From an uncultured Bacteroidales bacterium (GTDB lineage Bacteria; Bacteroidota; Bacteroidia; Bacteroidales; VadinHA17): a stretch of 64,000 bases of DNA. The notes under the pieces were generated by a model. It was not told where the DNA came from, did no database searches, and saw only the letters and a list, made by a program, of their open reading frames with translations. Of this stretch, positions 1 to 64,000 are shown one piece after another. The stretch lies in assembly GCA_963816365.1 (NCBI GenBank), contig CAWFKG010000018.1, positions 24,950 to 88,949 of the forward strand, given 5' to 3'. The position numbers and the translations under genes are program-made. Within the stretch, counting starts at the first letter, position 1. Each line of letters starts with the position of its first letter.

Positions 1-648
1 TAAAACGGATGTTCCTGGATAGCCATCAGCTGAATTGTATTATATCCTGATTTGCTTATAACCGGGAGGACCTTTTCAGTAAATTCCGGTATGTGCCGAT
101 TTTTTCTTCCGGCGTAGGCCATCCCGATATGGGCTTCGTAAATTACCGGGGCAGGAAATGCCGAGGCAGAAATAATTGCAGCTCCAGTTATAATTTCCTT
201 CAGGTTGCCAGACCTGGGCATTGAATATTTTAGTTTTGTCATCCTGAACCACCCGGTTCGCATATGAAGGAATCCGTTCTCCGCTTCCTCCGTCCCAGTG
301 AACAGAAAGTTTATAAAGGTCTCCATGTTTTAGAGTCCCGGGTGAAAAAAATATCTCCCAGTCACCCATTGCATTGACTCTCTTCATCATGAATTCCTTC
401 TTCTCCTTCCAGTCATTAAATACTCCGATGACATAAATATTTATTGCATTTGGAGCCCATTCCCTGAAGACCCAGGAATCGTGGTCACGGTGAAGTCCAT
501 AGTAAAAATGTCCCATCGCGAAATCACAAAGAGTACCATTTCCGATCAGATGTTTTTCCTTTGCAAGGCATTTTGCATATCGTCTGTCAATTGCTTCCGT
601 AAATGGATTCAACCATGGGTCGGATTGATAGAAACTGGTTGTATTCAT
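1..648 (-). CDS. glgB: 1,4-alpha-glucan branching enzyme (GH13), N-terminal part; runs off the window start; frame broken near 165-185
   Basis: ORF 76..648 gives MNTTSFYQSDPWLNPF...FREWAPNAINIYVIGVFNDW...LSVHWDGGSGERIPSYA, the N-terminus of the ~670-aa branching-enzyme type. The expected continuation (APVIYEAHIGMAY...GYNTIQLMAIQEHPF) is readable in a different minus-strand frame from ~165 down to position 1. Confidence 0.8.
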
Positions 649-755
649 GATAATTGGGAAATAGACAAATTCTTTCTATAAAAATACGAAATCTAAATCA
701 TTTATTTGTTTCATTTCCATGGGCTTTATTAATTTTGCAGACATAATTTTGTGTT

Positions 756-1687
756 ATGATAATTCATGAAGGATATGAAAATCTTCATCTGATTTCTCCT
801 GTTGTAACTCTCGGAATTTTTGACGGAGTTCACCGGGGGCATATGGCTCTGCTCAACAGCCTTGTATCACGTGCAGAAATGGAAAAAGGTGAATCTGTAG
901 TCATTACCTTTTCACCTCATCCGCGGCTTGTGCTTGACCAGCACAATGCAAATATTTCATTTCTGACCACAATGGACGAGAAGAAAGTACTGCTACAAAA
1001 AGCAAACATTGACCATCTTGATTGTAATTGAATTCACAACAGAGTTCAGTGAGATTCCGGCCTGTGATTTCGTAAAAGATATCCTTGTTGAGAAGATAGG
1101 TACAAAGTACCTCATCATCGGTTATAATCATCATTTCGGCAGAAGAGGTGAAGGTGATTTTAATACAATTAAAAAATGTTCGGAAGAGCTTGATTTCATG
1201 GTTGAACAGGTACAGGGTTTTCATACCGAAGAGGGCGCAATAAGCTCCACATCAATTCGTGACAGCTTTGTTAAATGGGAAACTTGAGGAAGCAAACAAA
1301 TGGCTCGGATATTCTTATTCGTTAAGCGGAACAGTTATTGAAGGTAAGAAGATCGGTAAGTCAATTGGATTTCCTACAGCTAATATTGAACCCGATTCCA
1401 AATATAAATTAATACCCGGCAACGGAGTTTATGCTGTTGAGGTTAAGCTTGATGAGACTGTTTATCCGGGAATGATGAGTATAGGTTCCAATCCGACGGT
1501 AAATACAGATATCAGTTTCAGAAGTATTGAGGTGCATATTCTGAATTTTGAAAGGGATATCTATGGAAAAAGGATTTCAGTAGCATTCAGGAAAAGGCTC
1601 AGGGATGAGAAAAAATTTGATAATCTGAAACAACTGACAGAGCAAATGATTCAGGATAAGCTGGATACACTGAAAGTGCTGACCTGA
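756..1687 (+). CDS. ribF: Bifunctional riboflavin kinase / FMN adenylyltransferase; frame broken twice (~1020 and ~1260)
   Basis: Three consecutive ORFs (756..1031, 1009..1287, 1259..1687) join into one RibF: GIFDGVHRGH, IIGYNHHFGRRGEGD, then the kinase part GKKIGKSIGFPTANI...GSNPT...IEVHILNFERDIYG. Both junctions are consistent with one extra nucleotide. Confidence 0.87.
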
Positions 1688-1737
1688 AAAATTGAAATGT
1701 TTTTGTTAACTTTAACAACTCAAATATAATCTGAATT

Positions 1738-3153
1738 ATGAACGTAACACTTGATACAATGCAATACCAGGTAAAGGATATTTCACTTGCTGATTTTGGC
1801 AGAAAAGAGATTGAAATTGCTGAAAAAGAGATGCCGGGCTTACTGGCAATAAGGAAGAAATACTCTTCTGAGAAGCCTTTAAAAGGTGCACGGATTACAG
1901 GTTCGTTACATATGACAATTCAGACAGCTGTCTTAATTGAGACTCTCGCGGAACTTGGTGCAGATGTAAGATGGGCGAGCTGCAATATTTTCTCCACTCA
2001 GGATCATGCAGCTGCTGCAATTGCTGCAAGGGGAATACCGGTCTTTGCATGGAAAGGTGAAACACTTGAAGAATACTGGTGGTGCACTGCACAGGCACTC
2101 TCATTCCCCGGAGGAAAGGGCCCTAATCTTATTGTAGATGACGGAGGAGATGCCTCCCTGATGGTTCATCTGGGATATAAAGCAGAAAAAACACCCGAGA
2201 TACTTAACAGAAAACCTGAAAACAGGGAAGAAGCAATTATTCTGGCAACTCTGAAGGATATTCTTGACAAGGAACCAGGAAGATGGCACCGTACCGTAAG
2301 TGAGCTTAAGGGTATTTCGGAAGAGACCACAACCGGTGTTCACAGATTGTACCAGATGATGGAGAATGGTGAACTGCTTGTACCGGCAATTAATGTAAAT
2401 GATTCAGTCACAAAATCAAAATTCGATAACCTTTATGGATGCCGTGAATCGCTCGCCGATGGGATTAAGAGAGCAACCGACGTTATGCTTGCCGGAAAAG
2501 TGGTTGTTGTTTGTGGCTATGGTGATGTGGGAAAGGGTTGTGCCAGATCGATGAAATCATATGGATCAAGAGTAATCGTAACTGAAATTGACCCGATTTG
2601 CGCTTTACAGGCTTCAATGGAAGGTTTTGAAGTTCAGACAGTTGAAGACACACTCCATGAAGGTAATATCTTTGTAACAGCTACCGGGAACAGAGATATA
2701 ATAACACTTGATCATATGTTGAAAATGAAGGATCAGGCCATAGTGTGTAATATAGGTCATTTCGATAACGAGATTCAGGTGGATAGTCTCAACGATCTTA
2801 AAGGTGTTGTAAAAATAAATATCAAGCCACAGGTTGATAAGTATCTTTTCCCCGACGGTCATGCCATATTTATTCTTGCTGAGGGAAGACTGGTTAATCT
2901 GGGCTGTGCCACCGGTCATCCTTCATTTGTGATGAGTAACTCTTTCAGCAACCAGACACTTGCGCAGATCGATCTCTGGAAAAACAAATATGAAATAGGA
3001 GTTTACAGACTTCCGAAATACCTCGATGAAGAGGTTGCACGTCTGCACCTCGATCAGCTGGGCGTTAAACTCACAAAACTTACAAAGGAACAATCTGATT
3101 ATATTGGTGTCCCGGCCAATGGTCCTTACAAACCGGATCATTACAGATACTAG
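1738..3153 (+). CDS. ahcY: Adenosylhomocysteinase
   Basis: Intact 471-aa ORF. It carries the hallmark SAH hydrolase motifs ([60 protein letters not shown]) and the C-terminal [10 protein letters not shown]. Confidence 0.96.
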
Positions 3154-3180
3154 ATTTTGAAAACCATTAACCAGTTGTCT

Positions 3181-3657
3181 TTAATTCCACACGGTAACAT
3201 AGTTTTCCTGGATTCTCGTTTTGTAGTTTTTCAGAGGATATCTCCCGACACCGGAGGCGGGAGTACCACCTACAGTAAGTCCATATTTAGTTCCGCATTT
3301 CGGACATACTGCAATTGTCGAATTTCCCGGATCAATATTTACCTTAATGCTCAGACTATTAACTACATAATCGTGTGGGCAGGTACGGTCGTAAGCATAA
3401 AATTCATCTACTCCGAAGCATATTATAATGCCATTGCCATCAAACCCTGCAGCGGCCAGCCCCCAGTTATTTGTATGTGAATCGACAGTTACTGAGCCTC
3501 CAAATCCGCTAAGGTTTACAAATTCCGGATCATTAAGATCGAGTGTGAAATTCACATAGGTATCGGGGATCACATCATTCTTCTTATTACACGAACTTAA
3601 GATGATGACAAGTGATGCTGTGATTAAAAAAAATCTTATTTTTGAAAATAAAGCCAT
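3181..3657 (-). CDS. Hypothetical lipoprotein (signal peptide plus lipobox LSSC)
   Basis: 158-aa ORF. The N-terminal hydrophobic segment ends in SSC. The Cys/His pattern CPHD...CPKCG is loosely Rieske-like but not canonical. I do not recognise the family. Confidence 0.5.
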   Translation of the reverse strand: MALFSKIRFFLITASLVIILSSCNKKNDVIPDTYVNFTLDLNDPEFVNLSGFGGSVTVDSHTNNWGLAAAGFDGNGIIICFGVDEFYAYDRTCPHDYVVNSLSIKVNIDPGNSTIAVCPKCGTKYGLTVGGTPASGVGRYPLKNYKTRIQENYVTVWN

Positions 3658-3739
3658 CCGGGATTATTTTATTGTGCAAAATTACCAATACTACCGGGAA
3701 TTTAACGGGATTGATAATTTTTTATTGTAATATCTGAAA

Positions 3740-4120
3740 ATGAATAATTTATCTCTGAAGAACGTTTTTCTTGTTATCCTTCTGTTAACATTAACGATCA
3801 GATCAGGCGATGCCCAGATATTCCAGAGGAATCCTGATAAACAGTTGTTCGGTAAAACACCCGGCATTAAGAAAGAGTCAAAAGTCAAAGGACCCAGGTC
3901 TGCTCTAAAAGCAAAAAGGAAACAGGAGGCCAATGACCGTAGACTCGAAAAGAATTATGAAAAAGCTATTAAACGATCCCAAAAAAGAACTATAGAAATA
4001 CAATCTCCTGAAGTAAAGGCACGTATGAAGCAAAATAAAAAAGATTTTTCAAAACGCGACAGGCAGAAATCGAAAAAAATTAGGGCGAGTACAAAAGGTG
4101 CTGGTAAAAAATATAAGTAA
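3740..4120 (+). CDS. Hypothetical secreted, highly basic (Lys/Arg-rich) small protein
   Basis: 126-aa ORF with an N-terminal signal-like segment (VFLVILLLTLTIRSGDA), then a K/R/E-rich low-complexity sequence. A hairpin plus T-run follows it. The coding status rests only on ORF length and context. Confidence 0.45.
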   Translation: MNNLSLKNVFLVILLLTLTIRSGDAQIFQRNPDKQLFGKTPGIKKESKVKGPRSALKAKRKQEANDRRLEKNYEKAIKRSQKRTIEIQSPEVKARMKQNKKDFSKRDRQKSKKIRASTKGAGKKYK

Positions 4121-4142
4121 TAATTCGGTTTGAAGACAAATA

Positions 4143-4176
4143 CTTGTGAAACACCTGCTCACAAGATTTTTATTTG
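4143..4176 (+). terminator. Intrinsic terminator candidate after the 3740..4120 ORF
   Basis: 7-bp stem CTTGTGA (4143-4149) / TCACAAG (4159-4165) with a 9-nt loop, followed by ATTTTTATTTG. Confidence 0.5.
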
Positions 4177-4204
4177 TAAATTATCAAAAATATTTATATA
4201 TTTG
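4173..4204 (+). promoter_or_regulatory. Bacteroidota-type promoter candidate for greA (-33 TTTG, -7 TATATTTG)
   Basis: TTTG at 4173-4176 and TATATTTG at 4197-4204 match TAnnTTTG. They are separated by 20 nt and lie about 60 nt upstream of the greA ATG. Confidence 0.4.
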
Positions 4205-4213
4205 TTGTTGAAG

Positions 4214-4247
4214 AGTTCCGGCGACCCCGGAATTCTTCCTTTTTTTT
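4214..4247 (+). terminator. Terminator-like hairpin plus U-tract inside the predicted greA leader
   Basis: 8-bp stem AGTTCCGG (4214-4221) / CCGGAATT (4227-4234, one G-U pair) with loop CGACC, followed by CTTCCTTTTTTTT (T8 at 4240-4247). The greA ATG is at 4264. Confidence 0.45.
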
Positions 4248-4263
4248 AATATAATAGAGAAAG

Positions 4264-4737
4264 ATGTCAGAGGTTATATATGTGACTTTAGAAGGTCTTC
4301 AGAAACTGAAAGAGGAGCTCGACCAATTGAGAAATGTTGAGAGACCTTCAATCTCCAGGCAGATAGCTGATGCACGGGATAAGGGCGATCTTTCTGAAAA
4401 TGCTGAGTATGCTGCAGCTAAAGAAGCACAGGGTATGCTCGAGTTAAGGATTTCTAAGCTTGAGGATATCGTTGCCCGCTCAAGAATTCTTGATGAGTCT
4501 AAAATTGAAACCTCATCTGTGAGATTACTTAACAGGGTTAAAATCAGGAACAAGACAAATAATTCGGTAATGGAATACCTGATTGTACCTGAAAGTGAAG
4601 CAAATTTTAAGCTGGGTAAGATTGCAGTGAGCTCTCCGATAGCCCAGGGCCTTATTGGGAAAAAAGTAGGTGATATAGTTCGGATAAAAGTGCCTTCAGG
4701 CACTATTCCGTTTGAAATTATTTCAATAACGATCTGA
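4264..4737 (+). CDS. greA: Transcription elongation factor GreA
   Basis: Intact 157-aa ORF with the coiled-coil N-terminus (LEGLQKLKEELDQL...IADARDKGDLSENAEYAAAKEAQ) and the C-terminal globular domain (SSPIAQGLIGKKVGD). Confidence 0.94.
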   Translation: MSEVIYVTLEGLQKLKEELDQLRNVERPSISRQIADARDKGDLSENAEYAAAKEAQGMLELRISKLEDIVARSRILDESKIETSSVRLLNRVKIRNKTNNSVMEYLIVPESEANFKLGKIAVSSPIAQGLIGKKVGDIVRIKVPSGTIPFEIISITI

Positions 4738-4758
4738 TAAATCAGTTAAAAAAATGGT

Positions 4759-5157
4759 ATGGCTACTATTTTTACTAAAATAATCAGAGGCGAGATCCCT
4801 TGCTACAGGATAGCGGAAAATAACGATTATTTTGCATTTCTCGATATCAATCCTCTGAGGGCGGGGCATACACTGGTCGTTCCCAAAGAAGAGACAGATT
4901 ATATTTTCGATCTGGAAGATGTTTATTTAACAGGAATGATTCTATTCTCGAAGAAAATTGCAGTCGCAATAAAGAGTGCGATTCCCTGCAACCGTATTGG
5001 AATAGCCATCCTCGGCCTTGAAGTGCCCCACGCTCATATTCATCTGATCCCTATGGATACCATGGAAGATATAAATTTTAAAAATCCCAAGCTCAAATTT
5101 ACCCCGGAAGAATTCATGGAGATTGCTGCCAAAATCAGCAGTAAGGTCATTCTGTAA
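4759..5157 (+). CDS. HIT family protein (histidine triad nucleotide hydrolase)
   Basis: Intact 132-aa ORF: FTKIIRGEIP..., NPLRAGHTLVVPK, and the histidine triad HAHIHLIP. Confidence 0.9.
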   Translation: MATIFTKIIRGEIPCYRIAENNDYFAFLDINPLRAGHTLVVPKEETDYIFDLEDVYLTGMILFSKKIAVAIKSAIPCNRIGIAILGLEVPHAHIHLIPMDTMEDINFKNPKLKFTPEEFMEIAAKISSKVIL

Positions 5158-5189
5158 AAGTAGTAGGGTGTCTCAAATGTTGTCTTTTT

Positions 5190-5765
5190 ACCCCCAACCC
5201 CCCATATAGGTGCGTGTAAAAACTATCTCAACCCCCCAACCCCATAGGCGTCAACCTAAGCTTTGGGAATGAATGAGATACTGCATAAAAAAGTTTCCCC
5301 TCCTTTTGAAGGAGGGGTGGTCGGGAAGATTGATTATCTTGTACATACAGAATTTTATTTCCCGACCGGGGTGGTTGATTCATTGCTTTCTTCTTACCTT
5401 TATTGGTATGAAAAACAAAAACCTCTTTAACAGGAAAAGCCTTAAATTCTTCAGATCATCACTTAGGAACAAGTCCATTTCTGCTGAGGCTGAGTTATGG
5501 AACTTTTTAAAATCAAAAAAACTTAATGCAAGAAAATTTAGAAGACAATACAGTATAGGTAACTACATAGTTGACTTTTTAATCAACCACCCCGGCCGGT
5601 ATCAGTATTCGTATCATAATTATAAAGTGGTCCGGCCACCCCTCCTTCAAAAGGAGGGGAAATGTATCAGGCTTATATCCAATTTTTTAAACTCTCTCCA
5701 TAATTTACTAAATTCAACTCCTTAGGTTGACGCCTATGCTCCCAACCCCCCATATGGGGGGCTGA
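5190..5765. repeat. Three nested inverted-repeat pairs bracketing a DUF559 remnant
   Basis: Outer pair: CATAGGCGTCAACCTAAG (5243-5260) / CTTAGGTTGACGCCTATG (5721-5738), 18/18. Middle pair: 5296-5325 / 5633-5662, about 27 nt with 2 mismatches; each arm contains the hairpin CCCCTCCTT-N3/4-AAGGAGGGG. Inner pair: CCCGACCGGGGTGGTTGATT (5361-5380) / AATCAACCACCCCGGCCGG (5581-5599). Extra CCCCCAACCCCCC heads lie at 5190-5210 and 5231-5248. Confidence 0.85.
5408..5600 (+). pseudogene. DUF559 (endonuclease-like) gene remnant; N-terminal ~58 codons only, catalytic core missing
   Basis: MKNKNLFNRKSLKFFRSSLRNKSISAEAELWNFLKSKKLNARKFRRQYSIGNYIVDF matches the N-terminal part of DUF559 proteins. It then runs directly into the repeat-derived tail LINHPGR.... 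The rest of the 150-aa ORF 5273..5725 is a translation of inverted repeats. Confidence 0.6.
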
Positions 5766-5894
5766 AAAAATCAGAATGACGAACATTTGAAATCTGAATT
5801 CAGAAATCTGATTCAGTTCTAAATTCCCTGTTCGTTTGTTCGTCATTCTTAATTCATTGATTTAAAGTGCCCCAATAAGGGGTTTTAGGGGGTT
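5739..5894. repeat. ~156-bp non-coding element with C-run/G-run hairpin termini; single-unit relative of the 57.5-58.4 kb array
   Basis: Left end CTCCCAACCCCCCATATGGGGGGCTGA. Internal perfect 13-bp inverted repeat AGAATGACGAACA (5773-5785) / TGTTCGTCATTCT (5838-5850). Right end GTGCCCCAATAAGGGGTTTTAGGGGGTTG. The end motifs recur at 57488-57517 and 58422-58460. Confidence 0.7.
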
Positions 5895-5952
5895 GATATA
5901 TTGCGGATAAGTATGATATTTCATAACTTTATGGAATAATTCATCTCGCTGC

Positions 5953-6654
5953 ATGAGTTACATATATGATTTGTGGGACGATTTCATAAGTCTTTTATTT
6001 CCACGGTTGTGCTACGCCTGTGGCAATCATCTTATGAGGAATGAATACCTTATCTGTACTGAATGTTATGTGGTTATTCCGAGAACAAATTATCATGCCA
6101 TTCAGGACAATCCGGTGGCTCAACTTTTCTGGGGCAGATGCTTGATTGAAAGGGCAGCTGCATTTTCATATTACAATAAAGGAAGCAGGATCAGAAACCT
6201 CATTCATAATCTTAAGTACAAGGGAATTAGAGAGATAGGATATGAACTTGGCAGAATTTATGGCCAGTCTTTAAAATCTTCCGGTTTCATATGCGATATT
6301 GATTTGATAATTCCTGTTCCGCTCCATCCTGTTAAAAAACGGATCCGCGGATTTAATCAGAGTGAAACTATTTCCAGGGGGATTGCAGATATAACAATGC
6401 TGCCTGTGGATGTAAATTCGCTCGCAAGAATAATGGTTTCGGCGACGCAGACAAAACGGTCACGGTATGACAGATGGACTAATGTTGAAGGTATTTTCCA
6501 GGTAATTGATCCTCAAAACATTATCGGTAAACATGTATTACTTGTGGATGATGTTATCACAACAGGTTCGACAATTGAATCATGCACAAACGAACTTCTG
6601 AAAGTTGAAGGGGTTAAGGTAAGTGTGGTTGCTCTCGCATTTGCTGTTGTATGA
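5953..6654 (+). CDS. comF: ComF family protein (phosphoribosyltransferase-like)
   Basis: Intact 233-aa ORF with N-terminal Cys pairs (CYACG...CTEC) and the C-terminal PRTase motif VLLVDDVITTGST. Confidence 0.85.
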   Translation: MSYIYDLWDDFISLLFPRLCYACGNHLMRNEYLICTECYVVIPRTNYHAIQDNPVAQLFWGRCLIERAAAFSYYNKGSRIRNLIHNLKYKGIREIGYELGRIYGQSLKSSGFICDIDLIIPVPLHPVKKRIRGFNQSETISRGIADITMLPVDVNSLARIMVSATQTKRSRYDRWTNVEGIFQVIDPQNIIGKHVLLVDDVITTGSTIESCTNELLKVEGVKVSVVALAFAVV

Positions 6655-6659
6655 GCTCT

Positions 6660-7232
6660 TTAAATCTCCTTCGTTTTAATTCTTTTTGGATTTTTATTCA
6701 TAAAATCCTTCCAGCTGTTATACGCCTTTTCCTGCATAGGCTTGTTTGTCTGATAAAAATGACAAAGTGCTGCTGCCAGGCCATCGGTAGCATCGAGTTT
6801 AATTTCGCTTAGTGAGAATTTTAGTATGTTCATCAGCATTGAGGCTACCTGCTCTTTTGAGGCAGCCCCCTGGCCGGTAATAGACATTTTGATCTTTCTT
6901 GGGGCATATTCAAAGATTGGCAATGAACGTGTAAGCGCTGCCGCTATAGCAGCACCTTGTGCCCTTCCGAGTTTTAGCATCGATTGAACATTTTTACCGT
7001 AAAAGGGAGCCTCAATTGCAAGTTCATCAGGATGATATTCATCTATGATCCCGATGGTCCTTTCAAAAATATGCTTCAGTTTAAGGTAGTGATCTTCATA
7101 CTTTGAAAGATCTATTGATCCGATTGTAATCAGCTCGGGAACGGTGCCATTTGTCTTTATAACTCCATATCCGGTAATACTTGTACCCGGATCAATACCC
7201 AGAATTATCCTCTCCTTTGGTTTAACTTTCAA
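6660..7232 (-). CDS. ruvC: Crossover junction endodeoxyribonuclease RuvC
   Basis: Intact 190-aa ORF: ILGIDPGTSITGYGVI..., ELAIEAPFYGKNVQSMLKLGRAQG..., DATDGLAAALCH. Confidence 0.94.
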   Translation of the reverse strand: MKVKPKERIILGIDPGTSITGYGVIKTNGTVPELITIGSIDLSKYEDHYLKLKHIFERTIGIIDEYHPDELAIEAPFYGKNVQSMLKLGRAQGAAIAAALTRSLPIFEYAPRKIKMSITGQGAASKEQVASMLMNILKFSLSEIKLDATDGLAAALCHFYQTNKPMQEKAYNSWKDFMNKNPKRIKTKEI

Positions 7233-7376
7233 TTTGTCTTTCAGGTTGGTAAAGATTTATTTTACCACAAAGGTACACAAAGCCCGCCCGAACGTCTGAA
7301 GATTTATCCATTAAAAATAAATTACTTTCATACAGCGGGCGGGAGAGCATAAAGAAGGATTACAATCTGCAGTAAA

Positions 7377-8686
7377 TTATTTTTTTATGATGTAGGCATT
7401 ATTATTCTTTAAGGGCATTTCAGGAAACATAGCTCCTGCTGAAGGTCGTTTTACCATTAATTCTTTTGATGAAACATTTCCATGCTCAAGATAATAGATA
7501 GATTCCTTCAGGCATGCCTCATTTCTGTCGCTCCAGTCATGCGTAATATCGTCAGGAACGTATTTGGCAGGTGCAAAACCTTTATAAAAATCACCCTGTC
7601 CTGCAGAGTTAACCAGGGAGAAGGTTATCGGCCAGAACAAATAGTAAGGCTGATTATTGGGATAAGCAAATCCTACCATTCCAACTGGTTTTCCATTTGT
7701 TGTATCACCGATGGTTTTCACATCGATACCTGGCTTTAATCCATTAATAAAATCTTCACTTGCAGAGGCTGTTCCTCTGGTTGTAATGACAACCAATCTT
7801 GATATATTGACAGGAGCCGGTACTGTAACGAAATTAAAAGACTGGTTGGAAGATGTATTTTTGTCGTTAAAAGTCAGGATAAAAAAGTAGTATTAAATTT
7901 TGAACTACCGGCCACATAACTTGCCATATTTGTGAGTACATTTAGATCGCCTCCTCCGTTATATCTTAAATCTACAATCAGGTCCTTAATATTATTCTGG
8001 CTGAAATATGTAAAAGCACTCTGCAATTCCTGTATTGACGGGGGAATAAACTCGTCAAATACAAGATGGCCGGTAATTCCTGATTTCAGATGCAGGGTAT
8101 CCGCAAGGATGACCGTATTCAGTGTAAAGGAAGCCTTCGTTGATGTTATTGTAGAATCTTTACCTGCTGGTGTCTGAAAAAGGAAGGTATTTGTTACAGA
8201 TGTGGAAGAAGCCCCAATAAGTTGATTATAGGCCGTGGCATTATTTGCAATAAATATCGGCGCCAGATCAGTGTTATTAAGCTTTTTCACTATCCATCCC
8301 CTTCGTACACCTAAGCTGTATAAAGGAGAATCATGGTAAATCTGTGCAATTCTTACCTGGTTGGAGGGATCAAGACCCATGCTGATCCCATGTCCAACAA
8401 AGCTTCCTGTATTCTGAGCCAGATATTGGTTATAAGTTTCAACAAAACTCCATCTGTCGAGAGTTTTATATTCCATTGCATCTAAAAGCGTATAAGGATC
8501 CTTGTAATCAGTTTCAACTACATTACGGCATAAGTTTATACCAGAAATAGTATTGATTCATGACAGAATAAAGAGTATCCCTGGCTTGTTCATCTACCGT
8601 TAGTTGATGTGGCGGGGGAAACATCTTTTCTTACAGGAAATAAATCCAATTATTAAGAAAAAGAGGAGGAAAATGAACTTTTTCAT
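7377..8686 (-). CDS. S41 family peptidase (lipoprotein); frame broken at least 3 times
   Basis: Fragments 7874..8476 (...LVFDEF...IKDLIVDLRYNGGGDLNVL) and 7377..7796 (VVITTRGTASASEDFINGLKP...) carry the S41 motifs. The N-terminal signal/lipobox MKKFIFLLFFLIIGFISC starts at the ATG at 8686 and shifts frame within ~25 codons. Confidence 0.8.
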
Positions 8687-8691
8687 GTTAT

Positions 8692-9615
8692 TTAATGATA
8701 TAATATTTTGTATATAACAATTAAACATTGATTTTTGATCGCTTGTTTTGAATAAAGATTCCTGAAATAATAAGAAACAAGTCCGAACGGTGTGGTATAA
8801 TAAACGGGTTCATGAAGAATAAAGTGTACAAAAACCAGAGAAAGAAAAGGAGCAAGGTAAACCAGGTTACTTACTTTTGCGGTTGTGGAAGCCATCTTCA
8901 AGTGCTTTTAGCCAGAAAAGAAATGTTATTCCCATCTCGAAATATACCTACATAGACTGATGCAATTGCTCCCCTGAGACCGGTTTCAATTTGCCATTTT
9001 CCGGTAACAATCATTGTAACAATAAGATAGATCGAGCCGAATATGAAATTAAGCAGAAGCTTAACTCCTTCATCTCTTTTATCTTTTACATTAAGTATAA
9101 AATAAAATGCCCAGAAAACTGAACTTCCTGTAGCCAGTAAGTACTCCTGTAAGATCCGAATGTCCGGATTCAAAAAGTCTTCCCTGGGACGATATGATAT
9201 AAACTCCTGCAAAGCTGATAAACAGAGCTATAAAGCTTTTCCTTTCAATTTTCTGTCCGAGAATAGGAACAGAAAGAAAAACAAGTATTATCGGCCAGAT
9301 CATATTAAGAGGCTGAGCAACCTGTGCAGGAAGCAACTGGTATGCTTTAAGAAGAATAAGATAATAGAGAAATGGATTTATAAATCCAAGAATTGCTGAA
9401 TTTAAAAGCTCTTTCGGGTGCTGATAAGAATTAGATGAGCATTTTTTCCCAGCTAAAACAACAATAAGCAATATCAAGGTTGATGTGAGAGAAGCAATTG
9501 TAAGCATCGGTAAGATGCCCAGTTCCCCCAGACTTATTTTAAATGCAGTCGGTACCGTTGACCAGAAAAAAATGGCCAGTCCGGCATAGAATATGATTGA
9601 TCTTGTCCGGTCCAT
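8692..9615 (-). CDS. EamA/DMT family transporter; frame broken twice
   Basis: ORFs 9091..9615, 8898..9212 and 8692..8901 are all polytopic-membrane-like. Joined, they give a ~300-aa two-EamA-domain protein (FFWSTVPTAFK..., ...ASTTAKVSNLVYLAPFLSLVFVHFILHE). Confidence 0.75.
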
Positions 9616-9736
9616 TTAATTCAATTAATATTATACAATGATCAGACAGTTATTGTTTTTACCTAGTGTCCAAAGAGCGCTAGTTCTTTGACCGTTAAGG
9701 ATTAAAAATGGATAGTTTCCCGAAGGGAGAAGTGTT

Positions 9737-11016
9737 CTAATTAATCATTTCAAATCCTGTATACGGAATCAGCACCTTTGGTATTTTAATTCCTGATTCA
9801 GTCTGGTTATTTTCAAGTATTGCAGCAACAATTCTCGGAAGAGCCAGTGCACTGCCGTTAAGAGTATGGACCAGCCGGGTTTGTTTATCTCCTTTTTCTT
9901 TGAACCTGCATTTCAGTCTGTTAGCCTGAAATGATTCAAAATTTGAGACTGAGCTTACTTCGAGCCAGCGTTTCTGAGCAGCCGACCAGACTTCAAAGTC
10001 GTAGGTCAGAGCAGAAGTAAATGACATATCACCGCCACAAAGTCTTAAGAATCCGATATGGAAGATCAAGTTTGGAGACCAGTCCTTCGACATGTGTTAC
10101 CATCTCTTCAAGAGATTCATATGAATGATCGGGATGGGCAATCCTGACTATTTCAACTTTATCAAACTGATGCAGCCGGTTGAGTCCTCTTACATGAGCT
10201 CCCCAGGAACCTGCTTCCCTCCTGAAACAGGGTGTATATGCAATATTCTTTGACCGGAAGCATTTCGGCATTCAGTATTACATCCCTGTAAATATTTGTA
10301 ACCGGGACTTCAGCAGTAGGAACAAGATAAAAATTATCGAGTGTTGCATGATACATTTGTCCCTCTTTGTCAGGCAGCTGACCTGTACCAAATCCTGAAT
10401 CTTCATTGACCAGTATCGGAGGCATCACCTCTGAATAGCCTGCTTTTTCTCCTTCATCAAGGAAAAAGCTGATCAGTGCTCTCTGCAGTTTTGCTCCTTT
10501 ACCTTTATAAACAGGGAAACCTGCTCCGGTAAGTTTAATGCCCAGCTCAAAATCAATAATATCATATTTCTTAATCAGATCCCAGTGGGGAAGTGCAGTA
10601 TCAGGGATATGACGGCATAACGCCTCCCTCCCGGACTTTAACATTATCATCAGCTCCATGACCGGGAGGAACAGATTCGTGTGGAAGATTAGGCAATCTG
10701 ATGATCTCATTCCGGAGTTCATTATCAATTGGAATAAGTTTATCTGTAAAGTGATTTGATCTCTTCTTTCAGCGAATATGTTTTTTCTTTTGCTGCTTCA
10801 GCTTCATCTCTTTTTCCATCTTTCATCAGAGAGCCTATCTCTTTTGAGATACGGTTCATCTCTCCCTGCATCATATCAGTTTTGGATTGTATTTCACGGC
10901 GTGAGGAATCGAGTAGCAAGGATCCTGTTAATTATTTCTTCAGCTTCAAAGTTTTTAACTTTCAGCCGTTCAATTATAAATTCTTTCTTTTCACGGATAA
11001 GATTTATTGTTAACAT
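9737..11016 (-). CDS. serS: Seryl-tRNA synthetase; frame broken at least 4 times
   Basis: The N-terminus [13 protein letters not shown]... starts at the ATG at 11016. The fragments contain class-II motifs ([36 protein letters not shown]; ...[21 protein letters not shown]). Confidence 0.9.
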
Positions 11017-11033
11017 ATTCAGTTATGTTTTAA

Positions 11034-11120
11034 TAAAAAAAGCAGGCCAATGCCGCCTGCTGTAAAAATATCAAAAAACTCCCGATAATGCTTTCCGTAA
11101 GCAGAAAAGAATTTCGGGAG
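11034..11120 (-). terminator. Two tandem intrinsic terminators downstream of rpmA
   Basis: Read on the minus strand. The first is CTCCCGA...TCGGGAG (11079-11120 on plus) followed by T6. The second is AGCAGGC-N7-GCCTGCT (11041-11061) followed by T7 (A-run 11034-11040 on plus). Confidence 0.6.
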
Positions 11121-11143
11121 TCTGGATCTTTAAAGATAACTAT

Positions 11144-11404
11144 TTACTCAGTAACCGGTTTAACCGATACATAAGTCTTATTATCTTTTTTTCTCTTGAA
11201 CTCAACTTCACCGTCGGTGAGTGCAAACAGAGTGTGGTCTTTTCCAAGGCCAACATTAAGGCCCGGATTATGTTTGGTTCCTCTCTGGCGGACAATTATG
11301 TTGCCTGCTTTGGCTATCTGGCCGCCGAAAAGCTTCACTCCCAATCGTTTACTTTCAGAATCGCGACCGTTACGTGAACTACCTGCTCCTTTCTTGTGTG
11401 CCAT
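11144..11404 (-). CDS. rpmA: 50S ribosomal protein L27
   Basis: Intact 86-aa ORF: [27 protein letters not shown]....[11 protein letters not shown]. Confidence 0.96.
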
Positions 11405-11439
11405 AATTCTATATTTTTATTTGCTTAAATTTCAGTTAA

Positions 11440-11981
11440 TTATTCTTTGCTTTTTTTAGTTTTTGTTGCAGGCTTTTTCTCAGCCGGTTTCTTCTCAGCA
11501 GCTTTTTTCTCTGCAGTTTTTTTGGACTGAGTTTTCTTTGCCGGTGCTTCTTCTTTTCTTGCAGCTGTTTTTCTGGCGGCTTTCTTCACCTTTATAGCTT
11601 CTTCAGCAACTGTAACATCAGCTACTTTTGATTCTGCTTTTTTAGGTGCTGCTCTTTTTGGTGAACTCACACCGTTTATACTGATAATTTCAACCTGAGT
11701 AAAGTTCTGACGGTGTCCGTTTTTGACCCTGTAACCTTTTTTCCTTTTCTTCTTGAAAACAATTACTTTGTCACCTCTCACCTATTGTCAAGAATCTTTC
11801 CTCCGACAACTGCATCTTTAATTGTAGGCTCTCCGATTGTTATTTTACCTTCATCCTCAATTAAAAGAACCTTATCAAATTCTACTTCTTTTCCCTCTTC
11901 AAATTCCAGTCTGTGAACAAAAATCTTTTTGCCGTGCTCTACTTTAAACTGCTGACCTGCAATTTCTACGATTGCGTACAT
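11440..11981 (-). CDS. rplU: 50S ribosomal protein L21 with a ~75-aa Lys/Ala-rich C-terminal extension; one frame break near 11780
   Basis: 11778..11981 gives [14 protein letters not shown]...[16 protein letters not shown]. 11440..11781 continues [31 protein letters not shown] and then a [12 protein letters not shown]-type tail. The junction is consistent with one missing G in a G-run. Confidence 0.9.
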
Positions 11982-12273
11982 CTTATATTTTTTTTACGTT
12001 ACTCCGTGAGGCGTATATGATCATCCGATCATATAACTTTCAGTTGCCCCAGCGGATTTATCCAAAATTGGACTGCAAAGATATAAAAATTAGATTATTT
12101 ACAAATCAATAAGGCTTATTTTTTATTTCTTATGAATGTACATAACAGGATTTACCAGTTTGAACTACGTTATGTTTCTGATGGATAGTGAATGAACAAA
12201 GAGGTCTGATATTATTGTAAGGATGTTGATAAAAAAGAATATATCTCACTCCAAGTGTTAGTGCTAATATCTT

Positions 12274-12281
12274 TATATTTG
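12274..12281 (+). promoter_or_regulatory. -7 promoter element candidate (TATATTTG) for the 12331 gene
   Basis: TATATTTG matches TAnnTTTG about 50 nt upstream of the ATG. There is no clear -33 TTTG. Confidence 0.3.
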
Positions 12282-12330
12282 TCAAATACATCAAAAAACC
12301 GGTTATTTATTTGGCGCATAAACAATTGAT

Positions 12331-12944
12331 ATGAAGAGAGTAAAGCTAAAAGTAATGGGGATTTCATACAGTCAGACTCAATCCGGAGCTTATGCGCTGA
12401 TATTGATTGAAGAAAACGGAGACAGAAGGATTCCTATTATTATCGGAGGATTTGAAGCTCAGGCAATTGTGATAAAGCTTGAGAATCTCGATCCTCCCGC
12501 GTCCCTTGACTCATGATCTTTTTAAAAAATTTGCGGATGAGTTCAATATCTCTGTTATTGAAGTTATGATTTATAAGCTTGAAGAAGGAGTATTCTTCTC
12601 AAAGCTTGTTTGTAACAACGGGGAAAAGGAATATTCAATTGACAGCAGGACATCTGATGCTGTTGCTATCGCATTGAGATTCGGATGTCCGATATTATAT
12701 TACCGAAGAGATCCTTAAAAAAGCAGGCATAACAGTTAATCCCACCGATAGTGAAATATCTTCAGTAAATGAAGTTGAAAATTTCTTCGAGCCTGAAAAA
12801 ACAAAATATGATACATATTCTGATGAGGAGCTTTATAAAATGATCGATGAGGCAATCAAGACTGAAGATTATGAACGTGCTGCATCGATAAGGGATGAGA
12901 TCGACAAAAGGAAGAAAAAAGAAGGATTAAGGCATTCCTTTTAA
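12331..12944 (+). CDS. Bifunctional nuclease family protein (DUF151) with C-terminal UVR motif; frame broken at least twice
   Basis: ISYSQTQSGAYALILIEENGDRRIPIIIGGFEAQAI, then RPLTHDLF...VIEVMIYKLEEGVFFSKL...IDSRTSDAVAIALRFGCPI, then a third frame with DEAIKTEDYERAASIRDEIDKRKK. Confidence 0.75.
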
Positions 12945-12976
12945 CTTTGTCAATAAATAATCATAAACTTATTATT

Positions 12977-14935
12977 ATGAAAAGAACATTATTACTTGGC
13001 TGTCTTATCTGTATTTACAGCATATTATTCATTCAGGCAAAGGATTATAAAATCACTTCGCCGGATAATAAAATTTCAATTGACAGTAAATGTTGCGGCT
13101 GATATTAAATGGTTTCAGCTTCAAGGGAAGGCAAGGAGATTATTAAGCAATTCTAAAATTGCAATGATCCTTGAAAACGGAAAGGTTCTGGGCGAAAATG
13201 AAAAAGTCAGGAAAGCAACCGTCAGCCAGCTGGATGATATCATAAGACCGGTTGTTGCAAACAAAAAATCTGAGATCACAGATAATTGCAATATCCTTAC
13301 TCATCTCTTTCAATTCAGGTTTTTCACTTCAGTTCAGAGCTTACAACGATGGAGTCGCATACAGGTTTGAAACTGCATTGAAAGACGAGATTACTGTAAA
13401 AAATGAAATCTCGGAATTGGTTTTCCCTGCAGGAATCACATTCATGGTATCCTCTTGAAACAAGTTTTATGTCGCATAATGAAAGGACATTTATCTATTC
13501 ATCGCTCGATACAATTGAGAAATAAGCATCTTGCCAGCCTGCCAACACTTTTCCAGGTAAATGGCGTCGATGTTCTTCTTACCGAATCTGATATTGAAGA
13601 TTATCCGGGGATGTGGCTTATTGGAGGCGGATCAGGGAAAATATCAGGGACATGGCCAAAATATCCCGATACTGAAAAGCTTGAAGGCGACCGTGAATCT
13701 GTTTATCACAAGTACTAAAGATTATATAGCAAAAACAAAGGGTACGCGAACATTTCCATGGAGAGTATTTGTTATTGCACCAAACGATGTCAAGCTTCTT
13801 GAAAGCGATCTGGTATATAAACTTGCTCCTCCCAATAGAATAGCTGATACAAGATGGATCAAACCCGGACATGTAGCATGGGACTGGTGGAATGCCAATA
13901 ATATCTATGGTGTTGATTTCAGGGCAGGCATAAACAATGATACATATAAATATTATATTGATTTTGCTTCAAAGAATGGAATTGAGTATATAATTCTTGA
14001 TGAAGGATGGTATAACTCCCTCAATGTACTTGAACAGATACCTGACATTAATGTTCCGGAACTTTGCAAATATGCTGAAAGTAAAAATGTTGGAGTAATT
14101 CTGTGGGTAGTCTGGAAATCTTTCTGGGATAAAATGGATGAAGCGACAGCTCTATACGAAAAATGGGGAGTAAAAGGTGTCAAGGTTGATTTTATGCAGA
14201 GAGATGATCAGAAGGTGGTTAATTTTTATCTTGAAGCTGCAAAGAAAACAGCAGAACATCATCTTCTTATTGATTTTCATGGTGCCTATAAACCTGACGG
14301 ACTTGGACGTACCTGGCCAAATGCTCTTACACGTGAAGGTGTGAAGGGAATGGAGAATGATAAATGGAGCAGGGATATTACACCCGGACCATGATGCAAC
14401 AATACCATTTACCAGGATGATTGCCGGTCCGATGGATTATACTCCGGGAGCAATGGTAAATATGGACAAAGCTAATTTCTCACCAAAGTACTCCCGTCCG
14501 GAAAGTCAGGGAACACGAGCACATCAGGTTGCATTATATGTCATTTACGAAAGTCCCCTGCAGATGCTGTCCGATAGCCCTTCAAACTATATGAAAGAGC
14601 AGGAGACAACCGATTTTATTGTTAATATTCCAGTTGTATGGGATGATATTATAGGACTGGATGGTAAAATAGGTGATTATCTGCTGCTTGCAAGAAGATC
14701 AGGGAAAGAATGGTTTGTCGGAGCTATAACTGACTGGACAAGTCGTGACATGGATCTTGACCTGTCTTTTCTCCCGGCAGGGAAATACAAAATGGAGATA
14801 TTTCAGGATGGAATTAATGCCGACAGGTATGCGGAAGATTATAAACATCTTAAAACTACAGTAAATGCGGGTGAAAAGATGAAAATTCACTTGGCACCCG
14901 GTGGTGGCTGGGCGGCCAGAATCTTACCCGAGTAG
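12977..14935 (+). CDS. GH97 glycoside hydrolase (SusB-like alpha-glucosidase); frame broken at least 5 times
   Basis: The signal peptide [14 protein letters not shown] starts at 12977. Fragments contain [78 protein letters not shown], and [14 protein letters not shown]...[18 protein letters not shown]. Confidence 0.85.
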
Positions 14936-14952
14936 AAAACCCGACCAAAAAA

Positions 14953-15747
14953 ATGAAGCAATATCTTGAATTGCTTGATCATGTACTGAAGACCGGTACT
15001 GAAAAGAAAGACAGGACCGGTACAGGTACAATAAGTGTATTCGGTTATCAGATGAGATTTAATCTCGAGGAGGGATTTCCTCTGCTTACAACTAAAAAAC
15101 TCCACCTCAAATCAATTATTCATGAATTACTCTGGTTTATTTCAGGAGATACAAATATAAAGTACCTGAACGATAATGGAGTAAAGATCTGGAACGAATG
15201 GGCTGACAAAGATGGAAATCTCGGACCGGTCTATGGATACCAATGGCGTTCATGGCCCTCGGCTGATGGAAGGAAGATAGATCAGCTGGTAAATGTGATA
15301 AGCTCAATTAAGAAATCACCTGATTCCCGCAGGCATATTATAAGTGCCTGGAATGTGGGTGAATTGGATAAGATGGCCCTTCCTCCCTGTCATATTCTTT
15401 TCCAGTTCTATGTTGCAGATGGCAGATTATCGTGCCAGCTTTATCAGAGAAGTGCCGATATATTTATTGGAGTGCCGTTTAATATTGCTTCCTATGCCCT
15501 GCTTACACTTATGGTAGCACAGGTTACCGGACTTAAACCAGGCGATTTTGTCCACACTCTTGGAGATGCACATATCTATCTGAACCATATTGATCAGGTA
15601 AAGCTTCAACTGACAAGGGAACCGTATAAGCTGCCGAAGATGAAATTGAATCCTGAAGTAAATGATATTCTGAAGTTCAGGTATGAAGATTTTACTCTTT
15701 CGGATTATATTTCCCATCCACATATTAAAGGCGATATTTCTGTATAA
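14953..15747 (+). CDS. thyA: Thymidylate synthase
   Basis: Intact 264-aa ORF: [28 protein letters not shown]..., PPCH.LFQFYV, DxHIYxNH. Confidence 0.96.
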
Positions 15748-15757
15748 TTTTTAATAT

Positions 15758-16238
15758 ATGATCTCAATAATAGTTGCTGTTTCCGACGACTGGGGAATTG
15801 GAAAAGACAATGAACTCTTGTGGCATATCTCCGAGGATCTGAAGAGATTTAAAAGGCTGACATACCGGGAATACGGTTATAATGGGGAAAAAAACGTGGG
15901 AATCATTGCCCAAAAAGCCTTTACCCAACAGAAAAAACATTGTTCTCACCGATAATCCTAACGAGACTATTGATAATGCGGTTACGGCATATTCCATAGA
16001 AGATTCGTTGGGCAAATGCACCCCTGGAGAAGAGATTTTTATCATAGGAGGCGGAACTATTTACAGGCAGTTCATGCCAATTGCTGACAGATTATTCATC
16101 ACCCATGTTCACAGGAAAGCTCCGGCTGATATCTATTTCCCCGAGATTGATATGAACATATGGGAAGTTTCAGATAAGGAAGAATTTACGCATGAAGATA
16201 TACCTTATACATATACAATCTATCATCGGAAGAAATAG
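15758..16238 (+). CDS. folA: Dihydrofolate reductase; one frame break near 15865
   Basis: MISIIVAVSDDWGIGKDNELLWHISEDLKRFKRLT (frame 1) continues as TGNTVIMGKKTWESLPKKPLPNRKNIVLT...IFIIGGGTIY in the next frame. One extra nucleotide explains the junction. Confidence 0.9.
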
Positions 16239-16382
16239 AGTTTTTATTCTTTAAAGACAAAGTCTGAAGACTTTGCCAAGTAGTGATAGAATCAGTTAAG
16301 GTTTAGTTTGATCTGCCTTAGTTACAGAGTATTCTCGCCCCTTTAGTGGAGATGCGGTATAGCGGCAGAGGGGTGTCCCCGA

Positions 16383-17597
16383 TCACGATGCCTTCAGGAT
16401 CTTCAGGTTTACTCTTTCAAGTTTCCTGTTAGCATAATCGATAGTTATTTCCAGCTCATTTGTTTCAACTGACGGCATTTCGAACATTGCATCAAGCATG
16501 ATGGTCTCACAGATCGATCTTAAGCCTCGTGCCCCAAGTTTGAATTCAATAGCTTTATCCACAATATACTCCAGAACGCCATCAGCAAAGGTGAGCTCAA
16601 TATTATCCATTCTGAACAGTTTGATGTACTGTTTCACCAGTGCATTTTTTGGTTCCGTAAGTATTGCTCTGAGTGCTTCCCTGTCGAGAGGATTCAGATG
16701 GGTGAGGACAGGCAACCTGCCTATTATTTCGGGTATCAGTCCGTACGATCTCAGATCCTGTGGTGCGATGTACTGAAGCAGATTATCCTTATCCACCTTT
16801 TCCCTTATTTTTGAGGCGCCAAAACCAACTATCTGGGTATTAAGTCGTTGTGCAATTTTCTTCTCAATGCCTTCAAAAGCTCCTCCGCAGATAAAAAGAA
16901 TATTCTTTGTATCTACAGGGATCATTTTCTGTTCAGGATGTTTTCGTCCGCCCTGTGGCGGCACATTCACTATTGATCCTTCCAGCAGTTTCAGGAGTCC
17001 CTGCTGAACACCTTCACCCGATACATCACGGGTTATAGATGGATTGTCACCTTTCCGTGCAATCTTGTCTATCTCATCGATAAATACGATGCCTTTTTCA
17101 GCAGCTTTTACATCATAATCTGCATTCTGAAGAAGCCTGGTCAGAAGGCTCTCAATATCTTCACCAACATATCCTGCTTCAGTCAGAACGGTTGCATCGA
17201 CAATTGTAAAGGGAACATGCAGCATTTTTGCAACGGTTCTGGCAAGAAGTGTCTTTCCCGTACCGGTTTCACCAACAAGGATGATATTTGATTTTTCAAT
17301 TTCAATATCTTCTGCATCAGGCTTTTGCATCAGCCTTTTATAGTGGTTATATACAGCTACCGAGATTATTTTTTTTGCCATATCCTGACCAATAACATAC
17401 TGGTCGAGAAAATTCTTAATTTCTGCAGGTTTAAGAAGGTTTATGGTCTCAAAAGGAACATTTTTTTTATTTCCAAGCTCTTCGTTCATTATGCTGTGAG
17501 CCTGTTCAATACAGTGGTCACAGATATGGCCTTCGAGACCTGCAATAAGCATATTGGCCTCTTTCTTGGTTCTGCCGCAAAATGAACATTTATCCAT
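16383..17597 (-). CDS. clpX: ATP-dependent Clp protease ATP-binding subunit ClpX
   Basis: Intact 404-aa ORF with the zinc-binding N-terminus CSFCGR...CDHC, Walker [18 protein letters not shown], and sensor motifs. Confidence 0.96.
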
Positions 17598-17603
17598 TTT
17601 ATC

Positions 17604-18281
17604 TTATTTTACATTTTTCACCAGGATCTCGTCGATCATCCCATAATCTTTTGCTTCCTGTGATGTCATCCAGTAATCTCTGTCAGAATCTTTTTCAACT
17701 TTTTCAACTGTATTTCCCGAATGCAATGCAATTATCTCGTAGAGTTCCTTTTTAAGTTTTACTATTTCACGAACAGTGATTTCTATATCAGAAGCCACTC
17801 CTTCAGCACCACCCATTGGCTGATGTATCATTATCCTGGAATGCTTGAGAGCCGATCTTTTACCTTTCTTGCCTGCAGTTAGAAGAACAGCACCCATTGA
17901 GGCTGCCATTCCGGTGCAGATCGTTGCGATATCAGCTGAGATATACTGCATTGTATCGTAAATGCCAAGACCTGCATTGACTGATCCGCCGGGGGTATTG
18001 AAATATATCTGAATATCTTTTCCGGGATCAGCTGAATCGAGGTACAGCAACTGTGCCTGAATTATATTTGCAACATAATCATCAATCGGCAATCCGAGAA
18101 AAATTATCCTGTCCATCATAAGACGCGAAAAGACGTCCATCGATGCTACGTTTAATTGTCTCTCTTCAATTATAGTGGGTGATATATAACTTCCATAAAT
18201 TGAAGCGTACTTGTGCAGACCCAGACTGCTGACTCCGCGTTTGCTTCTGGCATACTTTCCAAAATCGTCAAGAATATTCAT
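17604..18281 (-). CDS. clpP: ATP-dependent Clp protease proteolytic subunit ClpP
   Basis: ORF 17604..18305; the likely start is the internal MNILDDF. It contains ERIIFLG-like DRIIFLGLPIDD, NTPGGSV, GMAASMGAVLL and IMIHQP. Confidence 0.95.
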   Translation of the reverse strand: MNILDDFGKYARSKRGVSSLGLHKYASIYGSYISPTIIEERQLNVASMDVFSRLMMDRIIFLGLPIDDYVANIIQAQLLYLDSADPGKDIQIYFNTPGGSVNAGLGIYDTMQYISADIATICTGMAASMGAVLLTAGKKGKRSALKHSRIMIHQPMGGAEGVASDIEITVREIVKLKKELYEIIALHSGNTVEKVEKDSDRDYWMTSQEAKDYGMIDEILVKNVK

Positions 18282-18350
18282 ATTTTTAACTTTAAAAATT
18301 AACATGCAAAGATAATAAAATAAAAATTATTCATCGCAAAGTGTTGATTT

Positions 18351-19704
18351 CTATTCAAAAAGCTTATTAAATTCTTCAATTGTAACGCTCTTATTTTCAA
18401 GCTTTACCAGCTCTTTCATGAGTAAAAGAGCCTTTTCTTCAAGTATTTTATCGGCTATTCTTTTTGCATCTTCTTCTCTTTTCAGAGTCTCTTTTGCATA
18501 ATTTGCTATCTGTTCGTCAGTTGCATAGAACAGGCCATACTGCTGGAACTGATATCTTGTTATGTTTTCAGCTTCTTTCTGCAACTCTTCTTCGCTAATT
18601 TTCACATCATTGTCGCGGGCAACTTTATTTCTTATCAGCTGCCATTTAAGATCTTTTCTGAAATTGTCAAATTCTTTTTCTATCTGTTCCTGAGTGGTTT
18701 TTTCATTTACTCTCAGAAGCCATCTTTTAAGGAACTCTTCAGGGAGCTGGAAATCGGTTTTTTCCATTGCCAGGTTTTTAACATCCATCATAAGTTTAAA
18801 ATCGCTTTCACGTTTCAGGTTGAGCTGTTATCTCCTCCTCGATCTTCTTCATGAACTCCTCTTCAGAGTTCACAACTCCTTCACCATAGATCCTGTCAAA
18901 AAGTTCTTTCCCGGGCATCAGCCGGATAAAAGCGGCTTATTTCATTGATTGTAAATCTGTAATTTCCTGAAGATGTTCAACTTCTTCCTTCTTTTTATGT
19001 AAAATACCGGCAATTTCAGTATCGTTAGGGTATGCTTTTTTAAGATCGAAATCAATTGAATCGTGAATATTTTTCCCGATAAATTCTTTTTTTATTTCTT
19101 CATCTTTTATAATGTCAATACCAAGTGAGGTATCATCAACTGAAGGTCCTTCGGTATAGCATTGCCATCATTATCAATTGCTTCAATTTTTCCTTTAATT
19201 ACATCTTTTTCTTCTGTCTGTGTCGGCTTTTCTTAAGTTCACCATACCGTCGTGTATAATTTTCGAGATAATCATTTCTCATCTTTTCATCGATGATTAT
19301 CTCATACTGGTTGACTTTATTTTTTTTCGAGAGTTTCAGTTCAAATAGCAGGAGTAAGTCCAAGTTCAAATGAAAAGGTAAATTCCTGCTGGGTATCGAA
19401 ATCAATTATTTCCTGTTCATCGGTTTTTGGAAGCGGATCTCCAAGAATTTCAAGTTTCTCGTCGGTAATATATTTCTGAATATTTTCTGTTACCATCTTA
19501 TTGATTTCATCAATCTCGACAGCTTTGCCGTACATTTTTTTTATCAGGCCGATCGGAACCATTCCCGGACGGAATCCTTTTATATGTTGCTTTTTTCCTG
19601 TAATCTTTCAGTACTGTTTCAACCTTATCTTCATAATCGGTTTTCTCGATCTTAACCTTTAAAACAGCATTCAGATCGTCGATGTTTTCTCTGGTAATAT
19701 TCAT
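18351..19704 (-). CDS. tig: Trigger factor; frame broken at least 5 times
   Basis: The N-terminal fragment is MNITRENIDDLNAVLKVKIEKTDYEDKVETVLKDYRKK. The C-terminal fragment is 18351..18791. The position upstream of clpP-clpX is the canonical tig-clpP-clpX order. The middle part is fragmented into short pieces. Confidence 0.85.
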
Positions 19705-19784
19705 TTTAATTGTTGTTTATTGTCTGGTTAAAAAAACCGCCAAAACGCACTTTTAAAGAGGTTACGGGCGGCCTGACACTTTTG

Positions 19785-19867
19785 TGCGGATGAAGGGACT
19801 CGAACCCCCACGTCACGAAGACACAAGATCCTAAGTCTTGCTCGGCTACCAATTACGACACATCCGC
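19785..19867 (-). tRNA. tRNA-Leu (anticodon TAG), class II with long variable arm
   Basis: The minus-strand sequence GCGGATG...CAAGA-CTTAGGA-TCTTG...GGTTCGAGTCC...CATCCGC-A folds by eye. It has a perfect 7-bp acceptor stem, a 5-bp anticodon stem with loop CTTAGGA, a long variable arm and a TTCGAGT T-loop. No CCA is encoded. Confidence 0.85.
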
Positions 19868-19921
19868 GGTAAAATTCCCCGCAAAAGTATAATAATTTAT
19901 CATGAAAACAAATTGATTAGG

Positions 19922-20649
19922 TTACCTGCGCAGTTCAAAATTCTTTCCGAGATAGACTTTTCTTACATGTTCATCATCTGCCAATTGTGCAGATGTACCT
20001 GATTTGAGTATTCGTACCTTCGAAAAGAAGGTAGGCCGATCGGTGATCGAAAGGGTCTCATGAACATTATGATCGGTTATAAGAATGCCTATATTTTTCT
20101 CCCTTAGTTTTGAAACAATTTCCTGAATATCTTCAACAGCAATAGGGTCAACACCGGCAAAAGGTTCGTCGAGCAGTATGAATTTAGGTTTAAGTGCAAG
20201 TGCCCTTGCAATTTCAGTTCGTCTTCTTTCACCACCTGAAAGCTGTATCCCTTTACTTTTCCTTATCTTCTGCAATCCGAATTCACTAAGAAGTGTTTCC
20301 AGCCGTTCTTCCTGTTCTGATTTCGGGAAACCCGACATTTCAAGCACAGCACGGATATTATCTTCAACCGACATATTCCTGAAAACGGAAGCTTCCTGTG
20401 CAAGATATCCGATACCTTTTCTGGCACGTTTATAAACCGGAAGTGTTGTTATTTCCTCATCATCGAGAAATATTTTTCCCTCACTGTGGTCTTATTAACC
20501 CGACAATCATGTAAAAGGTTGTTGTTTTACCGGCACCGTTCGGTCCGAGCAATCCAACAATCTCACCCTGTTCAACCTCAACAGAAACATGATCAACAAC
20601 AGTCCTGCTGCGATATTTTTTTACAAGATTTTCAGTATAATAGTTTCAT
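19922..20649 (-). CDS. lptB: LPS export ABC transporter ATP-binding protein LptB; frame broken at least twice
   Basis: The N-terminus from the ATG at 20649 reads [53 protein letters not shown]. The C-terminal fragment 19922..20374 carries [15 protein letters not shown] and [12 protein letters not shown]. Confidence 0.87.
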
Positions 20650-20657
20650 TAATAATA

Positions 20658-21531
20658 CTATGAAGTTGCAGGTTCAGTTTTTTCATCATCCTCAAAGAAT
20701 TCTTTGCGGTCTTTTTCCTTTTGTTTCATTACCCTGGCAGAAATAAAAATACTGACCTCATAAAGAATCAGAAGAGGAATTGCAACAAGTGTCTGTGAAA
20801 ATACATCAGGAGGAGTGATTATTGCAGCAATAATAAATATGACCACTATTGCATGTTTCCTGTATTTTCTCATGAATTTTGGTGTAATAATTCCGATCTT
20901 TGTGAGGAAGAAAGCTACTATCGGCAGTTCAAAAACCAGTCCTGTCGCCAGGCATATTGATGTCAGAGTACCAATATATGATCTGATATTAATCTGATTG
21001 ACAACCGATGGATCAATTTCATATGAACTCAGAAAATGTATTGAAAGAGGAGCAAGCATAAAATATCCGAAAAGAACTCCTACAAAAAACAGTCCTGAAG
21101 CAGCAAAAACTGCACCTTTTGCATATCTTGCTTCATTTGGTTTGAGGGCCGGTTTGAAGAACTGCCAGAACTCCCAGAGTATAACAGGAAATGCAAGTAT
21201 CAGACCGGCAACCATTGCAGCAGTAATGTGGGTTGTAATCTGCCCCGACATTTTTATGCTTATAAGATTCAATGGTTTTGTGTTAATACATAAAGCAGGA
21301 GTATTAAGATATTCACCAAGCTGGCAAAGCAACCGGTTTGTAATAAATTCAGGACTTTTGGGGCCAAGGATGATCGTATCGAAAAGAAAGTTTTTAAATA
21401 TAAATGCTATAATCATAAAGACTACTATTGCCAAAATCGACCGGATAATGTGCCATCTTAATTCCTCGAGATGCTGCAAGGAATGACATTTCTTTTTCTC
21501 CATTCTTCCCTTTTTTCCCAAATATTGCCAT
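20658..21531 (-). CDS. tatC: Twin-arginine translocase subunit TatC; one frame break near 21475; start uncertain (21531 or 21489)
   Basis: The 287-aa ORF has the TatC six-TM layout. ...EKEMSFL in one frame continues as QHLEELRWHIIRS in the main frame (one extra nucleotide). Confidence 0.85.
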
Positions 21532-21898
21532 TGAACACTTGATATTAAATTGTTTAAAATTCAGCCTGTAAAGATGATAAATCTTCTTTTGCAAAACAAT
21601 ATTAATCTTTTAGTGTTATGAAGATAGAAACCTGTGCGAAATCTGATTGGAATTCTGATTGTTAAATATTCAGATAATCAAGCTTATTAATCATCATAAC
21701 ATTCAGGATATGATTAATGCATTCATTTAATTAAGAGGAAAATGATTATTACAGATAATTACTGATTATTTAACACATTATCATTTTTGTTAATTAATTC
21801 TTAAAAATATTATTTGATATAGGAAATTTATTAACTTTATGTAAACTGTAAAATCAAAGTTCTTTACAGTTTACTAATATTATCATTTTGGGAAGATT

Positions 21899-24086
21899 AT
21901 GTTGAATGATTCTACTATACATGATTACTTAAAAAAGTATTTTGGATTTGATACTTTTAAGGGTAATCAGGAACCTATAATAAGAAATGTTCTGGCAGGG
22001 CAGGGATACTTTTGTACTAATGCCTACCGGAGGCGGTAAATCGCTTTGTTACCAGTTGCCTGCTGTTATGAAAAAGGGAATTGCAATTGTAATTTCTCCT
22101 CTTATAGCCCTGATGAAGAACCAGGTTGATGCGATGAGAAACTTCAGTACCGATGATGATGTTGCTCATTTTCTGAATTCATCACTTACCAAAACTGAAA
22201 TAGCCAGGGTAAAAAAAGATGTACTGTCGGGAAAGGCAAAACTTCTTTATGTTGCTCCTGAATCACTTACAAAAGAGGAGAATATTGAATTTCTTAAAAA
22301 TATAGATATTTCATTTTATGCGATTGATGAAGCACATTGTATTTCGGAATGGGGACATGATTTCAGACCTGAATACAGACGGATAAGACCGATAATTGAC
22401 ACGATAGGCAGATCGCCTATTATTGCACTTACAGCAACTGCCACTCCAAAAGTTCAGCACGATATTCAGAAAAACCTTAGTATCCTCGATGCAGATGTAT
22501 TTAAATCCTCCTTTAACAGGCCAAACCTCTATTATGAGGTAAAATCGAAGCAGGATGTAACAAAGGAGATAATTAAATATATAAAGAACAATTCAGGGAA
22601 ATCAGGAATAATCTATTGTCTCAGCCGTAAGAAAGTTGAGGAGATGGCTGAAGTCCTGAAGGTAAACGGGATTAAGGCGCTTCCTTACCATGCCGGTATG
22701 GATTCTGCAACACGCACAATGAACCAGGATAAATTCCTGATGGAGGAAGCTGATATTATTGTTGCAACAATTGCCTTTGGAATGGGGATTGATAAACCTG
22801 ATGTCAGGTTCGTAATTCATTACGATATACCTAAAAGCCTTGAAGGATATTACCAGGAGACCGGACGGGCCGGACGCGACGGAGGTGAAGGAAACTGCAT
22901 TGCTTATTACAGCTACAATGATATTCTGAAACTTGAGAAATTCATGCAGGGGAAACCGATTGCAGAACAGGAGATCGGGAAACAACTTCTTCTTGAAACA
23001 GTTTCATATGCTGAATCATCTGTTTGCAGACAGGAAGCTTCTTGCTTCATTATTTTGGAGAAGAATATCTGAAGGAAAACTGTGAAGCATGCGATAACTG
23101 TCTGCATCCAAAAGCACAGTTTGAAGGTAATGAGGCTGTTGTAAGTGTTCTTGAGACTATTCTGGCCGTTAAAGGAGAAATTTAAGGCCGATCATATCGC
23201 AAATATCCTTTCAGGGAAAGTTACCTCGGCAATAAAATCCTATAAACATCATAAACTGGAATTCTTCGGAATAGGGGAAGATAAGGATGAGAAATTCTGG
23301 AATATGGTTATCAGGCAGGCTCTCATTGCCAAATTTCTTACCAAGGATATTGAGAATTACGGTCTTCTGAAACTGACTCCGAAAGGAATGGAGTTTCTCG
23401 AAAATCCTACTTCATTCATGCTCGCAGAGGATCACGACTATGCTGATACAACTGATGAGGAAAATGCTTTCGGTGCAAGAACAGCAGCAGTTGATGAGGA
23501 ATTGTTCAGCATTCTGAAGGATCTTCGTAAAAAACTTTCAAAACATAAAGGATGTTCCGCCGTTTGTGATTTTTCAGGATCCCTCTCTTGAGGATATGGC
23601 AATCCAGTACCCTATAACAATTGATGAACTTCAGAATATATCAGGTGTGGGAGCAGGAAAGGCTCAGCGTTACGGAGCAGGAATTTATTGAGATTATCAA
23701 AAAATATGTTGAGGAAAAAGAGATTATCAGACCTCTCGATATGGTCGTCAAATCGGTTGTAAATAAATCAGGAATTAAAGTCTATATCATCCAGAGTATC
23801 GATATGAAACGACCTCTTGAGGATATTGCTGAAGCAAAAGGACTGGAGATGGCAGAACTTATTTCGGAAATTGAAGCAATTGTTAATTCGGGAACCAGGA
23901 TAAACCTCGATTATTATATCAATATCGACAATTGACGAGGAACGTCAGCACGATATTTATTCATATTTCAGGGAAGAAGCTGAATCTGATTCACTTGAAG
24001 ATGCTATCAAAGAACTTGGGAACGAATTTGAAGAAGAAGAAATAAGGCTTGTAAGGATTAAGTTTCTTTCAGAAATGGGAAACTAA
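21899..24086 (+). CDS. recQ: ATP-dependent DNA helicase RecQ; frame broken at least 5 times
   Basis: MLNDSTIHDYLKKYFGFDTFKGNQEPII at 21899. ORF 21987..23072 carries TGGGKSLCYQLPA, DEAHCISEWGHDFRPEY, ALTATAT and IAFGMGIDKPDVRFVIHYD.PKS.E.YYQE.GRAGRDG. Later fragments contain RQC and HRDC parts (...LQNISGVGAGKAQRYG). The stop is at 24084-24086. Confidence 0.9.
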
Positions 24087-24092
24087 ATGATT

Positions 24093-24153
24093 GCGGATTT
24101 CGGATCTGTGATTTCGGATTTCGGATTGCGGATTCGATCGGATTTCGGATTTC
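24093..24153. repeat. Degenerate short tandem repeat (GGATTTCG-type) between convergent recQ and the GT2 gene
   Basis: GCGGATTTCGGATCTGTGATTTCGGATTTCGGATTGCGGATTCGATCGGATTTCGGATTTCC. Confidence 0.7.
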
Positions 24154-24163
24154 CTCCTGAATA

Positions 24164-25243
24164 TCAGAGAGTAAAATAATACCCAGAAAGACATAAAAAG
24201 GATATATTAGCTGAGCAGGCAGAAACCATCTCATCAGTGGTCTTTATTGTATCTCTTAAGTGGTATTTTTCAGGATCAGAAAATCGGGCAGAGATTTCAG
24301 GACAAATACTGTAAGGAAAACAAACGCAAACCCGAGGGAAAATGAACATAGATACAAAATAAAAGATCTGTAGAAGTACTGCAACAAATACTGACAGTGC
24401 CAGAAATATGGTAAACAAGTCAGTGTAATCAGTGCTTTTTGAAATCCACCTGCTTCTCTGCTTCAGAAATGACCCGAGAGATGACGAGCCCTTGTTGTTA
24501 CCAGTGCATCAGGCGATTCGAGCCACAATATTTTTGAATTCTTTTCTTTTTTCAGACTGTGCAGAAGAAAATATCATCACCGGAACTTATTTCATCATGA
24601 AGATTATCTGAATGATTAAGATATTTTCCTTTTGAAAAAGCAAGGTTTGCACCATTACACATGGTCCCATCTCCAGAGACAAGCAGATCCGGCAGTAATT
24701 CCCTGCAGGCTCAAAACTCAAGCTCCTGGAAATTTCCGAAAAATCCTGCGGACGGCTTTTATCTGAACGGGACAGATAATCATATCAGGTCTGTTTATTT
24801 CATAAAATGCAGCAATTGTTCTGATCCAGCTCTTCCCCATTGTGCAATCAGCATCAGTTGTGATAATTAATTCAGCCTTTGCAGCCGATATTCCTGTTCT
24901 CAGAGCCTGTTTTTTCCCATTCCCGTTATTTAATATCAGGACATTGCCAGATACAGTAAATTCTGATGCGATATTCAAAGGTTTTGTCTGTTGAATTATC
25001 ATCAACAATTATAACCTCAAATAAATTTCCGGGATAATTCTGAGCTCCAATGCTTTCCATGACAGAAGGGAGATTTTTTTCCTCATTGCGGCAGGCAATA
25101 ACCACGGATACAAAAGTTTGCGGTTCTGCAGTGAGGCTGAAGGTCCTGATTTTGAGCAGACTTCTGTAATTTCTTAGAATGAGAATAAGGTAAGGAAGAA
25201 TCAGTATAACCGGCAGCCAGTACATAATTATTCCTTCATCCAT
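24164..25243 (-). CDS. Family 2 glycosyltransferase (membrane-anchored); frame broken at least 3 times
   Basis: The N-terminal TM segment is followed by VSVVIACRNEEKNLP...IIVDDNSTDKT (24926..25243), ...GKKQAL..GI..A..ELIITTDADC (24718..25008), and a hydrophobic C-terminal fragment (24164..24418). Confidence 0.72.
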
Positions 25244-25678
25244 TCATACATTTTATAATGCTGACTCTTCATTCCAAGAGCCTCATAAGTTTGCTGAGCT
25301 CTTGAATTATTTGTTTCCACATAAAGCCGGAGTCCGCCAATCCCATCCTTTTCAGCTTCATTTTTGATATGCTGATACATCGACCTGAAGATACCGGTTC
25401 TCCTGAATTCAGGACAAAACATAAACAGACTGAAACCACCATACATTGCAGTTTCTCCAGTCGCTCCATTCATAGGTAATAAGCAGTGATGCTACAACTT
25501 TGCCTTCATCTTCTGCAACCCAGTACTGTCCGCGGGAAGGATCAGTAAACACTGCATTTACACCTTTACTGATAATTTCAGGGTCAAGCTTCATCTGTTC
25601 TGTTTCCCAGGCCATTTTCTGCTGGAAATCAATGATTACTGCTGCATCTTCGGGTGTTGCTTTTCGGATTGTTATCAT
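25228..25678 (-). CDS. GNAT family N-acetyltransferase; one frame break near 25440
   Basis: MITIRKATPEDAAVIIDF... plus ...FCPEFRRTGIFRSMYQHIKNEAEKDGIGGLRLYVETNNSRAQQTYEALGM (acetyl-CoA-binding R/Q-x-x-G-x-G/A type segment). Confidence 0.75.
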
Positions 25679-25765
25679 ATTATCTGGTCGTTTTGTGGTG
25701 AATATGCTTCAGCCTGAATTATGCAAGGTACTATCTTCTATTTTTCCTCTCCCCAACCTCTTCCC

Positions 25766-25823
25766 CAGGTGGGAGGGGCTAATACATTTTCCCAACACGC
25801 CCTCAGGTGGGAGGGGCTAATAC
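25766..25823. repeat. Perfect 20-nt direct repeat CAGGTGGGAGGGGCTAATAC x2 in a G/C-word-rich spacer
   Basis: The copies lie at 25766-25785 and 25804-25823, between the GNAT start and the carB stop. The surrounding sequence is rich in CCCC/GGGG words. Confidence 0.8.
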
Positions 25824-25860
25824 CCCTGGGAGATGGGGTCAGGGGATGAGGTAACCATCT

Positions 25861-28800
25861 TTATTTATACTCATCCCAGCTCTTTATTGCCAGATCGTCA
25901 ATGCTCATTTTGCAGAATGCCAGAATAAATGCACTTGCAAGACGTGCATTTGTTATGAGAGGAACATTATAATCAACAGCACTTCTTCTTATTGTATAAT
26001 CGTTATTTAGTTCTTTATCGCTGAGATCTTTTGGGATATTTACGACAAGATCCACCTCACGCGATTTTATAAGCTCAATCGTATTTGGTGATTTATTCTC
26101 ATCAGGCCAGTATGCCACATGTGCTTCAACTCCGGCATTTTTCAGGAATTGTTGTGTTCCTCTTGTTGCATAAAGCTTATGTCCTTTTTCACGGAGTGCC
26201 CTGGCACTGTTCAGGAGTTCGACTTTTGATCTGGCAGGACCGGTTGAAAGCAGAATACTCTTTTTCGGTACCCTGTACCCAACAGAAAACATTGCCTTGA
26301 GAATTGCTTCATAAAAACCTTCACCGATACAACCAACTTCACCTGTTGATGACATATCAACTCCAAGAACAGGATCGGCTTTGGCAAGACGTGAAAAGCT
26401 GAACTGAGGCGCTTTTACCCCAACATAATCGAGTTCAAAGACTGTTTTCCCAGGCTTTTCTGCAGGCACTCCCAGCATTACTTTTGTTGCAAGTTCTATC
26501 AGGTTGGTTTTCAGAACCTTTGAGACAAAGGGCATACTTCGGCTCGCTCGAAGATTGCATTCAATTACTTTTATATCATTGTCTTTTGCAAGGAACTGGA
26601 TGTTAAATGGTCCTGAAATATTCAGTTCTTTTGCAATCTGGCGCGAGATACGTTTTATTCTTCTTGCTGTTTCAAAATATATTTTCTGGGCAGGAAAAAC
26701 CATTGTTGCATCACCGGAATGCACTCCTGCAAACTCAACATGTTCACTGATGGCATATGCTAACATTTCACCTTCCCGGGCAACTGCATCTATTTCTATT
26801 TCCTTGGCATTCTCAATAAACTCAGAAACAACAACCGGATATTGTTTTGATACCTGGGCAGCAAGTTTAAGGAAATGTGATAATTCATTCTTATTTGAAA
26901 CAACATTCATTGCTGCACCCGATAGAACATAGGATGGTCTGATCAGAACAGGGAATCCAATCCTGTCGACAAATTCAAAAATATCGTCTATCGTTGACAG
27001 TTCTTTCCATCGTGGCTGATCAACTTTCAGATTATCAAGCATTGCCGAAAATTTATGCCTGTTTTCTGCCCTGTCAATTGAGACAGGTGAGGTACCGAGC
27101 ACAGGCACTTTTTCTTTGTATAGCCTCATTGCCAGGTTATTCGGTATCTGACCTCCAACAGACACAATAACACCTCCGGGATTTTCAAGATCAATTATAT
27201 CAAGTACCCTTTCGAAAGTCAGCTCATCGAAATAAAGCCTGTCGCATATATCATAATCTGTACTGACTGTTTCAGGATTATAATTTATCATTATTGACCT
27301 GAATCCTTCTTTTTTTATTGTATCAATTGCATTTACAGAACACCAGTCAAATTCAACGCTTGAGCCGATCCTGTAAGCTCCTGATCCCAGGACAATTATT
27401 GATTTTTTATCGGATTCACATATTATGTCGTGTTCCGAACCGCTGTAAGTAAGGTACAGATAATTTGTAACAGCAGGATATTCAGCTGCCAGGGTATCTA
27501 TCTGTTTTATATATGGAACAATTCCTAGTGATTTCCGGTAGGTCCTTACTTTCATAAGGTCGTCATTGATCTTGTCTGATCCTGATTTTAAAACATGCCT
27601 GGCAATCTGAAAATCGCTGAATCCGTTGATCTTTGAATGCGCCAGCAGCTCTGCAGGGATTGATTCAAGTGATCGTATTTACAAAGTTCATCTTTAATGC
27701 TGATTATATTCCTGAGCTTAAACAGAAACCATTTATCAATTTTTGTGAGCTCATAGATTCTTTCAACAGACATTCCTTTTTCAAGTGCTTCAGCAATTGA
27801 AAAGATCCGCATATCAGTGGGTTCAGCCAGTTCTTTTTCAATATCTTCAAAGCCGAGATTCCGGTTTCCGGTAAAGCCATGCATGCCCTGTCCGATCATT
27901 CTCAATCCCTTCTGGATAACTTCCTCGAATGTCCGGCCAATTGCCATTACTTCACCGACACTCTTCATGCTGCTTCCGATCAGATGGGATACTCCTTCGA
28001 ATTTATTAAGATCCCACCGGGGAATTTTACATACTATATAATCAAGTGCAGGTTCGAAGCAGGCAGTCGTGTTTTTTGTGACGGAATTTTTTAGTTCATG
28101 CAAGCCATATCCCATTCCAAGTTTCGCGGCAATAAATGCCAGCGGATAACCTGTAGCCTTTGATGCAAGCGCACTTGACCTCGATAAACGTGCATTTACT
28201 TCAATTACCCTGTAGTCTTCAGAATCAGGAGCCAGAGCATACTGCACATTGCATTCTCCGACAATTCCAATATGCCGTATGATTCTTATTGAAAGTTCTC
28301 TCAGTTTATGATATTCACTGTTTGTCAGAGTCTGGGATGGTGCGACAACAATGCTTTCACCTGTATGAATTCCAAGAGGATCGAAATTCTCCATATTGCA
28401 TACAGTGATACAATTATCATATTTATCCCTTACAACCTCATATTCAACCTCTTTCCATCCCTTAAGCGATTCTTCAACAAGGATCTGATGTGAATATGAA
28501 AAAGCTTTTGATGCCAAGGTTCCCAGCTCACCGGCATTGTATGCAAAGCCGCTTCCCTGTCCGCCAAGGGTATAGGCAGCCCTTATAATAATGGGATATC
28601 CCAGTTTATCTGCGGCTTCAATTGCTTCATTGACTCCCGAAACAGCTATACTGCTTGGTGTTTTGACGTTGATCTGGTCGAGTTTTTTAACAAACAGCTC
28701 CCTGTCTTCGGTATCCATGATAGCCGTCACCGGTGTTCCAAGTACCTTCACATTATATTTTTCAAAGACACCTGATCTGTAAAGTTCTGTTCCGCAATTG

Positions 28801-29081
28801 AGTGCGGTCTGTCCACCAAATGATAGCAGAATGCCGTCAGGTTTTTCACGGGCAATGACCTTTTCAACAAAATATGGAGTTACCGGAAGGAAATAGATTT
28901 TGTCAGCCAGCTCCTCAGATGTCTGCACTGTGGCAATATTGGGATTTATCAGGACCGTACTGACATTTTCTTCTTTTAATGCTTTCAGGGCCTGAGAGCC
29001 GGAATAATCAAACTCACCAGCTTCACCAATTTTTAATGCTCCTGATCCAAGGATTAATACCTTCTGTACAACATCTTTCAT
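25861..29081 (-). CDS. carB: Carbamoyl-phosphate synthase large subunit; one frame break near 27670
   Basis: The N-half starts [31 protein letters not shown] (ATG at 29081). The C-half has [22 protein letters not shown] and a second ATP-grasp domain. The linker reads through as ...[30 protein letters not shown]... if one nucleotide is restored. Confidence 0.94.
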
Positions 29082-29126
29082 TATCCCGATTTGAGGTTCA
29101 AAAATAATATAATTTTTTAATAAGAC

Positions 29127-29179
29127 TTTGCAAATCTGAAAAAATGCATATATTTGCAAAATAAATGCATAAATATGCA
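29127..29179 (+). promoter_or_regulatory. argR promoter candidate (-33 TTTG 29127-30, -7 TATATTTG 29149-56) overlapped by two ARG-box-like palindromes
   Basis: TGCATATATTTGCA (29145-29158) and TGCATAAATATGCA (29166-29179, a perfect TGCATA-AA-TATGCA palindrome). Their starts are 21 bp apart. The second covers the argR ATG (29175). The region is the divergent carB/argR spacer. Confidence 0.5.
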
Positions 29180-29663
29180 AAAGACTAAAAGGCTTCTGGC
29201 AATAGAAAAAATAATTACCGAAGAGAATATTTCGGTTCAGGAAGAATTGCTCAGAAAATTGAAAGGAAAAGGGATAAGCTGTACACAGGCTACGCTATCC
29301 CGCAATTTAAGGCAATTGGGAGTAGGCAGGGTCCCGGACGGCAAAGGAGGATACAGGTATTCCTTATCAGAAAATATAAGGAATTCTGAGAAAATATCGC
29401 CAAGGCTCAATATTGTTCCGGTCATACAGGATATAGTTGAAGCAAAGGGACTTATTGTCATAAAAACTATTCCGGGAAATGCCAGCAATACGGCATTTTT
29501 TATAGATGGCTCATCAAGGTATGAAATAGCAGGTACAATTGCCGGCGATGATACAATTCTGGTAATTCCGAGAGACGGAGTCTCTACCCAGCAGGTTCAT
29601 ACCTGTCTGGAAATCATTCTCCCGGGAATACATGAACAGGTGAAGAAGGATCACAAAGGTTAA
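29175..29663 (+). CDS. argR: Arginine repressor ArgR
   Basis: [50 protein letters not shown] (winged-helix N-domain), then the C-terminal [12 protein letters not shown] oligomerisation/arginine-binding motif. Confidence 0.9.
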
Positions 29664-29733
29664 CTCAAAGTAACACAAAGGGAAAGCAGAAAGATAAATG
29701 TAGACAAAATTAATTTTCAAATAATAAAGTTAG

Positions 29734-30969
29734 ATGATGAAAGAAAAAGTTGTTCTCGCGTATAGCGGCGGTTTGGATACTTCGGTGATACTTAAATGGT
29801 TAATTGAAAAAAATTATGAAGTGATTGCTTTTGTGGCAGATGTCGGGCAGGCAGAAAATTTTGAAGAGTGCAGAAAGAAAGCATTGCTGCTGGGCGCATC
29901 AAAGGTGATAATTGCTGATCTGAAAAGGGAATTTATTGACGGTTATGTTCTTAAAGCAATTATGGCAAATGCAATATATGAAGACAGGTACCTGCTTGGA
30001 ACTGCTCTTGCAAGGCCCCTGATTGCAAAAAAGCAGATAGAGGTGGCAAAGGCTGAGGGAGCAACTGCAGTGGCACACGGTGCAACCGGGAAAGGTAACG
30101 ATCAGGTCAGGTTTGAATTATGCTACTATGCTTTGATGCCAGGCGTTAAGGTTATCTCTCCATGGAAGGATAAAGAGTTCCTTTCGACATTTAAAGGAAG
30201 GACAGATCTTTTAAAGTATGCTTCGGAAAAGAAGATACCTGTAAAGGCAAGTATAGATAAACCATACAGCGAGGATGATAACCTGATGCATATAAGTCAT
30301 GAAGCAGGGGTCCTCGAGGATCCTATGTATACACTGCATAAAAGCATGCTTGAAAAGATGGTTATGCCACAGGATGCTCCCGATAAAGAGACACGGATAG
30401 TAATTCATTTCAAAAACGGGATACCGGTAAAACTTGTAAATAAAGAGGATGGAACTGTTAAAGAAGATTCTTATGATATGTATGTATATCTGAATGAAAT
30501 TGCGGGTAAAAATGGTATCGGGCTTCTCGATATGGTAGAAAACAGATTCGTCGGCATCAAATCGAGAGGAGTTTATGAGACACCGGCTGCAACAGTTTTG
30601 CATATAGCTCACAAGGATATTGAGGGAATAGCCATGGACAGGGAGGTAATGAGGCTTGTAAATATGCTTACTCCTAAATTTGCCGAAATCATTTATAACG
30701 GCTTCTGGTTCAGTCCTGAAATGGATTTTCTTATGGCAGCTATTGAAAAGAGTCAGGAACTTATTGATGGGAGTGTGCATCTCTGCCTTTATAAAGGCAA
30801 TGTACTGATTGAAGGCCGTGAATCACCATCATCTCTTTATGATAAGAAGCTCTCGAGTATGGATATTGAGGGTGGATTTGATCAGACTGACAGCAAGGGA
30901 TTTATAAGGATTAATGCAATAAGACTCATGGCTCACAGGGCTATAATTGAAGCCAGTCAGAAAAAGTAG
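29734..30969 (+). CDS. argG: Argininosuccinate synthase
   Basis: Intact 411-aa ORF: [43 protein letters not shown]. Confidence 0.96.
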
Positions 30970-30977
30970 AAATTTAA

Positions 30978-31071
30978 CCGCAGAGTACGCAAAGTAGGCG
31001 CAAAGAACGCAAAGTTTGATAAACTGTGTTTTTCTTTGCGAACTTTGCGCAAACCTTTGCGACCTTTGCGG
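30978..31071. repeat. Long imperfect inverted repeat built from CGCAAAG / CTTTGCG words (arms ~37 nt, loop 19 nt) between argG and argH
   Basis: The left arm CCGCAGAGTACGCAAAGTAGGCGCAAAGAACGCAAAG (30978-31014) pairs with the right arm CTTTGCGAACTTTGCGCAAACCTTTGCGACCTTTGCGG (31034-31071). Confidence 0.85.
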
Positions 31072-31106
31072 TTTATGGATTTTTCATTATAATTAAAAAC
31101 ATCAGT

Positions 31107-32567
31107 ATGAAACTCTGGGAAAAAGGGATTAATCCCGAACCTGCAATAATTGAGTTTACAGCAGGTAAAGACAGAAAAACCGATCTTGCCCTTACAAGAT
31201 GGGATATAATAGGTTCGATGGCTCATGTGATAATGCTCGAAAATGTCGGGTTGGTTTCAGAAGATGAAAAAAACGGCTTGTTAAAAGCTCTTCATTCATT
31301 GTTTGTATGGGATGAGGAAGGGAGCCTGGTGATCGAGAATGATGTCGAGGACATACATTCTCAGATTGAAAAGGAGATGTCTTCAATACTGGGTGCGACA
31401 GGCAAAAAAATCCATACCGGACGATCAAGAAATGATCAGGTGCTTGTTGATATACGTCTCTATACAAGGGAGGAGATCGATAAACTTTCGGTACTGATAC
31501 GTAAGCTATTTGTGAAGCTGCAGTCTCTGAGTGAGCAGCATAAAGAGGTACTTTTGCCTGGCTATACTCATATGCAGCCTGCTATGGTCTCTTCCTTTGG
31601 CTTGTGGTTTGGAGCATATGCAGAATGCCTGGCTGATGATATGCTTCTTTTGTCAGGTGCCAGGGCCCTGAATAATCAGAACCCTCTGGGTACAGCAGCA
31701 GGATATGGAACAACACTGCCTTTAAACAGGAAGCTGACATCGGATCTCCTTGAATTTGATGATCTTCTATATAACTCAGCCTATGCAAGTCTGAGCAGAG
31801 GCAAAATTGAAATGGCAATTGCATCAGCTCTTGCATCAGTAGCACAGACTCTTTCGCGCTTTTCAATGGATGTCTGTCTGTATATGACTTCTGAATTCAG
31901 ATTCATTGATTTTCCCGATGAATATATTACCGGTTCGAGCATAATGCCTCAGAAAAGAAATCCCGATGTATTTGAACTGATAAGAGGCAGATCAAATGTC
32001 CTTCAGACACTGCCAAATCAGATTGCAATCCTGACAACCAACCTGCCATCAGGTTATAACCGGGATCTTCAGCTTCTTAAACAGCTGATGTTTGATGCAT
32101 TCAGAGAGTTAACGGAATGTATGGAGATTATGCTTTTAATGCTCAATAATATAAAAATTAAGAAAAATATAACTGAAAATCCGTTATACAATACAATTTT
32201 CAGCACTGAGGAGGTGAACCGTCTGGTTAAACAGGGCATTCCGTTCAGAGATGCATATAAGGCAGTATCTGATATGGTTAAAAATTCAACATTCTCAAGA
32301 ACTTCAATGTCGGATTATGTTCATGAAGGGAGTATTGGAAATCTATGCAACAAAGAGATCGCTGAAATTTTTGAGAAGAGGATGGTGAGTTTTAAAAACA
32401 GGACTGCTGCTGAACTTGCCGACAAGATGATGCATCATGTGACAACGGACATCCAACGGACTCGTGAATTATTTAAGCGAAGTTTGAAAACTTCGCTTAA
32501 CTGTACGAAGTTTGAAGAATTCGCTTGCTGTGTTAATCATTTCTTGATTTTTCAATATTCTCAATAA
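31107..32567 (+). CDS. argH: Argininosuccinate lyase (3' end uncertain; ORF is ~40 codons longer than expected and overlaps carA)
   Basis: MKLWEKG...FTAGKDR..D......DI.GS.AH..ML, GKKIHTGRSRNDQV, and the signature GSSIMPQKRNPD. The ORF-track start 31026 lies inside the repeat, so the ATG at 31107 is preferred. Confidence 0.92.
   Translation: MKLWEKGINPEPAIIEFTAGKDRKTDLALTRWDIIGSMAHVIMLENVGLVSEDEKNGLLKALHSLFVWDEEGSLVIENDVEDIHSQIEKEMSSILGATGKKIHTGRSRNDQVLVDIRLYTREEIDKLSVLIRKLFVKLQSLSEQHKEVLLPGYTHMQPAMVSSFGLWFGAYAECLADDMLLLSGARALNNQNPLGTAAGYGTTLPLNRKLTSDLLEFDDLLYNSAYASLSRGKIEMAIASALASVAQTLSRFSMDVCLYMTSEFRFIDFPDEYITGSSIMPQKRNPDVFELIRGRSNVLQTLPNQIAILTTNLPSGYNRDLQLLKQLMFDAFRELTECMEIMLLMLNNIKIKKNITENPLYNTIFSTEEVNRLVKQGIPFRDAYKAVSDMVKNSTFSRTSMSDYVHEGSIGNLCNKEIAEIFEKRMVSFKNRTAAELADKMMHHVTTDIQRTRELFKRSLKTSLNCTKFEEFACCVNHFLIFQYSQ
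32475..32498. terminator. Perfect 10-bp-stem palindrome between convergent argH and carA (no U-tract)
   Basis: AAGCGAAGTT-TGAA-AACTTCGCTT. A weaker related copy lies at 32505-32525. It sits inside the extended argH ORF tail. Confidence 0.35.
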
Positions 32568-33618
32568 ACACATCAAACAGATAGTCAGTATCGGTTGGAC
32601 CACCCGATGCTTCAGGGTGAAACTGAGTTGAGAAGAAGGGTTTGCTTTTATGTTTCATACCCTCATTCGTCTGGTCATTGATATTGATGAAAAGAGGTTC
32701 CCATTCTGATCCAAGTGTTTTGTTATCGACTGCAAAACCATGATTTTGAGAAGTGATATATGCTTTGTCAGTACCTACCTGTAATACAGGCTGATTATGA
32801 CTTCTGTGGCCATATTTTAGTTTATAGGTATCGGCACCCGAAGCAAGAGCCATTAGCTGGTTTCCAAGACAAATGCCGAAAACAGGCTTATCCCCCTTAA
32901 AGGATTTTTCAATGTTTCCGATTGTGATTCCGCACATTTTAGGATCACCCGGACCGTTGGAAAGAAACAGTCCGTCATATTCTTCTGTATGAAAATCATA
33001 ATCCCATGGAACCCTTATAATGGTAGTATCTCTTTTCAACAGGTTTCTTATGATATTGTACTTTACGCCGCAGTCTACCAGCAGTATCTTGTATTTTCCT
33101 GAACCGTAGACTTTCTTTTCACGGGTGCTGACCTCTGCAACAAGATTCACTTTATTCGGATCATAGAATACGGTCTCTCTTCCTTCAGGTTCAACTTTGC
33201 CCAGCATTGCTCCCTTTTCGCGTATTCGTTTAGTCAGTGCTCTTGTATCGATTCCATAAATTCCAGGAACGTTATTTCTTTTCAACCACTCATCGAGGCT
33301 TTCAGTTGCATTCCAGTGGCTGTATTCAAAAGAGTAATCAGAGACAATTAATCCTGATATATGAACGGATGAAGATTCATAAAAACGGTAAAGATCATTT
33401 TCTTCACTCTTCCCCGGGGCACCGTAATTTCCGACAAGGGGATATGTAAGACACAGTATCTGTCCACGGTAAGATGGATCGGTCAGGCTCTCGGGATATC
33501 CGGTCATTGCCGTATTGAAAACCACTTCACCCGCTGCTGGAACACACGATCCAAATGATCGTCCATGATAAATTGTGCCGTCTTCCAGGGTCAGTCTGAC
33601 CTTTATACTGTTTTTCAT
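32533..33618 (-). CDS. carA: Carbamoyl-phosphate synthase small subunit (glutamine amidotransferase)
   Basis: Intact 361-aa ORF: GEVVFNTAMTGYPE.LTDPSY.GQI, GICLGNQL (catalytic Cys), QFHPEA. Confidence 0.96.
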   Translation of the reverse strand: MKNSIKVRLTLEDGTIYHGRSFGSCVPAAGEVVFNTAMTGYPESLTDPSYRGQILCLTYPLVGNYGAPGKSEENDLYRFYESSSVHISGLIVSDYSFEYSHWNATESLDEWLKRNNVPGIYGIDTRALTKRIREKGAMLGKVEPEGRETVFYDPNKVNLVAEVSTREKKVYGSGKYKILLVDCGVKYNIIRNLLKRDTTIIRVPWDYDFHTEEYDGLFLSNGPGDPKMCGITIGNIEKSFKGDKPVFGICLGNQLMALASGADTYKLKYGHRSHNQPVLQVGTDKAYITSQNHGFAVDNKTLGSEWEPLFININDQTNEGMKHKSKPFFSTQFHPEASGGPTDTDYLFDVFIENIEKSRND

Positions 33619-33638
33619 TTAATGTAAGATATTTCTGT

Positions 33639-34814
33639 TTATCTTATTGCTGAAACAGCTTTTTCAATCTGTTCCATAGCCTTTATAACCGTCTGATGGG
33701 TAGTGCCCAGATTCATTCTCATAAATCCATCGCCGCCAGGTCCAAATGTCGAACCTTCATTCATTCCGACTCCTGCCTTCCTGACAAAAAAATCCTGCAG
33801 CTCTTTTCCGGTCATTCCGAACTTCCTGCAATCCAGCCAGATCATATAAGTTGCTTCGGGTTGAACAGGAATAATTTCGGGGATCATTTCCCTGCAATAA
33901 TCCTTTACAAATTCAACATTGTGATCAACATAATCAAGTAATGCATCGAGCCATTTATGCCCGTGAGTATAGGCAGCAATGGAAGCTGTATTTCCAAATA
34001 TATTACCGTTGCCTATATGAAGATTATCAACGATCCGGTTAAAAGATTTTCTTAAGACCGGATTTGAGATTATTACTGATGAGGTTGAGAGGCCAGCCAG
34101 ATTAAAAGTCTTGCTTGGAGCTATTAAAGTGACCGTATTTTCAGCAATTTTTTCGGAAAGCGATGCGAGAGGGGTATGTACAAATCCAGGTAGTATGAGA
34201 TCACAATGTATCTCATCTGAAATGATTATGATATTGTTTTTCAGGCAAATATCGGCAAGATTGTTAAGTTCCTCAGGGGTCCAGACCCTTCCAACCGGAT
34301 TATGAGGACTCGATATAATTATCATTTTAGTTTTGCCGTCAATTCCGGCAGCCAGGGAAGAATAATCCATTACCCATCTTCCTTCCGACTCGGTCAATCT
34401 GTTATATATAAGATTACGTCCATGAGATTCTACCGCTGAAAAGAAAGGGAAGTATACCGGTGGCTGAACTATAATATTGTCGCCGGGTTGTGTAAAAGCC
34501 AGGGTACAGAAGTTCAATGCAGGAACAATTCCGGGACTGAAGGTGATCCATTCTTTTTCAACGTGCCAGTTATGTCTCGATTTTAACCAGCTGATCATTG
34601 ACTGAAAATATTCCGGAGGACGGAAAGAATAGCCGAAGATCTCATGTTCCAGACGTTTCTTAAGTGATCCGACAATAAAGTCAGGGGTTTTGAAATCCAT
34701 GTCTGCAACCCACATTGGTATGACATCTTTTACACCAAAAATCTCTTCGCGGCGGTCATACTTTATGCAATCAGTGCCCTCTCTTGCGGCATGTTCATCG
34801 AAATTCCACATCAT
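33639..34814 (-). CDS. PatB/MalY-type PLP-dependent C-S lyase (class I/II aminotransferase fold)
   Basis: Intact 391-aa ORF: REGTDCIKYD...IPMWVADMDF.TP, ISSPHNPVGRVW, IISDEIH.DL, PSKTFNLAGL. Confidence 0.82.
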   Translation of the reverse strand: MMWNFDEHAAREGTDCIKYDRREEIFGVKDVIPMWVADMDFKTPDFIVGSLKKRLEHEIFGYSFRPPEYFQSMISWLKSRHNWHVEKEWITFSPGIVPALNFCTLAFTQPGDNIIVQPPVYFPFFSAVESHGRNLIYNRLTESEGRWVMDYSSLAAGIDGKTKMIIISSPHNPVGRVWTPEELNNLADICLKNNIIIISDEIHCDLILPGFVHTPLASLSEKIAENTVTLIAPSKTFNLAGLSTSSVIISNPVLRKSFNRIVDNLHIGNGNIFGNTASIAAYTHGHKWLDALLDYVDHNVEFVKDYCREMIPEIIPVQPEATYMIWLDCRKFGMTGKELQDFFVRKAGVGMNEGSTFGPGGDGFMRMNLGTTHQTVIKAMEQIEKAVSAIR

Positions 34815-34970
34815 TAATAATGGTCTGGTTTCAGGGGCGTAAAGATAGATAAAATAACAATTTTAGCCAATTTAAGCATACAAGACTTCAGGCACTTAAT
34901 AGTTTCAAAATTATTTACTACTTTTATGGACAGTTTTTGAATGACGTACTAAAATTAAAATTAATTCAAG

Positions 34971-35799
34971 ATGAAAAAGATTTTTGCAGGTTTTATACTT
35001 CCATTGCTGATAATTGGTTTCACTTGTCTGAGTTCATGTAGTTCATGTAAAAACAGAACGACTGCGAAACAGAAAAAAGCTGAAAAAGAAGAAGTTAAAC
35101 AAATTCAGGGAAAGATCGAATCCAATGTTTATCCCTTGCCCACATCGGCTGAGGTTATAAAGATGCTAACTGACCTTGAAGTTGGTTACATAATCGGGAT
35201 ATCGAATCCGGTCGAAAATTCCAAAAGGTATTTCAGCAGTACGACAAGAGCTATTAACCTTGGCGTTTTTGGAGCAGATCTGAGTTATGCAACTCTTTAC
35301 AATCAGCAGCAATCAGTAATCAGATTATCTGGATGCTATAAGATCACTTGCCAATGAGCTCAACATGTCAAAAATTTATAATGAAGATTTATATACCAGG
35401 ATCAAACAAAATTATGACAATAAAGATGAACTGGTAAAGATCCTTACCAGCGCTTTCAACGATACTTATGCCATTCTGAGTGATAATGATCAGCAAAATT
35501 TAGCTTTGCTGGTTGTTGGCGGCGCATGGGTTGAGGGCATGTATCTGACAACACACGTTTCCGAAGCAGCTTACCAGGTTGCCGGAATATCAGGAGTATT
35601 GCTGAAACAGAAAGAATCTTTCGATCTCTATCTCGAAATTACAAAGCCATATCTCAATGATCCGAGCGTTAGCGATTTTGTAAAATTGCTCGATCCGGTT
35701 AAAAATGTTTATGCAGGACTAAGCACAAGTCTAACTGAACAGAATATTAAAGATATAACAAAAGTTATAGTTGATGTAAGAGAACAGATTGTAAAATAA
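34971..35799 (+). CDS. Hypothetical all-alpha lipoprotein; one frame break near 35330-35360
   Basis: ORFs 34971..35357 (signal plus lipobox LSSC) and 35365..35799. The sequence between reads DYLDAIRSLANELNMSK in the second frame, which joins them into a ~275-aa protein. The family is not recognised. Confidence 0.5.
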
Positions 35800-35821
35800 T
35801 ATTATTTTGATGATTCTTTGG

Positions 35822-35852
35822 CCGCAAAGAATAATTCTTTGCGGTCTTTTTT
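35822..35852 (+). terminator. Strong intrinsic terminator after the lipoprotein gene
   Basis: CCGCAAAGAA-TAA-TTCTTTGCGG (perfect 10-bp stem, 35822-35844) followed by TCTTTTTT. It uses the same CGCAAAG word as the argG-argH repeat. Confidence 0.75.
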
Positions 35853-35865
35853 ACTTTATGTTTTT

Positions 35866-38800
35866 ATGAGGGAATCGGTACTGCTAGCCTTAATTCATAT
35901 TTTTGCCATTGTTTCGACCATCAATCCTGCCGGAATATCCTCAAGGGGCAAAAAAATTCTGCGCAGTTACCTCAGGAGATATCTTAACCGTGAGCTTGAA
36001 GAGGAGTATTACTCACTGTTTGAAAATAATCTTGAATTCTATTCCAATGAACTAAAGAGCGTCGATAAAGCAGAGCTTGCTGACGACGAGTCTCTTATCT
36101 CATTCCAGATTACCAATATCTGCAGGCAGATAAAAAAAGGTCTGTTCCTTGAAGAACGAATGATCGTTTTTCTTCAGCTGATTGAATTTGCATTTGAAGA
36201 TGGCATGATCTCAGAACAGGAGAAAACAATTATAGACATAGTTGGGCGGACCTTCAATATTTCAAGGAAAGAATATGATAATGCAATAGCCTTCATGATT
36301 GGCAGATCTTATGACAATGTTTCGCCTGAATGCATACTGATAATTGAAAGTGATAATCCGGAATTATCCGGTGCAGGTATATATAATAATTACGACAAGT
36401 GGCGTCATATCAGATTAAAAGGGTTCAAGGGCCATCTTGTGGTAATGCATATTGAAAGTACAGGAACACTGCTTTTTACTTACGATGGCACCCTGGTTTT
36501 ATATTTCAAGGGCAGGGATATTATTGCATGCCGGCCCTATCTTCTTGACCGCGGGGTGAATATTAAGGGTCAGGGTATCGATCCGATTTACTATTCTAAA
36601 ATCTACAAAAAGTTCGTTTCCCGGAAATTTCCTGAAAAAATATTCTTTGAAGGTCACGATGTTGAATTTCAATTCAAGAACTCTGATAACGGGGTTCAGA
36701 AAATGAATTTCAGGGTTGAATCGGGCAATATGATAGGGATTATGGGCGGCAGCGGTGTAGGTAAAACCACAATGCTTAATTTGCTTCATGGCAAGATAAA
36801 GCCTACCTCAGGAAATATCTACATTAATGGTTATGATATCAATGAAGATTCTGAAGAGCTTAAAGGACTGATAGGATTTGTTCCGCAGGATGACATGCTT
36901 ATTGAGGAGCTGACGGTATATCAGAATCTCTATTTTAATGCACGGTTATGCTTTGGTGATTATAATGAAGAGCAATTAAAAAATACTGTGCAGAAGGTCC
37001 TTCAGGATCTTGAACTTTACGATATCAAGGATATGCAGGTAGGTGATATAATGAATAAGAAGGTAAGCGGTGGCCAGCGGAAGCGACTTAATATCGGTCT
37101 GGAACTTATGCGCGAACCGGTGGTACTGTTCATTGACGAACCAACATCAGGGCTGTCGTCCTTTGATTCTGAAAAAGTAATGAGCCTGCTTAGAAATCAG
37201 TCATTAAGCGGTAAGCTGGTATTTGTTAATATTCATCAGCCCTCATCCGATATTATTAAGATGTTCGACAGGTTGTGGCTGCTCGATAAAGGCGGATATA
37301 TGATTTATGATGGTGACCCGGTTGAGGCTCTGGTATATTTTAAAACAGAAACTTCACAGGCAAATGCAGCTGAAAGCGAATGTCCTAATTGCGGAAATGT
37401 TGAGACTGATAACATTTTGCATATTGTTGAGGTCAAAGTTATTGATAATTCGGGATATCCGGGAAAGGAAAGACAGATAAGCCCGAAAGAATGGTATGAG
37501 AAGTACAAAAAAAAGATGATGCCCGTTCTTGAGGAAAAGCCTTCCAAAAGTATTATTCCGCCCAGTAACTTCAGAGTCCCCAAAAAGGCCGACCAGATAA
37601 GAACCTTCATCAGGCGGAATATTACCCGGAAATTCGCCGACCGGCAATACATGACAATAAATCTTGTTGAAGCCCCATTGCTGGCGTTCATACTCGGATA
37701 TATATCAAAATTCAGTGAAAACGGAGGATACAGCTTCGCAAATAACAAAAATTATCCGGTATTCCTCTTTATGGCGGTAATTGTTTCGTTATTTATGGGA
37801 CTGACCGTAAGTGCTGAGGAGATCTACAGGGACAGAAAAATCCTTGAAAGAGAGAAATTTCTCGATCTGAGCAGATTAAGTTATCTGATTTCCAAGATCA
37901 ATTTTCTTTTTACGTTGTCGGCGATTCAATCATTTTCATTTATCCTGGTTGCTAATTTAATTCTCGAGGTAAAGGGAATGCTCGTGCCGCAATGGATCAT
38001 ACTTTTCTCAGCTGCCTGTTTCGGTAATCTTCTTGGGTTGAATATTTCGGCAGGAATGCGAACGGCAGTAAGCATTTATATACTCATTCCCCTTATACTT
38101 GTTCCACAGCTTCTGCTGGGTGGAGCCATGATAAAATTTGATGACCTCCACAAATCGATAAGCAATAAAATCTATGTACCCCTGGTAGGAGACTTAATGG
38201 TGACACGATGGTCGTATGAAGCATTATGTGTGGAACAATTCAAAACCAACAGATTTGAGAAACCTTTCTTTAAATATGACATGCGGATCAGCCAGAATGA
38301 CTGGTATGCCTCGTTTCTCGTACCATCGTTAAAAGTTACCGTCGATAATTGTATTGCTGACAGTAAAAAGCCTGACAAGAGGGTGGAAACCGAAGCAAAT
38401 CTGAGGAAGCTGAATTATCATATTAATAATCTTTCAGGCTTCACTGGAACTTTGCCGGGAAGCTGGGTTAGGAGCCTTAACTATCAGACCTTTGATAAAC
38501 CGGTCGGAACGGAGGTTAAGGCTTATCTTGATAGCCTGAAGATCTTATTCAGGGCAAGGAGCAACCTGGTCACTTACAAACGCGACTCGCTGTACAAACA
38601 GATATCGACCAGAATGGGAGAGGATCAGTTTATGAATCTGAGGTCGCAGAATTATAATGAAAACCTGGCAAACTTTGTACTTAACAGGCTGGCCATAAAT
38701 AAAATATATGATGCAGGCGATGAATTAATTCAAAAAGCTGACCCGATCTTTATGGCACCGGGATCAAAATGCGGAAGGGCTCATTTTTTTGCACCCTATA

Positions 38801-38979
38801 AACAAATCGGAAATCTGAAAATAGAGACCCTGATATTTAATATGCTTGTCGTCTGGATAATGATCCTTGGCTTATTTGTAACACTATATTATAATGTCCT
38901 TAAGCGCTTTATCGGATTCCTTGAATCGCTTAAATTGCCTATACTCAGAAAGTTCGGAAGGGACCTGCTTCAGGTTTAA
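35866..38979 (+). CDS. Large ABCG-like half-transporter: TerB-like N-terminal module, unassigned beta-rich segment, ABC ATPase, ABC-2 membrane domain with a long insert
   Basis: Intact ORF. The ORF-track TTG start at 35818 lies upstream of the terminator, so the ATG at 35866 is preferred (1037 aa). It carries Walker A GIMGGSGVGKTT, signature VSGGQRKRL, Walker B VLFIDEPTSGL and NIHQPS (ABCG-type H-loop). The N-terminus has LEERMIVFLQLIEFAFEDGMISEQEKTIIDIVGRTFNISRKEY. There are multiple TM segments after ~aa 600. Confidence 0.8.
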   Translation: MRESVLLALIHIFAIVSTINPAGISSRGKKILRSYLRRYLNRELEEEYYSLFENNLEFYSNELKSVDKAELADDESLISFQITNICRQIKKGLFLEERMIVFLQLIEFAFEDGMISEQEKTIIDIVGRTFNISRKEYDNAIAFMIGRSYDNVSPECILIIESDNPELSGAGIYNNYDKWRHIRLKGFKGHLVVMHIESTGTLLFTYDGTLVLYFKGRDIIACRPYLLDRGVNIKGQGIDPIYYSKIYKKFVSRKFPEKIFFEGHDVEFQFKNSDNGVQKMNFRVESGNMIGIMGGSGVGKTTMLNLLHGKIKPTSGNIYINGYDINEDSEELKGLIGFVPQDDMLIEELTVYQNLYFNARLCFGDYNEEQLKNTVQKVLQDLELYDIKDMQVGDIMNKKVSGGQRKRLNIGLELMREPVVLFIDEPTSGLSSFDSEKVMSLLRNQSLSGKLVFVNIHQPSSDIIKMFDRLWLLDKGGYMIYDGDPVEALVYFKTETSQANAAESECPNCGNVETDNILHIVEVKVIDNSGYPGKERQISPKEWYEKYKKKMMPVLEEKPSKSIIPPSNFRVPKKADQIRTFIRRNITRKFADRQYMTINLVEAPLLAFILGYISKFSENGGYSFANNKNYPVFLFMAVIVSLFMGLTVSAEEIYRDRKILEREKFLDLSRLSYLISKINFLFTLSAIQSFSFILVANLILEVKGMLVPQWIILFSAACFGNLLGLNISAGMRTAVSIYILIPLILVPQLLLGGAMIKFDDLHKSISNKIYVPLVGDLMVTRWSYEALCVEQFKTNRFEKPFFKYDMRISQNDWYASFLVPSLKVTVDNCIADSKKPDKRVETEANLRKLNYHINNLSGFTGTLPGSWVRSLNYQTFDKPVGTEVKAYLDSLKILFRARSNLVTYKRDSLYKQISTRMGEDQFMNLRSQNYNENLANFVLNRLAINKIYDAGDELIQKADPIFMAPGSKCGRAHFFAPYKQIGNLKIETLIFNMLVVWIMILGLFVTLYYNVLKRFIGFLESLKLPILRKFGRDLLQV

Positions 38980-38981
38980 TT

Positions 38982-39008
38982 GCACAGGGCACAGGGCACA
39001 CGGCACAC
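38982..39008. repeat. Heptamer tandem repeat GCACAGG x ~3.8 immediately after the ABC gene stop
   Basis: GCACAGGGCACAGGGCACACGGCACAC. Confidence 0.7.
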
Positions 39009-39067
39009 TGAGCTCTGAGCCCGGAGCAATATTAGCCAAATTGAATTAACGGAGGGTTTAAAGAAAT

Positions 39068-39859
39068 ATGGAAAATAGAAGCAGAGTATATCCAAAAAAG
39101 AATCTTGGTCAGCATTTTCTGAAAGACACCGGCATTGCCAGAAAGATAGCCGACTCTCTCACAGGTAACGGATACAGCACCGTACTTGAGATTGGTCCGG
39201 GTATGGGAATACTTACAGGTTACCTGCTTGAACGGGGTTTTAAAGATTTTCGTGTTATTGAAATTGATAACGAATCGGTCCATTATATTAAAACCCACTT
39301 TCCCCAACTTAATAATGTCATCACAGGTGATTTCCTTTCGATGGATATAGATAAATTCTTCAACGACAAAATGGCCATTATCGGGAATTTCCCATATAAT
39401 ATTTCGACACAGATATTTTTTAAGGTTCTTAAGCATCGTGAAAAGATAATTGAAATAGCAGGGATGTTGCAGAAAGAGGTCGCAGAGAGGATTTGCGCAG
39501 GTCCCGGTTCTAAAACTTATGGCATCCTTAGTGTGCTCCTTCAGGCATTTTATAAAACAGAATATCTCTTTACTGTTCCGGAACATGTTTTTTCGCCACC
39601 TCCGAAGGTAAAATCGGGAGTTATCAGATTAATAAGTAACGAGGTTAAAGAACTGGACTGTGATGAGAAGCTATTTTTCAGAGTAGTTAAAGCTTGCTTT
39701 AACCAGCGAAGGAAAACATTAAGGAACTCGGTAAGAGCGGCATTTGATCTGAATCGCGACGACTACCATGAATTCGGATTACGACCAGAACAACTGACCG
39801 TCGATCAGTTTGTCGCACTGACTGTCTGGATAGAGGAGAACATGATAAAATCAGAATGA
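39068..39859 (+). CDS. rsmA: 16S rRNA (adenine1518/1519-N6)-dimethyltransferase
   Basis: Intact 263-aa ORF: [45 protein letters not shown]. Confidence 0.94.
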
Positions 39860-41099
39860 GAAGCCAATTGCTTCTACCGGGTTCATTTTAGCTGCAGCAT
39901 TAGCCGGTGCATAACCCGCAACGATACCTATTATTCCGGAGATGAAAACTGCAAGTACTGTATTGCCGACTGTAAGATACATGTTCAGATCCCAGAGATA
40001 ATTTACTACCACAGTGCCAAGAAATATCATGAATACTCCAAGCAATCCACCTATTATTGACAGTAACATGGATTCGACCAGAAATTGCTGAAGTATGAAA
40101 AATTTCTTTGCTCCGAGAGCTTTCTGTATACCAATAATATTTGTTCTCTCCCTTACCGAGACAAACATGATATTTGCTATTCCAAAACCTCCCACGAGGA
40201 TTGAAAATCCTCCAATGATCCAACCTCCTATGTTTATGGCAACAAAAATTGAATCCAGTCCCTGCGAAAGCATACTCGCCTGGTTGACCGAGAAATTTGA
40301 TAATTCTTCGGGCCTGAGACTGCGGGCAGCTCTTAGTATCATCGTTGTTTCATCACTTAATTCTTGGATGGCAACACCCGGTTTTGCTTTTATCATTAAT
40401 TGTGCATCAATGAACTGGTTCTTCATATTGATAAACGTTCTGCCAAAGTTCAGCGGTACAAGTGTTAATTCATCCATCCCATTATCGCTTATTCCGCCTT
40501 TACCTTCTTTTTTTAATACACCGATTACCAGTAGTTTTGAATCCGGCAATTACTATCTCTTTTCCAACCGGATCAGTTTTATCAAATAATTTCGTTGCTA
40601 TTTCATACCCAAGCAGAGCTACGTTCTTTCCTGAAGAGGTTTCGGAGGGAGAAAAATATCTGCCTCTGTCAATTTCAAACGACCTGATATTCTGAAATTC
40701 CTGGGTCATTGCTGCGATTGTCACATCGTTCGCTATATTGTTCCTGTATTTTATCTTCTCAGGCTGAGCTACCAGGAAACAAGAGGTGACTGATTTGGTT
40801 GACTTTTTTAAAATTGCCTGATAATCACGGTCTGAGATTGATGGCCATTTTATGATATCCCACCAGGCCAGATTAGGATCAAATGACCATGGAAATTTCT
40901 GAACATATATTACATTATCGCCGAGAGTTGAAACGCTGTCGCGGATAGATTTTTCCATCCAGTCCAGCGCTGTGAATACCGATATAATTGAAAAGATACC
41001 GATTGTAATCCCGAAGAGTGACAGGAAGGTCCTTAGCTTATTAACAATAACAGAGTTAACAGCAAACAGAAAGCCTTCTTTGAAAAGTCTGAAAAACAT
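39851..41099 (-). CDS. FtsX/MacB-like ABC transporter permease, paralog 1; one frame break near 40520
   Basis: [39 protein letters not shown] (N-terminal TM), a MacB-type periplasmic domain, then the C-terminal FtsX domain [35 protein letters not shown]. The 3' end overlaps the rsmA stop by 9 nt. Confidence 0.82.
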
Positions 41100-41230
41100 G
41101 CTAACGTTTTTATCAAGATTTATTAAAAGGTCAAAGATAAGAAAACCTGAATCAATGTCTAAATAAGAACATGTAAATTGCCTGTAATTAAATTGTGATG
41201 ATTACAGTACTGACCTGCAGAGTTGTGAGA

Positions 41231-42480
41231 TCAGAATGAAAAACCGATTGCTTCAACCGGGTTCATTTTAGCTGCTGTATTTGCAGGTGCATAACCTGCC
41301 ACAACACCTATTAGACCGGAGATGAATACAGCAAGAAGCATGTTGGCAAGGGTAAGATACATATTCAGTTCATACAGGTAATTGACAATCAGGGTGCCTA
41401 TAAATATCATTAAAACTCCCAGTAATCCGCCGATTACCGAAAGTAGAACTGATTCAACAAGGAACTGCTGGAGAATAAAGAATTTCTTTGCACCGAGAGC
41501 TTTCTGTATACCAATAATATTTGTCCTCTCCCTTACAGAAACAAACATTATATTTGCTATTCCGAAACCGCCTACAAGTATTGCGAATCCACCGATTACC
41601 CAGCCTCCGATATTAATGCCCGCAAAAACACCGCTGAAACTCTGAGAGATCAAGCTTGCCCTGTTAATTGAAAAATTACTCAATTTGATTTGGCTGGAGT
41701 CTTCTTGAAGCTCTTAAGATCATTGTCGCTTCATCACTTAGTTCCTGTACAGGGATACCCTGCCTTGGCTTTTACCATTATAGTTGCATTGAGAAAATTA
41801 TTTTTCATATTTATAAAGGTCTTGCCAAAGTTAAGCGGAACTAATGTCTGATCATCCATACCGTTATCACCTATTCCTCCTTTTCCTTCCTTTTTAAATA
41901 CTCCGATAACATTCGTTCTTTTTCCTGCAATTGTTATCTGTTTTCCGACAGGATCAGCTTTATCAAACAGTCTTTCAGCAATAACTGCTCCAATAATTGC
42001 AACGTTTTTCCCCGCAGCTGATTCCTCAGGTGAAAAATACCGGCCTTTTTCGATTTCAAATGATCTGATATTTTCAAATTCGGAAGTAACCGCCCATACA
42101 TTTGCATCACTTGCCAGATTCTTCCTGTATTTTATCTGTTCAGGCTGTGTAATCGTAAAGCAAGCTGCAGCTGTTTTTGTAGATTTATTCAGAATAGCCT
42201 GATAATCATCATCTGAAACAGCAGGCCATTTGATAATATCCCACCATTGAAGATTAGGATTGAGGCCCCAGGGCCATTTATTAATGTATATTACATTATC
42301 ACCCAGCGATGAAATGGAGTCATGTATCGATTTTTCCATCCAGTCCAGAACTGTAAATACGGATATAATAGAAAAGATCCCTATCGTAATGCCGAAAAGT
42401 GAAAGGAAAGTCCTTAACTTATTAACAATAACTGATTTAAAAGCAAAAATAAATCCCTCTCTTAAAAGTCTGAAAAACAT
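41231..42480 (-). CDS. FtsX/MacB-like ABC transporter permease, paralog 2; frame broken once or twice near 41690-41760
   Basis: [39 protein letters not shown]... and the C-terminal FtsX domain are collinear with paralog 1. The start is set at the internal Met that matches paralog 1. Confidence 0.82.
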
Positions 42481-42635
42481 TTGGCTTTTTAGATTAAAAT
42501 TTATAATGAGTGACAAAGATACTAAAATCATTCTAAGGTTAATTATCATATCTTATATGTATGAGGTTAATAAAAAAATATCTATTTTTAGACGCCAGTA
42601 TAGGGGCTTCCAAGGACGGTCGTAATTATCATATA

Positions 42636-44163
42636 ATGAGTGACAAACGAATTCAAAGTGCTCTGATTTCAGTTTTTTATAAAGATGGATTAGCCGAAAT
42701 AGTGAACATTCTTTATAAATTGGATGTAAAGATTTATTCAACAGGAGGCACTTTTGATTTTATTCATGATCTTAAAATACCTGCTGAAAAGGTTGAAGAT
42801 CTGACTACGTATCCTTCTATTCTTGGAGGAAGAGTTAAAACCCTTCATCCTTCTGTTTTTGGGGGTATTCTGGCCAGAAGGGAAAATCCGGGGGACATTG
42901 AACAGCTTTCAAAATACAGAATACCTGAGATTGATCTCGTTATTGTTGACCTTTATCCGTTTGAGGAGACACTGGCTTCATCAGATGCAGAAGAGCAGAT
43001 TATTGAAAAGATAGATATCGGCGGTATATCTCTTATCAGGGCCGCTGCAAAAAATTTTAACGATGTTCTTGTTGTTTCGGGGCGGGAACAGTACTCCGAT
43101 CTTCTTAAATTATTAAAAGAAAAACAAGGATCATACATCAATAAGCTGACAGAAGGCTGTTTGCAGCTAAAGCATTTCAAGACCTCCTCTCATTACGATA
43201 CAACAATCTTTAATTATTTTAACAGACAGGCATCGATCCCAGCTTTCAGGGAAAGTATAAATAAGTCATATCCTTTACGTTATGGAGAAAATCCACATCA
43301 GAAAGGAATATTTTATGGCGACACAAGCCTGATATTTGAGAAACTTCACGGGAAAGAAATTTCTTATAATAACCTGCTCGACCTTGATGCGGCTCTGAAC
43401 CTTATTGATGAGTTCGTAAAGCCCACATATGTAATTATAAAGCATAATAACGCCTGTGGTGTTGCTTCACGGGAAAACCAAACCGATGCCTGGAAGGATG
43501 CCCTGGCTTGTGACCCGGTTTCAGCTTATGGAGGCGTTATAGTCACCAATACTCCAGGTTGATGAGATTACAGCATCTGAAATCGATAAAATATTTTTCG
43601 AAATAATTATTGCTCCGGAATTTACTGAGCCGGCACTTGGAATCCTCAAACAAAAAAAGAACCGGATTATTCTTGTCAGGAATGATTCCGATAGGAATAA
43701 TTACAGTTTCAGGTCACTCCTTAACGGCGTCTTGTGGCAGCAGAGAGATAACAGTACAGAAACTGCCGCACAGATGAAGACGGTCACAACAAGGGCTCCA
43801 TCACCGGCAGAATTTGAAGATCTGGTTTTTGCCAATATAATTGTCAAGCACAGTAAATCGAATGCAATTGTAATTGCAAAGAACAATCAGTTGTGTGCCA
43901 GTGGTATAGGACAGACTTCCAGGGTTGATGCATTGAAACAGGCCATTGAAAAAGCAAAGACATTCGGATTCGATCTGAAAGGATCAGTTTTGGCATCGGA
44001 TGCTTATTTCCCTTTTGCCGACAGTGTTGAGATAGCTCACAAAGCCGGCATTACTGCAATAGTACAGCCCGGGGGATCTGTCAGGGATCAGGAATCAATT
44101 GATTATTGTTCAGCAAATGGAGTAGCAATGGTTTTTACAGGAGTGAGGCATTTTAAACATTAA
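42636..44163 (+). CDS. purH: Bifunctional AICAR transformylase / IMP cyclohydrolase; frame broken at least twice (~43560, ~43700)
   Basis: MSDKRIQSALISVFYKDGL...STGGT, GRVKTLHP.V.GGIL.RR, DLVIVDLYPF, IDIGG.SLIRAAAKN, LRYGENPHQ; the C-terminal fragment is ...AIVIAKNNQ..GIGQTSRVDA...ASDAYFPF.D......GI.AIVQPGGS.RD.....C...G.AMVFTG.RHFKH. Confidence 0.9.
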
Positions 44164-44194
44164 ATATTAAATACTAAATTAATTAGCTCATATA

Positions 44195-45217
44195 ATGGGA
44201 CTATTTTCATTTTTAACACAGGAAATTGCAATCGATCTCGGTACTGCAAACACAATCATTATTCACAATGATAAAATTGTTGTTGACGAACCTTCCATTG
44301 TGGCAATTGACAAAAACACCGGTAAATTGATAGCAATAGGTGAGAAGGCAAGGCAGATGCATGGCAAGACCCATGAAAACATCAAGACTATCAGGCCTTT
44401 ACGCGATGGGGTAATTGCTGATTTCAATGCAGCTGAACTGATGATAAGGGGAATGATCAAGATGATAAATAAAGGACCACGTCTGTTTTCGCCCTCTCTT
44501 AAAATGGTTGTTTGCATACCTTCAGGCAGTACGGAAGTGGAAATACGTGCTGTTCGTGACTCATCGGAGCATGCCGGCGGACGTGATGTTTATATGATCT
44601 ATGAACCAATGGCTGCAGCAATTGGGATCGGTCTTGATGTTGAAGCACCGGAAGGTTGCATGGTTGTTGATATTGGAGGTGGAACAACTGAAATAGCAGT
44701 AATCGCTCTGGGAGGTATCGTATGCAATAAATCGATCAGGATAGCCGGAGATGGCTTTACAGCTGATATCCAGGCATATATGCGTCATCAGCATAATATT
44801 AAAATAGGTGAGAGTACTGCTGAAGACATAAAGATCGGAGTAGGAGCCGCTCTTCCTGATATAGATAATCCTCCTGCCGATTTTGTAGTCAGAGGACCAA
44901 ACATTATGACTGCACTGCCAATTGAAATACCAATTTCGTATCAGGAGATAGCTTATTGCCTCGATAAATCTTTATCAAAAGTTGAGGCAGCTCTTTTAAA
45001 CGTTCTTGAACAGACACCTCCTGAACTATACGCTGATATAGTAAACAAAGGTATCTATCTGGCAGGTGGAGGAGCTTTACTAAGGGGTCTCGACAGGAGA
45101 TTGACGGATAAGATCAATATCCCGTTTAATGTTGTTGAAGATCCTTTACATGCGGTTGCGCGAGGTACGGGAGTTGCACTTAAAAATGTAGATAGATTTC
45201 CGTTCCTGATGAGATAA
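44195..45217 (+). CDS. mreB: Rod shape-determining protein MreB
   Basis: Intact 340-aa ORF: IAIDLGTANT, RPLRDGVIADF, DIGGGTTEIAVI, GI.L.GGGALLRGLD..L. Confidence 0.96.
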   Translation: MGLFSFLTQEIAIDLGTANTIIIHNDKIVVDEPSIVAIDKNTGKLIAIGEKARQMHGKTHENIKTIRPLRDGVIADFNAAELMIRGMIKMINKGPRLFSPSLKMVVCIPSGSTEVEIRAVRDSSEHAGGRDVYMIYEPMAAAIGIGLDVEAPEGCMVVDIGGGTTEIAVIALGGIVCNKSIRIAGDGFTADIQAYMRHQHNIKIGESTAEDIKIGVGAALPDIDNPPADFVVRGPNIMTALPIEIPISYQEIAYCLDKSLSKVEAALLNVLEQTPPELYADIVNKGIYLAGGGALLRGLDRRLTDKINIPFNVVEDPLHAVARGTGVALKNVDRFPFLMR

Positions 45218-45231
45218 TCTTAGCATTGTGA

Positions 45232-46053
45232 ATGAGGAACCTGCTTAATTTTCTGACCAGATACAGTAATCTGATCATCTTTCTTATTCTTGAAGGAATA
45301 GCTTTTTATTTGATTTCGACCAGGAACAGTTACCACAATTCAAGGATGGTCAATACAGTAATGGGATTGACCAGGGGCATAGAAAGAAAGATAAATACTT
45401 CACGATCGTATCTGAGGCTTCACGAGATAAATGAAACCCTTGCAGCAGAGAATGTTGCACTCAGGAATAACATTGCAAGGCTCGTCAGGAGTGAGAGTCC
45501 TACTTTTTCACAGGCGGCTGACTCAGTATTTAAACAGCAGTATCTGCATTCATCGGCTGAGGTCGTAGAAAATTCAATAAACAGGCAGAGAAATTTTTTT
45601 ACGATAAATAAAGGAGAAAAACAGGGCATAAAAGTTGATATGGCCGTGATCAGTGCCAATAGCATTGCAGGAGTAATAGTAGGCTGTTCAAGCAACTACT
45701 CTGTGGCAATGTCAGTTTTAAACATCGACTTTAAATTAAGCGCCAGGATCAAATCAAATGGTTATTACGGATCTCTCAACTGGGATGGCAGGGATTACAG
45801 ATATGCAACACTGAGTGAAATACCGCAACATGTTCTGGTAAATGTCGGGGATACAATTGAGACAACGGGGTTTTCGGCAATCTTCCCGGAAGGTGTAATG
45901 GTTGGAACTGTCAGTGATTATGAAAAATTTGGCGGTGACTTCTATAAAATCACAATTTTGCTTGCGACTGATTTTAAGAAATTGCATTTTGTGGATGTTA
46001 TTGGAAATTTGAAGAAAAAGGAACAACTTGATCTTGAAAAACTATTCAAATGA
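45232..46053 (+). CDS. mreC: Rod shape-determining protein MreC
   Basis: Intact 273-aa ORF with an N-terminal TM, a coiled coil (LAAENVALRNNIARL) and a beta-rich C-domain. It sits between mreB and mreD. Confidence 0.85.
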   Translation: MRNLLNFLTRYSNLIIFLILEGIAFYLISTRNSYHNSRMVNTVMGLTRGIERKINTSRSYLRLHEINETLAAENVALRNNIARLVRSESPTFSQAADSVFKQQYLHSSAEVVENSINRQRNFFTINKGEKQGIKVDMAVISANSIAGVIVGCSSNYSVAMSVLNIDFKLSARIKSNGYYGSLNWDGRDYRYATLSEIPQHVLVNVGDTIETTGFSAIFPEGVMVGTVSDYEKFGGDFYKITILLATDFKKLHFVDVIGNLKKKEQLDLEKLFK

Positions 46054-46557
46054 TCAATTCAGTTTTGAGATTTGGACTTATTTTTATACTGCTTATACTG
46101 CTTCAGGTATTGCTTCTTGACAATATTCAGTTCAGCGGATACATTAATCCGTATGTTTATTTAATGTTCATTCTTCTCTTGCCAATTGAGATACCAGCAT
46201 GGCTGCTGCTGTTCTTATCTTTTGCAACCGGATTGACTATTGACTTTTTTACCGGAGCGCCCGGAATGCATACATCAGCGACAGTTCTGGCCGGATTCGT
46301 CCGTCCTTATATTCTGAGAATTATCTCTCCAAAAGATGGATATGATCTGGGATTAGATCCTTCGATGATGATTTATGGATTCCGCTGGTTTTTTACTTAT
46401 ACATTGCTAATGATACTTAGTTCATCATACCGCCCTTTTTTATCTTGAAGTCTTTCGTCTGGCGGATTTTTTCAGAACAATGCTGAGAGTGATCTTAAGT
46501 TCATTGTTTTCCATAGCATTTATTCTGCTTATTGAATATTACAGGAAGGGAAGGTAA
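46050..46557 (+). CDS. mreD: Rod shape-determining protein MreD; one frame break near 46430
   Basis: Hydrophobic 132-aa ORF 46050..46448. The last TM (LEVFRLADFFRTMLRVILSSLFSIAFILLIEYY) continues in another frame to the stop at 46555-46557. The ATGA overlaps the mreC stop. Confidence 0.7.
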
Positions 46558-46564
46558 TTGATAA

Positions 46565-48391
46565 TTGATTATGAAAGATGTATTTATTAACAGAAAATAT
46601 GTTATAATGGCACTGATTGTGCTTGCCGCACTTGGTCTGTTAGTGAGATTGTTTATTATTCAGGTTGTAAAAAACTCATACCGGCTATCTGCCGACAATA
46701 ATGTTCTGAGATATGTTACCCAATATCCTGCACGGGGGCTGATCTATGACAGAAACGGGAAACTGATTGTTTATAATCAGGCTGCATACGATCTGATGGT
46801 AGTCCCTGCACAGGTTACAAAGATTGACACGGCCGGATTTTGCGATCTTCTGGGCATAACACCCGACCTGTACAGAAAACAGCTGAAACTGGCAATAAAC
46901 TATTCCAGACGTGCACCATCAGTATTTTTGAAACAGGTCTCTAATGAAACATATGCGAGATTTCAGGAAAAAATGTTCTTGTATCCGGGTTTCTATGTTC
47001 AGCCCCGGACACTCAGGAAATATTCAAAGCCTGTGGCAGCGCATATTCTTGGTTATGTCAGCGAAGTTGATGAGGCACTTATCAGAAAAAATCCATATTA
47101 CAAACCGGGAGATTATATTGGGAAAAGCGGAATAGAAGAGTCATATGAGAAGGAGTTGCGCGGCAGGCGCGGCGTTAAAATCTTCCTGGTCGATGTCTTC
47201 AGCAGGATAAAGGGCTCTTACGCTGAAGGTAAGCTTGATACTCTGGCCGTACAGGGTACAGATATAGTATCCGGTATCGATCTCGATCTCCAGGAGTATG
47301 GGGAACTTCTGATGAAAAACAAGAGGGGAAGCATTGTTGCAATCGAACCCTCAACGGGAGAAGTACTCTCACTTATTTCAGCACCAGATTATGATCCTGC
47401 ACTCCTTGTCGGGCGTGTAAGGTCGGAAAACTTTGCAATGCTTCAGGGAGATACGGTTCAGGAGCCATTATTTAACAGGGCTTTAATGGCATCATATCCT
47501 CCCGGATCAACTTTCAAGCCTATTAACGGATTGATAGGGCTTCAGGAAGGAGTAATCACCCCTGAAACACTTTTTGAGTGTCACCAGGGATACCTTTTCG
47601 TTGCTTGTCATGTTCATCCGTCACCTCTTAGTATAATCGGTGCAATAGGGAATTCATGCAACGCATATTTCTGTCAGGCTTACAGAAGAATACTCGAAAA
47701 TCCTGCTTATAATACTGTTGCGGATGCTTATGACAAGTGGAAAAGCTATGTGAATGAGTTTGGCTTTGGAAATAAACTCGGGACCGATTTTGTTAATGAA
47801 CTTTCTGGAAATATTCCATCCAAGGAATATTTTGATAAATATTACGGTAAGAACAGATGGAAAGCTCTGACTGTTATCTCAATGGCAATCGGACAAGGTG
47901 AAGTCGGCACAACTCCGCTTCAGATGGCAAACTACACAGCTGCAATTGCGAATCGCGGGTTTTACTTCACACCTCATATTGTCAAATCTCTTGGACCCGA
48001 TCATATTATCGACAAAAAATTTACAACAAAACATGAAATAGATATTGATACCGCAAACTTCGGAAAAATTGTTCTTGGAATGGAACAAGCGGTTAGCAGC
48101 GGTACAGCAGCGTCAGTTAAATTAAAAGATATTATTATGTGCGGGAAGACAGGTACTGCGCAAAACCCTCATGGTAAAAATCATTCTGTTTTTATTGCAT
48201 TTGCACCAAAGGATAATCCAAAGATTGCAATTGCCGTCTACGTTGAAAATGCCGGTTTCGGTGCAACATATGCCGCGCCAATTGCTAGTCTTATGATAGA
48301 AAAATATTTAAAAGGACAGATAACCAATAAAGCTCTGGAAAAGAGGATTCTTGATTTGAATCTTGAAAGTCAGGGTACAGTCGGTGAATAG
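46565..48391 (+). CDS. mrdA: Penicillin-binding protein 2 (elongasome transpeptidase)
   Basis: Intact 608-aa ORF: RGLIYDRNG, the active-site motif STFKP, SCN (the SxN motif), KTGTA, and its position before rodA. Confidence 0.92.
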   Translation: MIMKDVFINRKYVIMALIVLAALGLLVRLFIIQVVKNSYRLSADNNVLRYVTQYPARGLIYDRNGKLIVYNQAAYDLMVVPAQVTKIDTAGFCDLLGITPDLYRKQLKLAINYSRRAPSVFLKQVSNETYARFQEKMFLYPGFYVQPRTLRKYSKPVAAHILGYVSEVDEALIRKNPYYKPGDYIGKSGIEESYEKELRGRRGVKIFLVDVFSRIKGSYAEGKLDTLAVQGTDIVSGIDLDLQEYGELLMKNKRGSIVAIEPSTGEVLSLISAPDYDPALLVGRVRSENFAMLQGDTVQEPLFNRALMASYPPGSTFKPINGLIGLQEGVITPETLFECHQGYLFVACHVHPSPLSIIGAIGNSCNAYFCQAYRRILENPAYNTVADAYDKWKSYVNEFGFGNKLGTDFVNELSGNIPSKEYFDKYYGKNRWKALTVISMAIGQGEVGTTPLQMANYTAAIANRGFYFTPHIVKSLGPDHIIDKKFTTKHEIDIDTANFGKIVLGMEQAVSSGTAASVKLKDIIMCGKTGTAQNPHGKNHSVFIAFAPKDNPKIAIAVYVENAGFGATYAAPIASLMIEKYLKGQITNKALEKRILDLNLESQGTVGE

Positions 48392-49808
48392 GAGCGTTAA
48401 TATATGGAACGGTATAGACAAGACTTCAATAGTCCTGTTTTTGCTTCTGATTTTTATGGGTTGGATCAATATTTATGCAGCAGTTTTTAATGAAGAGCAT
48501 GCGGGACTGCTTGACTTTTCTCAGCGTTATGGAAAGCAGTTCCTCTGGATCATTGCATCTCTCGTTCTTGCGGTATTTGTTGTAATAATTGATAACCGGT
48601 TTTATTTCTTTTTCTCCTGGTTCATTTACGGGGTCTGCATGTTACTTTTGCTGCTTGTGATTGTGGTCGGTAAGGAAATTAATGGTGCGAGATCATGGTT
48701 TGAATTTGGAGCAATAAGCCTTCAGCCGTCAGAAATGGCTAAGTTCGGAACTGCCCTTGCACTGGCAAGCTATTTGAACAACCGGAGACAGGAGCTTACA
48801 CGTCTTGGGGTAATAATTCCGGCAGTAGCAATTATTATTTTACCTGTAATCCTGACTCTGCTTCAGCCGGACATGGGATCGGCAATTGTATATTTTTCAT
48901 TATTCATAGTACTGTTCAGGGAAGGAATGAGCCCTTACATTTTTGTATCAGGATTATTGATGCTGGCTCTGTTTTTTCTTACCCTTTTGACCAACAATGT
49001 CACTCTGACAATTGCATTAACAATTGTTGCTTTTATCCTTGTTTGGTTTGCGACACACAAATGGAAATTGATTTTTTTCGGGACAGGTATCTTACTGGTT
49101 GTTACAGGGATAATGTATTTGCTTAAGAATTATGTAATTAGATCTGTGAGTTATGAGATGGTATTATTTATCTCACTCATTCTTTCCGGTGTGGTTTATG
49201 CCTTTTATTTCTTTAACAGGCGAGCCGTATCTGTTCTGATAATTTATCTGTTCCTGATTGGAAGTATCATGTATGTAAATTCGGTTAATTATGCTTTCAA
49301 TAATCTTCTGAAACCTCATCAGAAAGAGAGAGTTGACATTCTGCTCGGATTTAAAACCGATCTGCATGGAACTGGTTATAATGTCAACCAGTCAATAATA
49401 TCAATTGGTTCGGGAGGATTTTCAGGTAAAGGTTTTTTACAGGGGACCCAGACCAAGTTCAAATTTGTGCCAAAACAGAGCTCAGATTTTATCTTCTGTA
49501 CTGTAGGTGAAGAATGGGGATTTATAGGATCAGCTGTTGTGATCGGACTTTATTTATTTCTGCTTCTAAGGCTTATTACTCTGGCTGAACGACAGCGTTC
49601 TGACTTCTCGAGGATATTTGGCTATTGTGTTGTTTCAATACTTTTTACACACATCTTTCTGAATATAGGTATGGCTATTGGTCTGGTACCTGTTATTGGT
49701 ATCCCATTACCCTTTTTAAGTTATGGCGGAAGCTCATTATGGGGTTTTACTATCCTTTTGTTTATTTTCCTCAGGCTAGATGCCAGCCGTACCGAGTATC
49801 TGATATGA
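48363..49808 (+). CDS. rodA: Rod shape-determining protein RodA (SEDS family); start uncertain (TTG 48363 or GVG-overlapping GTG 48384)
   Basis: Polytopic ORF: SLQPSEMAKF, QPDMGSA, the SEDS motifs SDFIFC..GEEWGF and PLPFLSYGGSS. Confidence 0.9.
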   Translation: MKVRVQSVNRSVNIWNGIDKTSIVLFLLLIFMGWINIYAAVFNEEHAGLLDFSQRYGKQFLWIIASLVLAVFVVIIDNRFYFFFSWFIYGVCMLLLLLVIVVGKEINGARSWFEFGAISLQPSEMAKFGTALALASYLNNRRQELTRLGVIIPAVAIIILPVILTLLQPDMGSAIVYFSLFIVLFREGMSPYIFVSGLLMLALFFLTLLTNNVTLTIALTIVAFILVWFATHKWKLIFFGTGILLVVTGIMYLLKNYVIRSVSYEMVLFISLILSGVVYAFYFFNRRAVSVLIIYLFLIGSIMYVNSVNYAFNNLLKPHQKERVDILLGFKTDLHGTGYNVNQSIISIGSGGFSGKGFLQGTQTKFKFVPKQSSDFIFCTVGEEWGFIGSAVVIGLYLFLLLRLITLAERQRSDFSRIFGYCVVSILFTHIFLNIGMAIGLVPVIGIPLPFLSYGGSSLWGFTILLFIFLRLDASRTEYLI

Positions 49809-50420
49809 TCAGAATGGTATTGTTATCCTGTGTGAGATTTCGATCCCGAAATCTTTTTCTACATAATCAATGAGCTGCGGGAAAAATTCCATGAAATCAT
49901 CCTGAAGGGAATAATAGTTTTTTTTAAGAGCATGCATTGCAAATCTGGTTTCATTGGGCAGTGTCGACCGTTTACTCAGAGTGTTGAGCACATGCCGTAT
50001 TCCGCCGAGGGTCTGATACGATTCTATCCAGTTATTTATAATAAAGAATGGCATCATTTCCCTCACATTTTCAGGCATAATTTCGTAGTTGTTCACCAAT
50101 GCCCTGTAAAAATTATAGGTAACGCTTTCCAGTGGTCTCCGGGAAAAAAAATCCCACTCTCTTGTGAGAAAATGGTCGTAAATTATATCGGTTATAACAC
50201 CGGAATATTTATGATATTTTCTGGTAAAAAATATCTTGCTGCGATGAACAACGGGATGACTATCGGTGAAACCATCAATGTGCCTGTGCAATATAATCCC
50301 TTTTCTGATGAGATCCGGGTACTTTAGGTAATCGCGTCCTTTAACATAATCACCTATGTAATTGCCAATGATTATTTTATCAGAATCACCTGAAAGATAT
50401 ATATGAGCCAGCACATTCAT
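49809..50420 (-). CDS. acpH: Acyl carrier protein phosphodiesterase (AcpH family)
   Basis: Intact 203-aa ORF: MNVLAHIYLSGDSD.I.IGN.IGD.VKG..., RHID.FTDSHP. The stop abuts the rodA stop. Confidence 0.8.
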   Translation of the reverse strand: MNVLAHIYLSGDSDKIIIGNYIGDYVKGRDYLKYPDLIRKGIILHRHIDGFTDSHPVVHRSKIFFTRKYHKYSGVITDIIYDHFLTREWDFFSRRPLESVTYNFYRALVNNYEIMPENVREMMPFFIINNWIESYQTLGGIRHVLNTLSKRSTLPNETRFAMHALKKNYYSLQDDFMEFFPQLIDYVEKDFGIEISHRITIPF

Positions 50421-50674
50421 AACATAGCATAATAGTACAAAGAATTTGCCATATACCTTCTCTAATTGAAAACATTTTCTTTAACATGTTTTCAGTGCAC
50501 TCCAATAATAGCATTAACAGATTATTATTCAGAAGATTAGAGCATAAAAACAGCATTTAAAAAAATACTATAAAATGCTCGGAATTCCGGTATGCAAATT
50601 ATACATTTGTTGATTCATTTTAAAATGAAAATTCAGTTCCAGCTAATAAATTTCAAATAAACTAAGGAGGATTT

Positions 50675-52016
50675 ATGACTAAAAAAAATGTCATCATAAT
50701 TGGTGCAGCAGGTCGCGATTTCCATAACTTCAATACTTGCTACAGAGATAATGAGTTTTATAATGTCGTTGCATTTACGGCAGCTCAGATTCCGGATATT
50801 GACGGCAGAAAGTACCCCAGGGAACTGGCCGGCAAATTATATCCTGATGGTATCCCGATCTTTGCTGAAATAAACCTTCCTGATCTTATTAAGAAATATA
50901 AAGTTAATGATTGTGTATTTTCATATAGTGATGTCACTTATCAGAAAGTAATGTCGGTAAGTGCAATTGTGAATGCTGCAGGTGCGAACTTTGTATTACT
51001 CGGACCTTCAGATACCATGGTAAAAAGTACAAAACCAGTTATTGCAGTGGGAGCAATCCGTACAGGTTGCGGTAAGAGTCAGACCTCCAGAAAAGTTATT
51101 GAGCTGCTGATGGAAAAAGGATTAAAAGTGGTGGCAATCCGTCATCCGATGCCTTATGGTGATCTGAATGCCCAGAAAGTTCAGCGATTTGCTGTTGTTA
51201 AGGATCTGGAAAAGCATAAATGTACTGTTGAGGAGATGGAGGAATATGAACCGCATGTAGTCAGAGGAAATGTCATATATGCCGGGGTTGACTATGAAGC
51301 TATCCTTAGAGCAGCAGAAAATGATCCTGCGGGTTGTGATGTTAGTACTTTGGGACGGAGGCAATAATGATTTTCCATTTTACAAACCTGACCTGATGAT
51401 AACTGTTACGGATCCACACCGCGCCGGTCATGAATTAAAATATTACCCTGGTGAAGTCACTCTGCGGATTGCCGATGTTGTAGTAATAAATAAAATGGAC
51501 AGCGCCGGACCTGAAGCTATTCAGATAGTAAGAGAGAGCATTGATAAGGTCAACCCAAATGCAATTGTTGTTGATGGGGCATCTCCGATAAAGGTCGACG
51601 ATTCATCTCTGATCAAAGGCAAAAGAGTGCTTGTTGTCGAAGATGGTCCTACTCTCACTCATGGTGAAATGAAGCTGGGTGCAGGTATTGTAGCTGCAAA
51701 GAAATTCGGGGCTGCCGAACTTGTTGATCCGCGCCCATATACCGTTGGCAGACTGAGTGAAACCTTCAGGTTATATCCAAATATTGGCACTCTGCTCCCT
51801 GCAATGGGTTATGGTGATCAGCAATTAAAAGATCTGGAAACGACAATTAATAATACCGATTGTGACAGTGTTATCATTGCCACTCCAATTGATCTGAACA
51901 GGATCATCAAGATCAAAAAACCAAATACCAGGGTTTATTATGATCTGCAGGAGATTGGCGATCCGAATCTTTCCCAGGTTATTGATGAATTTGTGAAGAA
52001 GTATAAGCTCAATTAG
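50675..52016 (+). CDS. COG2403-type P-loop protein (predicted GTPase / cyclic 2,3-diphosphoglycerate synthetase-like); one frame break near 51340
   Basis: VIIIGAAGRDFHNFN..., GAIRTGCGKSQTS (P-loop), then VLWDGGNNDFPF...VINKMD in the second ORF. It is preceded by a strong AAGGAGG. The family assignment comes from memory of the motif pattern. Confidence 0.65.
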
Positions 52017-52068
52017 ATACCTTTTCCAGATACAGAATCCTTCTATAGATTGATTCAGGATTGGATCC

Positions 52069-52198
52069 GAAGATTGCTGCGCCCTCCTTCGTCGGGCTCG
52101 CAATGACTCTTCAACTGAGGCTAATTCATTTTGTGAGTTTAACCGAAATTGGTAATGTACACAGTCATTGCGAGGAGCGAAGCGACGAAGCAATCTTC
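52069..52198. repeat. Imperfect inverted repeat (arms 40 and 36 nt, ~54-nt spacer) downstream of the COG2403 gene
   Basis: The left arm GAAGATTGCTGCGCCCTCCTTCGTCGGGCTCGCAATGACT (52069-52108) pairs with the right arm AGTCATTGCGAGGAGCGAAGCGACGAAGCAATCTTC (52163-52198). The arm ends match 10 and 12 nt exactly; the middles diverge. Confidence 0.75.
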
Positions 52199-52280
52199 CC
52201 TACCAAGTCTGATTATAGGTAAAAAAACCCTTTCCATACCTGTTGTGAAAGTTGGATGTCGATAGTAATTAAATCTATTT

Positions 52281-54608
52281 TTATATCTTCTTGTATTTTT
52301 CTACCCGCGCATCTTTGATAACACCTTTCCAGTTCAGGCCGAAACCAAAATCGTACTTATTCCCGTCTGAATCGATATGGCATATCATGTCATAAGGTAC
52401 ATCCTCTTTTTGCATCTCGACAGTTTTCATGTCTGCAGGCATCTGCATTGGCAGCAAGCCGGAAGGTTCAGCACCACCGGTAAGGATATCCAGGATAGCC
52501 TGATCCTGAACATCGAAAGTGACCAGTATGGCATCTGCATCTTTTTCAAATTCACTGAAGACCATTGGTTTTGACATTGAGATTGATACAATAACCGGTT
52601 TACCCTGCATTACTTTTCGGGTATCGAGCACCATTTTTAAATCGGTGGCATTGGATGTCGTGACTGTTTTGCCTTTATAGGTTCGGTTTGTGAACTTCTC
52701 AAGCGGATCTCCGCCGGCTATGCTCGGGTCGCGGGCATAAACAGCTTTGTACGGCTCGTATTGGAGACTTATCGGCACATAACCGTTTCCGCCTTTCTTT
52801 ACATCGGCAACATCATAGCCACTTCCGGAATTCGGGCTCCTGATTATCACCAGTGCAAAGTCAGCTTCAGAAGGATTATCGGTAACCTTGAAATATTTCT
52901 TTAAAACGTCTAGATTAACAGGATAACTTATTGATTCAGGAGTCGGTCCGCCAAAGAAATCTCTTCCAGCGGCTGTAGTTCTCTTAGGAATGTACACAGT
53001 CTTTTGTTTTTCTACAGGAAGAGTTTTGTTTCTATTCTTCAGCATTACAATCGATTTCAGCTGAGCCTCATATCCCGCTTTCATGAATTCTTCATTTCCT
53101 ACGATCTTTTTTGTATCAGCCACATTCAGGTACGGATTTTCAAAAAGGCCGACCCTGATAATGTTCTTTAGAAGTCTGACTGCAGATTGTTCCATGCGGG
53201 CTCTCATGAATTCCTCCCCATGTTCTCTAACTCCCATCTGATAAGCTTCAATTACCGGTCCTGCGTCATTGTTTCCACCAAACTGGTCCACGCCGGCCAT
53301 TATGATCTTATAATGCCTCTGTGCTATGGTAAGTGTTTCCACTCCCCAGCAGGTAGTTCCGAAACCGTCAATTGCTTTTTCATCGGATGTAACTCCCCAG
53401 TCTGTGCAAATGACGCCATCAAATGAATATTTACCACGCAATAAATCATTTATTATATACTTGTTATAGCTGTTACCAACATTTTCATTATTCTGTTTGT
53501 CAATGCCCCACGAAATAGTATAATAAGGCATGACTGCTGAGGCCATTTTTGTTGGACCTTCAAGCTTGAGGGCACCTTCAGTGAATGGGATAAGATGATC
53601 TGCAAGATTATTACCAGGGTATACTGCATATTTACCAAAAGCAAAGTGCGCATCGCGTCCTCCCTCTTCGGGTCCTCCTGAAGGCCAGTGTTTTATCATG
53701 GTATTTACACTGGTATAGCCCCATCCGTCAGCAATTGCCTTACCTCCGATAGATGTCTGAAATCCATCAACATAGGCACGCGCCATATCAGTAGTAAGCT
53801 GTGGGTTTTCTCCGAAGGTCCCGTTTACTCTGGCCCAGCGCGGTTCAGTGGCCAGATCAATCTGCGGGGAGAGTGCAGTTGTAATGCCTAAAGCACGGTA
53901 CTCTTTTGCAGCGATCTGTCCAAACTGTTTTACTACGGCAGGATCGAAAGTGGCAGCCATCCCAAGCGAACCCGGCCACATGGAAATTTGCCCTGCCGAA
54001 CCAACATTGTATTCAACATCGGAGTTCGACCGGTGTCTTGGATCAGAGCTGTTATTAGAAGGTATTCCTAAGCCTATACCCTCACAAAGTGCCTGCAATT
54101 TGTTATTCCACAATGCAGCCACTTCAGGACTTTGCACTGTGGTGACAAGAACATGACGTAGATTATCTTTTGTAAGGAATTTGATTTGCTGGTCGCTCAG
54201 GTCATATGGTTTTGCTCCGCTTTCCTGAAATGGCTTACCATTATATGTACTTGCACCAAAACGGGAGCTGCCCGATGGAATTGCCTGATGTGCGCTGTAT
54301 AACATAAGTCCGGCAATCTGTTCGACACTCATTTTTGAGGCCAGATCCTTTGCACGTACTTCAGCACTCAGGCGCCAGTCTTCATATTTGTCGAGTTTTC
54401 CATTTTTATTCAAGTCCTTAAATGCCAGGCCGTTGACTGTCAGTAGTTTAATATGGGAAGTTGTATCATAACCCAGAGTTTGCCCTCCTTTATTTGTAAC
54501 TATCCTTAACGATCCCGTACCTGATTCGGTCCAGCTTTTGCAACTGTCAAAAGTCAGTGCGACTATTGCAGTGAATAATAGGTAAGAGGAAATTTTCATT
54601 TTATTCAT
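52281..54608 (-). CDS. bglX: GH3 beta-glucosidase-type glycoside hydrolase (lipoprotein)
   Basis: Intact 775-aa ORF with signal/lipobox ...LTFDSC. It has GH3 N-domain motifs (SPQIDLATEPRW.R..GTFGE, GV.CTDWG) and the C-terminal alpha/beta and FnIII-like parts. Confidence 0.88.
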   Translation of the reverse strand: MNKMKISSYLLFTAIVALTFDSCKSWTESGTGSLRIVTNKGGQTLGYDTTSHIKLLTVNGLAFKDLNKNGKLDKYEDWRLSAEVRAKDLASKMSVEQIAGLMLYSAHQAIPSGSSRFGASTYNGKPFQESGAKPYDLSDQQIKFLTKDNLRHVLVTTVQSPEVAALWNNKLQALCEGIGLGIPSNNSSDPRHRSNSDVEYNVGSAGQISMWPGSLGMAATFDPAVVKQFGQIAAKEYRALGITTALSPQIDLATEPRWARVNGTFGENPQLTTDMARAYVDGFQTSIGGKAIADGWGYTSVNTMIKHWPSGGPEEGGRDAHFAFGKYAVYPGNNLADHLIPFTEGALKLEGPTKMASAVMPYYTISWGIDKQNNENVGNSYNKYIINDLLRGKYSFDGVICTDWGVTSDEKAIDGFGTTCWGVETLTIAQRHYKIIMAGVDQFGGNNDAGPVIEAYQMGVREHGEEFMRARMEQSAVRLLKNIIRVGLFENPYLNVADTKKIVGNEEFMKAGYEAQLKSIVMLKNRNKTLPVEKQKTVYIPKRTTAAGRDFFGGPTPESISYPVNLDVLKKYFKVTDNPSEADFALVIIRSPNSGSGYDVADVKKGGNGYVPISLQYEPYKAVYARDPSIAGGDPLEKFTNRTYKGKTVTTSNATDLKMVLDTRKVMQGKPVIVSISMSKPMVFSEFEKDADAILVTFDVQDQAILDILTGGAEPSGLLPMQMPADMKTVEMQKEDVPYDMICHIDSDGNKYDFGFGLNWKGVIKDARVEKYKKI

Positions 54609-54718
54609 ATCTGGTAGATTTTGAAATGTGCGGAATTAAAGGTAGCAGTTTATAATTGAAGTTTTATAATCTGTGTTGAATTACACTTAAATAACGAGAT
54701 TTTTCCCCCCTTTTTTTT

Positions 54719-55189
54719 CTCCCCCTGCCAGGCTAATCTTTTATCACATCTCAGTTCATTGGGTGCTATTAGTAATCACATGCGACTTTTTTGTAAAACC
54801 TTTTATGCCACGAATGTGGCTAAATTTGAATAACCCCCGGTGCAACCGGGGGTCAGCTAACTCTCTAATTTTTAGCCCTGAAGGGGCGATATATAATTGG
54901 ATTTAATTAAAGCATTTTGTATTCTCACTAAAAAAGTGACTTTAAGAGTATCGTCAAATACTAAAGGAATCTGGGATAACACCGGACGAAAGATTTTTTC
55001 CTTAATTAATTATATCCAGCTCCTTCAGAGCTGTAGGATTTGTGTTGAGTTTAACCCCCGGTTCCACCGACGGTTGCACCGTCGGTTGCACCGGGGGTTA
55101 TTCAAATTTGGCTCCTTCAGAGCCAATTAATGAACGGCATTTCTAGATATTAAAATAGATGTGTATAAAGATTAGCCTGCCAGGGGGAG
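54719..55189. repeat. ~470-bp nested-palindrome, MITE-like non-coding element
   Basis: The outer arms CTCCCCCTGCCAGGCTAATCTTTTATCACATC (54719-54750) / GATGTGTATAAAGATTAGCCTGCCAGGGGGAG (55158-55189) match apart from a few positions. The inner pair is AAATTTGAATAACCCCCGGTGCAACCGGGGG (54822-54852) and its reverse complement at 55055-55109, where a 12-bp GGTTSCACCGNC unit is triplicated. There are further pairs (AGCCCTGAAGGGGC 54874-87 vs GCTCCTTCAGAGC 55019-31 and 55111-23) and AT-rich TTAATTAA-containing pairs around the centre. Confidence 0.8.
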
Positions 55190-55241
55190 TGCCCGAAGTG
55201 CGAGGGGGTTTATCGGATTGGGAATAAAAAGGGAGTACCAC

Positions 55242-56588
55242 TCACATAGTGTGTCTTTTCTTAAGTTTTTTCCCTTCCTCTTCAAAACCTGGTTTATTAA
55301 GCAACGCAAACATATTCTTTTTGTATGCCTCAACACCCGGCTGATCGAATGGGTTCACGTCGAGAATATATCCGCTTATTGCACAGGCCATTTCAAAGAA
55401 AAAGATCAGTTGCCCGATATAATACTCATCGAGAACAGGAACATTAATACTGATTATAGGAACGTTACCGTCATTATGAGCGAGGGCAGTGCCTAATTCG
55501 GCATTATAATTTACTTCCGAAAGTCTTTTCCCGGCAAGGTAATTCAGCTGATCAGAGTCATCTTTTTCCAGAGGAATGGTAAGCTTTTTTACTGAGTTTT
55601 TTACTGAGATAAAAGTCTCAAAAAGGATCCTCTGTCCATCCTGTATATATTGACCCATTGAATGAAGATCAGTTGTAAGATCAACGGAGGCCGGATAGAT
55701 CCCTTTACCATCTTTCCCTTCACTCTCTCCGTAAAGTTGTTTCCACCATTCCAGGAAGAAATGCAGCTTGGGAGTAAAACCAGCTATTATCTCAACAGGT
55801 TTTCCGCTTTGAAGGAGAAGGTTCCTTGCCGACGCATAGAGAAGGGAAGGATTGGATTCAGCATGTTTATTTTTTCTTGTGATCAATTCCATTGATTTAG
55901 CACCGTTTACCAGCATTCTGATATCCAGTCCGCTTATTGCAACCGGCAGAAGTCCTACCGGTGTAAGTACAGAATATCTTCCACCTATATTATCAGGTAT
56001 TATAAATGTTTCATATCCGTTTGTCTCAGCAAGAGACCGGAGAGCACCTTTTTTTGCATCAGTTATAGCGATAATTCTTTCTGCAGCAGCAAGTTTTCCG
56101 ACCTTTTTTTCCAGATGATCCTTAAGAATCCGGAATGCGATTGCAGGTTCCGTGGTTGTTCCGGATTTTGAGATCACAACAATTGAATAATTCCTCCCGT
56201 CAAGTAATTCAAGAAGTTCTGCCAGATAATCTTCGCTGATATTCTGCCCGGCAAAAATCATGTCATGGTGCTTATTCTTAAGAAGGGTGGAAAATGAGTG
56301 TGACAAAGCTTCAATTACTGCCCGTGCTCCCAGGTATGACCCTCCGATTCCGATTACAACAGTTGTATCGGTAAGAGATCTTAAGTGCCTTGCAGTTTTT
56401 TCTATTTTTTCAAGTTGGGGAAGTACGTCATCAGGGAGTGATAGCCAGCCAAGAAAATCATTTCCTGTGCCTGTTCCTGCATTTAGTGTATCAAGGTGTC
56501 TCACAGATTGTTGTGCATGTGCTGCTACTTCTTCAAATGAGATAAATTTGCTGATGTTTTTCAGATTGATACTTATACTTTCCTTCAT
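55242..56588 (-). CDS. pgi: Glucose-6-phosphate isomerase
   Basis: Intact 448-aa ORF: VVIGIGGSYLGA, VVISKSGTT.E, GGRYSVL...G, and GQLI.F.E in the C-terminal part. Confidence 0.95.
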   Translation of the reverse strand: MKESISINLKNISKFISFEEVAAHAQQSVRHLDTLNAGTGTGNDFLGWLSLPDDVLPQLEKIEKTARHLRSLTDTTVVIGIGGSYLGARAVIEALSHSFSTLLKNKHHDMIFAGQNISEDYLAELLELLDGRNYSIVVISKSGTTTEPAIAFRILKDHLEKKVGKLAAAERIIAITDAKKGALRSLAETNGYETFIIPDNIGGRYSVLTPVGLLPVAISGLDIRMLVNGAKSMELITRKNKHAESNPSLLYASARNLLLQSGKPVEIIAGFTPKLHFFLEWWKQLYGESEGKDGKGIYPASVDLTTDLHSMGQYIQDGQRILFETFISVKNSVKKLTIPLEKDDSDQLNYLAGKRLSEVNYNAELGTALAHNDGNVPIISINVPVLDEYYIGQLIFFFEMACAISGYILDVNPFDQPGVEAYKKNMFALLNKPGFEEEGKKLKKRHTM

Positions 56589-56676
56589 TTCATTTAACTT
56601 TTTACAAAGTTAAGAAAAAAGCCGTCGGAATTGATCCGGCGGCTCTTATTAATGATGGATATATTTAGGTTTGGAG

Positions 56677-57396
56677 TTATCTTTTATGAATACCACCTGC
56701 ACTTGATGAATGGGAGTCCACATATTTTGGATCGCCCTTATAATTGATACCTCCGGCACTTGAAGCTCTTGCAGTTATTCTGTCCGTGACATAAACATCA
56801 GCATCACCTGCGCTAGATACCGATATATCTGCTTCCCTTGATCTAAGTTCATAAGCATTCAGATCACCTGCACTGCTAAGGTCAGCTCTTAACATGTCAG
56901 TTTCCCCTTTGAGGGTTATATCTCCTGAACTGCTGATGTCGATATCTATGTTTTTTGCATTTACATCCAACTTGATATCTCCGGCACTGCTTGCTGATAA
57001 TTCTAGTTTGTCGCTCTTGATCGGACTCTCTCCGTAAACATCACCCGCGCTTGTTGTCTTTACCGAATTCACCTCTTTCATGGTAACATAAACCCGCTTC
57101 CTTTCGGCATCGCGGATATTATATTCGCTATAAACATTCAGGATTCCATTTCTGACTTCCGTCAGGATATATTCGTGTAAATTCTCATCAGCCTCAACAG
57201 TAACTTCCTCATTATTACCCTGTTTGAGATAGACATCAATACCTGAGCTAACTTTTACTCCGGTGAAAGAGTCAGTTTTTCTTTCTTTTGTGACCACCTT
57301 CCCATGTCCCTCGACTGTTCTCCAGTGTTGAGCCAGGGCTGAATGCGAGATACCTAGAATAATGATGACGATTGTTAACGATCTGAGGCTTTTCAT
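56677..57396 (-). CDS. DUF2807 / head GIN domain-containing secreted protein
   Basis: Intact 239-aa ORF with a signal peptide, FTGVKVSSGIDVYLKQG..EEVTVEADENL...ILTEV.NG.L, then repeated SSAGDI/SSSGDI beta-helix-like units. Confidence 0.75.
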   Translation of the reverse strand: MKSLRSLTIVIIILGISHSALAQHWRTVEGHGKVVTKERKTDSFTGVKVSSGIDVYLKQGNNEEVTVEADENLHEYILTEVRNGILNVYSEYNIRDAERKRVYVTMKEVNSVKTTSAGDVYGESPIKSDKLELSASSAGDIKLDVNAKNIDIDISSSGDITLKGETDMLRADLSSAGDLNAYELRSREADISVSSAGDADVYVTDRITARASSAGGINYKGDPKYVDSHSSSAGGIHKR

Positions 57397-57489
57397 ACTT
57401 TTCTAATTTTATGATTTTGAAATCCAATCCTGATAAAGACAGGAAGAAAATCAAATCGTTGCATAAAAATTGAAAAGTTATTGGTGTAA

Positions 57490-58392
57490 CCCCCAACCCC
57501 CCCAAATGAGGGGCTAACTCAATTATGAATAATAGAACAAACGAATTTTGAAATGAGAACTCAATTATGCATTCTGAATTCGAATGTTTGAACAAACGAA
57601 TTTTGAAATGAGAACTCAATTATGCATTCTGAATTCGAATGTTTAAATGATTCTGATGTTCAATCGTTCCCATGGTTTCAACCCCCAACCCCCCCAAATG
57701 AGGGGCTAACTCAATTATGAATAATAGAACAAACGAATTTTGAAATGAGAACTCAATTATGCATTCTGAATTCGAATAATTGAACAAACGAATTTTGAAA
57801 TGAGAACTCAATTATGCATTCTGAATTCGAATGTTTGAACAAACGAATTTTGAAATGAGAACTCAATTATGCATTCTGAATTCGAATGTTTGAACAAAAG
57901 AATTTTGAAATGAGAACTCAATTATGCATTCTGAATTCGAATGTTTAAATGTTCTGATGTTCAATCGTTCCCATGGTTTCAACCCCCCAACCCCCCAAAT
58001 GAGGGGCTAACTCAATTATGAATAATAGAACAAACGAATTTTGAAATGAGAACTCAATTATGCATTCTGAATTCGAATGTTTGAACAAACGAATTTTGAA
58101 ATGAGAACTCAATTATGCATTCTGAATTCGAATGTTTAAATGTTCTGATGTTCAATCGTTCCCATGGTTTCAACCCCCCAACCCCCCCAAATGAGGGGCT
58201 AACTCAATTATGAACAATAGAACAAACGAATTTTGAAATGAGAACTCAATTATGCATTCTGAATTCGAATGTTTGAACAAACGAATTTTGAAATGAGAAC
58301 TCAATTATGCATTCTGAATTCGAATGTTTAAATGTTCTGATGTTCAATCGTTCCCATGGTTTCAACCCCCCAACCCCCCAAATGGAGGGCTT
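57490..58392. repeat. Hierarchical tandem repeat array: ten 55-bp units within four higher-order repeats plus a fifth partial head
   Basis: The 55-bp unit is AACAAACGAATTTTGAAATGAGAACTCAATTATGCATTCTGAATTCGAATGTTTG. It starts at 57536, 57591, 57728, 57783, 57838, 57893, 58029, 58084, 58221 and 58276. Each block has a head (CCCCCAACCCCCCCAAATGAGGGGCTAACTCAATTATGAATAATAG), then 2, 4, 2 or 2 units, then a tail (AATGTTCTGATGTTCAATCGTTCCCATGGTTTCAA). The heads start at 57490, 57682, 57983, 58174 and 58366, giving periods of 192, 301, 191 and 192 bp. Confidence 0.95.
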
Positions 58393-58420
58393 TGGCAACT
58401 TTGCTTCATATAAAGAAAAT

Positions 58421-58471
58421 TAAAAGTCCCCCAATTGGGGGATTTAGGGGGTATATGGGGGATTTAGTGGG
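58421..58471 (+). repeat. G-run right terminus of the array (CCCCCAATTGGGGG hairpin plus GGGGG-N5-GGGGG-N5-GGGGG-N7-GGG)
   Basis: TAAAAGTCCCCCAATTGGGGGATTTAGGGGGTATATGGGGGATTTAGTGGG. The G-runs lie at 58437-41, 58447-51, 58457-61 and 58469-71. It ends 10 nt from the stop of the ABC-2 permease gene. Confidence 0.85.
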
Positions 58472-58480
58472 TTTTGCGGC

Positions 58481-59623
58481 TCAGTGCCATTTGAAGATCT
58501 TTAACCCTATAGAGAAAAACGAAATTCCGATAATCAGCAGGATTAAAATTGGCAGTGCAACTTCATGATAACCTGCCCCTTCATTGAAAATACTTCTTAC
58601 ACCGTCGGTCAGCATTGTCAACGGCAGGTTCCTGATAACAGGCAGGCTCCAGTCGGGAAAATTCTGATAGCTGAAAAAAATCCCCGAAAGGATCATCATT
58701 GGAAATACAACGAAGTTGATCATACCGTTTCCGGCTTCGGTATTTGAGGTGCGTGATGAGACAAATACTGCGATACCGGCAAAAGCAATATTACCTGCGA
58801 GAAAAACTAAAATAAGAGCTGAAATGCTGCCCTGGATCGACAATCTGAATGCAAATAGCGCAAAAAGAAATAGAATCAGTGATTCAATAAAATTCATCGT
58901 GACCCTTACGGTAATAAGGGCGATCAGAAAATGAGATTTCTTCATCGGTGTTGCAACAAGTCTTCTTAAAAGCTTCTTCGATCTCTTTTCGATAATTCCA
59001 TAACTTATTCCCCACATACTCGACATCATAACTCCCATTGTTATTAGTCCCGGAACAAGGAAATCAATATATCTTGTGCCGGTTACAGTAAGAGGTTTAA
59101 TATCTGAATTGTTCGCGACAGGCTGTATTGACCCTTGCCCAATAACACTGCTAAGCTTGAGGTAAGTCAGCTGAGCATCAGGATTCATCGGGTCGAACTC
59201 ATATTTCAACGAATCATTTATGCCCGTCAGGAGCACATTAATTGTACCTCTCTTAAGCAACCTGACTGCATCGTCCCACTTTAAATTATAAAAAAGGAAA
59301 ACCGAGTTGCCCAGCTTTTCATCCTTTATTGTGTATTTCCACCGCCAGGTACCTGCTACCTTTGAGGAATCCTTTTCGCAGTTCTTTTCCAGAAAGCTCT
59401 CAATAACTGAATTATGGTGGACCGACAGAGGGTTTTCAGATATATTTATTATGGCGACTTTACGAATTACAGTGGTTTTTTTCGTAAACGCGAGACCCAG
59501 TCCCAATGACATCAGAATAGGAAAAAGTATTCCCCAGAACAGAACTTCGGGTTCCCTTATTATCTCACGAAACAGGGCAGATATTAGCTGCCATAGCTGT
59601 TTAAATCTGATCCATCTATTCAT
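58481..59623 (-). CDS. ABC-2 type transporter permease
   Basis: Intact 380-aa ORF with an N-terminal TM, a large extracytoplasmic loop and five C-terminal TMs, typical of ABC-2 exporters. It overlaps the upstream ATPase gene by 8 nt. Confidence 0.8.
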   Translation of the reverse strand: MNRWIRFKQLWQLISALFREIIREPEVLFWGILFPILMSLGLGLAFTKKTTVIRKVAIINISENPLSVHHNSVIESFLEKNCEKDSSKVAGTWRWKYTIKDEKLGNSVFLFYNLKWDDAVRLLKRGTINVLLTGINDSLKYEFDPMNPDAQLTYLKLSSVIGQGSIQPVANNSDIKPLTVTGTRYIDFLVPGLITMGVMMSSMWGISYGIIEKRSKKLLRRLVATPMKKSHFLIALITVRVTMNFIESLILFLFALFAFRLSIQGSISALILVFLAGNIAFAGIAVFVSSRTSNTEAGNGMINFVVFPMMILSGIFFSYQNFPDWSLPVIRNLPLTMLTDGVRSIFNEGAGYHEVALPILILLIIGISFFSIGLKIFKWH

Positions 59624-60551
59624 TTATCTTCCTTCCCGTTAGTGAAACAAACAGATCATCAAGCGTTTTGCGCCTGCATTCCATATGTTTAAGGGATATA
59701 TTCCTCGATCTCATGAAGGCCATGAAAGCAGGCAGTTCGGTGTCAAAATCGGTCAGGGTAACAAATCCTTTTTCGTGTGTCTCCCCCTGATGAATATTAA
59801 ATGGTAAGTCAGATGAAAATAGTTCCTCCCTGAGGAGAGCTCTTTCAGCTGTGAATTCAACAACTTTTTCATGGGAATCGTCTTCAAGCAATTGTTGAAG
59901 AGTTCCTTCTTTCAATATTACACCGTTATCCATAATTATTATATAGTCGCATAGGTTCTCCGCTTCCTCCATATAATGAGTGGTAAGGATCATTGAAGTT
60001 TTGGCCCTGGCTTTAAGTGTCTTAAGGATTTCCCAGATTTCACGCCTGGCATTCGGATCAAGGCCGGTCGTAGGTTCATCAAGAAGGAGGATGGCCGGGT
60101 TGTTTATCAGAGCAATACCTATGGCCAGCCTCTGCCGCTGTCCGCCTGAAAGATTAACCACATATGATTTATGCTTATCCTCAAGGCCAACGATATTAAT
60201 AATCTCCTTAACACGTTCCTTTCCGAGATTGAAAAACCTGGCAAACAAAAGCAGGGTTTCCGAAACACGAAGTTTATCTATAAATCTTGTCTCCTGAAGG
60301 GACAGCCCAATTATTGTATGAAGTTCATCCTCATTACCCTTCCACTTTTTGCCCATAATGCTTATTTCGCCTTTATCAGGTTTTTGAATCCCTTCAATCA
60401 TCTCGACAAGTGTGGTTTTGCCAGCTCCATTCGGGCCCAGGAGTGCCACAAACTGACCCTCGGGTATGTGAAGATCGATACCTTTTACAGCCTGGACCGT
60501 TTTAAAGGACTTCCAGACGTTTTTTACCTCTATAACAGGATTTGCAAGCAT
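59616..60551 (-). CDS. ABC transporter ATP-binding protein (ABC-2 exporter partner)
   Basis: Intact 311-aa ORF: [47 protein letters not shown]. Confidence 0.9.
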   Translation of the reverse strand: MLANPVIEVKNVWKSFKTVQAVKGIDLHIPEGQFVALLGPNGAGKTTLVEMIEGIQKPDKGEISIMGKKWKGNEDELHTIIGLSLQETRFIDKLRVSETLLLFARFFNLGKERVKEIINIVGLEDKHKSYVVNLSGGQRQRLAIGIALINNPAILLLDEPTTGLDPNARREIWEILKTLKARAKTSMILTTHYMEEAENLCDYIIIMDNGVILKEGTLQQLLEDDSHEKVVEFTAERALLREELFSSDLPFNIHQGETHEKGFVTLTDFDTELPAFMAFMRSRNISLKHMECRRKTLDDLFVSLTGRKINE

Positions 60552-60665
60552 GTGAGATTACCTGACGAAATTTAATTTTTTTTTTGACAGGATTTGTTGT
60601 CAAACACAGAATTCCTAACAAATGTCAGTTGTTCAATGTTCGGATTTTTGTAACTTTAAAAAAAA

Positions 60666-61646
60666 ATGAGCTACATTAAATCCACAATAATATTTTTTTG
60701 TCTTATTGTATTTTTGGGATGCAATCAAAGGAAACCGGTTCAAAATCAGATTAATTCACTTGCAGGATCCAGGAGCGAGCTTTCAGGATCTTTCACTGTC
60801 AGCGGAGCTTACGCTTTATATCCTATGGTAAGGAAATGGAGTGATGACTTTATGAAGATGCATCCCTCTGTCAGAGTTGTTGTTGGTTCAGGAGGAACAG
60901 AGCAGGGAATTGCAGACCTGCAGGGAAAGAAGAGCCAGCTTGCGATGATCTCAAGACCTTTGACCGATGAAGAGTACGGAGCAGGAATCTGGACACTACC
61001 TGTAGCCAAAGACGGTGTAGCAGTCATTATGAATCAGAAGAATCCATATTTTAAGAGAATCTTAAATCAGGGATTGAGTCCTGAGGAGTTATTAAGAGTT
61101 TTCACAAGCGATAAACCGGTAACCTGGGGTGAACTGCTTGACACAACTGGCAAAGAGAAAGTAGCAGTCTTTAAAAGAGTAGAGGAATCGGGCGCATCCG
61201 ATGTTTTCGCAAATTTTCTTAATAAAGAATCTACCGACCTCAAGGGAACAATGGTCATTAGTGATGAGGAGATGATTAAAAGTGTTCAGGACAATCCTCT
61301 GGCAATTGGTTTCAGTAATTTCTCCTATGCATTCGAAATAACCTCAGGCGAGCGAAGAAAAGATATTCAGATAATACCTGCAGATCTCGATTATGATAAC
61401 AAAATTGACAGTAAAGAATTACCATTCAGTAACCTGGACAAGGCACACCGGGGATTATGGCTTGGATTATACCCCAAAAACCTGTGTCGAGAGCTCCTTA
61501 TCGGCTCTGAAGGAAAGCCCACAGATCGGGCTGTAATTGAGTTCTTAAAATATATTCTGACTGAAGGGCAGAATGAAATTAAGACTTTCGGATTATGTGA
61601 GCTGAATGATGTTTATGTTAGCTATGCTCTCGACAAACTAAAATAG
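60666..61646 (+). CDS. PstS-family (PBP-like) substrate-binding lipoprotein, orphan
   Basis: Intact 326-aa ORF with lipobox FLGC. It has VSGAYALYPMV.KW...F...P.V.V.V...GGTEQGIADL..G...LAMISRPL..EE, typical of phosphate-binding PBP_like_2 proteins. No pstCAB genes are adjacent. Confidence 0.72.
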   Translation: MSYIKSTIIFFCLIVFLGCNQRKPVQNQINSLAGSRSELSGSFTVSGAYALYPMVRKWSDDFMKMHPSVRVVVGSGGTEQGIADLQGKKSQLAMISRPLTDEEYGAGIWTLPVAKDGVAVIMNQKNPYFKRILNQGLSPEELLRVFTSDKPVTWGELLDTTGKEKVAVFKRVEESGASDVFANFLNKESTDLKGTMVISDEEMIKSVQDNPLAIGFSNFSYAFEITSGERRKDIQIIPADLDYDNKIDSKELPFSNLDKAHRGLWLGLYPKNLCRELLIGSEGKPTDRAVIEFLKYILTEGQNEIKTFGLCELNDVYVSYALDKLK

Positions 61647-61654
61647 CAGATAAT

Positions 61655-62275
61655 TCATTTGGTGCCGAACAGTCTGTCTCCTGCATCTCCAAGACCTGGT
61701 ACGATATAGCCGTGCTCATTAAGCTTTTCATCAAGCCCAGCCAGATATATCTGAACATCAGGATGATCATCCATTATTCGTTGAACTCCCTGAGGAGCGC
61801 CTATAACACAAACCAATTTTATGGATTTTGCCCCGTTGCTTTTCAGTACACTGATTGCATCAGTTGCACTACCTCCGGTTGCGAGCATAGGATCAAGCAC
61901 CATTACAACAGCATCAGGCAGATTGTCAGGGAACTTCGAATAATAGGTCACTGGTTTAAGTGTGACATGATCACGATACATACCAATATGTCCTATTCTT
62001 GCAGTCGGTATCAGGTTTGATATACCATCGACCATTCCTAATCCTGCTCTTAGCACCGGTACAAGAACAACATCCATGGCCAGCTCCTGAGTGTTGCATT
62101 TTCCGATTGGAGTTTCAACCGTAATATTTCTGACGGGGAGATCACGTGTAATTTCGTAAGCCATAAGTCCGGCAATCTCTTCAAGTGTTTCCCGGAAATC
62201 TTTGGTATCGGTTTCCTTACGTCGCAGGAGGGTAAGCTTATGAGTAAGCAGAGGGTGTTTGAGTACATTAAGCAT
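61655..62275 (-). CDS. upp: Uracil phosphoribosyltransferase
   Basis: Intact 206-aa ORF: HPL..HKLT.LR...T....FR....E...[37 protein letters not shown]. Confidence 0.96.
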
Positions 62276-62298
62276 TGGGCAACAGGAATTAATGGAAA

Positions 62299-63906
62299 TT
62301 AATAGTTGAACATTTTCAAAGTTAATTTTAAGTTTCTTTGATGCTCAACAATTCGCAGTAATCTAACCATGGAATTATTTATTTGGTCCTTAAAATGGTC
62401 ATGTTTTAATTCAATATCTTTCCTGAAGTGCTTTAATTTCACACTATGGTCCACGTCGTATTTTCCCGATTCAAACAGGTTTAATAATTCCTTCATTTGA
62501 TCCAGCAAATACAGGTTGGATTCAGAAATTGTGTTCTTTATTTCCTGTGAGATTAATGATACTTCAGTGGTCAGGTCAAAATAGTGTGAGAATACTGATA
62601 TATAATTTCTTGCCCATTTTGAAATATTTGAAAGCCCATCTGAATCACTGAGCCAATTGATCAGACAATCTTTAATAAAGGAATAATAATGATTCATCGA
62701 TTCCTCAAAAAAATCATAATCATAAAATCCGGGCATTCCTTTTAATCTTCCCTCATTCCTGAGTTGATCTTCAACAGGCGTGGAACAATAGGGCATCAAC
62801 TTAAGGAAGTTGACAGGGGAATAGCCATCGCCGCATAAATCTCTTAAGAAATCGAGATTATTATTTACTGTGATAAAGGTGGACGATGGCTGGAAAAGCA
62901 TAAATCCATAATCGAATCCTATTCCAAGCCTTTTGAGAATATCGATACCCGACAGGCATTTTGCTGCGGTCATATGTTTATTTAATATATTCAAGCCATT
63001 GTCTGTCCCGTCTTCTATGCCCAAAAAAACCAGGTACAAACCGTGTTCTTTCATTAAGGAAAATTTTTCAACATCGACTTCATCAGGGCGGCAGTTTATT
63101 TTCCATATGATTTTTCGGGACAGATTTTTAAGCTCCAATTCATTGCAGAAACTTCTTATCCATTCTGAACCCCCAACTGATTTAACAGGAAAATCATCAT
63201 CCTGAAACAGGAATACCGAACAATCCATTTTTTGATGGAGTGATTCTATCTCCAGAACTACGTTGCCGGGCTTTCTTACACGTTTATAAGGTCCGGAGGA
63301 TTGCCTGTAATATTCTCGCAGATAGCAGAATGAACAGTTGTTAACACAGCCTCTTGATGCAAGAAGGGTTGCAAATTTCCTATCAAGGGCATATTCTTTC
63401 AGGGGTGACCGAAAAGGGATAGGAAATTTATCAAGGTCCTCTTCAACAGGGCGTAGAGGATTAACTTTTATTTTACTATTCCATTTAAAGGCAATCCCAT
63501 CAATTTTTTTCCAGTCTGTTCCAGCATAAATATGATTTACGAGATCAAGAAAAGTATATTCGCCTTCAAACCTTACAACCGAATCGAGTGACGGAATAGT
63601 TTCGAAAAGATCTTCATACCTTAAGCTGGCATATTGACCCCCTGCAGTGAAGTGGCATAATACGCCACCTGTTCTGAGATACCTGATTAAATCTTCAAAT
63701 TCGTAAATATGATACTGAAAGATCACTGAAAATCCGACTATTAGTGGTTTTAATCCTCTAATTGCCTCAAGAATCTTTTCTTTTCCAAGTCTGAAATCAA
63801 CGAGTGTTGATTTATATCCGTTCCCGGATAATACAGCTGCCAGATAACCGATACCAAGATTATCAAATTGCTCAAAAGCGACAAATGCTATGGGAATGGT
63901 ATTCAT
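62299..63906 (-). CDS. B12-binding domain radical SAM protein (class B), function unknown
   Basis: Intact 535-aa ORF. It has an N-terminal Rossmann-like cobalamin-binding segment (IAFVAF...GIGYLAAVL...PLIVGFSV), the radical SAM cluster motif [11 protein letters not shown], and a long helical C-terminal extension. Confidence 0.8.
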
Positions 63907-64000
63907 ATTCTTTCAGAAAAAAAAACAGACAGGTTCATTGGCTCGAGATTGCGTCATACTAATCTTAAACATTAGTTTCTATCCACTGAAATATGATTTC

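Follow-up and report, generated by a model that had tools for sequence, protein, structure and literature searches.

A nested tandem-repeat array in an uncultured Bacteroidales bacterium: probably a cluster of a hairpin-ended REPIN/MITE-like element

Between two minus-strand genes in the window, the 64,000-nucleotide stretch of DNA analysed here, lie ten near-identical 55-bp units arranged in four blocks of 192, 301, 191 and 192 bp. Every block opens on a C-run head; a fifth such head comes after block 4. The array is probably a cluster, formed by tandem amplification, of a small repeat element that is non-coding, has hairpin ends and resembles REPINs and MITEs. It is not a new class but ordinary repeat DNA, probably a neutral expansion, and a dedicated function of the cluster is unlikely. 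The element family behind it is very common in Bacteroidota-like genomes and apparently undescribed, and the DUF559 nuclease genes found in its full-length relatives hint at how such repeats spread. The array (57490-58452) and its surroundings are composed as follows.

56677..57396, minus strand: DUF2807 (GIN-domain) protein gene, the flank downstream of the array
57437..57463, minus strand: ECF-sigma-like promoter motif of the DUF2807 gene, TGCAAC-N17-GTCT
57490..57681, plus strand: block 1, with head C5 AA C7 AAATGA GGGGC TAAC..., two 55-bp units and a 37-bp tail (one extra A)
57682..57982, plus strand: block 2, with head C5/C7, four 55-bp units (the first ending in AATAATT, the fourth with C>A at 57899) and a 36-bp tail
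57983..58173, plus strand: block 3, with head C6/C6, two units and a tail
58174..58365, plus strand: block 4, with head C6/C7 carrying T>C at ATGAACAATA, two units and a tail
58366..58452, plus strand: complete minimal element, with the fifth head C6 AA C6 AAATGGAGGGC, a 34-nt spacer and the right end GTCCCCCAATTGGGGGATTTAGGGGGT
58427..58442, minus strand: terminator-like hairpin, TCCCCCAATTGGGGGA then CTTTTAATTT, 39 nt past the ABC-2 permease stop codon
58436..58472, plus strand: G-rich right end in a small tandem duplication, TGGGGGATTTAGGGGGT followed by TGGGGGATTTAGTGGGT, so that this strand has four G-tracts
58481..59623, minus strand: ABC-2 family permease gene, the upstream flank and last gene of an ATPase-permease pair

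The 55-mer occurs ten times at no more than two mismatches (starts at 57535, 57590, 57727, 57782, 57837, 57892, 58028, 58083, 58220 and 58275), with none expected in shuffled sequence. The nearly substitution-free units described in a sequence-only reading of this DNA were thus recovered in full, and both variants listed there (57775-57782 and C>A at 57899) are correct. Tandem Repeats Finder, the check proposed by that reading, found repeats at 55, 192 and 301 bp, the copies matching at 98-100%. The heads start at 57490, 57682, 57983, 58174 and 58366, which reproduces the claimed spacings of 192, 301, 191 and 192 bp and the fifth head; in the one assembly available their C-runs measure 5/7, 5/7, 6/6, 6/7 and 6/6 in that order, as had been read. 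The gap between the start of the DUF2807 gene (57396) and the stop of the permease gene (58481), given earlier as 1.08 kb between same-strand genes, measures 1084 bp; the two genes share the minus strand. The claim that all blocks share one head and one tail holds overall, but the tail of block 1 has an additional A (AAATGATTCTG versus AAATGTTCTG) and the head of block 4 a T>C exchange.

The head of the array (C5-6 AA C6-7, a loop, a G-run and CTAA) forms one end of a small element found widely across low-GC contigs of Bacteroidota-like character. In its canonical form this element measures 52-233 bp and consists of inverted ends, each with a C6/G6 hairpin, around an AT-rich core. Its left end reads C5-6 AA C5-6, a loop of 3-6 nt, G5-6 and CTAA; its right end is the left end inverted (C5-6, loop, G5-6, 2-5 nt, G5-6). 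A metagenome scan with the head motif revealed at least 128 instances in at least 120 stretches. Among the matches listed, 58 matches over both strands represent 49 distinct full elements of 52-233 bp. Their end loops are exact reverse complements in 26 of the 49, compared with 14.3 ± 2.1 in shuffled pairs. Nearly all elements among the matches listed (47 of 49) are intergenic, usually at the 3' ends of genes; 24 of the full elements lie between tandem, 14 between convergent and 3 between divergent genes. Two to four copies occur on single contigs (L086, L098, L108, L147, L181). The flanks of the 49 elements contain no consistent direct repeat that would mark a target-site duplication, many of them instead prolonging the inverted repeat (e.g. 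TTTTTG...CAAAAA, AAAGAAG...CTTCTTT), and a search for empty and filled sites with clean borders yielded no pair, so that we infer mobility of the element rather than observe it. The 17 heads found in viral contigs are uninformative since they are solo, with neither a partner end nor DUF559.

The window contains three separate head loci. Outside the array, the following features belong to the family.

5189..5260, plus strand: two tandem head motifs, 41 bp apart, ACCCCCAACCCCCC... and AACCCCCCAACCCC...
5244..5739, plus strand: degraded DUF559 cassette between head motifs, flanked by an 18-bp inverted repeat (CATAGGCGTCAACCTAAG / CTTAGGTTGACGCCTATG) as well as by inner hairpins (CCCCTCCTTTTGAAGGAGGGG)
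5739..5895, plus strand: single-copy relative of the array element, about 155 bp, with head CTCCCAACCCCCCATATGGGGGGC, an AT-rich core and right end GTGCCCCAATAAGGGGTTTTAGGGGGT

The core of the single-copy relative shares with the array TTCGTTTGTTC, the reverse complement of GAACAAACGAA in the unit, and TGAATTC. In an alignment, the block has AGAACAAACGAA, TGCATT and TTCTGAwTTCGAAkGTT in common with the cores of three single-copy elements (L159, window 5739-5895 and L130:7190-7315), and its tail corresponds to their pre-end segment followed by a right-end hairpin in decayed form. Homology thus links the 55-bp unit to the AT-rich core of single-copy relatives; each block corresponds to one element copy, and the array to a tandem cluster of copies. 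The array heads are decayed, with GAGGGG in place of G6 and a predicted hairpin of just 4 bp. The fifth head at 58366 pairs with a right end at 58426-58452 to form a minimal element built like L130:11398-11477 and L175:8858-8948, the minus strand of which is predicted to fold into one long hairpin (-55 kcal/mol, z -3.1). The exact unit and tail turned up nowhere else: a 24-mer from the unit had no exact counterpart among 185,579 species genomes and the JGI metagenomes, and a BLAST comparison of both parts with 200 loci returned nothing. Tandem multiplication of end-containing blocks is seen repeatedly in the family, in L102, L105, L098, L120, L179 and L192, in the tandem blocks of L201 (163 bp x 1.8) and L202 (63 bp x 3.6), and in L210, which has six heads in tandem.

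At the site of the array, L002, L003, L005 and L009 retain the surrounding gene order (permease, DUF2807, pgi and neighbouring genes upstream), in full only in L003. None of these four related MAGs has the array between permease and DUF2807, where the gap is only about 80-290 bp; the array is thus lineage-specific. Ahead of the DUF2807 gene, the relatives L001, L002, L003 and L005 retain the TGCAAC...TGTCTTTA motif (as CGTCTTTA in L005), and the edge of the array lies about 25 nt upstream of it. The practical effect of the array is to break short-read assemblies, and it may differ in length among strains.

These observations suggest the following course of events. The array would have started from one copy with a decayed right end, beside which a minimal second copy lay immediately downstream of the ABC permease gene. 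Slippage between short direct repeats may first have duplicated a 55-bp stretch of the AT-rich core. The whole 191/192-bp element would then have been copied four times, head to tail, the two adjacent heads being the sites of unequal recombination or slippage. One block would later have gained two more 55-bp units. In this way the cluster would have come to lie, by insertion or expansion, between the permease stop codon and the conserved DUF2807 promoter. Recent amplification by unequal recombination or slippage had already been proposed from the near-identity of the units, and it gains support from another case in the family, the near-identical strains L203 and L204, which are about 99.6% identical and differ by exactly one 38-bp head copy.

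The blocks might instead reflect serial, site-specific integration of an active mobile element beside or into a resident head motif. Family elements do often lie head to tail or nested, as in L202, with an internally deleted copy behind a full DUF559 copy; the DUF559 remnant of the window sits between two heads with CCCAACCCC on either side; and heads pile up before the DUF559 genes of L203, L204 and L210. However, the four blocks share the internal 55-bp duplication, the decayed right end and the head (ATGAGGGGC), for which in-place copying of one block is the simpler explanation, there is no recognisable target-site duplication, and the window encodes neither an intact DUF559 protein nor an intact transposase. 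We regard serial insertion as rather unlikely. Even less is to be said for the objection that the array exists but owes its four blocks, ten units and C-run differences to assembly or basecalling. Short reads are unable to resolve nested 55-bp and 192-bp repeats, and a second assembly, sought through the exact permease, ATPase and pgi proteins, is not on record. Homopolymer-length differences and single-base indels are typical long-read errors, which the C-runs (5/7, 6/6, 6/7) and the single-base indel in the tail resemble. Arguing against this possibility are the private substitutions of the blocks (57778-57779, 57899 and T>C in the head of block 4), which collapse or expansion could not create, and the flanking genes, which are intact long ORFs. 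In addition, an independent short-read Logan contig with the DUF2807 gene stops about 121 bp upstream of the gene start, i.e. at the array edge, as expected of a real repeat that exceeds the short-read span. An artefact is improbable.

A functional regulatory device was also considered, in the form of small RNAs, an iteron-like protein-binding array or a copy-number-variable insulator that tunes DUF2807. The array is positioned directly upstream of the conserved ECF-like DUF2807 promoter, the palindromes in the units (GAATTC, CATTC...GAATG) could bind a dimeric protein, and possible specific roles have been proposed for ordered clusters by Bertels and Rainey (PMC3116915). On the minus strand, a sigma-70-like TTCAAA-17-CATAAT match recurs, but the sigma-70 consensus is not that used by Bacteroidetes. 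The Bacteroidetes -33/-7 promoter (TTTG...TAnnTTTG) is missing on either strand, relaxed -7-like matches on the plus strand being all that was found. Rfam 15 at the gathering threshold identified in the whole window only a tRNA (19785-19867), and at E ≤ 10 on 57300-58600 only miRNA and snoRNA noise far below threshold; the predicted RNA fold of a block is weak, with z-scores of -2.5 and -1.7; the plasmid and phage collections contain no match to the array, which has no plasmid or phage context; and the four related MAGs do without it at the same site. The roles as sRNA array, iterons or expression spacer suggested in the sequence-only reading therefore found no support, and we hold a regulatory device to be quite improbable.

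Other candidates were rejected. The array does not encode protein, in agreement with the earlier reading: none of the periods 55, 191 and 301 bp is divisible by 3, and the 115-aa and 63-aa ORFs match no Pfam or NCBIfam family. Nor is it CRISPR-like, as had likewise been concluded; no spacers separate the units, all the sequence between heads is repeated too, and the sole CRISPR-DR match in Rfam reached 17 bits against a threshold of 39. An iteron array of a plasmid or phage does not fit neighbours that are chromosomal housekeeping genes in conserved synteny.

The array had been called unassignable to any named class and more structured than REP/BIME elements. Neither view can be maintained, since the head represents one end of a widespread element with hairpin termini and since n element copies plus one extra end is the layout of ordered REPIN clusters (Bertels and Rainey 2011, PMC3116915); MITEs with internal minisatellites, BrickBuilt and PgRS, are known as well (PMC4596501). 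Like REPINs and BIMEs (PMC3116915), the family element is short and extragenic and has two inverted hairpin ends around a short spacer, which together form a long hairpin. It occurs as singlets, doublets and ordered tandem clusters of near-identical copies that include the flanks, the array with its four blocks and fifth head in about 900 bp being one such cluster, and the ends bracket one small gene, RAYT in REPINs and DUF559 in the family. Di Nocera et al. (2013, PMC3733652) describe REPs as imperfect palindromes of 20-40 bp that carry the tetranucleotide GTAG or CGTC at one end. The family ends are C-run/G-run three-block motifs that begin with C-runs and carry neither tag, and the bracketed gene encodes a PD-(D/E)XK nuclease (DUF559, PF04480) and not a Y1/HUH transposase, which sets the family apart from REPIN-RAYT systems. 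It further differs in its clade, Bacteroidota, in the second, inner repeat level of the array (the 55-bp units) and in that its mobilisation is presumed. As in MITEs, terminal inverted repeats without a transposase gene are present, the inverted ends of canonical relatives measuring about 25-30 nt; with regard to a parent IS, what the same ends enclose is the DUF559 gene and no known transposase.

The three blocks, C-stem, loop, G-stem, short loop and second G-stem, recall the BoxC/PIT/TMECO motifs (Holder et al. 2015, PMC4666352), where triplex class II is C-G-G and its complement, class III, is C-C-G. These motifs are likewise strictly intergenic, highly conserved and often arranged as inverted doublets, and the unusual instability of their loci between strains is a further likeness (PMC4666352). 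However, the TMECO consensus is CCCTCNCCC N3-6 GGGNGAGGG N3 GGGNGAGGG (PMC4666352), with 9-nt stems (CCCTCNCCC/GGGNGAGGG), a 3-nt second loop and an occurrence in Proteobacteria, whereas the family has homopolymeric stems of 5-7 nt (C5-7/G5-7) and a second loop of 2-5 nt and thus does not belong to TMECO. The general ITxF definition asks for three consecutive triplex-compatible blocks with stems of 6-15 nt and loops of 1-6 nt. Canonical relatives (C6 AA C6 TAAA G6; C6 TTTA G6 CA G6) match it in sequence and are potential triplex formers; the array heads fall outside it because their G-stem, GAGGGG or GGAGGG, has 4-5 G. BrickBuilt and PgRS/MITE464 of Porphyromonas gingivalis (Klein et al. 2015, PMC4596501) are, like the array, intergenic non-coding elements of Bacteroidales in which a leader, an internal tandem minisatellite and a tail lie within inverted-repeat ends, and the repeat number varies by copy. 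Their terminal repeats are IS5-like (GAGACCTTTGCA) and their units 23 or 41 nt long; the array has a 55-nt unit and C-run ends, lacks GAGACCTTTGCA and any sequence similarity to them, and repeats the whole element including the left end, whereas they repeat only the inner unit. With satellite higher-order repeats the array shares nested periods (55 bp in 192 bp) and near-identical higher-order copies, as unequal crossing-over predicts, but it is a single small prokaryotic locus derived from a dispersed element and has no structural role in the chromosome.

Full-length relatives of the element carry the DUF559 gene. For all seven independently sampled proteins (7/7), the intact nuclease gene is bracketed by family ends. 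It is conceivable, and we propose it only tentatively, that the C-run/G-run three-block ends constitute a REPIN-like system whose partner is DUF559, a Vsr-like PD-(D/E)XK nuclease, instead of a tyrosine transposase. The full element would then consist of head, DUF559 gene and inverted head, and short elements and clusters such as the array would be non-autonomous or decayed derivatives. Cleavage or stalling at the ends could account for the tandem multiplication of end-containing blocks. The partnership might even extend to E. coli, where TMECO no. 9 lies about 170 nt past the stop codon of the DUF559 gene ycjD, and to the BoxC/TMECO triplex motifs. We found no paper that ties DUF559 to repeats, MITEs, REPINs or homing endonucleases. 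The origin and spread of BoxC/TMECO motifs have gone unexplained since the 1990s. If DUF559 drives the spread or instability of repeats, this would provide a large family of unknown role with a function and BoxC/TMECO-type repeats with a mechanism, and a second long-term partnership between repeat and enzyme of the REPIN-RAYT type, with a different enzyme, would come to light. The array itself is of little import. The family deserves more attention: its members lie at the 3' ends of genes, expand into tandem copies and regularly bracket DUF559.

One side effect of the array is plausible. The terminator-like hairpin at 58427..58442 is the right-end hairpin of the minimal element, and it may serve as terminator or 3' stabiliser of the ABC operon and shield the DUF2807 promoter from read-through. 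With respect to a G-quadruplex reading of the G-runs, four G-tracts occur only in the duplicated right end (58437-58470).

The array, which the sequence-only reading could assign to no named class, a view that was not supported, is a recently amplified cluster of a REPIN/MITE-like element with triplex-motif ends and is probably functionless. It occupies most of the 1084-bp gap between two genes, as follows:

58481-59623, minus strand: ABC-2 permease gene, whose stop codon borders the gap
57490-58392: the array, ten 55-bp units in four blocks of head, units and tail
57437-57463, minus strand: intact TGCAAC-N17-(C/T)GTCTTTA motif, ~25 nt off the array's left edge
56677-57396, minus strand: DUF2807 gene, whose start borders the gap

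The tandem periods described from the sequence alone were reproduced by Tandem Repeats Finder (TRF), which gave 55, 192 and 301 bp with 98-100% matches across 57488-58389. The ten copies of the 55-mer counted there were recovered at ≤2 mismatches, with no others in the window and none expected in shuffled sequences. The layout of five heads was likewise found, with starts at 57490, 57682, 57983, 58174 and 58366 and spacings of 192, 301, 191 and 192 bp, and a split into heads, units and tails bore out 2, 4, 2 and 2 units per block and both unit variants. The split also revealed two overlooked differences: block 1 has one A more in its tail, and block 4 a T>C exchange in its head. The copy numbers are those of a single assembly.

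The glucose-6-phosphate isomerase encoded in the window (G+C 39.4%) shares no more than 81% identity with its counterparts in uncultured Bacteroidales/Rikenellaceae MAGs of peat, fen and soil, and the species is therefore absent from the set of 185,579 reference genomes. The core order of permease, DUF2807 and pgi, together with an upstream ATPase gene and upp or pstS, is common to four related loci (L002, L003, L005 and L009), with the complete synteny set in L003 only. In these four loci the permease-DUF2807 gap is ~80-290 bp and lacks the array. The window and the relatives L001, L002, L003 and L005 share a motif before DUF2807, consisting of TGCAAC, ~17 nt and (C/T)GTCTTTA and placed 60-70 nt before the start codon, which looks like an ECF-sigma promoter; in L003 the DUF2807 promoter begins just ~16 nt past the permease stop codon. 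Since the relatives lack the array and the conserved motif is intact, the array represents a lineage-specific insertion or expansion between the stop codon and the conserved promoter.

TGCAAC-N15-19-GTCT has one further match in the window, at 17229 on the plus strand. The orthologous gap of L005 contains at 7026-7079 a different small repeat, the 21-mer ACGCAGAGTTCGCAAAGAAAT x 2.5; unrelated repeats have repeatedly landed or expanded in this gap. In the closest relative, L001 (1-1500), the contig stops without ABC genes, and DUF2807 is preceded by a minus-strand ORF and by a number of C-run/G-run hairpins (ATCCCCCTAAAGGGGGAC, GCCCCCCTTTAGGGGGGATGGGGGGC), so the same site was struck by related repeats in another lineage.

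The nature of the blocks emerged from their alignment with three single-copy relatives, located in the comparison locus L159, at 5739-5895 of the window and at L130:7190-7315. All share the head, AGAACAAACGAA, TGCATT and TTCTGAwTTCGAAkGTT and, judging by this shared sequence, are homologous. The array tail corresponds to the CATTCTGATTTCAT segment of the relatives and has GTTCCCATGG in place of their right-end hairpin GTCCCCC-loop-GGGGG. The alignment of head, core and tail thus identifies each 191/192-bp block as one element copy in which the 55-bp core has been duplicated and the right end has decayed. A 24-mer of the unit had no exact match in 185,579 species genomes or JGI metagenomes, and BLAST with the 55-bp unit and the tail found nothing in 200 fetched loci. 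Head 5 through 58452 forms a complete minimal element. Its right end, GTCCCCCAATTGGGGGATTTAGGGGGT, shows no difference over 30 nt from the one in L130:11398-11477 and closely resembles the one in L175. On the minus strand the minimal element folds into a single long hairpin (-55 kcal/mol, z -3.1), and its inner hairpin followed by CTTTTAATTT constitutes a terminator-like site 39 nt past the permease stop codon. The canonical head is ATGGGGGGC, as against ATGAGGGGC in heads 1-4 and ATGGAGGGC in head 5; the blocks and the terminal element are thus two distinct decayed copies that were once adjacent.

The head motif CCCCCAACCCCCC is also present elsewhere in the window, at 5191 and 5739, and a variant of the head, CCCCCCAACCCC, occupies 5229-5245. 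A Porphyromonas cangingivalis MAG has the motif as the left end of a ~100-bp element that carries an inverted copy of this end on the right. A scan of metagenome contigs with the pattern CCCCCAACCCCC-N2-9-GGGGCTAA revealed at least 128 instances in at least 120 stretches (median G+C of the contigs 41%). The canonical element is composed of:

Left end: C5-6 AA C5-6, loop TAAA or TGAA, G5-6, CTAA
Core: AT-rich, 30-150 nt
Right end: C5-6, TTTA, G5-6, 2-5 nt, G5-6

At least 49 distinct full elements were found (58 matches with both strands), 52-233 bp and mostly 70-120 bp in length. Among the matches listed, 26 of 49 elements had end loops that were exact reverse complements of each other, as opposed to 14.3 ± 2.1 (maximum 22) in 2000 shuffles of the pairs, which indicates that both ends are maintained as mutual inverted copies. 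Among the same matches 47 of 49 were intergenic, in 24 tandem, 14 convergent and just 3 divergent gene contexts, a placement at gene 3' ends of the kind typically seen for REP-type elements. Seventeen IMG/VR contigs (L211-L227) carry solo heads that lack both a DUF559 gene and a partner end within 400 nt.

Unequal recombination or slippage between heads most likely gave rise to the array. Adjacent heads constitute a ~25-bp direct repeat, and such an event between two of them would duplicate the interval from the one to the other, after which unequal exchange among the 192-bp copies would alter the copy number. Such a mechanism predicts n complete copies and a single additional head, as the array has. 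By the same logic, the inner 55-bp repeat may have arisen via the short direct repeats AACTCAATTATG...GAACAAACGAA. Tandem repeats that contain element ends are recurrent in the family:

L102: 31 bp x 2
L105: 29 bp x 2.7
L098: 50 bp x 2.1
L120: 58 bp x 2.7
L179: 58 bp x 2.1
L192: 23-bp units inside 68-bp and 242-bp periods
L201: 163 bp x 1.8
L202: 63 bp x 3.6, an array of the right end
L210: six heads in tandem

The loci L203 and L204, with one substitution in ~250 nt, differ by exactly one 38-bp head copy, which is direct evidence of copy-number change on the strain time-scale.

Among known systems, clusters of the REPINs described by Bertels and Rainey (PMC3116915) have the architecture of the array. 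The BoxC/PIT/TMECO motifs, potential intrastrand triplexes that are intergenic, frequently form inverted doublets and are tied to local genomic instability (PMC4666352), have the same build as the element ends (C-stem, loop, G-stem, short loop, G-stem), but the ends do not conform to the TMECO consensus. BrickBuilt and PgRS of P. gingivalis are MITEs with internal minisatellites (PMC4596501), but their ends are IS5-like, unlike the C-run/G-run ends. No description of the C-run/G-run family was met in the literature searched, which is not proof that none exists; this kind of element would be new to the clade.

The array probably has no dedicated role. No Rfam family reached threshold at 57300-58600, no Bacteroidetes -33/-7 promoter was found on either strand, and the folding z-scores of the blocks were modest. 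Its ORFs have no relatives, the array is not conserved at the same site in related genomes, and it has no similarity to plasmid and phage collections. As a plausible side effect, it could terminate the transcript of the ABC operon or protect its 3' end, and insulate the DUF2807 promoter.

Five intact DUF559 genes (122-137 aa) are enclosed by the same ends in loci selected by their heads:

L161: head, DUF559 gene, right end
L120: three tandem heads, DUF559 gene, right end
L094, L136: 32-nt perfect inverted repeat flanking the DUF559 gene
L088: similar arrangement around the DUF559 gene

Decayed cassettes occur in L189, L091, L167 and at 5244-5739 of the window; 1.16 Mb of pgi-anchored control loci contained no DUF559 cassette. 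An independent sample was drawn from 928 homologues of the L161 protein (E ≤ 1e-10, all ~120-140 aa), with DNA picked solely on contig size or taxon label. For all seven proteins with DNA (L201-L206, L208, L210) a head lies 60-150 nt before the start codon, and for six of the seven a recognisable right end lies at or just past the stop codon. In L202, a full DUF559 copy is followed head-to-tail by an internally deleted ~200-bp copy that resembles a nascent short element. The DUF559 protein has matches to E. coli YcjD and to a solved structure, the 'endonuclease-like protein' 3HRL (E = 2.5e-14). At the ycjD locus of E. coli K-12 (L207; NC_000913.3, 1351204-1351760), a partial triplex (BoxC/TMECO) motif lies at the stop codon and TMECO no. 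9 ~170 nt beyond; given the 23 TMECOs of the 4.64-Mb genome, one this near would occur by chance with a probability of roughly 0.4%. The 3' end of ycjD is itself partly duplicated. The gene is missing in ~2,000 of 5,426 complete E. coli genomes, and among 25 sampled genomes those lacking it tended to have fewer matches to the query's motif portion, a comparison confounded by phylogeny. The ends around DUF559 genes and the TMECO beside ycjD make DUF559 a conceivable, if rather unlikely, partner enzyme of these repeats.

Further repeats in the window are:

5189-5900: intergenic mosaic with a HIT-family gene on one side and a ComF-like gene on the other
54719-55189: nested inverted-repeat elements between a GH3 gene and pgi
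24089-24153: GATTTCG x 8.9 (TRF)
11474-11523: 15-mer x 3.3 (TRF)
29142-29182: 21-mer x 2.0 (TRF)

The mosaic comprises two tandem heads, a decayed DUF559 cassette and then a single-copy relative, 155 bp long, of the element in the array. The cassette is flanked by an 18-bp inverted repeat CTTAGGTTGACGCCTATG and inner hairpins CCCCTCCTTTTGAAGGAGGGG; L091, L096, L167, L189 and L196 also contain this cassette and the 18-mer directly next to a head. The nested elements have outer arms of 33 nt (88% complementary; 54719-54751 and 55157-55189) and inner arms of 35 nt (91%; 54819-54853 and 55078-55112), and they bear CCCCCGGTGCAACCGGGGG hairpins as well as, at 55059-55093, a 12-bp x 2.9 repeat. Since the pgi-GH3 gap of L001 is only ~150 bp, this region looks like an insertion as well.
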